Shown here: piece by piece, positions 1-64,000 of the stretch | How positions within the stretch are numbered: position 1 is the first letter of the stretch | Layout of the letters: every line of letters starts with the position of its first letter | Source: Sphyrna mokarran | Lineage: Eukaryota | Direction of reading: 5' to 3' | Assembly: GCA_024679065.1 (NCBI GenBank) | Contig: JAGIQG010000003.1 | Location: forward strand, 36,828,001-36,892,000 | Length of the DNA: 64,000 bases | Made by a program: the position numbers and the translations under genes | The notes under the pieces: model-generated | The model's input: the letters and a program-made list of their open reading frames with translations, nothing else | Told to the model about the DNA's origin: nothing | Databases searched by the model: none

Positions 1-2552
1 TCAATAGCGGATGAATCAATATGGCATTCAGGTATGACAGCAGGACATGCACAATCAAACCCAGCCTGCCACAGAATATCGGACTAAACCACAGATACAT
101 AATTAATTAGGTTACGGCAGGAAGATGTGGCATGGTTTCCCTTTTGCCTCTGCAGTAGGGAGCACCTCCGTCCCCATGGAAGATACTTTGGTCCTTCCTG
201 CTGGCTAGGTCTTCCAGTCCCACCGACAGTGACCCCCTGTGCTGGGTTCTCCAGTGTTGGAGAGAGAGCACATCGGAAAAAGCCATTGACCTTGGCAGGA
301 TCTGAAGACCCACCATTAGCCAACAGCGGGTCAAGTCTACCACCACAAAACATGTCACTGGGGATGTGGACACAAAATCCCTCCCAATGAACTTGGAAAA
401 ATATTTTATATTGTACAACAAAAGTAAAATCAAGAGAACATGGTTAAAACAAGTGAACAGCAAATTTAGGACTGAGATTTGTAAATAATTCTTCAATGAC
501 AGAGTAATCAACGCATGGAAAAATAACATATTAAGCAGTACGGGCAAACAGCCTGATATAATTCCTGAAACAATTCTAAAATGGGTGTATATCAAGATTT
601 TCCAGGCTGCATGGATTAAAATAAGCTGAAAAGTTTAGCCTAATGTGCAATTATCTGATGGTTAACTTGTACTTTATCATGGACAATTGGCACCACCCAG
701 ATGTTGTTGGTTATGTCCGAGAGGTTGATAGTATAAATTCAGGAAATATACCTTGAAGTTTGTGGAAAATCTAAAGCTCTACCCTTTGGTTTCAGGGGCT
801 TTAAAGGTGTGCTACATTTTTTAGGTTTTCTACCCAGGTACTATTCAGGGATTTCAATATCATAGAACAGTCCATAAGAGAACCTACATTCTCAACATCT
901 AAAATGTGTCCTTCCATGCCCAATATCTAGGGAATTGCAATGATCCCAGATGTTGAACAGCGAACCATCATCATCAGATATATCATTGTTCAGAAATTGG
1001 ACCTCCCCTGTTTTTGGGAGAGCATGAGGGTGCAGGAGTGGCTGTGCTTAGCTCGATTCCCCCCCAGCCCCCATGCCTGGAGGGACAAAGGCCTCCAGAT
1101 TTTGCCTCAGGTCACATTTCAGTATTGCCCGTAAAAAGTGAGGAACCCACTGGTGAAGAGGAATTCAACTTTGGGTCATTGCTAGTATCGCAGTTGTGCT
1201 AAGGTAAATGCTCTTGGGCAATACATCAATTTATAGATTACAAGGGACCTTACATCTGAAAGAATTAGGCTCTATGAATACAATAGGCTGTACTGTCAGG
1301 ATCAGAGATCCTGTGGTTCTAATCACTTTAAGGTTGTAACTGATCCATTATGTTCAGTGAAAACTGACTCAAATTGTATTGGCCTGAGAAAAGGTTAACT
1401 GATATTTAGGGAGTCTGAATGCATAATGACATAGAAAACAGGAAGGTTAAATGTTAGGTTTCACCCTAACGGCACTGTAGGAGCACTTACAAAGAACAAA
1501 GAACAAAACAGCGCGGGAAACAGGCCCTTCGGCCCAACGAGCCCGCGCCGCCACCCCAATGTTCCCACCTCTACCCGTGATCCCTGTCTATGTTTATAGA
1601 TCTATGGATTAAAAACCAAATTTGAGACAATTTAGGGAGAATTTGTTTTGCCAATTAGCCTAAGAGCACATCTTTGGGATGTGGGAGGAAACCGGAGCAC
1701 CCGGAGAAAACCCATGCAAGCACGGGGAGAATGCGCAATAAACTGCAGTGGACAACTTCTTAAGGAAAACTGGAGCTGTTGATAAATGCTGGCCTTGCCA
1801 GTGACCCTCAAATCCCACAAAGGAATAGAAAAAAATTGAAGTTTACACGTCAATCAGATAATCCCAGGACCAATACAATTAGGTGGTGCATATAAAATAG
1901 AAGATTGCTTACTCTAGATGTGTTAATTCCTCTGTAAAAATAGGAGAAAAAAAAATTTCAAACAAAGACATTGGGCAGGATTTCAGAGCCTTGTTCAAGA
2001 GTGACTGGAAATTCCCACCTGATATCAATAGAGATTTCCGTTATTGGACCCTCGCCCTTGCCAATTCTGTGGCGGGTGAGGTGGTAGAGTTCTGGCTATT
2101 AATTTCTCACAGGATAATGTGAAGGTCCCAGTTTCAATGGAACTGACTAGGTGATATTTTCATCACGTTCAACTCCGCCTTCAAAAATTCCATAAAACGC
2201 AGGAAAAACCATACTGTGATTGGTTGATCATCCCTTACTTTTCAGTGCAATTGCATGTTCTTTGTCACAAAAGGAAACGAACAAACAAGAAGGTTCTTTT
2301 TGTTCAGTGGAGAACTCACCTCAGAGCAGTTGTCTTTCACATTAAACAAACACTACAGTGAGAGAAAGTTTCAATGGTCAAACAAATAATTGACAAAGAA
2401 ATCAGCATGATTTTTTTCAATAAATATGAAAAAAGTTAACTCTTAATTAATTTAGAGCTGAATTCATTCTTTTTAATTACTTCTCTTCCTTCATTTTGTA
2501 AACTTAGGTTTGCTAATTGGTAGCATGTGTTAATACATTGCAATGGACTTAC

Positions 2553-2706
2553 TTCCAGGTCCATCCCTGATTCTGGGCCCTGTTGGTTCTGTTTCCGCAT
2601 TTGTAGTAATCTGTGATTCCGTATCAACATCCGATTCTGTTTCATTCTCATCTTCATTGTCTGCATGGGTGAAGATCCAGTCCAATGCTCTCTCCAGGTT
2701 GTTATT
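2553..2706 (-). CDS. USP13: USP13 exon ~19 (NNNLERALDWIFTHADNED...GPRIRDGPG), 154 nt
   Basis: ttgtag|AAT...GGAA|gtaagt. Confidence 0.95.
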
Positions 2707-2756
2707 CTACAAAAACAGTCAGGCAACGATGAAATTTATTTTCATTGTTAAATCTA

Positions 2757-3148
2757 ATGAGTCCAGAGAGAAGAAGGCTGAGGGGTGATCTTATAGAAGT
2801 CTATAAAATAATGAGTGACATAGATCAGCTAGATAGTCAATATCTTTTACCAAAAGTAGTGGAGTCTAAAACTAGAAGGCAAGGGTTTAAGGTAAAAAGA
2901 GAAAAAAAATACAAAAGGGCCAGAGGGACAATTTGAGTGGGAGTGTCTGGAACAAGCTGCCATAGGGTAGCAGTATATGCAGATACAATTTTGTCTTTTA
3001 AAACCACTTAGACAGTTACATGTGTAAGATGGGTATAGAGGGATATGAGGCAAACCTAGCAACTGGAATTAGATTAGGGGGTTAAAATAAAGGGCAGCAT
3101 GGACAAGTTGGGCCAAAATAGTCTGTTTCCATGCTGTAAACCTCTATG
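2757..3148 (+). mobile_element. CR1 LINE 3' fragment
   Basis: ERRRLRGDLIEVYKIM...SKTRRQGFKV C-terminal CR1 ORF2 motif plus 3' tail. Confidence 0.85.
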
Positions 3149-4664
3149 GCTCCATGAATCTCATTAAAAAGCATCTTATTACATCTGTGGAGCGAAAAGG
3201 CACTAAAGTACCAACGAAGATACTGGATGGAATTTTCTGGCCTGTCCCGGCGACGGGATCTTTGAATCCCACCAAGGGCGACCCCCACCCCCCACCCCCG
3301 CCGTGGGTTCCCTGGTGGCTCGGACAATGAGCAAAGCAAATGACCATTGACTCCGATGGGATTAGAAGATTCAAGCTCTGCCACCTATATTGAACAAATG
3401 GTGTGATCAACTTCCACCACTAGATGGAGCCCAGAACTTGGTGAGCATTCAGAAGGGAAACCAGGAGCAGAGCCAGCAGCTGAGAACAAATCGCAAGGAA
3501 TAAAGAGCAGAGGCCAGGAGATAAGGATGGGAGTTGGTGAGGTCAAGAGGCAAGAGAGAGGAAAGGGTGAGTCAGCAATGCCAGGCGAGGCAAAGCCCCA
3601 ATAAGGAGATAGAGGGACTAAGAGATAAGGTGAAGGCACAGTGGCAAAAGGGATATCTATGGTAAATTACATTAAAGTGAAACTAGCAATGATAAGCAGA
3701 TGTATAACATTGTTTCAGAGTAACTTCATTGCATTGTTAATGTCAGTCTTATTTCTGACTAATAAATAAACTTCACTTTACCTTTTACTTTGTTATTTAA
3801 TATGTTAAAGTGTAAGAAAGTTAAGTGAATTGACATTAGCAAAGACCCACTGCATTTTGGTTGCATTAGTTACTTAATGTGAAATTATCTTTTCATTAGT
3901 TAAAAGCAACCAGTACAGCAAACTAATGTTTGATCAAAGTTGGTTTTGGTTTGTTTATTATAGTAAAAGTCTTAAAAACTTGGAATCTTGCCCTTTGTTT
4001 CTCTACATCTTCACTGGGAAATTTATCCCTTTTTACAAGTTATCAATCTTTACAGGAACTGTAACAATTTACAAGCCTAAACAAGCAGTTGGATGGTTAT
4101 TTGTGAAAAACCTAGACAACAGTCAAATTCAAATCTCTCTTTACAAATATACATAAAACCACAGCATCTGGATGTTTCAAGAGCAGCTCAGAGGTTAGGG
4201 ATTCTGTGGAGAGTAACTCGCCAAAGCCTGTCCACCATCTACAATGCACAAGTCAGGAGTGTAATGGAATACCCTCTACTTCCCTCAGTGCATCTCCAAC
4301 AACACTGAAGAAGCTTGTTATCTTCCAGGCAAAGCACCCCAGCCACCACCTTAAACATTCATTCCCTTTAACCATCAGCATTCTGTATCATCAGTACATT
4401 CCATCTATAAACACAATGCAGCAACTCACTAAACTAGCTTTGACTGCACAGTCGATTTGTGACTTCTACCACTTAAAAGGACAAAAGCAGCAAACACATG
4501 GTAACCCCACACTTTGCAAATTCCCGTCATCACCATCTATCCTGACTTTAATTGATATTCTGTTGCTTCACTATGTGGAGATGCTGGCATTGGACTGGGG
4601 TAAACACAGTAAGAAGTCTCAGAACACTAGGTTAAAGTCCAACAAGTTTATTTGGTAGCAAAAG

Positions 4665-4701
4665 CCACTAGCTTTCGGGCCTCTGACCCTTTGTCAGGTG
4701 A
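4665..4701 (-). ncRNA. minimal hammerhead motif, opposite arm (G8->A, probably inactive)
   Basis: TCAC-CTGACAA-A-GGGTC(AGA)GGCCC-GAAA-GC-TA-GTGG. Confidence 0.6.
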
Positions 4702-4730
4702 GTGGAGAGTTTATGATCAGAACTCTCCAC

Positions 4731-4767
4731 TCACCTGATGAAGGGTCAGAGGCCTGAAAACTAGTGA
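4731..4767 (+). ncRNA. minimal type I hammerhead ribozyme motif
   Basis: TCAC-CTGATGA-A-GGGTC(AGA)GGCCT-GAAA-AC-TA-GTGA: stem I TCAC/GTGA, core boxes, 5-bp stem II, UA cleavage site. Confidence 0.7.
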
Positions 4768-5347
4768 CTTTTGCTACCAAATAAACCTGTTGAACATTAA
4801 TCTGATGTTCTTCTTACTCTGTTGCTTCACTGTCACTGGGCCAAAAATCTGGAACTCCCTTCTGGACACAGTGGTGTGCCTACTCTAGATGGAATGCAGC
4901 GGTTGAAGATGCCAGTTCAACATCACCTTCTCAAGAGCAACTAGGAATTGGCAACAAATGCTAGCCTTGCCAGCAATGTTCACACCCCAGGAATAAATGA
5001 AAACAACTTGCCAGCAGACAGCACTGAACATAACACAGTAGAAGGGATGAGTTACCTAATTCAACACAAGTCATTGATGGAAGCAGAGATCTTCAAGGTC
5101 AACGTGGCTAAATATCATACAATTTCCACTTACTGACCAAGCCATCTACTTAAAACACAGATGCTTATGCATGAATAGGAACTGAAACTTTAACAAATTG
5201 CCATTTTTTATGAAAGATTTTATTTGAAAAGATAACTAAATATTTAAAAGTTTAGGACATAAGTAATAGTTTACATATTGATAGAAGGGGTGGGACACTC
5301 TGTGTTCAATGGCTTGCTATGAAAATACAATGAGAATTCAGACTTAC

Positions 5348-5517
5348 AGTTGCTTTCAGTGCGCGGATGGTCTGGTTCCTGGGAAATCCCATTGATGTAA
5401 TGATGGCAACAATCTCTTCTGGTGGCTGGTTTTCTACTGAAGAAGCCCCTCCAGCTAGGCCCACCTCATTATGGCTAACTTCATTATATCCTGATAGTGA
5501 TAGTGGTTCAGCAAAAT
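5348..5517 (-). CDS. USP13: USP13 exon ~18, linker and start of UBA2 (DFAEPL...NQPPEEIVAIITSMGFPRNQTIRALKAT), 170 nt
   Basis: cattag|ATTTT...ACT|gtaagt. Confidence 0.95.
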
Positions 5518-5558
5518 CTAATGGGGGGACAAGAAAGTTTCATTGATGATTTCAAATG

Positions 5559-5630
5559 TAGAACAAAGAAAAGTACAGCACAAAAACAGGCCCTTTGGCC
5601 CTCCAAGCGCATTCGATCATGATGCTTGCC
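5559..5630 (-). mobile_element. CR1 3' tail abutting the ERV 5' LTR
   Basis: tagaacaaagaaaagtacagcac...aggccctttggccc, typical reverse-oriented CR1 end. Confidence 0.65.
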
Positions 5631-5743
5631 TAATATAGTGGCCAAATTAGGTTTCTAAACACATAACCATAGATGTAAGAACACTAACATGACACTCACT
5701 TTCAAATGAATGATCCTGGATGATTATGGGAGCTTAAAAATGT

Positions 5744-7390
5744 AGAGATCAGCAGAGATGTAAGAGAGAATCCTGCAGGAGAGTTTACTGTGCAAGGGAC
5801 AGAGCATGAATGTATAGTATAGAAGGAGCGAGCAAAGGGGATTAGCAAAAGAACCACTCACTGGGGAGTCAGTGATTAATCTGTTAGTCGATGGTGCCAG
5901 GAAGTACGGCAATGGCCAACTCCGCACAGCATGGGTGATGGTGAATGACAAAGGAACAGTGATTGTAGGAGAACAAATTCCAGGGGGCAATTCAGCACAA
6001 GTAGCAGAATCGTTAGCTTTGACCAATGCTTTAGAATAGGGTAAAGGAAAACAAGTAAATGTGTTCACAGATAGCTGATATGCTTTTGGCATGGTCCATG
6101 ACTACATGACAGTTTAGGGAAGAAGGGGATTTGTTACATTTAGCGGGGGACATATCCAGCATAAACATCTAATCAGGAATTTATTTTAGGCAACTCATAG
6201 TTGCTTAGAAACTGCAGTAATAAAAATACAGGTCCATCAGATGATTTCTACCCAGGCCCAAGAAGAAAACAGTAGAGCAGATAAGGCAACTAAAAACCTG
6301 TTCCAGCAGAATTTGCGAGGAATCCAAATATCAAGTCTATCAGCAGCACAAGCCAGGGAAGTCACAGACATTGATGTGAAACAGATACAGGAACAGGCGT
6401 CAGAGGAAGAGAGACAGGAATGGGAATAATATGGAGGACAGAGAGGTCAAGGTGGCATAAAGAAAAGGGAAGGGAGATACCTCAGACCTTATTGGAGGCA
6501 TATTATGGATTAGCATACATGGGCCGAAGACTACATGTACAATCTTGTCAAAAGTGCCTGTGGTGCACCCGAGTAGAATGATGTTGTCTCTGCAAGATGG
6601 ATAATCAGCCACAGCCTAAAGGACCATAAGCAAGATTACAAATGATTTTACAGGACCCTTAGCCAGAGTGCAAGGAAAGACTTATTGTCTGGTAATTATT
6701 GATCAGTTTACCAGTGGGTAGAAGCATTCCCACGCAAAGATGCTGTAGCCAAAACAATGGCATTGATATTGGCAAATGATTTAATACCCAAGTGGATATT
6801 CCTCTTCAGTTAGATTCACACCAGGAAACCCATTTTACGGATGCCTGTAGAATATTGTGAATAAAGCAAAGATTTCACATACCATGCTACCCCAGAATTC
6901 AGGAATAGTAGTGAGGATGAATAGGACGTTAAAGAACAGTCTAGCCAAGGCTATTTTACAAGATTGAAATAATTGGGTGCAGTCTTTGCCTGTAATATTG
7001 TTACGACAAAGAGCTACTCTTTCTCGAGGAGCAGGGTTAACCCCTTTTGAACTGATGACGGGAAGAGAAATGGGCCTCACGGAGGATGCAATATCGAAAA
7101 CTTGAAATTAGTCGAACTGCAGTGTTTCAGCATATGAGAGAATTAATTGATTGTTTACATTTGCTTAAAATACAGATGATTACCCTTCAGTGCAGCACAG
7201 ACTGGATGGAGCTAGCAGAGGAGAATACTTCGAAGTTACTTACACCAGGAGATAAGGTAAAGGTGAAACTCATGACAGAAAAGAGTTTGAGGTCAAATGT
7301 GGAGGCCCTCATAATGTAATCATTGCAGGGCAAACACGCGCCCTCATTGAGAAACCCAGGCTGTGGTGGCGACACTGGATTCAATTAAAA
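5744..7390 (+). pseudogene. pol: ERV pol remnant: tether, RNase H and integrase
   Basis: NPA..GTEHEC..LLVDGA..NSAQVAESLALTNALE*GKGKQVNVFTDS*YAFGMVH; integrase DFTGPL..YCLVIIDQFT/WVEAFP..PQNSGIVVRMNRTLK..LTPFELMTGR; many stops and frameshifts. Confidence 0.9.
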
Positions 7391-7853
7391 CTGTATTTCA
7401 ATAAGTAATCATGAAGGAGTAAATATCAGTAGTCACCCAAGTGGATTTATAATCCTTCAGACTGGGATTGGGGGAGGGGGGGTGCTGGGTAATAATGGCT
7501 GTTACAGTAGCTTGAGAACTTCACTGGAGTAATTTGAATTTGTAAATTAGCAATTAGGTGAAGTTGGATAATAATGCAAAATAATCAGGGCAGCATTAGA
7601 GGGAAAATGATAGGAATGATTGAATTGATAAGGAATGAACTTAATGCTGCAAGGCATCAGACTTGTGTTTTATAGAGTTGTGAGAGAAGACAAGCCAAGC
7701 CTAAGTCCACATCCCAGTGGCAGGACAACAGGACTACATCAACACTGATGACAAGAAGACCACACCAAGAGTACCATGAGGTAATGTGAGATAGAATTGA
7801 ATTTTGCTTGTTTAACTTTGACCAGCAGGCAAAACTTGTGTAAAAGGAGAATC

Positions 7854-8915
7854 ATGACAATTTTAATAATGATTGTATGTGTTTCCATTTCCTTCTAGCA
7901 CTGATTATACAGACATTGGCTCAAACAGGACCAGCATCTAAGATCGTTCAGCATCTTCCTCAGGAAACACAAGTTAATACTAATGTTTAGCACACATGAG
8001 GACATTACATATTAGATTTTTAAGTTAGGAGATAAGAGAGTAGTTTCATCACAACAAAGAGGCCTGTGCAGGAAGGCTAATTGTATGTAGAGTACACATT
8101 AGTTTAAAAATTAATAGGTTCAGTCCCTAGTCTAGATTTAAAGCAGCACCTACACTGAGATAAATGTATTGCACAGAGAAGTTGGGAATTCTTGGAAAAA
8201 CTTAGGAGTAAGTAAAAGCCATTATACAGTAAGCCCAAGGAGTACGCTATGCCTGAATCCTCCCAGTAATGATCAATCATTTAATAGATCGCATTGCTTC
8301 AAATGAACTATAATATCCAACTTAAAAATGGTACATTGGATTCATGGAGATAACATTCCCTGTTGGATGGAAGGGATCTTGTTACCTAAAGAAACTTCCA
8401 CACGTGTATAAACTCCAAGATGCTGGTGAGCTATGACAGAAGGAGAACCATTTTCGGCATTATATTTACCTAATACAGAGTAGTTAGAACAATGTGAGAG
8501 ATAACTGTGCGTTCCATTGTGAAACAAGTTGCCAATACTGAAGCTGCTCTCATGAAGATCAGTGGTGAGATGGTTGCCATGGATACAGAGGGATTATGAT
8601 GGCATTGGATTGCGTCTTGGCAGCAAGGGGTGGAACATGTGCAGTAATTGAATCAGCATATTGCACTTCGTACCAGATAGTAAGGTAAACATAACTAATC
8701 TGGTTGTACACATCAAGAGGAGGTGGAGAAATTCAAAAACCCTGAACCATTTACTTGGGTGGTTGGCTCTCAGGCTGGATAGGCTCTCCAGGAACATTGA
8801 CCTTGGAAGGGATTTCATTATTTTCACTGTGATCCTAGTGTTAGTAATATTTACATACCTGATCAAATATGAAGTGCACAACTTTCTAAATCCACAAGAG
8901 AAACAGCATCAATGA
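7854..8915 (+). pseudogene. env: ERV env remnant (gamma-type TM)
   Basis: At 8599 MALDCVLAARGGTCAVIESAYC = ISD plus degenerate CX6CC; downstream hydrophobic FIIFTVILVLVIFTYLI; possible signal MTILIMIVCVSISF at 7854 (start uncertain). Confidence 0.85.
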
Positions 8916-9789
8916 CAGCAGGTAAGGTAAAGAGGAAGGGAATCTGAAAGTCGATTTACTTAGTAAGGATAAGATTAGTTACTTAGGCACATCAATTTAT
9001 CGGCTTCAGTTGGTCCCTGGCCAACAGCCAAAAGGAGGAGACTGATGTAACAGGGCTAATTAGGCTAATAGACACATAACCATAGATTTAATAACACTAA
9101 CACAACACTAACTTTCAAATGATCTTGGATTATGGGAACATAAACCAGCCAGGGCTGCTGTTGCCATAGAAGACAGCTCTGCATAATTAATAAATATTTC
9201 CCATTTAAAACATGTATTTTAAATTTACAAGATGGACGTGTTTTGTTTTTGGTTACATTTTGTGAAATTTCAGTCAGTGACCAAATACAGGGAAAGGGAA
9301 GGAACAATGGATTCACTGAAAGCAGTAATGCTATCAGCAGTGGTGGGGAATAAGATGGCTACCAATGGTAGCCTTACGAATAGGATCATACAATTCCGAG
9401 AGATAAACAGGTGGGGAGCAGACATGAAGAATTTCTCAGGGTCGGATGAGAGTCACATGGGTTCAGTTCAGTGGGAATCATCCTCCCATTTCATGGTCCA
9501 GCATCCCATATTGCTGCAACAGAAGGGAGGTAACATCCATAATTTAAGGACAAATTAAATCTCATTAGGTCATGATGTGTATTGTTATTGGCTGGAGTTA
9601 ATGACAGGATGATTATTGACTGGTTTGTATTAATGTTTACTGGATAATGCCCACCGAAAAGGTAGGCAACATGACTTTGGGAATCTACAATTTTCCTTCA
9701 CAGAGGCATTGTTCTTAGACTGATATCGGGCTGCCCACATTCTATAGTTTGACTCTGCTACTTTAGGAAAGAGCATCTGATTATCAACA

Positions 9790-9883
9790 GACGGAAACAC
9801 TGGAAAATTTTAGCAGGTCTAGCAGCATCTGTAAAGAGAGGAAAGAGCTAACATTTCGAGTCCAGATGAACCTTTGTACAGCT
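9790..9883 (-). mobile_element. Penelope-type terminal repeat with degenerate hammerhead motif
   Basis: agctgtacaaaggttcatctggactcgaaatgttagct...acagatgctgctagacctgct; same family as 11105-11201. Confidence 0.7.
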
Positions 9884-10590
9884 ATGTCTTGCTGTATCCT
9901 CTGACAATCTTCCTCACTATCTGCAACTCCATCAGACTAGCTACATTTTCCTCGAAATCATTCATATATACTATGAACAACAAAAGTCCCAGAACTGATC
10001 CCTGTGGAACACCGCTAGTCACAGCCTTCCTTTCAGCAAAGCACCCCTCTGTCTTCTATGGCCAAGCCAGTTCTGCATCCATCTTGCCAACTCTCCTCTG
10101 ATCCTGTGTGACTTCACCTTTCGTGCCAGTCTACCAAGAGGTACCTTGTGAAAGGCTTTGTTGAAGTCCATGTGCACAACATCCACTGTCCTTCCCTCAT
10201 TTATCATTTTTGTTACTTTCTCAAAAAACTCAATCAAGTTAGTAAGGCACGACCTATCCTTTACAAAACCATGCTGTCATTAATAAGTCCATTTGTTCCT
10301 AAATGTGAGTAATTCCTGTTCCTAAGAATCTGTTCCAATAATTTCTCTACCATTGACGTAAGGCTCACTGGCATATAATATCCTGCATTATCCCTGCTGT
10401 CCTTCTTAAACAAAGAAACAACATTGGGTATCCTCCAATCCTCTGGCACTTTACCTAAAGCCAATGAGAATACAAAGATTTCTATCAAAGCCCTGGCAAT
10501 TTCCGCCTTGCCTTCCTCAGTATTCTGGGCTAGATGCCATTAGATGTGGGGATTTATCTACTTTAATCTTTTTAAGATGCCCAATACCTC
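9884..10590 (-). mobile_element. CR1 LINE RT fragment
   Basis: VPEDWRIPNVVSLFKK...YMPVSLTSMVEKLLE; VDVVHMDFNKAFHKVP...WMQNWL. Confidence 0.9.
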
Positions 10591-11162
10591 CTCCTTTTAT
10601 AAAGAAACAATTTATTGATTAAAAAACCTTTCCTCTCGGCAGTTTTAATAGTCCACCTCCCAAGCCAATATGTTAGATTTGCAACAGATACAAACCACTG
10701 AGCCACCCTCTGGTATTTTTATTTTCATAATTCCTTAATACTGTTTTAATAAAAGTCCTTTCAGAAAATGTACAACTAAAATTTAAAATTTGGAGCAAGA
10801 TTCCAAAGAGTACAAACTTCTGGAGGAGTGATCAACTATATGACTTAACTGTGGCAGCTGCTTTTCCCTACCACCAGCAAAGCAGATATTTATATGACCA
10901 TTGCCTCATTCCGAGAAGATGTTAAGATATTTCACACCAGCCCATTTTAGTTTTATTTTTGGCAACTATGAATACTTCTGAATAAGCTGGTCCATCAGTA
11001 TTACTAAGCATCTCACTGAAACACAAACTGAATTTACCACTACATAGTTCATCAGAAAACCCGAAAGCATTTGCTGCCATGTATTGGTTACCTGACTTCA
11101 AAGCTTAAGAGAAAATGCCAGGAAAATCTCAGCAGGTCTCAGCATCTGTAAGGAGAGAAAAG

Positions 11163-11201
11163 AGCTGATGTTTCGAGTCCAGATGACCCTTTGTCAAAGC
11201 T
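11163..11201 (-). ncRNA. minimal hammerhead motif, U3-A8 core variant, within a Penelope-type repeat (11105-11201)
   Basis: AGCT-TTGACAA-A-GGGTC(ATCTG)GACTC-GAAA-CA-TC-AGCT. Confidence 0.6.
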
Positions 11202-11216
11202 GGCTTCTAACCTTAC

Positions 11217-11360
11217 CAGGTTCTTCCATATGTGCTATGATCCAGTTAAAGGCTAACTCAGCCCCCAGGTTTCCTGTGTAGTATACGGCTTTCCGACACG
11301 CCTCTAGTGGAAAACCCATTTCAGCCAGCTGCATCACTGCTGATTCATCAATGTCAGGAG
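11217..11360 (-). CDS. USP13: USP13 exon ~17, UBA1 (APDIDESAVMQLAEMGFPLEACRKAVYYTGNLGAELAFNWIIAHMEEP), 144 nt
   Basis: gtacag|CTCCT...CCTG|gtaagg. Confidence 0.97.
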
Positions 11361-13109
11361 CTGTACAAAAGGGAACAAAAACAGACAATGGCTACAACGG
11401 TAAACCCAGTGTTTTTAAAGATGCCATCAATGTAGCAAACTGCAGGGAAGCCTATGTCTGCACATGCAAGTAAGAAATGCTTCAAATAGTGCCAGTGTTT
11501 GATGTTCAATGATTGAAAGATTTGTGCTGATCATTTGTAAAGTATTACAAATTAGGCAATGTCCACAATTAAGATCAAATAATATACAAATTATACCTGG
11601 ACTCGAATTATATTCACAGGAAGAATGGTTAGCTTATACACGCTCCTCATTATTATTGTAAGGAAAGATTAATCAAACTGGCAGCAGAGCTTTGCAAACT
11701 AACTTGAAGTAATAGAATGCTTTTAAGATTTGATGCATAATACATATCACATATTTATAGAAATTATTTTTAAATAGAAATACGAGGGCAGTTTGTGTGA
11801 AAATTGAAATGTAGGGGTTAAAGCAGTGAGCACTTCTCTAATTAGCTAAAATAAAATCACATTTTCTAAAACAGGAGAATAAAACTGATACGTACACTCC
11901 ATGAAATGGTTCAGCAGACTGCCTGAAAGATAAAAACAAATAATTATTTTACTTCCATTTCCCAGTAGCTTTAATCTCCTCCCATTCTGTTCTCCCAAAA
12001 ATGCTGATCAATTTTTTTTAGCCCAGTCGAACATGGGCTAAAACACCTCACACAATTGGCATCAAGATTCAACCTAACTCTGTCCTAACACAGTGTTACC
12101 ATGGGCAGAACTTGTCCCTTAACATCAGGAGCAACAATCAATACCAAATCTCCCTCACCACCAATTTAATAGGACCCTGGTTCCAACTGTTACCCAACAG
12201 AGATTTGATAAAGCTGCAAACTCTAGAGATTGAAACTTGGATTTTCTTGGTTCATATAATCAACACTATACTACATTGCAGTCACTCATCAAGTCAACAG
12301 CAGGCTCCTGAAAACAACATGAAGGAAATATGCAACCATGTATTAACTCAGCAGAACTAAAATACTCAGAGAGCAACTTGCATTCATAAATGCCTTAAGT
12401 ACAGAAAATGTGCAAAAGGTGTTTATGAAAAGGAAAAAAACAGATATTGTATTGTAGAATTGTTTGGAGAGAGAGCCACAAACATGGTTTAAGGCTTAAA
12501 TTTGACTTTTAGATGAGGAAGCGAAGTAGCAAAGTGAAGGGGTTTAAGGATAGTTCCAGAGATTAAGGCCAACATGGCAGAAGGCCTTATCTCCAATGAT
12601 GGCAGAGAGGATGCACTTGAGGCCAGAGTACAACTGATGGCTAGGACATTAAGCTAGAAGCAGATTCATTTTTGAATGAGAATAAGGGTTTTAAATATGA
12701 GAAAGAGTACGTTTGAGGATTGATAAGGGCTGAGGTATAAGTAAGTGGGGTCTATTGCTAGCCAGGACACAGGTAGGAAATATTAGATAATTTGAAGTAA
12801 ATTGAAGACATTGTAGAAGTATGTTTTGAGGGAACAATAAATGACTTGCATCTGCATTGTGTCTTTGACACAGAAAACATGCCTCACAGAGACATGTTCA
12901 TGGGACATTGTCTACTCCCCAACCCAATAATTATTTGGTTCCCAGTGTGTTTTTTTAAACTTTTGTCCCAGAAGAAAAATAAATGCACTGTGTCTTTTTT
13001 CAATGTCAATGTCATTGCTACTGTTTACCTAGGGCATGTTCTGAGACCACTCCTCCACTGTCTCCTATCATCTACTACACATGATCAACCCCAAAACTCT
13101 GAGCAAAAC

Positions 13110-14090
13110 TACAGTCAATGAAAATCAAGGATTGGAGTCATACTTAACACAAAGATAGATGGATGTAGTTGGTGGAGGCCAATCACTTCAGTCATAGGAC
13201 ATCACTGAAGGAGTTCCTCACGGCAGTATCCCAGGCCCAACCATCTTCGCTGCTTCACGAATGACCTTCCTTCCATCATAAAGTCAGAAATGCGGATGTT
13301 CATTGATGATTGCACAGTGTTCAGCACCACTCATCAGCTACTTAAACAGTCCATGTCCATATGTGACAAGAACTGGACAACAATAAGGCATGGGCTGAAA
13401 AGTACCAAGTAATATTTACGCCAAACAATTGCCAGACATCTCCCACAAGAGAAAATTCAACCATTTCCCAGTCCAACCATCTCCCCTTGACATTACCATC
13501 ACTGAATCACTAGCAACATCTTAAGGGTTTCCATTGACTAGAAACCGAACTGGATGGACCATATTAATACTGTGGATACAAAATAGGTCAGAAGCTGAGA
13601 ATTCTGACTCCCAAAGCCTGGCCACTATCTATAAGGTACAAATCAGTGTCATGGAATACTCTCCACTTGCCTGAAGCTCAACATCATTCAGGACAATGTA
13701 GCACCCATTCCAGTTCATTCAACAGTCACTCCTTCCACCACCAATGCATGTGGCAGCAGCTTGCGTCATCTAGCAGGATGCACTGCAGCAACTCACCAAA
13801 GCCCCCTCAGCAGCACCTTCTAAACCTGCAATCTCTACTACATAAAAGGACAAAGGCAGCAGAACACAACCACTTGCACCTGCAAGTTGCCCTCCAAGCC
13901 ACACATCATCCTGATTTGGAACCATATTGACATTCTTTCACTGTCACTGGGTCAAAATCCTGGAATTCTCTCCCTCCCTGACAGCACAATGGAGCACCTA
14001 TAGCCATGGTACAAGAAAGCAGCTCACCACCACTTTCTCGAGGGCAGTTAGGGATGGGCAATAAATGGTGGTCTAGCCAGAATCACAAAA
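13110..14090 (+). mobile_element. LINE RT/3' fragment (CR1/L2 superclade)
   Basis: DITEGVPHGSIPGPTIF..NDLPSII..MFIDDCTVF (GVPQGS and FADD motifs). Confidence 0.85.
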
Positions 14091-14569
14091 ACATTTTAAA
14101 AATCTTAGCTGCTTCCGGAGTGACGTCATCAGATGTCTAAAACTAAACTGCTTTTTGTCTTTGTCACATGAGAACATTGAAGAAGTGGAGAGAAAAATAT
14201 ATATAACAAAGCAAGGGTAGTTTAAAAATGAATCAATCGCCAGAAGGTGTCGTCACTTGTTAGCCCAATAATGATGGGTTTTGATATAGCAGAATAAAAC
14301 TGTGAAAAAAACTATTGGTATTTTCAGAAAGGTGCAGGGAGTTGCAGAAGGTAGAGCAATGATTAAAATCATAGTCTTACTGATTCCTCCTGAACTCAAT
14401 CCTTAAAGTTATAATTTACTAGCAGTTACTGTGGCAAGCTGCATAAATGAGGAATTCTCTTTATTAATTAAAAAGATTATTTTGCTCAAAATCAATGACC
14501 AGGTTTGTTCCATATGGTTTTAAATTACCCAGTCAGTGAAAAAGTGCAGCATTTTCATCTACTCAGAAG

Positions 14570-14860
14570 TTTATTTCTTAGTATCACAAATAGGCTTACA
14601 GTAATGCTACAGTGAAGTTACTGTGAAAATCTCCTAGTTGCCACACTCCGGCACCAATTCAGGTACACTGAGGAAGAATTTAGCACAGCCCATGCACCCA
14701 CCCAGCACACTTTTCGGACTATAGGGGGAAACTGGAGCACCTGGATGACACCCATGCAGACACAGGGAGAATGTGCAGACTCCACACAGACAGTGACCCA
14801 AACTGGGAATTGAACCCGGGTCACAGGCACTGTGAGACAGCAATGCTAACCGTGCCACTC
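14570..14860 (-). mobile_element. HE1-like tRNA-derived SINE
   Basis: gtggcacggttagcattgctg...gacccgggttcaattccc A/B boxes; family body and tail. Confidence 0.85.
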
Positions 14861-15249
14861 CAGAAAAGGAATTTTACTAAGAGTAGGACATCAAAAAATT
14901 ATATAAAACCCTGAGTGGTTCTCTCTACAGTAACTTCGTTGCAAGCTTATTCGTGACACAAAAAAGATTTATAGATCAGAGGAGAAACCAGAGTGCAATT
15001 TTGACTAAATTAGAATATTTCATAGAAGAGACCAAGAAAAAGTAAAAAAAAAACAACGTTGATTGACAAAGAAAGCATCAACTAAGTTAGAATTATTCGC
15101 TGTCAATGGTTTGGCTCCTGTCTCAGCATGTATGCTCATGGAACCGAACTTCACTTCATACCACCTAACCTGACCCCTCCACTGTCTTTGCTTTCTTATG
15201 TTACCTGTTTGACATCCACTACTAGATGAGCAGAAATTTTCACCACCAA

Positions 15250-16740
15250 GTGTTGAGAAGACTGATGTCATTATCTTCAGCTACAAATTCCAATCCCTAA
15301 TCACTGATATCAATTCTCTTCCTGGCAACTGGCTGAGGTTCATCCAAACTGTTTGCAAACTTGGTGTCAAATCTAACCCAAAATGAGTTTCCAACTCCAT
15401 ATCAAAACCATCACTAAGACCACTTATTTCCAATTCCATAACATCATGTAGTTCTGCCCCTGCTTCAACTCATTCACCATTAACAGACATCATCCGGGTT
15501 TATTGACTATTCTAACACTTCTTTGGCCATTGTCTCACACTTTACCTTAATTCATCTCAAAATTTAATTTCATTCAAAACTCCTGCTGCCTGTGTCTCAG
15601 TCACTTCCACCCCTATGCTCACTGACCTACACTGTCTCTAGTTTAAAGAATACCTATTTTTAAAACTCTCATCCTTGTTTTGAAATCCTACTGCAGTTTT
15701 GGCCGCTCTACTTTCCAGCAGTCCAACAAACCCCAAGGTTGCTCTACTAACTCTGGCTTTTTGATCAACCTTAATTTAATTGCTCTACCATCAGTGGCCA
15801 TGTCTTCAATTGTCTAGGCTTTATGCTTGAAAAATTCCTCCCCAACCTTCGCCTTGTCTCTACTCTCTTCTCTGCTTTAAGAGACTTCTTAAAACTACCT
15901 CTCAACTAAGCTGACCCTAGTACCTTCTAATGTTGTTTTAAATGTGCTTGGTAAATATAACTTGTTATTTATAGAACTGTTGCTATGACGTCCAACAGTC
16001 TATCCACATATCAAGTCACAGATGAGCCAAAATATTTTGTAGTTCAATGTTGAATGTATCAAAGTTACTGTGTTTAGGCTTCCCCAGAAGTTTAGTACAT
16101 CAGCACATGGTATCATACCACTTACTGAACACTTGCTCAAATTTAACTGAACAGTTTCGAACCTTGGTGTTCAGATCAATCTTAGCTGAGCTGCAAACAT
16201 CATGCTCAATCCTTACCAAAACTATTCACTTTTATTTTCAAAATATTATTCCTCCCCAACTCAATTGCCACCAAAAATCTTATTGGTGCCTTTGTCAACA
16301 CTTGACTCAAACATATCTACCATTCTCCTTGACAGCCTTTCTTAGTCCAATTCAAATAAAACTACATCTCATTGCAAACAAAATCCTATTCACCTAAAAA
16401 TCCTGGCCTTGATAACCACATTGGCTTCTCACTCTTCACAGTGGTGACTTCAAATTCCTCATTTATACATTTCTCTACAGTGTTAATCCATGTTTCCCAT
16501 ATAATCTTCCAAATCTAGTCTTCAAAGCAGATCTATTCCTTTCTGCTCTACCACCAAGGTACAACCTTCAATTGTATTGGATCTTTGAATCATTCTGCCT
16601 TGCTACATGTCTCCACATCTTTCCTAAACATTGCCTCTAAAATCTTGCCTTCTGGATCCTCTCCTACATTTGCTCGGACCTCTTTCCTAACTGTGAAACA
16701 ACTTGGAATATTCATTGTGTGAAAGGCACTTAAAATGTAT
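15250..16740 (+). mobile_element. two old L2-like LINE fragments
   Basis: aaccatcactaagaccacttatttcc (KTAYFHL-like) at ~15405 and a second copy at ~16215. Confidence 0.55.
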
Positions 16741-17049
16741 GTTTTTTTTTGGTAATGAGTATCATGAGAATAAATGAGTTTGCATTCAGATAGTTTTATG
16801 AAAGCAATTTGTTTGAAGTCTGTATAGCCCTCTCAAAGAATCTAATGGACAAATTATTCCATGCAAATGGAGCTTCTTGGGATTTTTTACAACTATCTTA
16901 AAAGTGTCATGTTAGAAGCTGCCTCTATTTACAAAACTAGCCAGAGCCCCAGAATTAGTTAAATACCGCTGTGGGTTCCTGATAATTACACTTGTTTGTT
17001 GGAAACTCTTTTAAGGAGGCTGCAAAAATAAAGCTGTGTTCTTTCAGGA

Positions 17050-17285
17050 GTGGCATAGTGGCACAGCGCCAAGGACCTGGGTTCAATTCCCATTTGGGTC
17101 ACTGTCTGCGGGGAGTCTGCACGTTTTCCCTGGATGCTCCAATTTCCACCCACAGTCTGAAAGATATGCTGATTGTGTGCATTGACCCGAACAGGTGCCA
17201 GACTGTGGCAACTAGGGTAATTTCACAGTAACTTTGTTGTAGTGTTAATGTAAGCCTTACTTGTGACTAATAAATAATTTATTTT
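17050..17285 (+). mobile_element. HE1-like SINE
   Basis: tRNA head gtggcacagcgccaaggacctgggttcaattccc; tail gtaagccttacttgtgactaataaa. Confidence 0.8.
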
Positions 17286-18661
17286 TCAGGCTCAAAGCTG
17301 CTATGAGGCCATTTAAAATCTTTTGAATGTAATTTTCTTAATTTATTTAAAAAAAGACAGCTGTACCTGAATATAACAAGCAAACAACTCTATATTTTTT
17401 GTAAAGCAATATTCAACTATTTAAAATTGTGTTAGCCAAAGATAGTGGAATGATATTTTAAAATGCTGAATTATATACAAAGAAAAGAGCAGGATTAGGT
17501 CACACAGTACATGAGCTGCTCCACTGTTCAATAAGATCATAACTAATCCTCCACTTCCAACTCCACTTTCCCACCCTATCTTCATATCCTTTGATTCACT
17601 TGATTCCCTTAATGACCAGAAATCTATCAATCTTAGTACTAAATATATTCAGCAACTGAGCATAAACAGTCCTTTAAAGCAAATTCTTTTTCAGAATTAT
17701 GTTTCAAAGTGCAGGTTCATGGGAGAGTTTACATTTGCGTTATGAAAACAAAAGTGAATGGAACCTTGAGAAAGAAAATACTCCTCAAAACAGGCACGAT
17801 TTTGGCTGTAACATTTGTCCAGAACCAATGCATGAACTCCATACCCACTGTTGCACAAGCTCAGTTCTCCAGAAATTGGTGTATTTTCATGCAGGCAGCC
17901 AGGACCTTGGTAGGTTAGAAGGTGAGAAAAGCCATGCACAAGATACAGGTAGCATGCAACTGCAATGTTTCCATTAGAAGATACTTTAAATATAAAGTGA
18001 CTAGCAGTACTCTTCCTCAAATAATCAGTGGTCACTGAAACCAAGTTTCATTGTCTCTCAAAAAATTACATCATCTCTTCATATTCAGGTATATTTCTCT
18101 AAGTGTTGCAACTGCAAAAATCTTGGTAAAATAAAAGTGTCTGTAGAATGAGTTTTAATAATGATATCAGGGACTGATTTTATGGTTTTTTGACTGGCTG
18201 GCATCATTGTGTTTTATATGTGAGGGGTGTGTTTTCTTACTCTCCAAGTGATTGTCCCAATTTAAATCACTCCCACAGTAAGTTTGAAAGTGAATTTAAA
18301 AACTTAAGGTTATTTTTTATTGTCATACACACAAGTTGGAGATTTGAAAAAAAAAAACAGGTCTAATTCACAACTCATCCACATAACCACTCAGATAAAA
18401 ATTAGGTAAAGATGAAGGAATAAAATAATATAATTATAATTTATGATCATCTCAGTCTCTTTCAACGCAGACCTGTAGTTTCTTAAATGAGTTGGTGCTT
18501 TGTTTGAAGTGAAGGACAAGTAAAGCAGTGCATTTTCAGTAAGCTTCTTATTAATTTTGCAGGAGGTTATTTCTCAGGTGAACTTGAAGTTGAAACAAGT
18601 TAGAGGGAAAAGTCCCTCTCCCACTTTCAAGATAGATTTCTTTATTATCTTGGCTACTTAC

Positions 18662-18700
18662 TTACCATGCAGCCAGTTTGATGGCTGCCCCCAAAACTTG
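18662..18700 (-). CDS. candidate 39-nt in-frame microexon (ASFGGSHQTGCMVT) in the pre-UBA1 linker
   Basis: tgtttgttgcctatttttaaaacag| acceptor, then tandem donors ATG|GTAA|GTAAGT; the distal donor keeps phase 1 to 1. No protein homology seen. Confidence 0.35.
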   Translation of the reverse strand, partial: QVLGAAIKLAAW

Positions 18701-18912
18701 CTGTTTTAAAAATAGGCAACAAACATGGCGGTCTCAGTATGTGACCTGTTATGAGTTCAAATTCCTTTTCCAAAGAAGCGGGTGGCAAGCTTGATTATAC
18801 ACTCTGTGTGGTGATTTACATTCTTTGAGAGTTTGAGACAGCTCATGTATGTGTCTGAATGACCCATTCAATTTGAAATTATCCCTTTGAATTAGTTTCA
18901 GGAAAAGGTATA

Positions 18913-19108
18913 GGTGAGATTCTCTGGCCTCCCAGCTGTGTGTTTATTGCCAGTGAGAGGTGGCGCATTATTTGCGAGTAGTGGCATTCTCTGGCCCCGT
19001 CACTGTCAATGGGAATCACCTCATGCTGGCGGGAAACCTATAGGCAGGGATGCACTACCGCGGGACCAGAGAATTCCACCGATGTGAATGGCCAGAGAAT
19101 TCCAGCCA
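18913..19108. mobile_element. MITE-like element (TIR ggNNgaattctctggcc); relatives at ~1973, 3224, 25501, 29199, 31732, 36150, 49886, 52582, 58736
   Basis: Imperfect terminal inverted repeats and a shared internal ccattgac motif across dispersed copies. Confidence 0.55.
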
Positions 19109-19296
19109 TTGAATCAACATCAGTCTGGAAAGTTCCTTCTGTCTTTCTTGCCGTGGGGAAGTGTTTCAATCTACAAAAGGAGGCAAGTGGTCCTCGAGCA
19201 GTCATTTTTTGTAGGTTTTTTTAGATTTTAGAACTATGAAGTATTGATGGAAATAGCACAATATTTGGGAACATATCATGAGTTAAAACAAATTTA

Positions 19297-19625
19297 GAAT
19301 CAAAGGATCACTAAGTGCAGAAGGAGACCATTACACCCATCGAGCCTGCACCCATAACAATCCCACCCAGGTTCTATACCCACAATCTGATATATTTACC
19401 CTGCTAATGTCCCAACACTGAGAAACAGTGTTTCTGCATGGCCGATCAACCTAACCCACACATCTCTGGACAATGGGAAAAAAAAAAAAAATCGGTGCAT
19501 CCAGAGGAAACCCACGCAGATGTGGGAAGAATGTGAAAACTCCATTCAGACAGTGACCCAAGGCCAGAATTGAACCCAGGTCCCTATGAGGCAGCAATGC
19601 TAACCCCCGGGCCACCATGCCCGCC
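19297..19625 (-). mobile_element. HE1-like SINE with CR1-type tail
   Basis: gggcatggtggcccgggggttagcattgctgcctc head; agaatc tail. Confidence 0.8.
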
Positions 19626-20140
19626 CTTCTTTCATATTAGTATCAGCTTTCTGAACCCAAAATGATCAAGATTATTATACTTTTTATTCCTTTAGTATAG
19701 TTCCATATCTGGCTTTGGATCTTTTGTCACTATTTAGGTATTCATTACTAGACTCTTTTTAAAAACTGAACTTGTGTCCATGGGGAGTTTTATGGTACAT
19801 TTAGTGTTCATCTGTTTTGTAACATGCAACTTCAAACACAGTTTTATTTCATAAAACCCAAAGCTGTAAAAACTGTCCTTGGAATAGGATTTATTACAGT
19901 TTTTAACACGATGGAATTAAATTCAAACATTGACACAGCCTTTTCTATATTATAAGGGTAAAGAAAAACTTTACATCAGGTTGTAATAGTCAGTACTGCA
20001 CTTTGTCCTAGATGTTGATCTAAATCTTTGTTGCAAAAGTGCATATAAATCTCTTTCTCAAAAGTATAAGTAAACTATAAAAAAAAGGAAACAATATTTG
20101 CAATTAGAAGGATTAAATAAGCTATCAGAGAATGAATCAC

Positions 20141-20263
20141 CTTTGGGTTGATCAGGAATCACAATGGGTGGGGAAATATCAGGAAGTTCCTCCTCTCCAG
20201 GCTGTAAACCTGTTGCCCTTAGATGGGAGATATCGAGGAGATCTGGCATATCTATGGAGACAT
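20141..20263 (-). CDS. USP13: USP13 exon ~15 ([41 protein letters not shown]), 123 nt
   Basis: ttcag|ATGTC...AAAG|gtgatt. Confidence 0.95.
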
Positions 20264-21056
20264 CTGAAGCACAATGCAGAGAGTTGCTGTAAAGGTATGG
20301 TATGTATTACAGGATATATGATTTGGAAGAAGAAGTCATTTTTTTCAAGTTCAAGAGAACTGAATAGCAATAGCTAACAACAATGATAATAACCAATAGT
20401 GGTTAAAAATAGAATATCTTGCTTTTTGACTTTATTAATCAATTCCTGGTAGCAACACATGAAAGATAGCACAGTCATGATGGGTTATCATTGTTGCTAA
20501 GTGATATTCTAAATAGATGTAAACACAACTATTTTCCAGATTCTTTACATCACTTGATATGCATTTTATGTATAGGTGCTAGGGTCACCTAACACATCTA
20601 TACAAATGTGATCACAAGTGAAAGCAGCAGAGATTAAATGCTATAATTTTAACTAACTCTGTTTTAAGTTAGTGTCAATCATGGCTAACATGAGACTACC
20701 AGATTGCCATAAAGAAACATCTAAGGTAATGTCCTTTAGGGAAGGAAAATTGTTGTCCTTACCTGACCTGGCCTACATGTGACTCCAGACCCACAGCATC
20801 ATGGTTGACTCTTAAATGTCCTCTGAAATGGCCCAGCAAACCATTCAACTCCATGTAGCGAGATAGTGAAAGCAATTGCAATGGTTTTATTTTCTTATGA
20901 CATAAATCACCTAACTTAGTACAAACCAAGACTAAAACTGAGACTTTCCAGCACTATAACATACAGCGTGTTCATCCATTTACCCCCAGGGCAGCTCACC
21001 ATGGTATTATTTTGAGTACAAAATGAGTACCTTGATAAAAATATAACTGAGCTTAC

Positions 21057-21145
21057 CTAGTTTCTTTGGTACCCAGTCTATACCGAAGGTAAATTTCTTT
21101 ACTTGAATAACCAAATATTCAGGAAATGAAGCAAAGTGGACTGTT
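21057..21145 (-). CDS. USP13: USP13 exon ~14 ([29 protein letters not shown]), 89 nt
   Basis: ttacag|AACA...CTAG|gtaagc. Confidence 0.96.
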
Positions 21146-21785
21146 CTGTAAATTAAAAAAATAAAGATTTAAATTTCCTAGATTATTCCTGCTGGCTGAC
21201 ATTTTGACTGATGCAGGAAACATGGTGGTCAGGACCTTAAAGTGACAGAGTTTGGTAATTTAAATACCTAACTCAATTTTGAATATCCTGGAGTCAGCAA
21301 AGTGGGGTGTTCCTGAACCCTATGTGAAACATGCCACGTTAGTCAGTTTGTGAACCCTGGGAAAGCCTGTTGGAAACCTTCAACAGATAAGTTTAAAAGA
21401 TGTGACCACCTTCACATGTTAGAATTACTGCTGCGTGATAAATATGTCTTGAAAGCAGTAAATGATCGTAGTGCTATGTATTTGAAATGTAAGCAGCAAC
21501 TAAATTAACCAGCATTGTTTTGGTATTCAGATGGATTTGACTACTTTCTCCACTGGCTAAATAATTTGATGCATTCAACAGTATCAAGAATGAGATATTG
21601 TCATCTGGATCCTATGCTTTAATTTTACATTAAAGTTCGGACATCTGTTGAGGGTTTGAAAAATCTGAACAGTTGGCTAGGCATCTGTTTAGTCAACTTC
21701 AAAATCACTATTATTTTCAGCTCCGTAGGGTTTATTCAAACAGCTGTACATTGGAAGTTTATTATGAAAACTTGGGCTGAGTTTC

Positions 21786-24700
21786 ACAGAAACACAGAAA
21801 CTTTATGGTGCAGAAGGAGATTGAATCTTCATTGGCTTGCTGAAAGGGCATGCTACTAATCCCAGTCCCCTGCCAAATCCCAATAATCTTGCACATTCTC
21901 TCTTTTCAGATAGCAATCCAATTCACTTTTGAATTCCCCAATCCACCCTTTCATGGAGATTATTCCAGACTCCAACCATCCTCTGGGTGAAAATAAAATT
22001 CCTCACATCACTTCTGCCCATTACTTTAAGTCACTGCCCTTTAGTCCTTGATGTACTTCTGAGAAGGAACAATTTCTCACTATTTACTCTGTGCGTATAT
22101 TTCAGGATCTTGAATATTTCTATCACATTTCTTCTCATCCTCCTTTTCTGCAAGGAGGACAGAACCAACCTGTTCAATCCATCCTCAAATCTATATTCGT
22201 TTATCCCTGAAATTATGCTTCAATCTCATCTTCACTCACTTCAATGTCTCACATATTTCCTCAAGCATGGTTTCCAGGACTGCACGCAGCATTTCACATG
22301 AAATCTAACTAGTACAAGTTCAGCATGACCTCTTTACCCATGTTCTCAATGCATCTAAAATAACACCTACAATACTCTCTCAACATGCTCTGCCACCTTC
22401 AATGACTTATATACCTATACACCAAAATCCATTTGTTCTTTCACCTCTTTAATAGTTTGTCTCTTTATTTAATATTGTGTCACCATATCCTTCATGATAA
22501 AATGATTCGGCACATACTTGATCTTCATCTGCCACTCGTCTGCCCAATGTATTTAAATCCTTCTGAAGTTCAAGACTTTCCTCATCACAGTTGACAATGT
22601 TTCCAATTGTCCTATCATTTGCAAATTTTAAAATGCCTACTTTCCATTTTATCCAGGAGTTAGAATTTTGCTCACAAGTTTGTTGTGCAACACTGTACCA
22701 AATGCCTTCTGAAAATCCATATACACCACATCAATAGTACTACCCTTATGAACTTCCCTTGTTACAATCTTAAAAAAAAAATTAGCTAGTTAACACGATT
22801 TTCCCTGAATGAATCCACGCTGGCTTTCCTTAATTATCCTGCACCTATCTAAATGACTATTGATTTTGCACTGATTTATAGTTTCCAAAAGTTTCCTTAC
22901 CACTGAAGTCAGAGTCTTTAGTTGCCAGCATTATCCTTAGACCCCCTTTTTGAACAAGGGTAATAACATCACAATTCTCCAGTCCTCTGGCATCAGCCCT
23001 GTGTCTAAAGAAGACTGGAAGATTATCACCAGTGCTTTTGACATTTCTACTCTCACTTCCCTCTGTGTCTATGAATGCATTTCATCCGGTCCTGGTGCCT
23101 TATCAATTTTAAGTAAAGATACCTTTCTAACATCTTTTTCTCAATTGTAAATTCCTCTAGGCACCAGAGAGTGTACTCTCTCACTTGGCCTGGATAGCAT
23201 CCTCTTCCTTTGCAAATGCAGATGCAGGTGACTCGTTTAATATAGTTGCTACTTTCGCCTTCACGTTCTAGTCTCCTTTTTTTTATCCCTAATTGGCCTT
23301 ACCTGTTCCTATACCATCCATTTATTATTTACATGCTTATAGAAAACCTTGGGATACCCTTTTATGTTAGTTGCTAGATTCTTTTCATGCTCTCTCCTTG
23401 CTTTTCTGATTCACTTTTCCACTTCCCCTCTGGTCCTCTATATTCAGCCTGATTTCCTTTGCGTTTTCTATCTGACATCTGTCATATTCATTCTTCTTCC
23501 TTTTCTTCTTCACTCTATCTTTCTCACCATCCAGAATGTTCTAAATTTGTTTGTGCTATTTTTCCCCTTCACGGGAATATATCTTGACATTGCCTACTAT
23601 ACTATCCCTTTGAAAGGGGCCCATTTTCAGCCAATGTCTTTTCCACCAACATTTGATTCCAACTCACTCTACTCGAATGAATTCCCATTCCACCGAAGCT
23701 GGCTTTCCCCTAATTAATTATGCCTCTCTGCACTGTATTTTTCCACAGCCAACCCAATACAATGGTCATCGTCCACTAAATGTTCTCGCACTGATTTTAA
23801 TCTTCTTGGGCCAACTCATTGGAGATTGGAGATTGGAGTACCATATTTAAAGGGCCCCTCAATCAGAAGATGAAGAAACTTCCCCTACAGTTCACTATGG
23901 AAGTCTCAGAGATTCCCGCCCCACCCCCAATCAGAACAGGCACTTCTCTCTCCCAACTCCTCTCAAATTATCCCCCTCTTCCACCTTTACATCCACACAC
24001 TTCCTTCCCCCAACATTCCCTGCTCCTCCATAGATGTCTGGCCCACAACCAGTACATGGGAATCTGAGGGGAAATTCAAGAAGGAGAAAATCTGGCGGTG
24101 AGAGGTAGAGAAGTATTTAACTGATAAGGAAGATGTATCAAGAGAGTGATATCGAAGTAAATAGAATACTTGACGAGTTTGATAGAATTAGAGGGGATCA
24201 TAGCCAGCCATTAAATGGGGTCAGAGTAAGAGGGAAAGTAAAAGAACCTAAATCAAGATTAACATACATGTATGTGAATGCACAGACTGTGGTTAATAAG
24301 ATTGGTGATCTACATGGACAGGTTGACAAATGGAACAATGATTTTATCAGAATCAGATCAAACAGTGCCTACTCCCTCATTGGATCAGAAGCATACTGCT
24401 GCAGAAGATTAACTTGCTCTACTATTGCTCCTCTCTGTAATTTCTTTGCCATTTTGTTTCTCTACACCCTTTTCATGAGTTGATGGTCTATACACCAGTC
24501 AATCACCTTAATACCATTTTTAATACCACTCCACACCTCTTCCCCTATATTTTTTCCCTTCTTGTCTCTCCTAAACATCTTGGACCCAGGAAAATTTAAC
24601 TCCCAGTCCTACCCTTCTTTAAGCCAGATCTCTGTCATAAAATCATTGTTCCATTTGTCAACCTGTCCATGTAGATCACCAATCTTATTAACCACAGTCT

Positions 24701-24840
24701 GTGCATTCACATACATGTATGTTAATCTTGATTTAGGTTCTTTTACTTTCCCTCTTACTCTGACCCCATTTAATGGCTGGCTATGATCCCCTCTAATTCT
24801 ATCAAACTCGTCAAGTATTCTATTTACTTCGATATCACTC
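21786..24840 (-). mobile_element. long degraded CR1 LINE (ORF2 endonuclease to 3' tail) carrying an inverted insertion
   Basis: LTYMYVNAQTVVNK..MTEIWLKEG (APE N-terminus) at ~24610-24730; RT-like sequence at 22700-23100; cacagaaacacagaaac tail. Confidence 0.85.
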
Positions 24841-25155
24841 CCTTGATACATCTTCCTTATCAGTTAAATACTTCTCTACCTCTCACCGCCAGATTTTCTC
24901 CTTCTTGAATTTCCCCTCAGATTCCCATGTACTGGTTGTGGGCCAGACATCTATGGAGGAGCAGGGAATGTTGGGGGAAGGAAGTGTGTGGATGTAAAGG
25001 TGGAAGAGGGGGATAATTTGAGAGGAGTTGGGAGAGAGAAGTGCCTGTTCTGATTGGGGGTGGGGCGGGAATCTCTGAGACTTCCATAGTGAACTGTAGG
25101 GGAAGTTTCTTCATCTTCTGATTGAGGGGCCCTTTAAATATGGTACTCCAATCTC
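23829..25155. repeat. 519-bp inverted repeat, arms 23829-24347 and 24637-25155, 289-bp spacer
   Basis: Manual comparison gives 518/519 identity; single mismatch at 24143 vs 24841; mirrored ORFs in the track. Confidence 0.97.
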
Positions 25156-25730
25156 GGTGCAAGTGGCTTTGCCAACATGTTGAGGGCCCCTCCATCCCAC
25201 ATGACAGAATGAAACGCGCCCCCTTTTTTGACAGAGTGTTAGAATTTGGAGAGAAAATTGACTTGAGAAACATGCCGGTTATCTCACCTGAATCAACAGT
25301 CTGCCATTTCTTTTAGTAATATTCCCCCCTTAGTTCTAGTTTTCTGGAAGAACCATTTCTTCTGGACAAAGAAGGCTCATTTTTCATTTGCTGGTAATTA
25401 CATAGTTAAGAGGAATAGTACGTGTGATCTTTAACAATTCTGTGTTACAATCAAACCAGCCTGGGAGAAGTGTTTGTTAAAGTAATTGGCTATTGGACAA
25501 GGGCCGAAGGTTTCTAGCCCCACACAGTAGGGTTGGTGGTGAACTATTGAAAAGTCCATTCACAATGGCGAGACCAGAAGATCCTGCCGGTGTGAAAGGC
25601 TGGGAAACTCCAGCCAAGAACTGGAAAACATATTTACATTGTTCACATACAAGTATGATCAGGGAACTTTTCTTTCCTCTGGCATAGCAAGACAATTTAC
25701 TGCATAAACGAGTACCAACTTCCCACTTAC

Positions 25731-25905
25731 TTTACTGCTGCTGACTTTGCTTGGAGTGCACTGCTCCAGAAGTCACTGACGTTTTCTGGCTCTTGAAAAG
25801 CTTGAAGACAGGCACTAAAAGGAACCTTGGCACGGACAATCTCTCGTAAGGGCCTCTTTGCTATCTCAGCCTCTCTCCTCCTTATTTCATATGCTAAGAG
25901 TTCCT
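25731..25905 (-). CDS. USP13: USP13 exon ~13 ([59 protein letters not shown]), 175 nt
   Basis: ttcag|AGGAA...GTAAA|gtaagt. Confidence 0.96.
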
Positions 25906-26174
25906 CTGAAGAATAACATTACAGCTTTTTAAAATTGGTACTGAAGAATTACATTGCATAAAACATTCACAAATAATGTTATTTATTGCTTATATAACAA
26001 TTAGAGATATTCCCCTAGGATTAAGAACATAGCCACAAGTACTCCTAATACCATTCAATTTCACAAGTACAAATGTTTTTCAAAACAAACTCAAAGTTTA
26101 TGCATTTTCAATTATTGTGATAAACTATTGCACCATTCTTCATGCATGCATGAAATACATTGACTTTTTTTTAT

Positions 26175-26468
26175 TAAGTTTAATTATTTGTTGTCACAAG
26201 TAGACTTACATTAACACTGGCAACAAAGTCATTGCGTAAATCTCCAAGTTGCCAGCACCTGTTCGGGTACACTGAGGAAGAATTTAGCATGGTCAATGCA
26301 TCTAACTAGCTCGTCTTTTGGTTTGTGGGAGGAAATTGGGGCATCCGAGGAAACCCATGCAGAGATGGGGAGAGTATGCAGACTCTGCACAGACAGTGAC
26401 CCAAACTGGAAATTGAACCCAGGTCCCTGGTGTGAGGCAGCAGTGCTAACCACTGAGCTACTGCACTA
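26175..26468 (-). mobile_element. HE1-like SINE
   Basis: gtggttagcactgctgcctcacaccagggacctgggttcaattt head. Confidence 0.85.
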
Positions 26469-27133
26469 TTGTATGAATTTTCCAATATTTTTATTGTGTG
26501 GAGTTATGACCAGCGATGGTCTGCTTTGTTGTCTTAAATTAGAAAGGATACAACAATTGCCATGTTCTTGTTCCTTCACTGAATTTTAGATGTCATTGGA
26601 GAGTCAGAGGAAGAACTCAGTACTGCCCACAGGGAAATGTACCTGCATATACGACAGTGCTTTGTGTGGCTTTTGCACTTCTTTCAATGGTCAGTTATGG
26701 ATTAATGTAAATTTAGGTTATGGAGCAACTGGACATTATTAATCCCATCAGCACCCCATACCACCATTAGCACAACAGGATGGCTGCATTACATAATATG
26801 CACACTATTCTGCAATTTAGCCTAGGCTGACAGATGCTTTTGCACAGACATTCTTATTTTCTAACATGCTCAGAAATTAGATCCATGTTAAATCAAAATT
26901 CACATAAAATTCAATTTGTAGTGTTATTTCAAATTTTTATCCAGTTTTAAATGTCTTTCTAAAATATCAGAATCAATTTTGCTCCAGATCTTTTCAATAA
27001 CAAAATGCAATACTTAGTAAATTCTTTGGCACCTTATGAATTTAGGAAATAGAGAATCCTTCAGTCATTTACTGTCCCTCTAGTTTACCGTTGTGTTCCC
27101 TTATGTTTGTTAGAAGCAGCAGGATGTACGTAC

Positions 27134-27287
27134 CTTTGTTACTAGCAGCCTCTAGGACAACGGGAAGTTGCATGATATAGTCGACTCTCTGTTTGTACTT
27201 TACTTTCCCGGACTGGCAACACTGGACCCGGTCTTCTACCATAAAACGAAAGACTTCACTGGGATTATCTGAGCCATTGTTATTTCT
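27134..27287 (-). CDS. USP13: USP13 exon ~12 ([51 protein letters not shown]), 154 nt
   Basis: ttccag|AGA...AAAG|gtacgt. Confidence 0.96.
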
Positions 27288-27442
27288 CTGGAATACACAG
27301 GGGTTCATAAGAGCATTGAATTAAAGAGATTATTTTCAAAAGCATCAGCAGCACATCTAAGTGGAGGGAGATTCCTACTCCAAGCACTATAGATTTTCTT
27401 TTAAATTAGAATCATTGAACCTCACAGCACAGGAGACCACTT

Positions 27443-27553
27443 GGACAACGGGAAGTTGCATGATATAGTCGACTCTCTATTTGCACTTTACTTTCCCGGA
27501 CTGGCAACACTGGACCCGGTCTTCTACCATAAAACGAAAGACTTCACCGGGAT
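27443..27553 (-). pseudogene. 111-bp copy of most of USP13 exon ~12 (27155-27265), inserted into a CR1 tail
   Basis: 108/111 identical; changes S>G, Y>C, Q>stop; no native splice sites. Confidence 0.95.
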
Positions 27554-27956
27554 GAAAAGACTTCACATGTTTGAAAAGACTGTCCAATTTAGTCCTACAT
27601 CCCAGGTTTTCTCCCCATGGCCCTGCAAATTAGTTCTTTTCAAGTGCATGTTAAAATGCCTTTTGACTGTTCCGAGAGAATCTGTTTCCATCATCACTCC
27701 AGATCCTAACAACTCACTCCAGAAAAATAAATCCTAATTTCTCCTCTAATTCTTTTGCTAGTTACTTTAAATACATGACTGCTGGCTATTAACTGACTTA
27801 TCAAAGAAAACAATTCCTCCCTATTTGCTCTAGGGAAACATTCAATATGGAATACCTGGCCTCCACTAAACTTCCTCTGCTATAAAGGAGAACAATCCCA
27901 GCTTCACTGATTTCTCCATATAATGCAAGGGTTTCCTTCATTATCCAGTCAAGGGA

Positions 27957-28186
27957 ATGGCTGCCAGGAAGCCAGTGCCAAAATTCTCCAAGGGAGCCCT
28001 GACAAAACTCCTGGATGATGTGGAGCAGAGCTAGGATGTCCTATACCTGCGTTCCAACAAACATCCATCCAACAAGGTCACTACTTCACCTGAGAAGCAG
28101 TCACCCATATAGTGAATGCCAGCTCACTGCACAAGAGGACAGGGCAATAGGGCCACAAGAAGGTGAATGACCTTCTTTGCGCAGCC
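27957..28186 (+). pseudogene. Myb/SANT-like DNA-binding ORF remnant of a PIF/Harbinger transposon
   Basis: MAARKPVPKFSKGALTKLLDDVEQS*DVLY...AVTHIVNASSLHKRTGQ*GHKKVNDL (one frameshift); fits the F-S..L..L...V / VNA....RT..QC.KK.NDL pattern. Confidence 0.65.
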
Positions 28187-29051
28187 CCATATCCCCTTTG
28201 GAGTGAGGTTGCCAGCTCTATGTTTATGTCAAGCTGTTGTAAATACCAGCACCTGCTGAATAAACAGTGAGGGGGGAAACCCAGATTGAGTGCTCTCTAA
28301 TGATGTGCTAATGTATTAAAATGAGGGTCCTAGGCTCCCACAGCACTTTTCAGCAGGTGCCAGTATTTACAACAGCTTTACATAAACATGAACTTGGCAA
28401 CCAAACCTCCAAAGGGAATATCAGGCTGAGCGAAGAAGATCATTCATCTTTTTGTGGCCCTGTTGCCCTGACCTCTTCTGCAGTGAGCTGGTTTCTCTAT
28501 GTGGGTCACTGGTGGGATGGTGATCTCAGTGGATGGACATCTGTGGGAACGCGGGTATAGGAGATTGCAGCTCTGCTCCACACCATCCAGGAGTTACTCC
28601 ACTGGAAAGGGCAGTGAGATTCATGTTTTCCAACTTTCTCTGGATTTTGCGCCCACACTGATGACCCCCAGCACAGTTAACACAAGCTTGATTAAAACAA
28701 TTGTTCTTTGTTTTTAAAGAAAATAATGCTGTCACTCTTCAAAATAATTGACATTTCATCCAAGGGGTGTGTTTCTTTTCAATTACCTGTTGTGTCCAAA
28801 ATCAAGGAGCATACTTTGCATGTTAATTTTAAATAAAAAGGTTTTCCATTTCAATATCTTTTCTAAGAAATCTTGGAGATCTTAATAAGGAACAGAAAGC
28901 CAAAGAAACTGATAAACCACACTTTCAATGAGATTGCAAGTTAGTTCTAGCTCCAGTTTCTCAAAGAGCTAATGGAACAAATGTTCAAGATTGAATTATT
29001 GTATGGTAACTGAACTAAAAACAGCTTTACAGATAAAAGTTGACATTTTTT

Positions 29052-29180
29052 CTGAAGAAGTCATATGGACTCGAAACTTTAACTCTGTTTCTATCTCCAC
29101 AATGCTGCCAGAACTGCTGAGCTTTTCCAGCATTTTCTGTTTTTAATCCAGATTTCCAACATTCACAGCATTTCACTTTT
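29052..29180 (+). mobile_element. Penelope-type terminal repeat with hammerhead remnant (C3-G8 core)
   Basis: CTGAAGA-AGTC(ATATG)GACTC-GAAA-CTTT-AACT...atgctgccagaactgctgagcttttccagc. Confidence 0.7.
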
Positions 29181-29429
29181 GTATCAATGACCATTATGCC
29201 TAGAATTTTACCGCCCTACTCACCATGGGAATCGGAGTGGGGAGGGGTGGACCATGGAGAGATCTCCTGACTTTGGGTGGGATTTTATGATTCAGGACAA
29301 GCGAGACCATAAAATATCACCCAATATGTTGCTCAGTAACTAATTCTATCCTCTATTCGTTTAGTAGAGTTATCCATCCAGAATAGAACTGGGAATAACC
29401 ACACCAATTTACTAGATCAATGTTTGAGA

Positions 29430-29513
29430 AAGGACAAGTTACTGTTGCCAGTTAATGAAGGACAAGTTACTGTTGCCAGTTAATGAAGGACAAGTTACTG
29501 TTGCCAGTTAATG
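29430..29513. repeat. perfect tandem repeat 3 x 28 bp (aaggacaagttactgttgccagttaatg)
   Basis: Three identical units ending 6 nt from the exon ~11 boundary. Confidence 0.97.
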
Positions 29514-29519
29514 ACTTAC

Positions 29520-29645
29520 ATTTACAAGGTTGATCAAGTGCAGGAAGAATTCTAGTGCGTCTTGCTGTCGATTTGATGAAAATTCTGGATGTCCTTTTCC
29601 AACTAAAGCTTTAAACATTCTGGGCATCATTCCTTGTCGGTGAGG
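29520..29645 (-). CDS. USP13: USP13 exon ~11 ([42 protein letters not shown]), 126 nt
   Basis: ttgcag|CCT...AAT|gtaagt; contains the USP QQDA box. Confidence 0.96.
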
Positions 29646-29999
29646 CTGCAAGTGGCAAAACAGGGTCAAAAACTGGCTACTTTGACAAATCTCAACAATA
29701 TGAAATAAAGGAAGGCAAATGAAGCAGAGATATAGATCAGCAATGGTCTAACTGAATGGTGGAACAGGCTCAAGTGGTTACACTTGTTCCTACAGCTCAG
29801 GGATATTTCACTGCAGTAGATTGAGACTTACACACCTGAACTGCCTTGCTCACTGGTTGAACTTTGTCTAGTTAAACCTTAGTAACTTGAATATTAAGAA
29901 TGGACTTTAAAGTTACTTCCACATAAGAAATGCAAAAAAAGGTACACAAACATTATTTTTGACTTTCTCCTTCAATGCAAAGATTTCATCATTTTATGG

Positions 30000-30305
30000 A
30001 GACATGGGTTCATATCCCACAACAGCAGTTGCAGAACTTGAATTAAATTAATTCATTTGGAATACAAAGCTAATCTCAGTAAAAGGTGACCACAAAATTA
30101 TCACTGTAAAAACTCATCTGGTTTATTGGTGTCCTTCTGCCATCCTTACCTGGTCTGGCTTACATGTCACTCCAGATCCATGATGTTGGACTCTTAACGG
30201 CCCCCTTTGAAATGGCTGAACAAACCATTCAGTTCAGGGGAAATAACGAAAGGGCAACAAATGGTGAATCGTTAGTGATATCTGCATCCCAATAATGAAT
30301 AAAAG
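30000..30305 (+). mobile_element. second SINE family (tccttacctggtctggc...ctccaga core); other copies at ~20725, 34860(-), 38960(-), 58950
   Basis: Shared core and LINE-derived tail gggcaa..aaatgctgg. Confidence 0.7.
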
Positions 30306-32554
30306 AAAAAATATATACCTTATTCCAAGTGGACCAGCAGTCCACTAGCGTATTTTCAGGACTTTGCTACATTATCAATTCAAATCTGACTATCAAAAGA
30401 TGAGGGGATGTGAGGCCCAATTAATTTCCTGTTACACTTCCTTCCCTACTTGACCCTGTTTGGAATCTCACTCCTAGTTGAGCCATGATCATAAATCTGC
30501 AGCTTTTTAATCCGAAGAAATGGCAGAACATGTTCAGGTTCTTCATGTTCGGACAGAAATACAAATTTAAATCAATAATGCCGTATCAGTGAGAGCAACA
30601 GCAACTGGTGCTGATATATCACAATAATGCAGTGTACTGACAAGGTCCTGCCCAAAGGCTCTGTGACTGAAAGTTTAGGCATTGCATTTGGCACAAAGTA
30701 GAGCCAAAAGATAAAAATTAACAAAAAAAAAGAAACAAGAGTGAAATAATTAAGCACTAATGAATAAAATCCAGGAAAAAGTACAGAGAACAAGAGAAAA
30801 ATATCAACAGAGCCAATGGGTGATTTTTACCTGGGCAGATATTGGGTGGGCTGTGGTAGGGTCTGCACTATAATGGCAGGGTGTGCGCTGCAACGGCAGG
30901 GCCTGAGCTACACTGGCCATTTTCATGGTCAGGGTTCATTAAAATATTTTGGACAAACTGCCTGTAACTTGCTGGGTGACAGAAGAGATCAAAAAATCTA
31001 ATGATTTGTCTACGATGTGGGTCCAGTTATTGAGCAACTTGCAGTGACCCAAAAACTTTTGATGCCACAAAACCCATTCCATGGCCAGAATGTTACAGCC
31101 ATTCACACTACCGGGATTTTCCTACCTTGCTGCAATGAACAGAGATTTGACTGAACTCCAAACTCTCCAACTTTGCTGCGGTGGGTGCGTGGCATGAATG
31201 ACTGGTATGATCCTGCCCAATGTGTTTTTTGCTGAAGCAGCTTGCCCTTTAAAAGCTGCTGGTTATGCCATTTGACATCTTGTACCAATAGATAGAGCTT
31301 GCACAGAACATATCTCATCATTGGTACACACAATGCAGGATGCTACAACTGGCATAGCATCCTAATTTAATTTAATAAAGTTCTTGCCCATCTTGGGCAG
31401 AAGCACTGCCTCCTGCCAGTCTACAAATTACACAACGCGGTCCTCAGGCAGCTAGTATGCAGACAGTTTATTTTTCACTATTAACTGACCAGGTTGAAAA
31501 AGGTTCCAATCACTCACATAACATAGCTTTTTAACTGGGATATGTAGCTGATGTTATCTGTAACAACCTGAGTAAATTCAGTGACAAGAAAGCTGAGCTG
31601 TTGAGAAAGCATGCACACCCTCCAAACCCGTTCCTGCTCCAACAAACAGCAGGTCCTAGTTGAGGCGGGCTGCTGTAATTTTGGAAAACAGTTTCACCCT
31701 GCAGTTCCCCTCAGATAAACTCAGAAAGATTGGCCAGAATTTTCCGGCTGTTCGTGCACGCCACCACTGCGACTAGGGGATTGTTACAGTAACTTCACCA
31801 CTGTGAGTGAGGATGGAGAATTTGGCACTCACCCAAATCTCTGTTCACTGCAACGGGATGGGACAATCCCTCCAGAATGAATGGCCAGATAAATCTACCC
31901 ATTATCTTTGTCTGTAGACCCTGTGCATTGGGGGGGTTGCTTCCCTACTGTGTGCTATCCTCTAAGAAACCCAGCCACAGGTTAGTACTGGTTTTTGTTC
32001 ATCCAAATGTTGCTCCCTTTTATACACCTTCAGGAGTTCCTACTCACCAATCCTCCCAGGCTCAACTGGGTGGGGATTTAGTTTACATTAAAGTACCGTG
32101 CAGGCCTAGACAATGCACATTAATTTTACGTCGAGCCTGTGCTGAATGAAAAAATATTCACATTAGAATAATAACTAGCGTAAATGGTTGAGGATTGCTG
32201 CACTAAATAATCAAAGGCGATTTTAAATGCCCACATCCTCTGCTCCCTGAGGCAGGCAGAGACTAAAACAGTAGGATTTAAGACTAAAGAGAATTGTGTC
32301 TAAATAAAATATGCAAAACTAAATGGTCAGGAGAAATTATGAAATAATTAACCATCCAGTTTGAGTAGATATGTGTGGAGCATTAAAATTTAAAAACTAT
32401 TTACAGGTCAAATTCATTCAAATTGGAACCATCTGGCTACCTTAACTATTACTGCATACACGTTTGCTATGTCTCATTTACATAAATAAATGATTCTTTA
32501 TTGGTGCCTCAGCTGCATTGGGAAAATAGCCTCAGCATTTGTTGCACATTTATG

Positions 32555-32845
32555 ATAGCACGTGGTCAACACTGTTGCCTCACAGCGCCAGGGACCCAAG
32601 TTCAATTCCAAGCTTGAGTCACTGTCTGTGCGATATCTACAAGTTGTCCCCATATCTGCATGGGTTTCCTCCGGGTGCTCTGGTTTCCTTCCACAGTCTG
32701 AAAGCTGTGCTGGTTAAATGCATTGACCAAGCTACATTTCCCTCAGTGTACCAAACAGGTGCCAGAGTGTGGCTATTATGGGATTGTTACATTAACTTCA
32801 TTGCAGTGTTAATGTAAGCCTATTTGTGACACTAATGAATAAACT
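32555..32845 (+). mobile_element. HE1-like SINE
   Basis: cacagcgccagggacccaagttcaattcc head; gtaagcctatttgtgacactaat tail. Confidence 0.85.
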
Positions 32846-35096
32846 TAAAAAACATTTTTGGTGTTCAATTTAGAACTACAGAATGGGGATTTCATCCAGG
32901 AAAACAAATCCATTAATGTCAATATTCTGAAACATTGGGTAACTTTTTGAATGAGTGCAGTAATCAGTGCAGTGAATCTAAACTCCCCAAAGAAAGTGAT
33001 GTGTCAGAGGTTAAAACTCAAGGAAACTGAATTGGAAATTCAATCTACTTAAATCTCTCTTGATTGTAATAGAGATAGGACAAGGGTTATCTGACCAACC
33101 TGCTCATGGGAAGTAGATTGGTCATTTAAAATATAATAAGGCTGCGTGCCTTCATTTTGAAAGTCACTCTATTTTTAACCACAATGACAGGTGTTCCTCG
33201 GCCTCAGGGAACTTAGCAACTGAAAGGAGATAGAGAAATCCATGAACTAAGTCCCTTTCAGGACTTCCTTTGGGCCAAGAGGAGCACAAGAGTTTTTTCA
33301 ACAAGCAAGTTAATAACCCAACCTTTTCAATCTGTATGTTTCTCCAAACCATCAGAGACCCTCCTGACATCCATCACTCCTCACTCCATTCCACCCCACC
33401 CACACACAAAACACCATCAATCTCTTTCCAATCCTCCATCCAAGCCTTCCCATGATCTTAATCCCCTTCCCCTATGATCCTCTTACTGCCCTACAATCTC
33501 TCTTACTTACCTGCTCTAGGCCCCAGTAAAGCAGGCTTCCCCACCAAAAGCACCCCAGCCTGGCAGTCCCATTTAAAATTATCAGGCGGTTAAATTCTGA
33601 AAGACAGTCAGAAAATCCATTCTTCCTGAGTTCCCAACCTTACGACAGCTCCAGTGTGCATTACTCACCTCGGAGTTAAAACTCAGGCTATGCTGTCAGA
33701 GAAATGTGAAATATGAACCAAAACAAGCATCTAATCTTTGTAGAGGATGGAGTGGCCACGCTCATGTTCATACAATTGTTAATGTCAATAGATTAAATTT
33801 AGTGTGCGATCGCACTCCAAAGATTTAGCATCAATTTGAAGCATAAATCATCTGGAATCGATGATAAGTTACAAATATAAATCAAGTGTCAAGGCCTGAA
33901 TTAATTCCAAAGTGTAGCAGAACGAAACTATCTCCTCAGAACTCCAACGTACAGTGATTAATTTACAGTTTTATTCAACTCAAGCTTGCCAATAAGCACA
34001 CAGTTAAGTTTCTTATTAAATGTGCAGTTATATGAAAAAAAACTTGGTAGTCTGAGTTAAAGCAGCTTAAAGTTACAATGCCCATGGTCAAAAAAGTGTT
34101 TTCATTTACTATATTTGACATTAATATTTCCATTGCAAGTCATTATACATTGCCAGTTTCTCCCTACAACTACTATTCATCACTAATGTTTTATTCCCAG
34201 AAACTTTACAAAGATGTGCTGCTAAATTATCACTCAGAGCACTCAGAACTTCTTTACATTTCTATAAATTTTCACTAGTTCTGTTTAGATAGGTTAAGGC
34301 AACCAAAAATCAACAAAAACGGAACTATAAAACTGGCAGTAATAACCATCAATTAAATTCTACATCTCTGCACGAGGGAGAAAGCGTCTTTTCAATCAAT
34401 TCAAAATCTCCAAACAAATAGTCTGGTTCACGGCAAACATGATATCTCATTGTGTTCAATGTGAACATATATACAGAATAATAAGAATTCAAATGGCACC
34501 GTGACTTAAAGCCATCCAATTAAAATATTTGTGGAAGTGATCTGTTTAGAATTAAGAGAAGCATTAGAGTGAGAATTCTGCCAGATATCAAACTATTTTT
34601 AACCTCCATAAGGGCTGAAGGCCCTTAAAAATCTGTCAGAAAGTAATTGTGCTGGTATCCCTCTCAGATAACCTGCATCACTTATACCAGTGGGCTTTTT
34701 GGATTCAGCAGAATTCACATACCAAAGACATATGCCTGCACATTCAGGATGCATTTTGGGTACACACCTGCCCCCAGAACTATAATACAAAATGTGCAAT
34801 GTCATTTTAAGAGCAGTATTCACACCTTGCATCTTCATCACTCATGAAGGAGAGTTTTCTTTTTAAATTCACTTATGGGACATAGGTATCGCTGGCTGGC
34901 CAGCATTTATTGCCCATCCCTAGTTGCCCTTGTTCAGAGGGCAGTTGAGAGTCAACCACATTGCTGTGGCTCTGGAGTCATATGAAGGCTAGACCGGGTA
35001 AGGACAGCAGATTTCCTTCACTAAAAGACATTAGTGAACAAGATGGATTTTCTCGATAATCAACAAATCTTTGGAATCTTTGATTTGCACAGATGG

Positions 35097-35388
35097 ATGG
35101 CATAATAGCACAGTGGTTAGATTGCAGCCTCTCAGCAGCACCATGGACCCAGGTTCTATTCTGGCCTCTTGTGACTGTCTGTGTGGAGTGTGCACATTCT
35201 CTCACATTTGCGTGGGTGCTCCAGTTTCCTCCCAAGGTCCACAGCTATGTGGATTGACCTTGCTGAATTAGCTCTTACTGTCAGAGATAGGTATCTAGTA
35301 GATAAATATGTGGAGTTATGGAGATAGGGTCTGAACAAAATTGTGGCTGAGTGGCCTCCTTCTGCACTGTAGGGATTCTATGATTCAA
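35097..35388 (+). mobile_element. HE1-like SINE
   Basis: tRNA head; gattctatgattc tail. Confidence 0.8.
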
Positions 35389-36005
35389 TGAAATGCATTA
35401 ACTTTTTAAAAAATTGAGATTCCGTTCCAGGATCCAAGCAACGATTCTGGCCGGAACCCTGAGGTGAATCTTACATGCATTCTTCACAACATGTTATCTA
35501 TATTCTCTCTCAGCATTCAACTGCCAATGCTGTTTCGGTTTGCTCCTAAATGAGACTCTAAGCGTTATCCCTGTCCCCTTTGACTGGCTTGGTAAGAGCA
35601 TATGTAGCCTCTTCTCCTTAGAGAACCTAGCAGAATCTCCAGTGTCAGTCTGAGATTCAGTGCACATGATCATCAGCCTATTTTTCAATCCTTCTACTGG
35701 AGATCTGGCAAATATGTGGTGGAAGGATGGAACATTATTGGCTACAAGGTTGCTCACAAGGTACTTACAGTAATTTTGAAATAAATTCCAGAGATTCTTT
35801 GGCATAGAATGCCAGGACTATTTGGAGTACTAGAAGTAGCTTGCATCAAGTTTAGCATGCCTTAATATACTCAGAATGGCCACACAGTGCTCCCCTCTTA
35901 AGATCAGCAGCATGTAATACTACATGGTGTGAAATTAGTTATTGATCTTTGCACACTCTCTGTGATATACCCAGGTATCAAGTTAGCACACAGACAATCA
36001 AATAC

Positions 36006-36099
36006 CTTGTATTCTTCTTTCATCACCTGTTCAATAACCTCAGACTTCATTGGAGGTTTGGAGTACTGGCCCGAGAGAAGTCCGTGTCCCAGCTTGGTC
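36006..36099 (-). CDS. USP13: USP13 exon ~10 ([31 protein letters not shown]), 94 nt
   Basis: gcacag|GACC...AAG|gtattt. Confidence 0.96.
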
Positions 36100-36371
36100 C
36101 TGTGCAAAATCAAAAAATGTTCACTTCAATTATCTACAAGAAACACAACCAGTGGGATTTTTTGCCACAGGCCAGTGACAAGATCTTCTGGTCCTGCTGC
36201 TGTCAATGGGGTTTCCTGTTTTATGTACCTCCAACAACCCCCCCCCCCAAACCCTCTGAGAGTGTAGGTTTGCAGTTGACAGGATCAGAAGATTTCGCTG
36301 GTGGGAAATGCTGGAAAATTCTGGCCAGCATGTTTTCATAACTGTATAACCCAGCAAGCTAAGTTTAAGTT

Positions 36372-36602
36372 TTTAAATTTATTTATTAGTAGGCTTATAT
36401 TAACACTGCAATGAGGTTACTGTGAAAATTTAGCATGCCCAATGCACCTAATCAGCACATCTTTCAGACTCTGGGAGGAAACCGGAGCACCTGGGGGAAA
36501 CACATGCAGACTCCACAGAGACAGTGACCCAAGCCAGGAATCGAATCAGATTCCCTGGTACTGTAAGGCTGCGTGCTAACCACTGTATCACCATGCCACC
36601 CT
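36372..36602 (-). mobile_element. HE1-like SINE
   Basis: ggtggcatggtgatacagtggttagcacg head. Confidence 0.8.
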
Positions 36603-37734
36603 AGTGCTTTGAATGCAAAATTATCTTACACAATTTTTATTTCAGGTAAATGCGTTCTTAATCCAACATTCTGAGACAACCTCTAATGTAGGGCATCCCC
36701 AGAATGCATCAACCACTGGGAGGGTGCAAGGTCACATTTCAGATTCCTAAAGAGCAAAACAAGTTCTGTAGCGACTTCAGGCTGTGAGAGTGGAAGAAAA
36801 AGTGTGGAACAAATTCTGATGCAGGGAAGGAGTAGGTCAGGTGCTTATGAAACAAAATAGGTCATAGTACAACAGAGTTACAAGAGAATGAAAGTGTGGA
36901 ACAATATCAATGACCCTCTGTGACTAAAGGAGTTGCCGTGAAATCATGGTCTATATCTGCTCTGAGGTGCTCCATCTAGTGGAGTGATTGTGAATAGACA
37001 AAATAAGAAACATTTTGCAGTCGAGTATCCCGCATTTGGGGACATCCCAGGTGTTAGCACACCCGGAGTGCAATGGAATAGCCTTGTCCTGGGCGAACCA
37101 CCTGCTTGATCATGGTTTCATCCCCATCAGATGGGTAATGACTATACTTCACAATCATGTAGATCCAGAAACACAATCCACCACCTCTGTCCCAAATCCT
37201 GTCACCATACCACTAACCCCATCCCTCCCCCCCACTTCCATCTGTCCTACAGTAACAAGGAGCCTTCCGTCTGACTACACAAATTCTAGCATTCGAGGAC
37301 ACTGATGGGTATGTTCCTAATGTAACTATTTACAATCACTGATTTCCATCCACGGTGACAATTCTTTTGTCTAATGCTCAATTCTCAGACCATGACTTAA
37401 CGCTCTTAGTAAGTCAATTAATTGATCTCCAGGCTCTTAGAACATTACAGCTCAGTACAGGTCCTACGGCCCTCGATGTTGCGCCGACCAATGCAACCAA
37501 TTTTATGACCCTCTAACCTAAACTATTCCAATGCTATCCATGTGCCTATCCACTGACTATTTGAATGCCCTTAAACTTGGCAAATCCACAACTGCTGCAG
37601 GCAGGGCATTCTATGCCCTTACTACCCTCTGAGTAAAACTCTTCTCTTTCAATAACCCATTACATCCCCGGTTCACCTCATGCCTGTTCAATATTATAAC
37701 TTCAATATTATAATTGCCTTCCTGGAACTACATT

Positions 37735-39580
37735 AGTCCCCCTTTATCGTCAATTTGTCCCCAGAAACCTCCATATTCAAAGGATTATCCTCCACCATTT
37801 CTATCAATGCCAATGTGATGCCATCCCAATTAACATTCTGAGGGGGATCGTTCCCTCCATGATGGGGACCCCATCCTCAATCATCCCCACAACTCATCCC
37901 CTTCTCATGATACCTTTCCCTAACCATCCAAAGATCTAACCATTCCTTCCAGTTGAAGAAGTAATTTACTTGCACTTCTTTCAAGCCAGTCCACTGTATT
38001 CCCTGCTCACAATGTGGTGTTGTCTCCACTCGGGAGACTATACATCGTTTTTTTTTAGAATACTCAGTCTGTTACATAACCTTGAGCTTCTCATGGTTGT
38101 TTGTCATGTGAATTCACCACTTTGCTCTTGTATGCTCATATTTCTGTGTTTGGCATGCTGCAACTTTCCAATGAAGTTCAATGCAAGTTTCAGGAACATC
38201 AGCTCATCAAACCATAGAGGGTTACAGCATGGAAAAGTCCCTTCAGCCCAACTTGTTCATACCATCTTTTGTTTTTAAAACCTCTAAGCTAATCCCAATT
38301 GTCCACATTTGGCCCATTCCCTCTGTACCCATTGTACCCATGTAACTATCTAAATATTTTTTAAAAGATAAAATTGTACCCACCTCTACTACTATCTTTG
38401 GCAGCTTGTTCCAGACACTCGCCACCCTCTATGTGAAAAAAATTGCCCCTCTGAACACTTTTGTACCTCTCCTCTCTCACCTTAAACCTATGTCCTCTAG
38501 TTTTAGACTCCCCTGCCTTTGCGAAAATATATTGACTATCTACCTTGTCTATGCCCCTCATTATTTTATAAACCTCTATAATCTCACCCACTCAGCCTCC
38601 TACACTCCAGAAAAAAAAGTCCCAGTCTATTCAGCCTCTTCTTATAATTCAATCCATCAAGTCCCAATAGCATCCTAGTAAAACTTTTCTGCATTTTTTT
38701 CTAATTTAATAATATTCTTTCTATAATAGGGTGACCAAAATTGCAGAAGTATACAAGTGAGGCCTTTCCAATGTCTTGTACAACTCCAACAAGATGTCCC
38801 AGCTCCTATACTGAATGCTCTAACTATCTTCTGACTAGGCATATTATGTGCTTCTGGGGTCAACATTGAGTTCAATAATTTCAGGCCATGAATTCTGTCC
38901 CTAATTTTGATTCTATTTTTCTGTTGCTATGTGCTGGTTTTTCTTTTCATCCATCCATCACTGGCCAGCATTTATTGCCCATCCTTCAGTGCCCTTGGAG
39001 GGCAGTTGAGAGTCAAACCACATTGCTATAGCTCTAGAGTCACATGCAAGCCAGACCAGGTAAGGATGGCAGATTTCCTTCCCTAGAGGACGTTAGTGAA
39101 CCAGATGGATTTTTCTGACAATTGACAATGGTTTCACGGTCATCAGTGGGTTCTTAATTCCAGATGTTTTTTGTTGAATGCAAATTTGACCATCTGCTGT
39201 GGTGGGATTCAAACCCAGGTCCACAGAACATTAGCTGAGTTTCTGGATTGATAGTCTAATGATAATATCACCTCTCTCTATCTTGTTCTCATATTTCTAT
39301 TTTCATTCGGAGCTCTTATTACAACTATAACCATTCCCTTTGTTTTTGTTTCATTACATCTTAATCAATTAGCTCTTCCTGTCCTCTACTCTGTCCCAGA
39401 CATTTTATTTTCTTTTTCACCCTTCCCTTTCAATAGCAAAGAAAATTTGATTTCTATCTTCCTTTAGTTCTGAAGAATAATCATGTTCACTTCCACAGAA
39501 AATAACAAACCAGCTGAGTATTTTCAACACTTCCTGTTTTCATCTCAAATTTCTAGCATTTGTGGTATTTTGTTTCAATT
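37735..39580 (+). mobile_element. Penelope-like retroelement 3' part (GIY-YIG endonuclease and terminal hammerhead remnant), split by CR1 and SINE insertions
   Basis: FTCTSFKPVHCIPCSQCGVVSTRET at ~37965 (degenerate VYCIxCxxCxxxYIGET); SGVNIEFNNFR at ~38852; AGTT-CTGAAGA at 39466-39476. Confidence 0.8.
38210..38820 (-). mobile_element. CR1 LINE 3' fragment nested in the Penelope element
   Basis: IIEVYKIMRGIDKVDS..SKTRGHRFKV; QFWSPYYRKNIIKLE. Confidence 0.9.
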
Positions 39581-39901
39581 ATAACTTCACAATTATTCAT
39601 TCAGTTACATTGCTAGCCAACAGCGCTATATGACCGTGATATTCTAATAAAGCGATTTGATTCACCCATCATCTCAAAAGCAATGTACAATATCAGGAAC
39701 TCAACACCAATAATTTAAAAACATCTTTACAGATTTATGTGCTCAAAAATCCTTTTTGCCTATTTTATGTGAGCAACATCGTTCTCAGAAAACACAGTTA
39801 CAAAGATGCAAAGTCTGGTTTTAAAATCATTACTGATACTCAACAAATATACTTAGGCACAGCTGGATAAGTATGGTGTTGTTACGAAATCTAATACTTA
39901 C

Positions 39902-39973
39902 ATCTGTGTATCAAAATCTTGAGTTGGATCGAGAGGGGAATAATCGAATATTCTTTGGAGGTTTCCAACATAT
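39902..39973 (-). CDS. USP13: USP13 exon ~9 ([24 protein letters not shown]), 72 nt
   Basis: ttacag|ATATG...CAGAT|gtaagt. Confidence 0.95.
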
Positions 39974-40170
39974 CTGTAAAACAGGTACACAGTATTTACA
40001 TTCTAATAGCTTGGGTTTTGTTGAGATAACAGTGGTAGGACTAACAACAGTCACCATTATAATAGAGGCAATCTGGCAGCAACTTGGGCAATTGCAAACG
40101 GGGAAATCCAGAGTTTGGTGTCAGAAATACTTCACTTCCCCATAGGCTGTGTTGTACTGTTCTTATCGAT

Positions 40171-40468
40171 AGGTGGCACAGTGGTTAATACTGCTGCCTC
40201 ACAGCACCAGGGACCCAGGTTCAATTCCTGTCTGTGTGGAGTCTGTACATTCTCCCCGTGTCTTCATGGGTTTCCTCCAGGTGCTCTGGTTTCCTCCCAC
40301 AGTCCAAAGATGTGCAGGTTAGGGGAGATTGGCCATGCTAAATTGTCCCTGGTGTTAGGGAATTAGCAGGGTAAATATATAGGATTAGGGAAGTGGGGAC
40401 TGGGTGGGATTATGGCTGATGCAGGCTCGATGAGCTGAGTGGCCTCCTTCTGTACTGTAGGATTCTGA
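40171..40468 (+). mobile_element. HE1-like SINE
   Basis: ggtggcacagtggttaatactgctgcctcacagcaccagggacccaggttcaattcc. Confidence 0.85.
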
Positions 40469-41299
40469 CAGGGTAACATTTTTAGCCAAGGATGCTATTA
40501 AACCTGTGCTTTTGAGATGATGGGTGAGAAAATATCAAAGTCCAATATCAGATCATGGCAAGAACATTAATACGGTAGCAGTTACCATTTAAAGAGAAAA
40601 ATAAAACTTCACAAGTTCAGATTGCAAATTGAATTGGCTATCAATCAGCAAAATCTATGTAAAAAGTTGGAAATCATAACGGGCATTGATATAACAGCTT
40701 CATTGCTTAATTTTTCCTGTTCCAGGCATTCTATTTTCTTTTTCGCCCTCCTCCTTTAGGGTATTTATTCACTAGATCACCACTAAAGACATCAGAAAAG
40801 GTTAGGATTGGTACATTCAGGGTGAAGTTTTAACTGCATGATAAGTGATTGTGACTGCTAAACAACATCTCCGGCCTTGAAAATGTAATTTTAAAAATAT
40901 GGAGTCACATTCCTTCAGAAGTTCGTTTGTGTTGGTGATTTAAAAATGTAAAATTAATGTAATTATTTTATTTCTTCTTTGTCTCTTTTTTCTTTTCTCA
41001 ATCTTTATTTTGTATTCTACACATGATTTATATCTGATTTACAGTTGGGCCTAAGGGCCCATTTCTATGCTGTAAACCTCTAAGACTCTATAATTTCAGC
41101 TTTAGACTTGGTAAGGATTCTTTATTGCGATTGGTTGAAAAGCCTTGTCTTTTTCATAAACTTTTTATTCATAGCGTAGATGTCCCGTAGAGGTCACTGC
41201 ACTTGATCAGATGCTGGATCATAGATAGTTTCCACACAAAATGTCTGAGAAAGTTCTTGTGGGCAGCTATTAGCGGTGAATTGCAATTAAAATAAATTA

Positions 41300-41610
41300 C
41301 ACGAGAGGCCAGAAATGAGGGAATGCAGAGATCTCATGGGGCTTATAGTTCTGGGGATATTTACAGAATTAGGGAGCAGTAAGGTCATGAAAAGATTTGA
41401 AAACAACATAAGAACTTTAAAATGGAGGCATTGCAATATCAGGATACCCCATAAGTCTGTGAGCTCAGGGATGATGGGTGAATAGGACTTGGTATGGGTT
41501 CAAATACACAGCCAGCAGAATTATGGATGAGTTTAAGATTATGAATGGTAGAAGCTGGGAGGCTGACTAGCAGAGTGCTTGAATGATGACATGTAGAAGG
41601 CATAATGAAC
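41300..41610 (-). mobile_element. L2-like LINE fragment
   Basis: LLVSLPASTIHNLKLIHNSA (L2 LLAGLP..L..LQ.IQNSAAR motif). Confidence 0.7.
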
Positions 41611-42560
41611 GTTAATAAATAGGGATCAGGATTTGTGATGGGGACTGACAATAATGGCTTCAATCTTCCCATTTTGGCCCATCTGTTACGATGCACAGGT
41701 TTACCTCTTTAACCTCTTACCTCATACCTTATCCTCTTTATCTCACTTTGTAATCTGGTAAAAGTATTTGGTAAGGTGTTAACTGTTCTACATTAACGTT
41801 TAGAAGTTCAATAACAAAACCTGACATTTGCTTTAAGGGAATAATTAACAAGTTATTTTATTCAACCAATCAGGAACTTTAATTAAAAATGTACTGGTTT
41901 AGTTAAAGGACAGTTCGACTGAAATGCTGTTCAAATAAAGACAAGGATGATTCATTAATAAAACAGTAATAAAAGAATCTTGGTCACTCTCAAAAAAAAC
42001 TATATAGAACCAGGTCTGATGGCTTGGAAAAGATTTGGTGATTTCTCTGACTTAAGGTCTTTCTGATTTGATATCCTGGTGTTAGATGGAGAATTCTCTT
42101 CAGAGATTGTTCTTTTTAGCTGGCAAGATGGAGAACCATTCCAGAAATGGCCTTCTCATTTGAACTCAACTGAATTCACTAACAGAACTGGAATCACTGA
42201 AGAGAGGCAGTTGAATTCCTATATTTATATTCTGATGTGGCCAACTGTATCAAAGGGTCAAAAACGGAGAGTTTATCAGTCATGTAGGTTGTCATTTGCA
42301 GTTTTGATAAGAGGTTTTTCAGGACTGTAGAGGGCAGAAACTTGATTGGAGACATTCAAATATGGAGTTCTGAAAAAGATTGGCTTGGATCTGGAAGATT
42401 ACAGCACGTTCAAGAATATTGGTAAAGAAAAGGGACATTTGAGGTCAGAGAAACAGTGAATGTCTTACAATGAATAAACTACAGAAAATGAAAACTCAAA
42501 AACATGTCTCTCAAATCAGCATTATCTTACAGAGAACATAAACTTCTACATAAAACCCAC

Positions 42561-42748
42561 CTTCTCTGAAAGTCAGGGATGCTGAAGATTGTTTGCATGA
42601 CAGAGCTGAGGTAGCAGCTGTTTCCAAGATTCTTGATGCCAGTGTATCCAGAACCATATATTGGCTTCAATTTCATGCCAGATTCTTGGACCATCTCCCA
42701 CTCACTAATCCGTGGCTTGATATCATCGACAGGATTAACATTTTCTGA
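42561..42748 (-). CDS. USP13: USP13 exon ~8 with catalytic Cys box ([19 protein letters not shown]), 188 nt
   Basis: gatag|TCAGAA...AGAAG|gtgggt; catalytic Cys codon at 42616-42614. Confidence 0.96.
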
Positions 42749-43596
42749 CTATCAGACAGATGAAACAAACAGTCATCTGATAATACAATTTGACAAATCC
42801 TTATCCAATCCACTTAACATTAACCATTACTCAGCTGATATTATACAGATGCATTTTTTTTTACAACGAATGATTACAACTAGTCTGTTCTACATACCTG
42901 TCTTAAGAAGCAATTATATCTGCTTTAAATTTCCAGTGAACCCACAGTACCTATAATGATCAGTGCTTTCACTAACATGCATAAAGGAAGAAAAAGGTCT
43001 GTGCTAACAAGAACAATGCAAGTGCCACCAACCTTATATCCCTTTTCTAATTCAACAAAGCAGCTTCATAATCCACATAAATATACATTTGCTATATACA
43101 ATTTTAAAACAATTCCATGCCAACATGTTGTGCTCGTCTGCAAGTCAGTTCAAATGCAGTTTTTAAGAAGATTTTAATCAAAAAGCAATAAATCTAGCCT
43201 GTGGTTCTGCTTAGCAAGCAGATACCAGTGCCAAGAAGGTAAATTTTGACTGTAACCAGGTTGAGAGGTGAAAGGGCACAGCTGGTTTAGTGGCCTTCAC
43301 ACATTTCTGTCATCTCAACCCTTATGTTGACTCCATTAAAGATGGTGGTAATAGGGTCTGTTACATCTCAATCCTTTCAATATTCCACCAACAAGTGAGT
43401 TTCATTCTGTGTGATTTTCTTTGTTTCAGTATATTTATTCCAGTTTATAAGAACTGATTTATCAGATTTGATTTAATTGACTCAGCTTCTATTCATTGTC
43501 GTAAATAAGACGATGACAGGTCCATTATTTTGAGGCTGATAAGAAGCATCTCATTTTATCTCCTTATCAACAGAGTGGTAATTTTTTTTTACAAAC

Positions 43597-43691
43597 CTTT
43601 TGCATTTTCAACATGTCAATACCAAAGTGCATCAAGTGTTCTGCAATATTTGCATCGAGTACTGCTTCCTCTTCATCAAATGAGTACACAT
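43597..43691 (-). CDS. USP13: USP13 exon ~7 ([32 protein letters not shown]), 95 nt
   Basis: atacag|ATGTG...AAG|gtttgt. Confidence 0.95.
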
Positions 43692-44730
43692 CTGTATTAT
43701 AAACAATAATAAAAATATGATACAAGACTAGATTTTCTTTTAAATTGCACTTGTGCAGATTACGAAAATAAAAATGCACTAAAGGGTGAAAAATAGCACA
43801 GAGCAAGGACATTTTTCCTCTTGCTTCTCTGGTGACTATTGCATTATATTCCTGATTATGACTTGCATGGTGTGCGATGGCATCATAGCAACAAATGCAC
43901 TAGCCATTTTTAGTGTCTATCTTCTTTGTCCGTGCTACGCAATACATAATAAATTTTGGCAATGGTATGGAAAGTGCACAAATATCAGCAGCTGGGAGCA
44001 CGGTGCATAGAGTCCACCAGCTCTTAGTGACCTCCCTGCCGGGATGGCAAAGATTTCAGTCAGATCCTGTGATGTATCACACAGTCACGTCTCACAAGGC
44101 TGTCTGGAGCAGACTAGATTCGGTCCCTATTACTAATCTCTTGGAACTGGAATCCAGGACAAGGGGCGCAATCTTAACAAAAAAATTTCTAAGTGCCAAA
44201 CGAGTGAGAAAACAACAGAAATCACACTGTTTATTGGGTCAACTGCAAGGCACAATCTTATAGCACTTAGAGTAAAAAATGCCAGGATGCCATTCTTGCC
44301 AGCGGGCCAGGTGGGGGGGGGGAATTAGACCCCACCCTGCCATCAGCAGAGTTTCTCCCCACCCCACCGCTTGACTCTGTCTGCAGAGCTCCCCCCTTTC
44401 CCATGCCAATCACCCCCATCTGCATCTCATGGTAGCTCTTAGGTCGTTGAGAGCAGAGCCGGGCAGTGTCCACCAGGCAATCTATCGTTGATGATATGTA
44501 AATCATGTCATTAATATTGAAATTGGCTTCAGGCCCTAAACATTGCTGGTACGGTTAGAAGCGATGAGAAACTAGGCGCATTTCTTGTTTTTTGCTTCTC
44601 ACACAATCATGCCATCTCATCTCACCAAAAATCAGGCAGTAGCCAATCAGCTCAAATGGTTACAGCATGATGCTAGTAATGCCATGTTGTGAGTTCAATT
44701 CCCACACTGGCCAGCAATGAGCCAGCATTC

Positions 44731-45058
44731 TGGGGCAGCACTGTAGCACAGTGGTTAGCACCTCTGATTCACAGCGCCATGACCCAGGTTTGATTCCCGA
44801 CCTGGGTCACTGCCTGTGTGGAGTTTGCACATTCTCCCTGTGTCTGTGTGGGTTTCCTTCAGGTTCAGTTTCCTCACACAGTCCAAAGGTGGATTGGCCA
44901 TGCTAAATTACCCCATAGTATCAGGGGGACTAGCTAGGGTAAACACATGGGTTTGTGGGGATAGAGTCGGGGGGGGGGGGGGGGGGGGGGGGGGGTCGTG
45001 ATCAGTGCAGACTCAATGGGCCAAATGGCCTCCTTCTGCACTGTTGGATTCTATGATT
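44731..45058 (+). mobile_element. HE1-like SINE containing a G27 run (44969-44995)
   Basis: tRNA head; gattctatgat tail. Confidence 0.85.
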
Positions 45059-45489
45059 ACGCCTGAAGACTACAACCCTAGAAAAGGAGGAGGAAAATAG
45101 AAATTTTCTATTAATTTTTACCACAAAGTGTGTCTGGAGCTGTCTTCTCAATCGGATGGGTTAAAGCATGGTCCTAATGTGCATCTGATTAAAGTCTTTC
45201 TTCTGACTAGGAGGACATTTTCGCTACCAACTAGAGCAGAGTTGTTGAGTTTGTTCAATCAAGGCTGACTTTGAGATGTTTTATCATAAACTCTCACACC
45301 AGAGGTGTGCACACTCATGAAGTTCACAATTTTAATTCAAGATGCTTAAATGAAGACTAGCCAGAGCTGTAAAGCATTTACATCACCAGCAATCATCCAA
45401 ATGACAGAGAATTTTGTACAAATAGTTGCTAAATCGTCATCAGTATATTAACATACATGTCGCATAAGAAAAGGTTAGACAGATTGCAC

Positions 45490-45915
45490 CTGTAGCCCAC
45501 TGGAGTTAGAAAAATGAGAGATGACCTTATTGAAACAAATAAAATCCTGAGGTATGTTTTAAATGTTGGATGTGGGTTTATGACCCTTCTTTAACCCTTT
45601 TGCAGTACTAACCAGTACTAGCCATAGGGTGAATGCTGAGAGAGATGGGACACATTTCTTTTTAAAAAAGGGCTCTCCCATTTAAGATGGAGATGAGGAG
45701 AAGGGTTTTCTTTCAAAGAGTAGTTAGTCTGTGGAATTCTTTTCCCCAAAGAGCAACGGAGGTTGGGTCATTGAACATCTTTATGGTCGTAGTAGATAGA
45801 CTCTTGATTGACAAGGGACTCAAAGGTTAAAGGGCGTAGACTGGAAAGACCAGAAGCAGATCAGCCATGATCTTATCAAATGATACAGCAGGCTCAAGGG
45901 GCCAAATGGCCTGCT
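45490..45915 (+). mobile_element. CR1 3' fragment
   Basis: ctggagttagaaaaatgagagatgaccttattgaaac; tail aggctcaaggggccaaatggcctgct. Confidence 0.75.
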
Positions 45916-46321
45916 ACTTGTCTGCATGTTGTGTGCTGGAGAAGAGTACAGAGTGGTCCCTTATAAGTAGGGGCATGAAAGAGACAGAATTCAGTGCTGT
46001 ATGTCTAACCAAGAATACAATTCCATTCAAAACCTCTTCATGTGAGGTGACATTGCCCTCCACCCCCCACACACACACCCCCATCCATATCCACCACTCC
46101 TCCATTGTGCTGCATTCTTGAATGGTCAGTTTGTGCAATTTCAATGTTCCGTTCAGCAAAAAAAAAAAGAATGAAAATCACAATTTGCATCTTCGAGATC
46201 TTCATTTCAGAGAACTCAGAAATGCCCGTTTTAGAATCAGTGCCAGGAGGTACGAGGCAATCCTGCAATTAACCAAGTCATCAAATCACATCTTATTATT
46301 TAAGAGGATGAACTAACTAAC

Positions 46322-46506
46322 CTGCGCCATCTGGAGTAATGGTTCCCAATTTCACTGCCAAAGGGTAGCGGGTCTCGCGGTAATGTTCCAGAGCATGTCC
46401 ATTTCCACCACTGCCATCAAAAAACCATTTCCCACACAATATGGAGCCATCAGTCAGGTTCAGCCAAAGATTCTCTCTCAGATCACACCAGGCACACTTC
46501 CAGCCA
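46322..46506 (-). CDS. USP13: USP13 exon ~6, ZnF-UBP core, 185 nt
   Basis: [61 protein letters not shown]; cacag| and G|gttagt. Confidence 0.97.
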
Positions 46507-47779
46507 CTGTGAGAAATTGTGTGGAAGGACAAGAGATGACAGAACACTGCCGTAAGTAACACAGAGTTTTCACGCTTCATAAATTGACTCAATCTTTACA
46601 AAAAAAACATTGAAGTATGATCAACAATCTATCAGTGCAGAATCTATGCAAAATCTAAGTTTATCAATCACTTCTGAAATCACTTAATGAAAATGTAACA
46701 CATACAAAGTTTATAAATGCTGCAACAACATCACCCATGAATGAGAAAATGATAAAAGTCATACCCTAACATCTGAGTTCCAGGATAGTGTATCTGGGGT
46801 ACCCCAAATACGCTGGGGACCTTCTTCCCCTACACTGGACATGCCCAGGTAAGGACTGCATGGCAACTGCCCTGTACCAGGAACCATGTAAAAATGCAAT
46901 TTAAATCTCAAAATTCACTGGCAGTATTACGGCAATACTTACTCAGGATCAGTTAGAAGAATTAGCTACCAAGTAACTGTAGCAATGACTCATCCTGACC
47001 CCACACAGATCTTCTGTACCCCTTCCCAATACCTCCCCCACTACCCTCTAACCGACCCCCCCTCCCAAATTTTCAGGCTCAGACTCCCTAACCCCACACC
47101 CCCTGCCATCAGTCCCAGTTCCTGCCTCCCCGCCACCAGGCCTAACTCAAACCCCTATGTCTGACTCCGGACTGCCCTATACACCCCCAAGCCCAACTCT
47201 CAACCATTGTCCTCTTTCCCAGCTTGACTCTCACCCATAAGCCTCTCTTGCCTGACCCAACCAATCTCACCTCCCTACTTCTAAATCCAATCCATTTAAC
47301 TTCATCCTGGTTTGTCAAAGTCCTTTAAGCTCGGTTGGACATTCAAATGTACCTGTTTTATGACAGTTATTGCTGTAAAGATGAGGGCATGGCTTACTTA
47401 TCTGCAACTGAGCAGCTCGTGATGATAATCCGCCTGAGCATGCTGCCCTACACAGATCTTGCCTGGCCTAAGTTGGGTGAGATAGGATTACCTGGATTTT
47501 TAGGTAACTAATTTTCAGCAGAGTGGTAGCCTAACTCAATTATCCCTCCATCGAAAGTTATGGTCCATTATCCTCTTTCACAATCATAAAAAAGTATCAA
47601 TTACTTCACGTATATCAATTGTTACCTCACTCACAGTTCAGCAGTGAAAGCGCAGCACTGTCAAGTCTCAAAGAAAAGCGACTGATGAAATGGTAGACTG
47701 GTAGTACCACAACTCATCAAAGCTGTGCAAAGTTATAGTTAAACAGTGACGAAATATAATAACATTATTTGGCAGATAA

Positions 47780-48125
47780 TAAATAGTCTGGCATCAAAAA
47801 TTCAGGGCTCAAGCTGCACTCCAGAGAGTTGAGCACAAAGCTTATGATGCACAGTATTGTCAGCGATGCCATTGTCTGGATGACAATGCTCTCTATGATC
47901 TTTCAGGCGGATGAAAAAGAACCGTTGATACTTTCTGGCTAAGAGAAGGGTCAATCTTTATTCCTCAACCAACTTCATTTAAATAGATTAGCAGGTCTCA
48001 TCTCACTGCCATTTAGTGGCCCTTGCTGTGCTCAAATTGGCTTTCGCATTTTGTATTACAATAGTGACTATATTTCAAATGTATTTAATTTGCTGTGAAA
48101 TACTTTGGGATATTTTTTCGGTGTC
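47780..48125 (+). mobile_element. ancient DeuSINE-like element
   Basis: ctcaaccaac...agattagcaggtctcatctcactgcc...cttgctgtgctcaaattggct...attacaatagtgact resembles the Deu domain (from memory of AmnSINE/SacSINE). Confidence 0.6.
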
Positions 48126-48136
48126 AAGGTTATGAT

Positions 48137-48430
48137 TCAGAAACCCTACAGTGCAGAACGAAGCCACTTGGCCCTTCAGCCATACCCCTTGTATTTACCC
48201 TGCTAATTCGTCTAACCTACACATCCTGGGACACCAGGAGGGAATTTAGCAAGGACAATGCATCTAACCTGCACATCTTTGGACGGTGGGAGGAAACTGG
48301 AGCATCTGGAGGAAACCCATACAGACATGGGGAGAATGTGCAAACTCCAAACAGACAGTGATCCAAACCGGAAATTGAACTCAGGTCCCTTAAGCTCTGA
48401 GGCAGCAGTGCTAACCACTGTGCCACCCAT
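48137..48430 (-). mobile_element. HE1-like SINE
   Basis: gggtggcacagtggttagcactgctgcctcag head. Confidence 0.85.
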
Positions 48431-48803
48431 CACCCCCTAAAGCCACTATATTAACAGAAGTTCCTATTTCAGGCAATTCAGTTATATAACAGTTATAGTC
48501 AGGAAAACACTACTGAAGCAGCAAGAAAGTATTACCATTTTAAATGGCATCTTATTTTACCCCATCATTTCAATGTCCTTATATATCAGGCGACCATCAC
48601 AAGCAGCTCAGTTGCAGGTAAGTAAGCCACATCCCTACTTTTACAGCAATAGCTGCCATAAATCAGGTTATGTTTGAACGCCCAACCAATCCTAAAGGAT
48701 TTTAACAAGCCAGGGAGAAGATAAGTTACCAATATTCAAAACAGGTCAAAATGAAGACTGACTGAATCAAAGCAACACACTCAGTGTAAGGAAGGATGTT
48801 GAC

Positions 48804-48946
48804 CTGGGTGGAATTCGGACTCCATTGTCCAGTTGTTGCAGATTGTTCTCATGCTTTGAGCCCTTGAGTTCCTCTTCCCAAGAATCAGAATCCTGTCTTC
48901 TGTACGGAGACCTCGCAGCAAGGACAGCGTCACATGCTATTGTCAC
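48804..48946 (-). CDS. USP13: USP13 exon ~5 ([47 protein letters not shown]), 143 nt
   Basis: ccaccag|GTGACA...CCCAG|gtcaac; read manually, not in ORF track. Confidence 0.95.
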
Positions 48947-49499
48947 CTGGTGGGATGGGAGTGAGAAAGAGAATAAAGTTAAAATAATGACTCAATAAGA
49001 GTTTCTCAAAATAATGTCAATGGCCCTCCCTGGGCAACTTAAATCAAGAGTTATTTGGAATTCTACTGGAGAGCGCTCTGCAAGGTAACTTCACAAAGGA
49101 CAGTTTCTTTTTAACAGAGCGTACCCATACACAATCACCACTTTAACAATGCTGAGCCTTCATGCCCACTGAGACAACGTATTATGATGTTCAGCATCTT
49201 CTGGTACACAAATACTGATACTGGTTAAAATGATGCCCTATTACAGAATAGTCTCAGGTCTGTGCCACGTTTGCTGAACTAAGTGATTTGTCGCAATTAG
49301 TTTTAGCCTTCCTCAGGAACAGATTAATTTTTAAAACAAAAAAAAATGCTCCCACTTTACAGGAGCCTTGTTATCATTTTGGGAAACTGTTATGGAGGAA
49401 TTAGTTAGTGGTTGCTCAAATTGCCAAATAGTGCTTAGAAACGGATCTCAGGCTATCGTAGCTTTGGTCTCTTTTTTCATCATTATACAGCAACATTTC

Positions 49500-49805
49500 T
49501 TAGAATCATAGTACCTGTACAGTATGCACAGAAGGACGCCATTCAGCCCAGTGGGTTTATACCAACCACAATCACACCCAGGCCATATTCCTGTAACCCC
49601 ACACATTTACACTGCTAATACCCGTGACATGACTAATCCACCTAACCCACACATCTTTGGACTGTGAGAGGAAATGGGAGCACACAGAGGACACTCATGC
49701 AGACATGAGGAGAATGTGCAAACTTCAAATGAACAGTGACAGAGGCCAGAATTGAACTTGGCTCCCTGACACTGTGAAGCAGCAGTGCTAACTCACCAGT
49801 GCCAA
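49500..49805 (-). mobile_element. HE1-like SINE
   Basis: Family body and agaatcata tail. Confidence 0.8.
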
Positions 49806-51719
49806 CATGCTGAAAGGGTATACGCATGGACAAAATTGCACTCAGCTTTTATAATCCGTATGGTCAAAAACCCTGCCAATTATTAGGCCGAGATTTTCCA
49901 GCCCTGCCATAGTGGGACCTACCGTGGATCAGTCAAAAGTCCGTTAACGTTTGGCAGGACCAGAAGATCCTGGTGACAGTCAGGGGCAGGAAACCCCAGC
50001 CTCAGTTCCTAATATAGTGAAGGAATTAGCACAAGGCTTTATTTCATTGAGCATTTAAGTCTTACATTCATTCATTCCTTTACTGTTCCTGTTTTTTTTG
50101 TGTGAGGAGCTGATTGCTATAAATAGCAGCGAATAACCTAGTATCAAATGACCCATGAGCTATGTGACAATGTCAGGGGTTTTCTGAGCCAGCAAGATCA
50201 TCCATGTTAGAACTACAGAATCAGAGAAACACCCTGTCTCTGGAACTCAGCATGATCTGAGTTTCTAATCATGACTGGACAGTATCAGCAATACATTAGT
50301 GCACTGCACTCTAAACAGCAATGTGTTTCACTTAGTATTATTATCTAGGAGTGTGTGATTATTACTCTTTCTGTACTCTGGTGACTTTTCAAATGCCAAT
50401 GTGTTAGAAATTATGGCAAAGTCAGGTTTGACAAAGAATGATGTTAACTGGATTTTTATACTCACAATTGACATTGCACAATGGTGGGCTGCTAGTTGCT
50501 GGAACCTTGATCCTATAACTACTCAGTGATAATAATGATGCAGTAAGGGTCTTGTGAAGATCATGTCCAATGCTTTATGTCCTCACAAACAAAATGGCAT
50601 GATAATAAACACCTCAGATCACCATGTAACACTGAGAAACAATAGCCCTGTAACTCCTGAAAAGCCTTAAATTAACTTTAGAAGTTTATTAGTGATCTTT
50701 TTAGGGGTTCTGGCAGTTTTCAGCATCCAAACACGTGAGCTGTCACCAGCTTTCCAGCTACTCTTTTCAGAGTGACCTGTTGACATCCACATCAGGATTG
50801 TCCATCTCATCTGCCAGGCTAAAGATAAACCTTCCTGCAGGGAAAAACTGCAGTCCACAGCAGGCCTCCACGACCGTCACCACTTTGGTTGACAAATACA
50901 GTAAAATACCCCTCGCTTCCTCTTCCCATGATCCACCCAGGCACTGGAAGCATTATTGGAGCATAAGTGTTCTCTCCATGACTTGCTGTCTACACATAGA
51001 TACACGCTTCAATCTTTCCTGCTGGTTGTGATGTGGGAAGTAGCGATGCAGAACGGTGTCATCGGCAATGCAAAAGTTTTGTCTTCTACAATCCATCAAC
51101 CTCCTTGTTCTTTTGTACTGAATAAACTGATCTTTCTCTACACCCCAGCTCTGACTGTTACACTATATTACACCCTCAAAGATGTGCGGATTAGGTTAAT
51201 TGGCCGTGCTAAATTAATCAGTGTCCGTGCATTAGCATGGTAAATATGAGGGGTTACGAGAATAGGTCCTGGGTATGATTATAGTCAGTGCTGACTCAAT
51301 GGGTTGAATGGTCTCCTTCTGCACTGTAGAGATTCTATGATTCTCCCTCTCTACTCTATGAGCAGAAAATAAAAGGAATGACAGCATTCTGAGCCAGTGC
51401 TTTGCATGCATTAATATACAGGATGTGCAGCTGGGCATCAGAAACTTACAAAATTTATTGAAAGGTTATAGATGCGCCATCTCCCCATTTTTTTAATGGG
51501 TGATCTAATTTTCCTTTCAAATCTAAGCCATACATAATTTCTGATTTAACTACTTGTTCTGAATCCGTTACAAACTTCCCAGAATAAAGAGATTTCACAT
51601 TGACTGACACAATTTAAAACAATCAACACTTCTTTAGGTACTTGATTAAAACCAACAGAAATAGAAATGAGGATAACTTTGACTTGTGTCTTAAAACCTG
51701 TTTCCTTAAATTATATATC

Positions 51720-52000
51720 ACAGTGGTTAGCACTACTGCTTCACAGAGCAGGGACCTGGGTTCAATCCCGGCTTGGGTCGCTGTCTGTGTGGAGTTTGCA
51801 CATTTTCCCATGTCTGCGTGGGTTTTCTCCAGGTGCTCCGGTTTCCTCCCACAATCCAAAAGATGCAATGGTTAGGTGTATTGACCATGCTAAATTCTCC
51901 CTCACTATACCCAAACACATGGTGATTAGGGAATTTTCACAGTAACTTCATTGCAGTGTTCATGTAAGCCTAATTTGTGATACCAATAAATAAAAATAAA
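51720..52000 (+). mobile_element. HE1-like SINE
   Basis: cagtggttagcactactgcttcacagagcagggacctgggttcaatcccgg. Confidence 0.85.
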
Positions 52001-52146
52001 CATTTTTTCTATTTCATTTGGGATAGGGTAAGCATGCTCAGCTTAAAAGGACTGTACTTTTCCCTCATCCTTTTCTCTCTACCCCAAATACAAAAGGATC
52101 TTGAACATATCCGAGATAATACATGCTGCTGAACACACTCACTGAC

Positions 52147-52268
52147 CAGTGCTGGCAATTCTTCTATGTTTGGCAAAGGAATTTCAAAATGGTCTGGAAA
52201 AATAACGAGTTTAGCTTCATCTTCACACTCATAATCTTCACTGTTGAAGTCCTCATTCTTTTCCAGTT
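52147..52268 (-). CDS. USP13: USP13 exon ~4 ([41 protein letters not shown]), 122 nt
   Basis: ctcttag|AACTGG...GCACTG|gtcagt; strong similarity to USP13. Confidence 0.95.
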
Positions 52269-52749
52269 CTAAGAGGGAAAATAAAAGGAATGACATTAAA
52301 AAATAGATCACTGCTGCAGATGTTTACCTGAGAATGAACTTGTTCAAAACAAAATTTTTGAGACAAGCGTTTCCCTGCCCTCCTCACTTCAAGCAATACA
52401 TATAAGCTGCATTAGGAACTGAAATGTGCAATGTTTACATTTAAATGTCAATCAGAAGCTGCTGCAATATTCAATTATGGCTTTAATTTCAATTAAAAGT
52501 GTACATCACTTCAGGAAGTAACAGCATAGGAAGGAAACAAGGTAATTTATCTCATCAGTTTCTGTTACCAAAAATATTTCAGCTGGATTTTCCGGCCTCG
52601 CACACAGCTGGGATTCTCCAGTCCCACAACAGTGACTGGAGATTTAGTTGAGTGCCAATTCTCCGTTCTCACTGACAGGGCCAGCTGCCATCTCTGACTA
52701 GCATCACAGCTGCTCTATTAATGTAATAAAAAGTTAAATGAATGTTCTC

Positions 52750-53680
52750 ATTACAAGAAAGATGTGGGAGCAATTGAAAGGGTACAGAGGAGATTTACAA
52801 GAATGTCGCCTGGATTGGGTGGCATGCCTTATGAGGATAGGTTGAGAGAACTCGATCTTTTCTCCCTGGAGAGATGAAGGGTAAGAGGTGACCTGATAGA
52901 GGTTTATAAGATGTTGAGAGATATAGATTGGGTGGATTCTCAGAGGCTATTTCCCAGGACTGAAATGGTCGCTACAAGAGGGCACAGGTTTAAGATGCTG
53001 GGAAATAGATGTCTCAGAGGAGATGTCAAGGGTAAGTTTTTCACTTAGAGTAAAATGGGTGAGTGGAATTGGCTGCCATCGGTGGTGGTGGAAGTGAATT
53101 TGTTAGGGTCTTTTAAGAAATTTCTGGATGAGTACATGGGATTTAATAGGATTGAGGGTTATAGGTAGGCCTAGTAAGTACGGATATGATCAGCGCAACT
53201 TGTGGGCTGAAGGGCCTGTTTGTGCTGTAGTTTTTCTATATTCTATGTTCATAGGAGAAGGTTCATACGAGAATGTTCAAGGATTCTGGGCCTGTATTCA
53301 ATGGTGTTTAATGCCATCTGAAGAGGGCATCTCATTGAAACTTACAGAATATTGAAAGGCCTGGATACAGCGAATGTGGGTTAGATGTTTCCATTAGTAG
53401 ACAACACTAGGATCCGAGGGCACAGCCTTAGTGTTAAAATTGAGATGAAGAAGAATCTTTTTAGCCAGAGGATAGTGAATCTATGGAATTCATTGCCAAA
53501 GAAGGCCAGATGATTGAGTGTAATTAAGACAGGGACAGATGTGTTCTTAATTGGCCAGGGGATCAAAGATTACAGAGAAAAAGTGGGAGAATGGGGTTGA
53601 GAAACTTATCAGCCATGATTGAACAGCGGAGCAAACTTGATAGGCTGAATGGCCTTATTCTGCTTCCACATCTTATGGCC
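52750..53680 (+). mobile_element. two adjacent CR1 3' fragments
   Basis: KDVGAIERVQRRFTRM..YEDRLRELDLFSLE..RGDLIEVYKM; second copy from ~53255. Confidence 0.85.
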
Positions 53681-55868
53681 TACATACTCAATTACACTCT
53701 ACCATTTTAAAGTACATGGTTATTAAACATTAGCTACAGATTTGCTTTTAGGTATACCCTAGATGGTAAATCATATCAAAAGACAGCACCAGAAACCATG
53801 ACCCCTACTATTCTGATTTTAATTTGTAATTAAAAACTTGCACCCATTCATATCTACACAATTCTTCCCTATTTTTCAAATTGCAACAATTAGTTTTTCA
53901 CAGAGTGGTGACCAATCCACAGGTGGGGTGAAAATTGGCATTTACTTCTGTCTGCAGTGACTCAAAGACATTAATATTCAACGTCTTCTATAATTATGTG
54001 TATTATTTACACAGGGAATTTTTTTTTTAAGACTATTTTGACAAATTGTTAAAGGTATACCTCAATTCAACAGTACCCCGACTGCAGATATAATGAAAAC
54101 TGGAGTATCTCCCATTTTCCTTTGCTTTTCAAGTTTGAAAGTGATAGAACAAAAGTAATAAAGGATCGAATGGGAAGTGGGTTAGCAAGCTACCTCGATG
54201 TTAAGCCCTTGGACCAAAACCAGTCCAAATCAAGAATGGGTTTGGCAATAGAATGAGTCAGGAAACCCCATTCTACTCTTGAGTCACACAGCAGAAAATT
54301 GCTCACAATTCATTATTAAATTAATTGGATTTGCTATTTATACAAGTATACAGCAGATGGACAAAGCATTTGTTTTACATCCCATTCCACCTCCGCCAAT
54401 GCAGCTGGTCTGATGCCTGATTTGATTTCACTATCAAATTAACTTACACATTATTGCCAACCAACCAGCACTAATCATGCTTCTATTGAGAAAGCAGGAA
54501 ATACAGTGGACATAGCACGATTGAAAGGTGAGGTACATTTAACAGTACTGTCTGGCAAAATCCAAATTTTCTGAAGCAGTAGACAGTACAACTTCATCTA
54601 GAACATCAGAACTTTTCCTGCGCTGTTTCTTTGCTCAAGCATCTTCAGATCGCTGCAGGAAAAACCTTAAGTGAGTTCATCAGGACTGACAAGGTAAGGT
54701 TCTCTTTCACAACTTATTCTTTGCCCTGCACCAACATATTTTGGGCTCAGGATGATCAATCCTTCTCCATCCACTTCCAGTGTCACAAATTCAATCACGA
54801 ACTTTCTTCAGCTTGACCTTACAATTCATCCCCTTTGCAACTGCACTTGATGAAGCATCTTCAGATCACGTGGAATATGCCAAGACTCCTCAAAACCCTT
54901 CAGGAATCTCATTCCTGCCAATCGGAAACCTGAAAACTGGCCTCAAGCCATCGACTGAGTCTATTTTGGTCATAATTATTCCTGCAGTCAATTTGTAACA
55001 AATCTAAATCTATAGCAAGCTTGGCCTTTTCACTTTGCATGCCCACAGTGGACTTGTTTACAATACAATGCTCATTCAACTGAACAGCTGCAATTTTTTT
55101 GTCTGACTCAGCCAACAAATAGACTTTTGCTGTCATATGATGACGTACATATGTTTGAGCGGATGGTAATTAAGCCAAATTAGCCTGCTGACGGCACATT
55201 GGAATCATGAGCCATCCCTTCTATATTTCAAAAGGAAGATCCTTTGCAGCCCAGCCCCAAGATGTGAAATGACAAGCAACAGACAGTTACTAAATGACAA
55301 CATCCTATTTTTATGAAAATGACGTGTCCATAAGAATGCTGGACCCATAAAAGGGAACATTACTACAGCAATCAAATATTAATTCGGAATCAGCTGTGGA
55401 AAACTCCAAGGTTTATAGATGATGAGTCAGCCTGGGCTGAACATTTGTTCTTCTCTAAAAATGTGCGACTAGATATGACAAAAGTTTACTACGAAATAGT
55501 AATTCCCTTAAAAGTCTGAAGGACCATTGCAATAAATTGTCTACTTTAAACCTTCCCCTATGCCAAAAGCATGACCCAGTGGATTTTTTTTAACATATGG
55601 TAACTGTTTATTTAGATCTGATGCAGACAACATGAATGAGATTTTGTGAAAGTTGAGGTTAGAATTCCTTCATTAAAAATGAAGGTCTCTTAAACAAATT
55701 TGTTGAATTTTTTGGAAAACATTTACTTCCATACTCTTACAGGAGCCTAGAAAAATCAGATTTTTTTAAAAAAATGGGAAGTTAGTTGCTCTTCCAAACC
55801 TGTGAATGTTTATTGCGCACACCTCAAAATCTATATTATCAAAGCTTTGCACATTGAGTCTGTCATAA

Positions 55869-56120
55869 GGGGGTAGCACAGTGGTTAGTGTTGCTGCCTC
55901 ACAACATCAGGGACCCAGGTTCAATTCCAGCCTTCAGTGACTGTGTGGAGTTTGCACATTCTCCCCATGTCCATGCGGGTTTCCTCCAGGTGCTCCAGTT
56001 TCTTCCCACAGTCCAAAGATGTGTAAGTTAGGTGGATTGGTCATGCTCAATTGCACCTTAGTGTCTCTGGATGCGCAAGTTGGGTGAATTAGCCACGGTG
56101 CATGGGGTTATGGGGAGGTT
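55869..56120 (+). mobile_element. HE1-like SINE
   Basis: tRNA head with B box gggacccaggttcaattcc. Confidence 0.8.
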
Positions 56121-56509
56121 TCAGAGAGTTATGTATGGGGAAGGATGAAAACCTTCCCACCACCTCGAGTACAAAACATACAAAACCTACCTTAAATATA
56201 ATAGACAGGAGCACACTTCATTATTTTGGTCAATTTTCAAAATGTCAAATTATATCTGTGTATGGTTTTGAAAACTTGACATTGTATACAAACAAGATTA
56301 TTCTAAGCACTGCAGCTAAGCACCAGAGCATGTCCTTGCACATTCAGTATCGACCTACTTAGAGACAAGCAGATGCTTACAAAGAAGGGTCACATTGGAC
56401 TCAAAATGTCTGTTTTTCTTTCTCCACTCTGCTGCCAGACCTGATGAGTTTTTCCAGCACTTTCAATTTTTAGTTCAGACTTCAAGCCTCCACAGTATTT
56501 TGCTGTACC

Positions 56510-57140
56510 AACAACATTCTATGGATCATCATTGACCAGAAACTGAACTAAACCAGCCATATAAATACTGTGACTACAAAAGCAAGTCAGAGGCTGGGGG
56601 TGCTGTAGTGACTAACTCACCTCTTGATTTCCCAAGTCTTTCCACCATCTATACAGCACATACCAGGAACATGGCGGCGTATTCTCCATTGGCCTGGATG
56701 AGTGCAGCTCTAACAACACTCAAGTAGCTTGACAGCGTGCAAGACAAAGCAGCAAACTTGATCAGCATCTCATCCACTTCCTTAAACATTTACCCTTTCT
56801 CCATTGACACAGAGGCAATAGTGTGTACAATACGTAAAATGCATTACAGCAACTTGCCCAAGGCTCTTTCGACAGCACCTTCCAAACCCCTGATCTCCAC
56901 CTCTAGAAGGATGCATTGGAACACCACCACTTGCAAGTCACACTACTTGGAATATCACTAATTCTTCACTGTAATTGCTGGAGCACCCTTTCTAATAGCA
57001 GTGTGTGTTATGTACTTATAACAGATGCAGCAGATCAAGAAGGCGGCTCACTACCACCTTCTCAAGGGCAATTAGTGATGAACAATAAAATGCTGGTCTT
57101 GTCAGCAACATTCACCTCCCTCAAAAGAACGAAAAAAATA
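56510..57140 (+). mobile_element. LINE 3' fragment (same family as 4161 and 13110), preceded by a Penelope-type repeat at ~56380-56505
   Basis: Colinear similarity with 13520-14090. Confidence 0.75.
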
Positions 57141-57249
57141 CTCTGACTACAGTTGGATAGAGAACAGCATTCCCACTGAAATAAAGAATAGACAGAAGGC
57201 ATTGGGATGAGAAAAATGTGCTGCTAATAAATTCACAGAATCACACAAC

Positions 57250-57712
57250 AGAATCATAGAATTCCTACAGTTCAGAATGAGGACGTTGAGCCTATTGAGC
57301 CTGCACCAACAACAATCCCACCTAGACCCCACTCATTTACTCTGTTAGTGTCAGGGGAACTAAGGGAAAATTTAGCATGGTCAATCAACCTACCCTGCAC
57401 ATCTGTGGACTGTGGGAGGAAAACCATGATGTAGAGATGCCAGCGTTGGACTGGGTTAAACACAGTAAGAAGTCTGACAACATCAGGTTTAAATCCAACC
57501 GATTTACTTGATAGTAAACTCACAAGCTTTCGATCCTCTGGTCTTTGTCAGATGAATGAGGTGTTCGGAGGAATGAGACTGCCAGAGGAAAACCACGCAG
57601 ATACGAGAAGAACATGCAAACTCTGAACAAACAGTAACCCGAGGCTGGAATTGAACCTAGTCCCCTGGCACTGTGAGGCAGCAGTGCTAACCACTGTGCC
57701 ATTCTGCCACCC
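57250..57712 (-). mobile_element. HE1-like SINE interrupted at ~57428-57580 by one arm of the hammerhead palindromic element
   Basis: Insert gatgtagagatgccagcgttggactgggttaaacacagtaagaagtc matches 4573-4710; minus-strand motif TCAT-CTGACAA-A-GACC(AGA)GGATC-GAAA-GC-TT-GTGA at 57520-57555. Confidence 0.8.
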
Positions 57713-58877
57713 ATCGCATTAACTATCATAGGATATTATTTGCAACTGAGATTTGATCTATTCCAGTTCTGTGACAGGACAGAAACCTGATTGAAGATCT
57801 TCAAATGTTGGATTGCAGGATAGATAAGCATGGACAGGGAGGCAACAACACATCAAAAACTTTGGCAAGGAAAGACAGGGTGACAGTTTGCAAAGACAGA
57901 AGTTACATGGTCAGCAGATTACTGGGAATGGAGAAAAGGAAATGAGAGGTGTGTCTTGAAAGAGGCAAGGGAAAGAGGATGGTTCTGGGCTAGGACAAGG
58001 AGCAGCCCAGGGCCAGGCTGGGTTTCCTGAGAAAGGAAAACTGAAGAAATAACATAGTTGATTATGTCAATCTTAATGACAAAGGAATCTATGAACTCTT
58101 CATATTTGTTGACGGAGATCAGGGAATTGGGGGAAAGTGGAGAGGGGCTTGAGAAGATGGTTGGTAATGCTCTCTGGGATGATTTTGGGGAGCAGGCAAT
58201 TTTGGAAGATAAGTATCTGAAAACATTTGATGCAATGATCCAGACAGATCTGGTGCTGGATGGTTAGTCCAATTTTATACCAAGTATACTTAGTCTGCGC
58301 TCCTTGGGTTTGAGGAAGTCAAGATAGTAGTGAAAGGAAAAGCTTTGACTGGGATGAGAGAGTAATGAAAAGAATGGATCAATGATAGATGTGCTCATAG
58401 GTTTTTGCCTGTTTTCTTAGAAATTTCCTTAATGATGGACAAAGTTGATTTACACATGATTTTTTTGTTTATGGCAGAATTACATAAATCTTCCCCAAGC
58501 ATATCAGGAAGAATTCTCCTATCCCATCTGCTACGCAAATTGTAGCGAGTGGGGGGCAGACCGTACAAAAGTCTATTGACCTCAGATGGGATTTTCCAGT
58601 GTTGGGGCGAGAGCGACCAGAAATTTCTGCCCCTCATCTCCTTGGCTATGGCAACCCAATATTGATGACTCTTTGTCCCCAAGCTGAGTAAATATTTTTC
58701 CCTTTAATAATGAGAGAAACAGAGTTAAACATTTTGGGCTGAATTTTCCCCTCCCACCCAGAGGGAAGGACAAGACTATGTAAAGGTCTAATGAACTTGG
58801 GCAGGGATTTTCCGATCATGGGGCAATCATGGCTGGAAAATCCTGCTCTACGAGTCTTATCACTGTCTTTCAAAGCC

Positions 58878-58898
58878 AGAGAGAGAGAGAGAGAGAGA
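58878..58898. repeat. (AG)10 microsatellite
   Basis: Seen directly. Confidence 0.9.
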
Positions 58899-60379
58899 AA
58901 TATTCTGGATTATATAGTGTTTTTGAAGTGTAGTGACTGTTGTAATGTTCGGGGAGGTGATAGCCTAGTGATATTATTGCTAGGCTATGAACCCAGAAAC
59001 TCAGTAAATGTTCTGGGGACCCGGGTTCGAATCCTGCCACGGCAGATAGTGGAATTTGAATTCAATAAAAAATCTGGAGTTAGGAATCTACTAATGACCA
59101 TTGTCAATTGTCAGAAAAACCCATCTAATTCACTAATATCCTTTAGGGAAGGAAATCTGCAGTCCTAAACTGGTCTGGTCTTCATATGACTCCAGAGCCA
59201 CACATGTGGTGAATCTCAACTGCCCTCCAAAGGCAACTAGGAATGGGTAATAAATGCTGGACAGCCAGAAACAACCACGCCCCACAAATATATAAAAAGA
59301 GAGGGTGGAACTATGTGATAAGGTGGGAGCTAGGAAAGATTATAACAAAAATGTGTAGAGCACAAGACAGCAGAAATGCCAATGGTAGTATTCAGGACTA
59401 AAAGAAAGTACTGATAGTGGCATTAGCATAAGATAGCAAAAATGTGTTAATAGGTGAACAAAGGTCAGTATTTCGTGAAAGCAAAACAACATGAAACTTT
59501 GGTCACAATTCTGCAGCCATTCACACCAGCAATATCTTAGTCTCACCAACAGCACACCCCGGCTGTAGGTTCTATGGTGGCAAGGGGTGCATTCAAAAGA
59601 AAATCCCATTAGCAATGGTTGACACCCAGAAGATTCTGCCCCCAGCCAACAGCAGCCCACATCCTGCCGTGACAAAATACACAGTGGGTTGTGTTGTATA
59701 TCCCGGCATATATCTTTAATTATTCATATTGCATTTCTCTTTCACAACTACAGATTCTAGTTAACTCCAACTCCTACCCTTCCTCTCCCCAAGTCACAGT
59801 GTTCTTGGCTCTTAGGGAAGACATGAGGATTCTCTTCTGCATCTGGTAGGACATCACCATCTGCAGAATTGGACAATACTTTAGAGGCATTGCTGGGAAG
59901 CAGAGTGTAGGTTGCAGGATGACTAACTGCAAGGATAACAAAGAATTTCCAACAAAAGACTGACCCAAGAGAGAAAACTGAAGAGAATCAGCCTTTGGAC
60001 TTTTTGGAATTGGAAGAAAAGAATGCAAGATACTGAGGAATTTGTTCCAGCCCTGAAGCACTCAAGGAAAGAGCTTTGGAAGAGGAATGATCTTCAACTT
60101 CTGCAGTGGCAGTCATAACTGTATCTTCCAGTGCTGTATTGAAGACTGAAGAATCTTCCACGGAGGATGCCTTTCTGTAGGCAATGATGAGATAGCTATA
60201 CTTCTCTCTGCATAAGGTTGCTCCATTATGGGTAATGGGAAGATTCTGCAGTTTCAAAAGTCCAAAAGGATCTACCACAGCTTCTGTGCACATCTGTAGC
60301 TCTAGTTGGAAGAAGTCTTTCAGCTAGGATTGAAGTATGGGTGCCAACTGACTTTCACCTTGAAAGATACCAGCTCTGT

Positions 60380-61220
60380 AGCAGTGTGATCTTCCAGAGA
60401 CACTGATTATTCTGAGTGTGCCCTCTGGTCCTATACTCTCCTATGGGTGAAACCATTCTCCTAACGTTTACCCTATCTAACCCCCCTTCCTAAGATCTTA
60501 TATGCTTCAGTTATATTGTCTCTCATTCTTCTGAACTCCAACTCTTTTCTTGGGTGCTCCAAGGGCAGAACAAATTCCTCAGTATCCTGCATTCTTCTTT
60601 TCCAATTTCAAAGTGTTCAAAGGATGCAGCAAGCTCATTCTTCTGAGCTCCAATAGGCCCAACTTGTCCAATCTTGCCTGAAATGGCAGTCTCTCCATAC
60701 TAGGGATTATTCCAGTAAATCTCCTCCGTACCGCTTCCAATGGTAATATCTATTTCCTTAAATAAGAAGACCAGAACTGTAGAATTGTGGCCCCACTAAT
60801 ATCTTGAATAGTTGCAGCAACACCTCTTTGCTTTTATATTCCAGCTCCCTTGAAGTTAAAGCCAGCATTCTATTTGCCTTTCCTATTACCTTTTGCACCT
60901 GTATCACTTTCTCGGTTTTTTGAACAAGGATCCCCTTTGTGATACAGCTTTCTACAGTCTCTTCATTTAAATAACAATCAGCCTTCTCATTATTTCTTCC
61001 AAAGAGAACAATTTCACATTTTCCTACATTGAATTCCATTTCTCTCTTCTCTACCGAATCACTTAACCTTTAATTTTGTTTCTGTAAACTATTTATATCT
61101 TCCTTAAAACCTGCCTTCCCTCCAAATCATTATTACATGTTGTGGTGAGCTGTGGCCCCAGCATTGATTCATAAGGTTCTTCACTGATTACTGCACTCCA
61201 ACCTGAAAAGACCCTTTTAT
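60380..61220 (-). mobile_element. CR1 fragment
   Basis: MEFNVGKCEIVLFGRNN...KANRMLALTSRELEYKSKEVLLQLFKILVGP. Confidence 0.88.
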
Positions 61221-62811
61221 CGCTATTCACTGCTTCATGTTAGGGCCTCAACCTTCAGGTTACTCAGTATTGCAAGGGGTTCTTTTTCATCACTTTCTAG
61301 GGAGAGCCAACTCAGGTCCAACAAGTTGTCATAGGGATCTCTGCTGCAATCCCTTCCATATCTACCATGATCAGTCTTACTTTATGAAGAAATCGTTACT
61401 TCATTCAGTCTTTGCCTGGGGCCAGGTGGTTTGTCTCTCTCTGTAGGTGCTTACTGCTATCTGTATAAACATCCTCAGCTTCTACAGTGTACATTTCCAC
61501 TGTTTCTAAACGAAAGGTCGAAGATTGTTGCTTAAAGACAGTGGTCTTTCAAATGATGAGAATCATCTGTTTTCTCTCGGATCCCTAGACATATGCCAAC
61601 AAATCCATTCAATGAGGATGCATGTTGATTGAAGCTAAGAAGAACAATAATCTTTTCTTGGATTGGAAGGTCTGTCTGTTGCTGCCTAGACTTTGTATTG
61701 ACTTTGATGTCTGATGGATAAAATATCACTGGCCAAAACCAACCATGGTCATGTGTCAACATGTTAACAGCAGCTGCAGTATTAATTTTAAAACAATGTC
61801 AAAGCCTTGAATTTAGACTGCAAGTGACCAACAGTCTGGTTTAGGACTCTATTCCCCTGAGGGATTTGTACTTTGTTTTTTTGTTGACTTCCCATTTCTT
61901 ACAAGACGTGTTTCAGAAATAATTTCTGAATAGTCTTCGACTTGGATTGAAATTGCTGGATGTGCAGAATCATTTGAAGTGTCCAGTTTTGCCACTCTGG
62001 AAACATTCCACAGCACTGTTAGATAGTCCTGACATTAGTCCCCACACCACAAACATCTCAAATGGCTGCTGGTGTGAATTTTCCAACCTTTTGGTTTGGT
62101 TTGGTTTGGTGGGCTTTCTTCTGAGTGGGGCCACCCTATGAGCCTACTCAATCTACAGATTCATGAGAAACTTTAGACTCACAATGAATTATACCCAATT
62201 AAAAACTCTAAGTTTCGCCTGCATCACATTCTGGAATGCTGGATCCAAACTAAGGTCAGATTTGGTCTGCAGAAAGTTGAAGAGTTTTCCGTTCTGGCCC
62301 ATCCCAGGCTAAATGAATTGTAGATTAGTTCATCCTTCAGTGACCCATTCCTGCAAGAACTAGCTCAGTTAGAAATAACTCAATCGATTCCACAGGTGGT
62401 TGGGAACACTGATTAAACATGCCCATTCAATTAATAAGTTTTGATTCAGGCTAAAGTGTCAAAGGTTTTAAGAATGGAGCCTTTCTTAAGGACTGCACTG
62501 CTTGCCTTAGGAAAACATCATCTGCTGCTGGACCTGCTGCATATTGAACGGAACTAACATGAGGCTTTTGCTCCTTTTCACAAAGACCTGATGCTGCTTG
62601 GTACCAAAGAAAATGACATTTCCTAACTTCCACAACTGGCCTCTCTGTGGGCCTTTGAGGCAGGCAAATGGATAGGGACTGCTCACCAGGTACAGACACC
62701 AATACCTCTCTCCGGTTTGCTTCGTTCACCTGCCAATTTCATTCAGGCTGCTTTCAAATGTTTCCTCACTTGTGTTTCCCTCAATAACACCAACTATTTT
62801 TTACATCGCAC

Positions 62812-63120
62812 AGGCGACATGGTGGCACAGTGGTTAGCATTGATACCTCACAGCGCCGGGGACCAGAGTTTGATTCCTGGCATGGATCACCGTCTTTGCA
62901 GAATCTACACGTTTTCACCGTGTCTGTGCGTGTTTCCTCCAAGTGCTCTGGTTTCCTCCCACAGCCCAAAAGACGTGCTGTTTAGGTACACTGGCTGTGC
63001 TAAATTCTCCCTCAATGTACCCAAACAGGCGCCAGAGTGTAGCAATTAGGGGATTTTCATCGTAACTCCATTGCAGTATTAATGTAAGCCTCCTTGTGAC
63101 TAATAAGTAAACTTTATTTT
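62812..63120 (+). mobile_element. HE1-like SINE
   Basis: ggcgacatggtggcacagtggttagc head; gtaagcctccttgtgactaataa tail. Confidence 0.85.
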
Positions 63121-63268
63121 ACTTTACACCAATGTACTCAATGCCGCCACCATGTTGTGAGATGCATTGTTGCATTGTTCCACCTGAGGCTCTAGTATGG
63201 GACTTGGTCATCTTGGTATTTTCTTAATACTTGCTTAATAATATTCCATCTAAGCAGGTTAGTGAGTA

Positions 63269-63360
63269 GGCTTTGAAAAAGAGTCATCCAGACACAAAAC
63301 ATTGGGTCTATTTCCTCTCCATAGATGCTGACAGACCTGTTGAGATTTTACAGCATGCTT
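63269..63360 (+). mobile_element. Penelope-type terminal repeat with degenerate U3-A8 hammerhead
   Basis: ggct-TTGAAAA-A-GAGTC(ATCCA)GACAC-AAAA-CATT...atagatgctgacagacctgttgag. Confidence 0.6.
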
Positions 63361-63589
63361 TTGTTATAGAGTAGGCATGTTGCTTCTTGGTGTGATTTCA
63401 ACCTCAGAAAGAGATAGAGTAGAACACGTGACTGACTTATATCAGCAGAACATCATCATCAGATCTAACTATCTGTTGACCTTTTGTTTTACAAAAATTG
63501 AAAAACTTGCTTTTGTTAAATTGTTATTCAGATTAATAACCTGAAATACTCTGTATAAATCAATGGAGTTATCTACAGTTGCAGCTTAC

Positions 63590-63650
63590 CAAACATAAGC
63601 CGGGGAGATTTCTTCTTGGGTAGCCCTCCACCAGACGCACCCGTAGCCTT
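63590..63650 (-). CDS. USP13: USP13 exon ~3 (KATGASGGGLPKKKSPRLMF), 61 nt
   Basis: ttacag|AAGGCT...TTTG|gtaagc; matches human KVRGASGGALPKRRNSKIFL. Confidence 0.9.
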
Positions 63651-63799
63651 CTGTAATTTTGAAATTAAAAAAAAGTTTGTGAGATTTAACTCAATTTTCA
63701 TAAAAAGGTTTGCATTTTGTTCTTTTTCAGTACTTAACATTGCAGTTACACCTACAAGGCAGCTAAAGCCAAACATGGTTAGTTTAAGTATTTATGCAT

Positions 63800-64000
63800 G
63801 ATACGGTGGCACAGTGGTTAGCACTGATGCCTCACAGCCCTAGGAATCTGGGTTCAATTCCAACCTTGGATGACTATCTATGTGGAGTTTGTACGTTCTC
63901 TTCGTACATTTCCTCCAAGTGCTCCAGTTTCTTCCCACAGTCCAAAAGATGTGTAGGTTAAGTGGATTAGCAATGGTAAATGTGCAGACAATAATCTCTC
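63800..64000 (+). mobile_element. HE1-like SINE
   Basis: acggtggcacagtggttagcactgatgcctcacag head. Confidence 0.85.

Follow-up and report, generated by a model that had tools for sequence, protein, structure and literature searches.

A 245-bp insert with inverted hammerhead arms in a USP13 intron of Sphyrna mokarran, best read as a dead Penelope-like insertion reduced to its two ends

An intron of USP13 contains a 245-bp insert that carries a hammerhead ribozyme motif on each strand and is largely palindromic. The question raised by this locus is whether such a structure was transcribed and moved as one palindromic unit or whether its two arms were joined at the site where they now stand. Here, the insert was analyzed within the window, which is the whole 64-kb stretch of DNA under study and to which all coordinates refer. 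The best reading is that the insert is a dead insertion of a Penelope-like element (PLE) reduced to two ends, and a novel type of mobile element is improbable.

The insert, its target site and its relatives

The host DNA around the insert has the following features.

2707..5347 (ends approximate), minus strand: USP13 intron containing the element, from the flanking exons and splice sites
4150..5000 (ends approximate), plus strand: host sequence, the decayed 3' part of a LINE split by the insert, from paralogues and translation
4559..4572, plus strand: left copy of the target-site duplication (TSD, 14 bp), identical to 4818-4831 and present once in the paralogous host-LINE copy
4818..4831, plus strand: right copy of the TSD (14 bp), identical to 4559-4572

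The insert (4573-4817, 245 bp) lies between these exact 14-bp direct repeats. The 14-mer has no third occurrence within the 64-kb window, and the probability of such a match arising from base composition is approximately 4e-9 at a fixed spot and 2e-6 over 400 boundary choices. In a paralogue of the host LINE near 13915-13960, the segment is present once, which indicates that the 14-bp repeat is duplicated target DNA. The perfect 14-bp TSD claimed in an earlier note on this DNA is thus confirmed, and the same holds for its claim that the insert interrupts an older LINE, as paralogues near 13560-14090 and 56520-57150 of the window carry the host sequence. We take this LINE to be CR1/L2-like from a reading of its translation, the clade name having no library match behind it. 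The exons of USP13 run along the minus strand from approximately 52250 down to approximately 2600, and the identity of the gene comes from another exon, whose best PDB match is USP13 (E = 6e-38).

The insert and the second locus of its family are divided as follows.

4573..4608, minus strand: one-sided 3' extension (PLE "tail") of 36 nt, on the left arm only, with no mirror in the right arm
4609..4716, minus strand: left arm, a putative pLTR piece (5'-truncated 3' end of PLE type) whose ribozyme sense lies on the minus strand, the same as the sense of USP13
4717..4817, plus strand: right arm, a second 5'-truncated copy without the tail and with a 6-nt deletion, from the arm alignment
4714..4719, no strand: inversion junction TGATCA, without a spacer, from the sequence and alignment
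57427..57584 (probable span), minus strand: second locus of the insert's family, a single arm with a tail inside a SINE; hammerhead C3 at 57551, also with C3-A8

The inverted arms at 4621-4711 and 4721-4811 (91 nt) are 88% complementary, and a further 14 pairs lie beyond the 6-nt deletion. The folding energy of the insert RNA is −149.2 kcal/mol, compared with −63.2 ± 4.6 kcal/mol in 200 shuffles (z = −18.6). The earlier description of a palindromic 245-bp element is right about the hairpin, which is very stable, and needs correction in its extent; the palindrome comprises only the 209 nt at 4609-4817, and one arm has an extra 36 nt without a mirror. The length of this tail becomes 30 nt if the right junction is placed at 4823. 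Because the tail is present on one arm only, one arm reaches the end of the template and the other stops 36 nt short of it. At the junction, the symmetry is broken by one substitution and one extra base at 4712-4713. The sequence TGATCA was considered as independent evidence of microhomology and dropped, because any blunt head-to-head join is palindromic.

The second copy matches the insert at 78.8% over 132 nt (E = 2e-25), and its tail is identical to that at 4573-4608 at 31 of 36 positions (5 differences); no further credible copy of this family was found in the window using nhmmer. The single arm that the earlier note had placed at 57428-57580 is therefore real, with a slightly wider probable span and with the same G8->A change as one arm of the insert. 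It is flanked by an exact 11-bp direct repeat at 57416-57426 and 57585-57595, which is its probable TSD and may instead be an internal repeat of the host SINE, which contains a similar one. We presume this SINE to be of the HE1 type. A coincidence between the end of the second copy and the palindrome axis, pointing to a fixed 5' end of the RNA, was considered and became doubtful, as the 11-bp flanking repeat gives approximately 12-15 more bases. An ATG at the tail end of the same copy was dropped as evidence, as it overlaps the 11-bp repeat. An exact 30-nt scan of prokaryotic contigs for stray copies returned none and is uninformative on the family.

Hammerhead motifs and the hairpin

The two motifs of the insert are as follows.

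4665..4701, minus strand: minimal type I hammerhead of the left arm, C3 at 4697, C3-A8 mismatch (G8 lost), helix III AGCU and G10.1-C11.1 intact
4731..4767, plus strand: minimal type I hammerhead of the right arm, C3 at 4735 and H17 at A4763, core box intact, G10.1-U11.1, non-palindromic AACU at helix III

Each arm contains a stem I of 4 bp, CUGANRA, an extra A, a 5-bp stem II, GAAA, 2 nt and UA, so that the hammerhead motif claimed for each strand was recovered, and the cut position predicted in the earlier note corresponds to H17 of the plus arm. The CUGANGA and GAAA boxes and the UH site are complete in the plus arm, and G8 has changed to A in the minus arm and in the copy at 57427-57584. 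Among the three copies formed by the two arms and the second locus, the bulged A is present in 3/3 and G10.1-C11.1 in 2/3 (G-U in the plus arm), with a stem II of 5 bp and a stem I of 4-6 bp. At positions 15.1-16.1, the palindromic AGCU for the helix III of a dimer is present in two of the three; accordingly, the AGCT reported for helix III applies to the minus arm and the second copy, and the right (plus) arm has AACT. Dimers of minimal hammerheads were reportedly studied by Lunse et al., as related in a review. The extra A was reportedly first described in the CChMVd hammerhead.

A chance resemblance to the hammerhead within a MITE-like or other foldback DNA element would be consistent with the Rfam results. 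No hammerhead family is among the 2 gathering-level matches in the window, and none is among the 12 weak matches at 4500-4900, which reflect hairpin resemblance only, being microRNA models that score far under threshold; the Rfam hammerhead models named in the earlier note as a check thus gave no match. Long inverted repeats also occur elsewhere in the window. However, a structure-aware hammerhead descriptor matched twice in the window, whereas 100 dinucleotide shuffles averaged 0.01 matches; the descriptor was tuned after the element was known, and its 2 matches are not independent. In addition, the eight related motifs of two families in the window keep the bulged A in 8/8, G10.1-C11.1 in 7/8 and U16.1/H17 in 8/8, with variable stems, and a single arm occurs alone at the second locus. 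The termini of the insert are not mutual inverted repeats because of the tail; the 36 nt at the left end have no mirror, and inverted termini reaching both TSD copies, as in a MITE or foldback element, were not found. A chance resemblance is considered highly improbable. The extra A is no oddity; it is the same base that is kept in all eight motifs and is standard in PLE minimal hammerheads (PMC4209133).

A loose hammerhead pattern gave 6 matches in the window against 1.94 expected, which is weak alone; one is the plus arm, one belongs to the second hammerhead family described below, and 4/6 are other matches, one of them at 53318. Judged from the sequence, the motif is real at the family level, none of the present copies in the insert's family is intact, and self-cleavage of these copies is predicted to be impaired. 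In an Anolis PLE hammerhead, C3 and G8 are each required (PMC11167929). Forcing the hammerhead fold within the full palindrome costs 56.5 (plus strand) or 58.3 (minus strand) kcal/mol, compared with approximately 6 kcal/mol in an isolated arm. This penalty of approximately 57 kcal/mol indicates that the palindrome should silence both ribozymes.

A function for the host in the USP13 pre-mRNA, as a hairpin, as a source of small RNA or through selection disabling the sense ribozyme, would be compatible with the models of origin discussed below. G8->A is seen in the two copies whose ribozyme sense lies on the USP13 strand, the antisense copy keeps G8, and a splice-donor look-alike, CAG/GTGAGT, is present on the USP13 sense (minus) strand at 4734, in the right arm, where it is buried in the hairpin. 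However, two losses of G8 against one retention can be chance CpG decay. One arm has TG at positions 7-8 and the other has CA, both derivable from the same dinucleotide, so that the ancestral state was presumably CG and G8->A fits CpG decay, as the earlier note had allowed for the USP13-sense arm. Furthermore, the arms show 12 differences in 99 columns and a deletion without compensation, mismatches are not significantly enriched away from the centre (p = 0.10), and the second copy may lie outside USP13. A host function is thus very unlikely. A strand bias for the loss of G8 was also considered and found unsupported; three further A8 copies have U3, so they are not simple losses.

These three belong to a second dispersed minimal-hammerhead family in the window, with copies at 29052 (plus), 56379 (plus), 11197 (minus), 9880 (minus) and 63273 (plus) and a partial copy at 39505-39571 (plus), all of which are single arms. 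Its helix III is ACGU, as deduced from CpG decay products, and at 11197 the U accompanying A8 may derive from target DNA. The 3' ends of this family fall into long and short classes approximately 40 nt apart (3/6 each), which may represent different subfamilies. The copy at 11100-11205 (minus) starts approximately 10 nt downstream of a USP13 splice donor. A broken CR1-type LINE reverse-transcriptase fragment at approximately 9930-10600 (minus) lies directly upstream of a second-family hammerhead copy. Its segment at 10019-10276, between two copies, was considered as a PLE reading frame and rejected, as it reads as CR1-type, an assignment that we presume by recognition, and has no PDB match.

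Further repeats and RNA-like sequences were noted in the window. A 519-bp inverted repeat at 23829-24347 and 24637-25155, 100% complementary with a 289-nt spacer, reflects either an error of assembly or an inverted duplication of very recent date. A decayed inverted repeat at 28006-28260 and 28349-28595 (approximately 250 bp per arm, 78-87%) is possibly an old foldback or MITE-like element and has no match to the hammerhead descriptor, and an 85-bp inverted pair (82%, 468 nt apart) lies at 59989-60073 and 60542-60626. A U1 snRNA match at 36987-37138 (minus), just over the Rfam threshold, has an altered 5' end and a weak 3' stem and is probably a pseudogene, and a tRNA-like Rfam match at threshold at 44641-44713 (plus) is probably the head of a SINE.

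Origin of the inverted arms

No GIY-YIG match was found in the 102 scanned of 169 reading frames of at least 70 aa, and the single RVT_1 match reads as CR1-type; the link to PLEs therefore rests on non-coding anatomy. A typical PLE insertion includes a 5'-truncated copy in inverted orientation and, at one end, a tail of 30-40 bp, and the formation of tandem and inverted structures is stated there to be unresolved (PMC8557442); the architecture is described likewise in PMC2377424 and PMC8969392. In Adineta vaga, the pLTRs of Pen2a/Pen2 are inverted, one of the pLTRs has a tail of 31 bp, and palindromes at head-to-head junctions and TSDs of 8-10 bp are present (PMC3846280). Minimal hammerheads occur in PLE pLTRs with the base between 9 and 10.1 conserved and cleave weakly even as dimers, and opposite-strand pairs approximately 100-700 bp apart in Schistosoma have been ascribed to truncated PLEs (PMC4209133). 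The link to PLEs and to minimal dimer-type hammerheads drawn in the earlier note is supported by this source and by the motif anatomy, and the insert appears to be laid out, and to have worked, like a PLE end. As inverted ends, a one-sided tail, a TSD and opposite-strand hammerheads are already published for PLEs, the architecture is a known one; what sets this insert apart is the lack of any sequence between its two ends.

The kinship of the arms bears on where the palindrome was made. Over 99 columns of a three-way alignment, 12 differences separate the arms from each other, and 25 and 27 separate them from the second copy. The two arms are grouped by 20 sites, compared with 5 and 7 that unite one arm with the second copy. 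The arms are thus closest to each other, which points to a shared template or subfamily and agrees with formation of the pair at the site; sister arms would also be expected from a unit element with homogenised arms. Of the 8 hammerhead-family arms tested, 1 has a partner in inverted orientation within 1.5 kb (1/2 loci of the insert's family and 0/6 of the second family), and the one other locus of the insert's family in the 64 kb is not palindromic (0/1).

We consider it likely that single arms of PLE type were assembled into the palindrome where it now stands. Counted in favor of this reading are the tail shared with the second copy, the published PLE anatomy, the sister arms, the 1/8 frequency of inverted partners, the energetic cost imposed by the hairpin and the two 3' ends of the second family. 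Counted against it are that only two loci of the family are available, that the TSD is longer than the 8-10 bp of the rotifer elements and that no Rfam hammerhead match was obtained.

The alternative is that the insert belongs to a short palindromic element that is non-coding and has hammerheads on both strands, and whose full-length transcript is retrotransposed by a PLE partner. A single TSD encloses both arms with no coding DNA between them, PLE proteins can mobilise other pLTR-bounded sequences in trans (PMC3846280), and non-autonomous PLE derivatives with hammerheads exist (bioRxiv 10.64898/2026.07.22.740005), all of which would suit such an element. However, the sole other copy in the window is a single arm, the arms are sisters (20 sites versus 5 and 7), the ribozyme fold is disfavored by approximately 57 kcal/mol on either strand, and the asymmetry matches an insertion by-product (PMC8557442, PMC3846280); moreover, the animal retrozymes reported in the above preprint are tandem, not inverted. 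Transposition as a unit is consequently an unlikely origin, and the earlier note's proposal of a distinct ambisense-ribozyme element moving in this way is not supported within the window, given the PLE-like asymmetry, the single-arm second copy, the sister arms and the predicted sequestration of the ribozymes in the hairpin. It is similarly doubtful that the ORF-less 245-nt palindrome is a replicating, strand-symmetric, MITE-like parasite of Penelope retrotransposons, with a PLE priming end on each strand and a hairpin that keeps the ribozymes off.

If the palindrome was made at the locus, the two junctions bear on how. Between the TSD copies, two copies of one sequence of roughly 100-145 nt stand head to head. 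The new strands read inward from each TSD copy are both antisense to the ribozyme strand, so that each could be a first-strand cDNA; one begins at the end of the tail and the other 36 nt inside. With the Anolis Poseidon protein in vitro, both strands are cut and extended, two start sites bound the tail, uncleaved RNA serves as a template and initiation takes place without target homology (PMC11167929). Such extension of two strands from two tail-bounding sites would predict the structure of the insert. At the right end, the end of the arm coincides with a target/template similarity of 7 of 9, the best among 135 template positions for a span chosen post hoc; matches of 7/9 or better are found in approximately 0.2% of the 9-mers in the window. 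No comparable match is evident at the left end.

Within the locus-made reading, we lean towards priming on both strands. In this mechanism, the PLE reverse transcriptase/GIY-YIG endonuclease would nick both target strands 14 nt apart, and each nicked 3' end would prime cDNA synthesis on uncleaved PLE RNA. The two priming events would use the two initiation sites that bound the tail, one each, and the short match between target and RNA would have helped at the inner site. Both cDNAs would halt approximately 20 nt upstream of the hammerhead and then be joined at TGATCA. The hammerhead would be an ordinary pLTR ribozyme copied twice as a passenger, and both copies would have decayed afterwards, the hairpin being expected to block them in any case.

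A less probable route, which nevertheless deserves attention, is a fold-back, in which a cDNA primed at the tail end was folded at the junction, copied back until the template resembled the target and rejoined. Such an event could date from integration itself or from a later replication template switch in what had been a single-arm insertion. The 7-of-9 match exactly at the right end, best of 135 and with none evident at the left end, favors this route when set against the homology-free initiation seen in vitro (PMC11167929), and so does a junction without a spacer; self-priming is also the published interpretation of PLE junction palindromes (PMC3846280). However, a fold-back leaves unexplained why the stretch left uncopied, at 36 nt, has the length of a canonical tail, and extension of two strands from two start sites is what was demonstrated in vitro (PMC11167929).

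As an object, the insert is an ordinary decayed PLE footprint. Together with its TSD it spans 273 bp, in which the tail, the inversion point and the junctions on either side can all be seen, which makes it a compact test case for the mechanism of PLE inversion. Should the family prove abundant, inserts of this type could discriminate between priming on both strands and fold-back and could test the two in vitro initiation sites in vivo; with intronic copies of either orientation, selection against sense-strand hammerheads could also be tested. A unit element, if real, would represent a novel type of non-autonomous PLE parasite.

Comparison with known systems

PLEs are present in every vertebrate lineage sampled (PMC4350176), and SINEs exist in elasmobranchs (PMC10468316). 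In the literature consulted, neither a palindromic PLE derivative mobile as a unit nor this shark family was found; the chondrichthyan families in the supplement of the retrozyme preprint may include it. Two supplement files of PMC4209133 contain no shark terms.

The second family is like a nurse shark repeat, NSRE1, an abundant dispersed shark repeat whose probe has the GAAA-CG-U-H run of that family in a comparison by eye only (PMC1513397). The helix III of NSRE1 is ACGU, compared with AGCU in the insert's family, and the text of that paper does not mention ribozymes or PLEs. The U3-A8 combination of the second family resembles the U3-A8 core covariant of Schistosoma PLEs (PMC4209133).

Animal non-LTR retrozymes are, like the insert, non-coding and related to pLTRs with a type I hammerhead; they were found in a chondrichthyan, and many are monomers (bioRxiv 10.64898/2026.07.22.740005). 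They are defined in the same preprint as head-to-tail tandem arrays, whereas the insert is head-to-head, so that no cut-to-cut monomer is possible, and no same-strand tandem copy was found at 4573-4817 or at the second locus.

The insert shares with the minimal type I hammerheads of metazoan PLEs a short helix I, the base between 9 and 10.1, G10.1-C11.1 and a palindromic 15.2/16.2 (PMC4209133). The CUGA boxes are only 38 nt apart here, compared with approximately 100-700 bp in the Schistosoma pairs of the same paper, and both copies here are damaged. The Anolis PAc prefers AT-rich cuts and uses no target homology (PMC11167929), whereas one junction of the insert matches its target at 7 of 9 positions.

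EN+ PLEs (Penelope/Poseidon and Neptune) have, like the insert, head-to-head inverted ends, a palindromic junction, a tail of 30-40 nt at one end and a TSD around the whole unit (PMC3846280, PMC8557442). The insert differs from their inverted insertions in that there is no ORF between its ends, its unit is 245 bp and its TSD is 14 bp.
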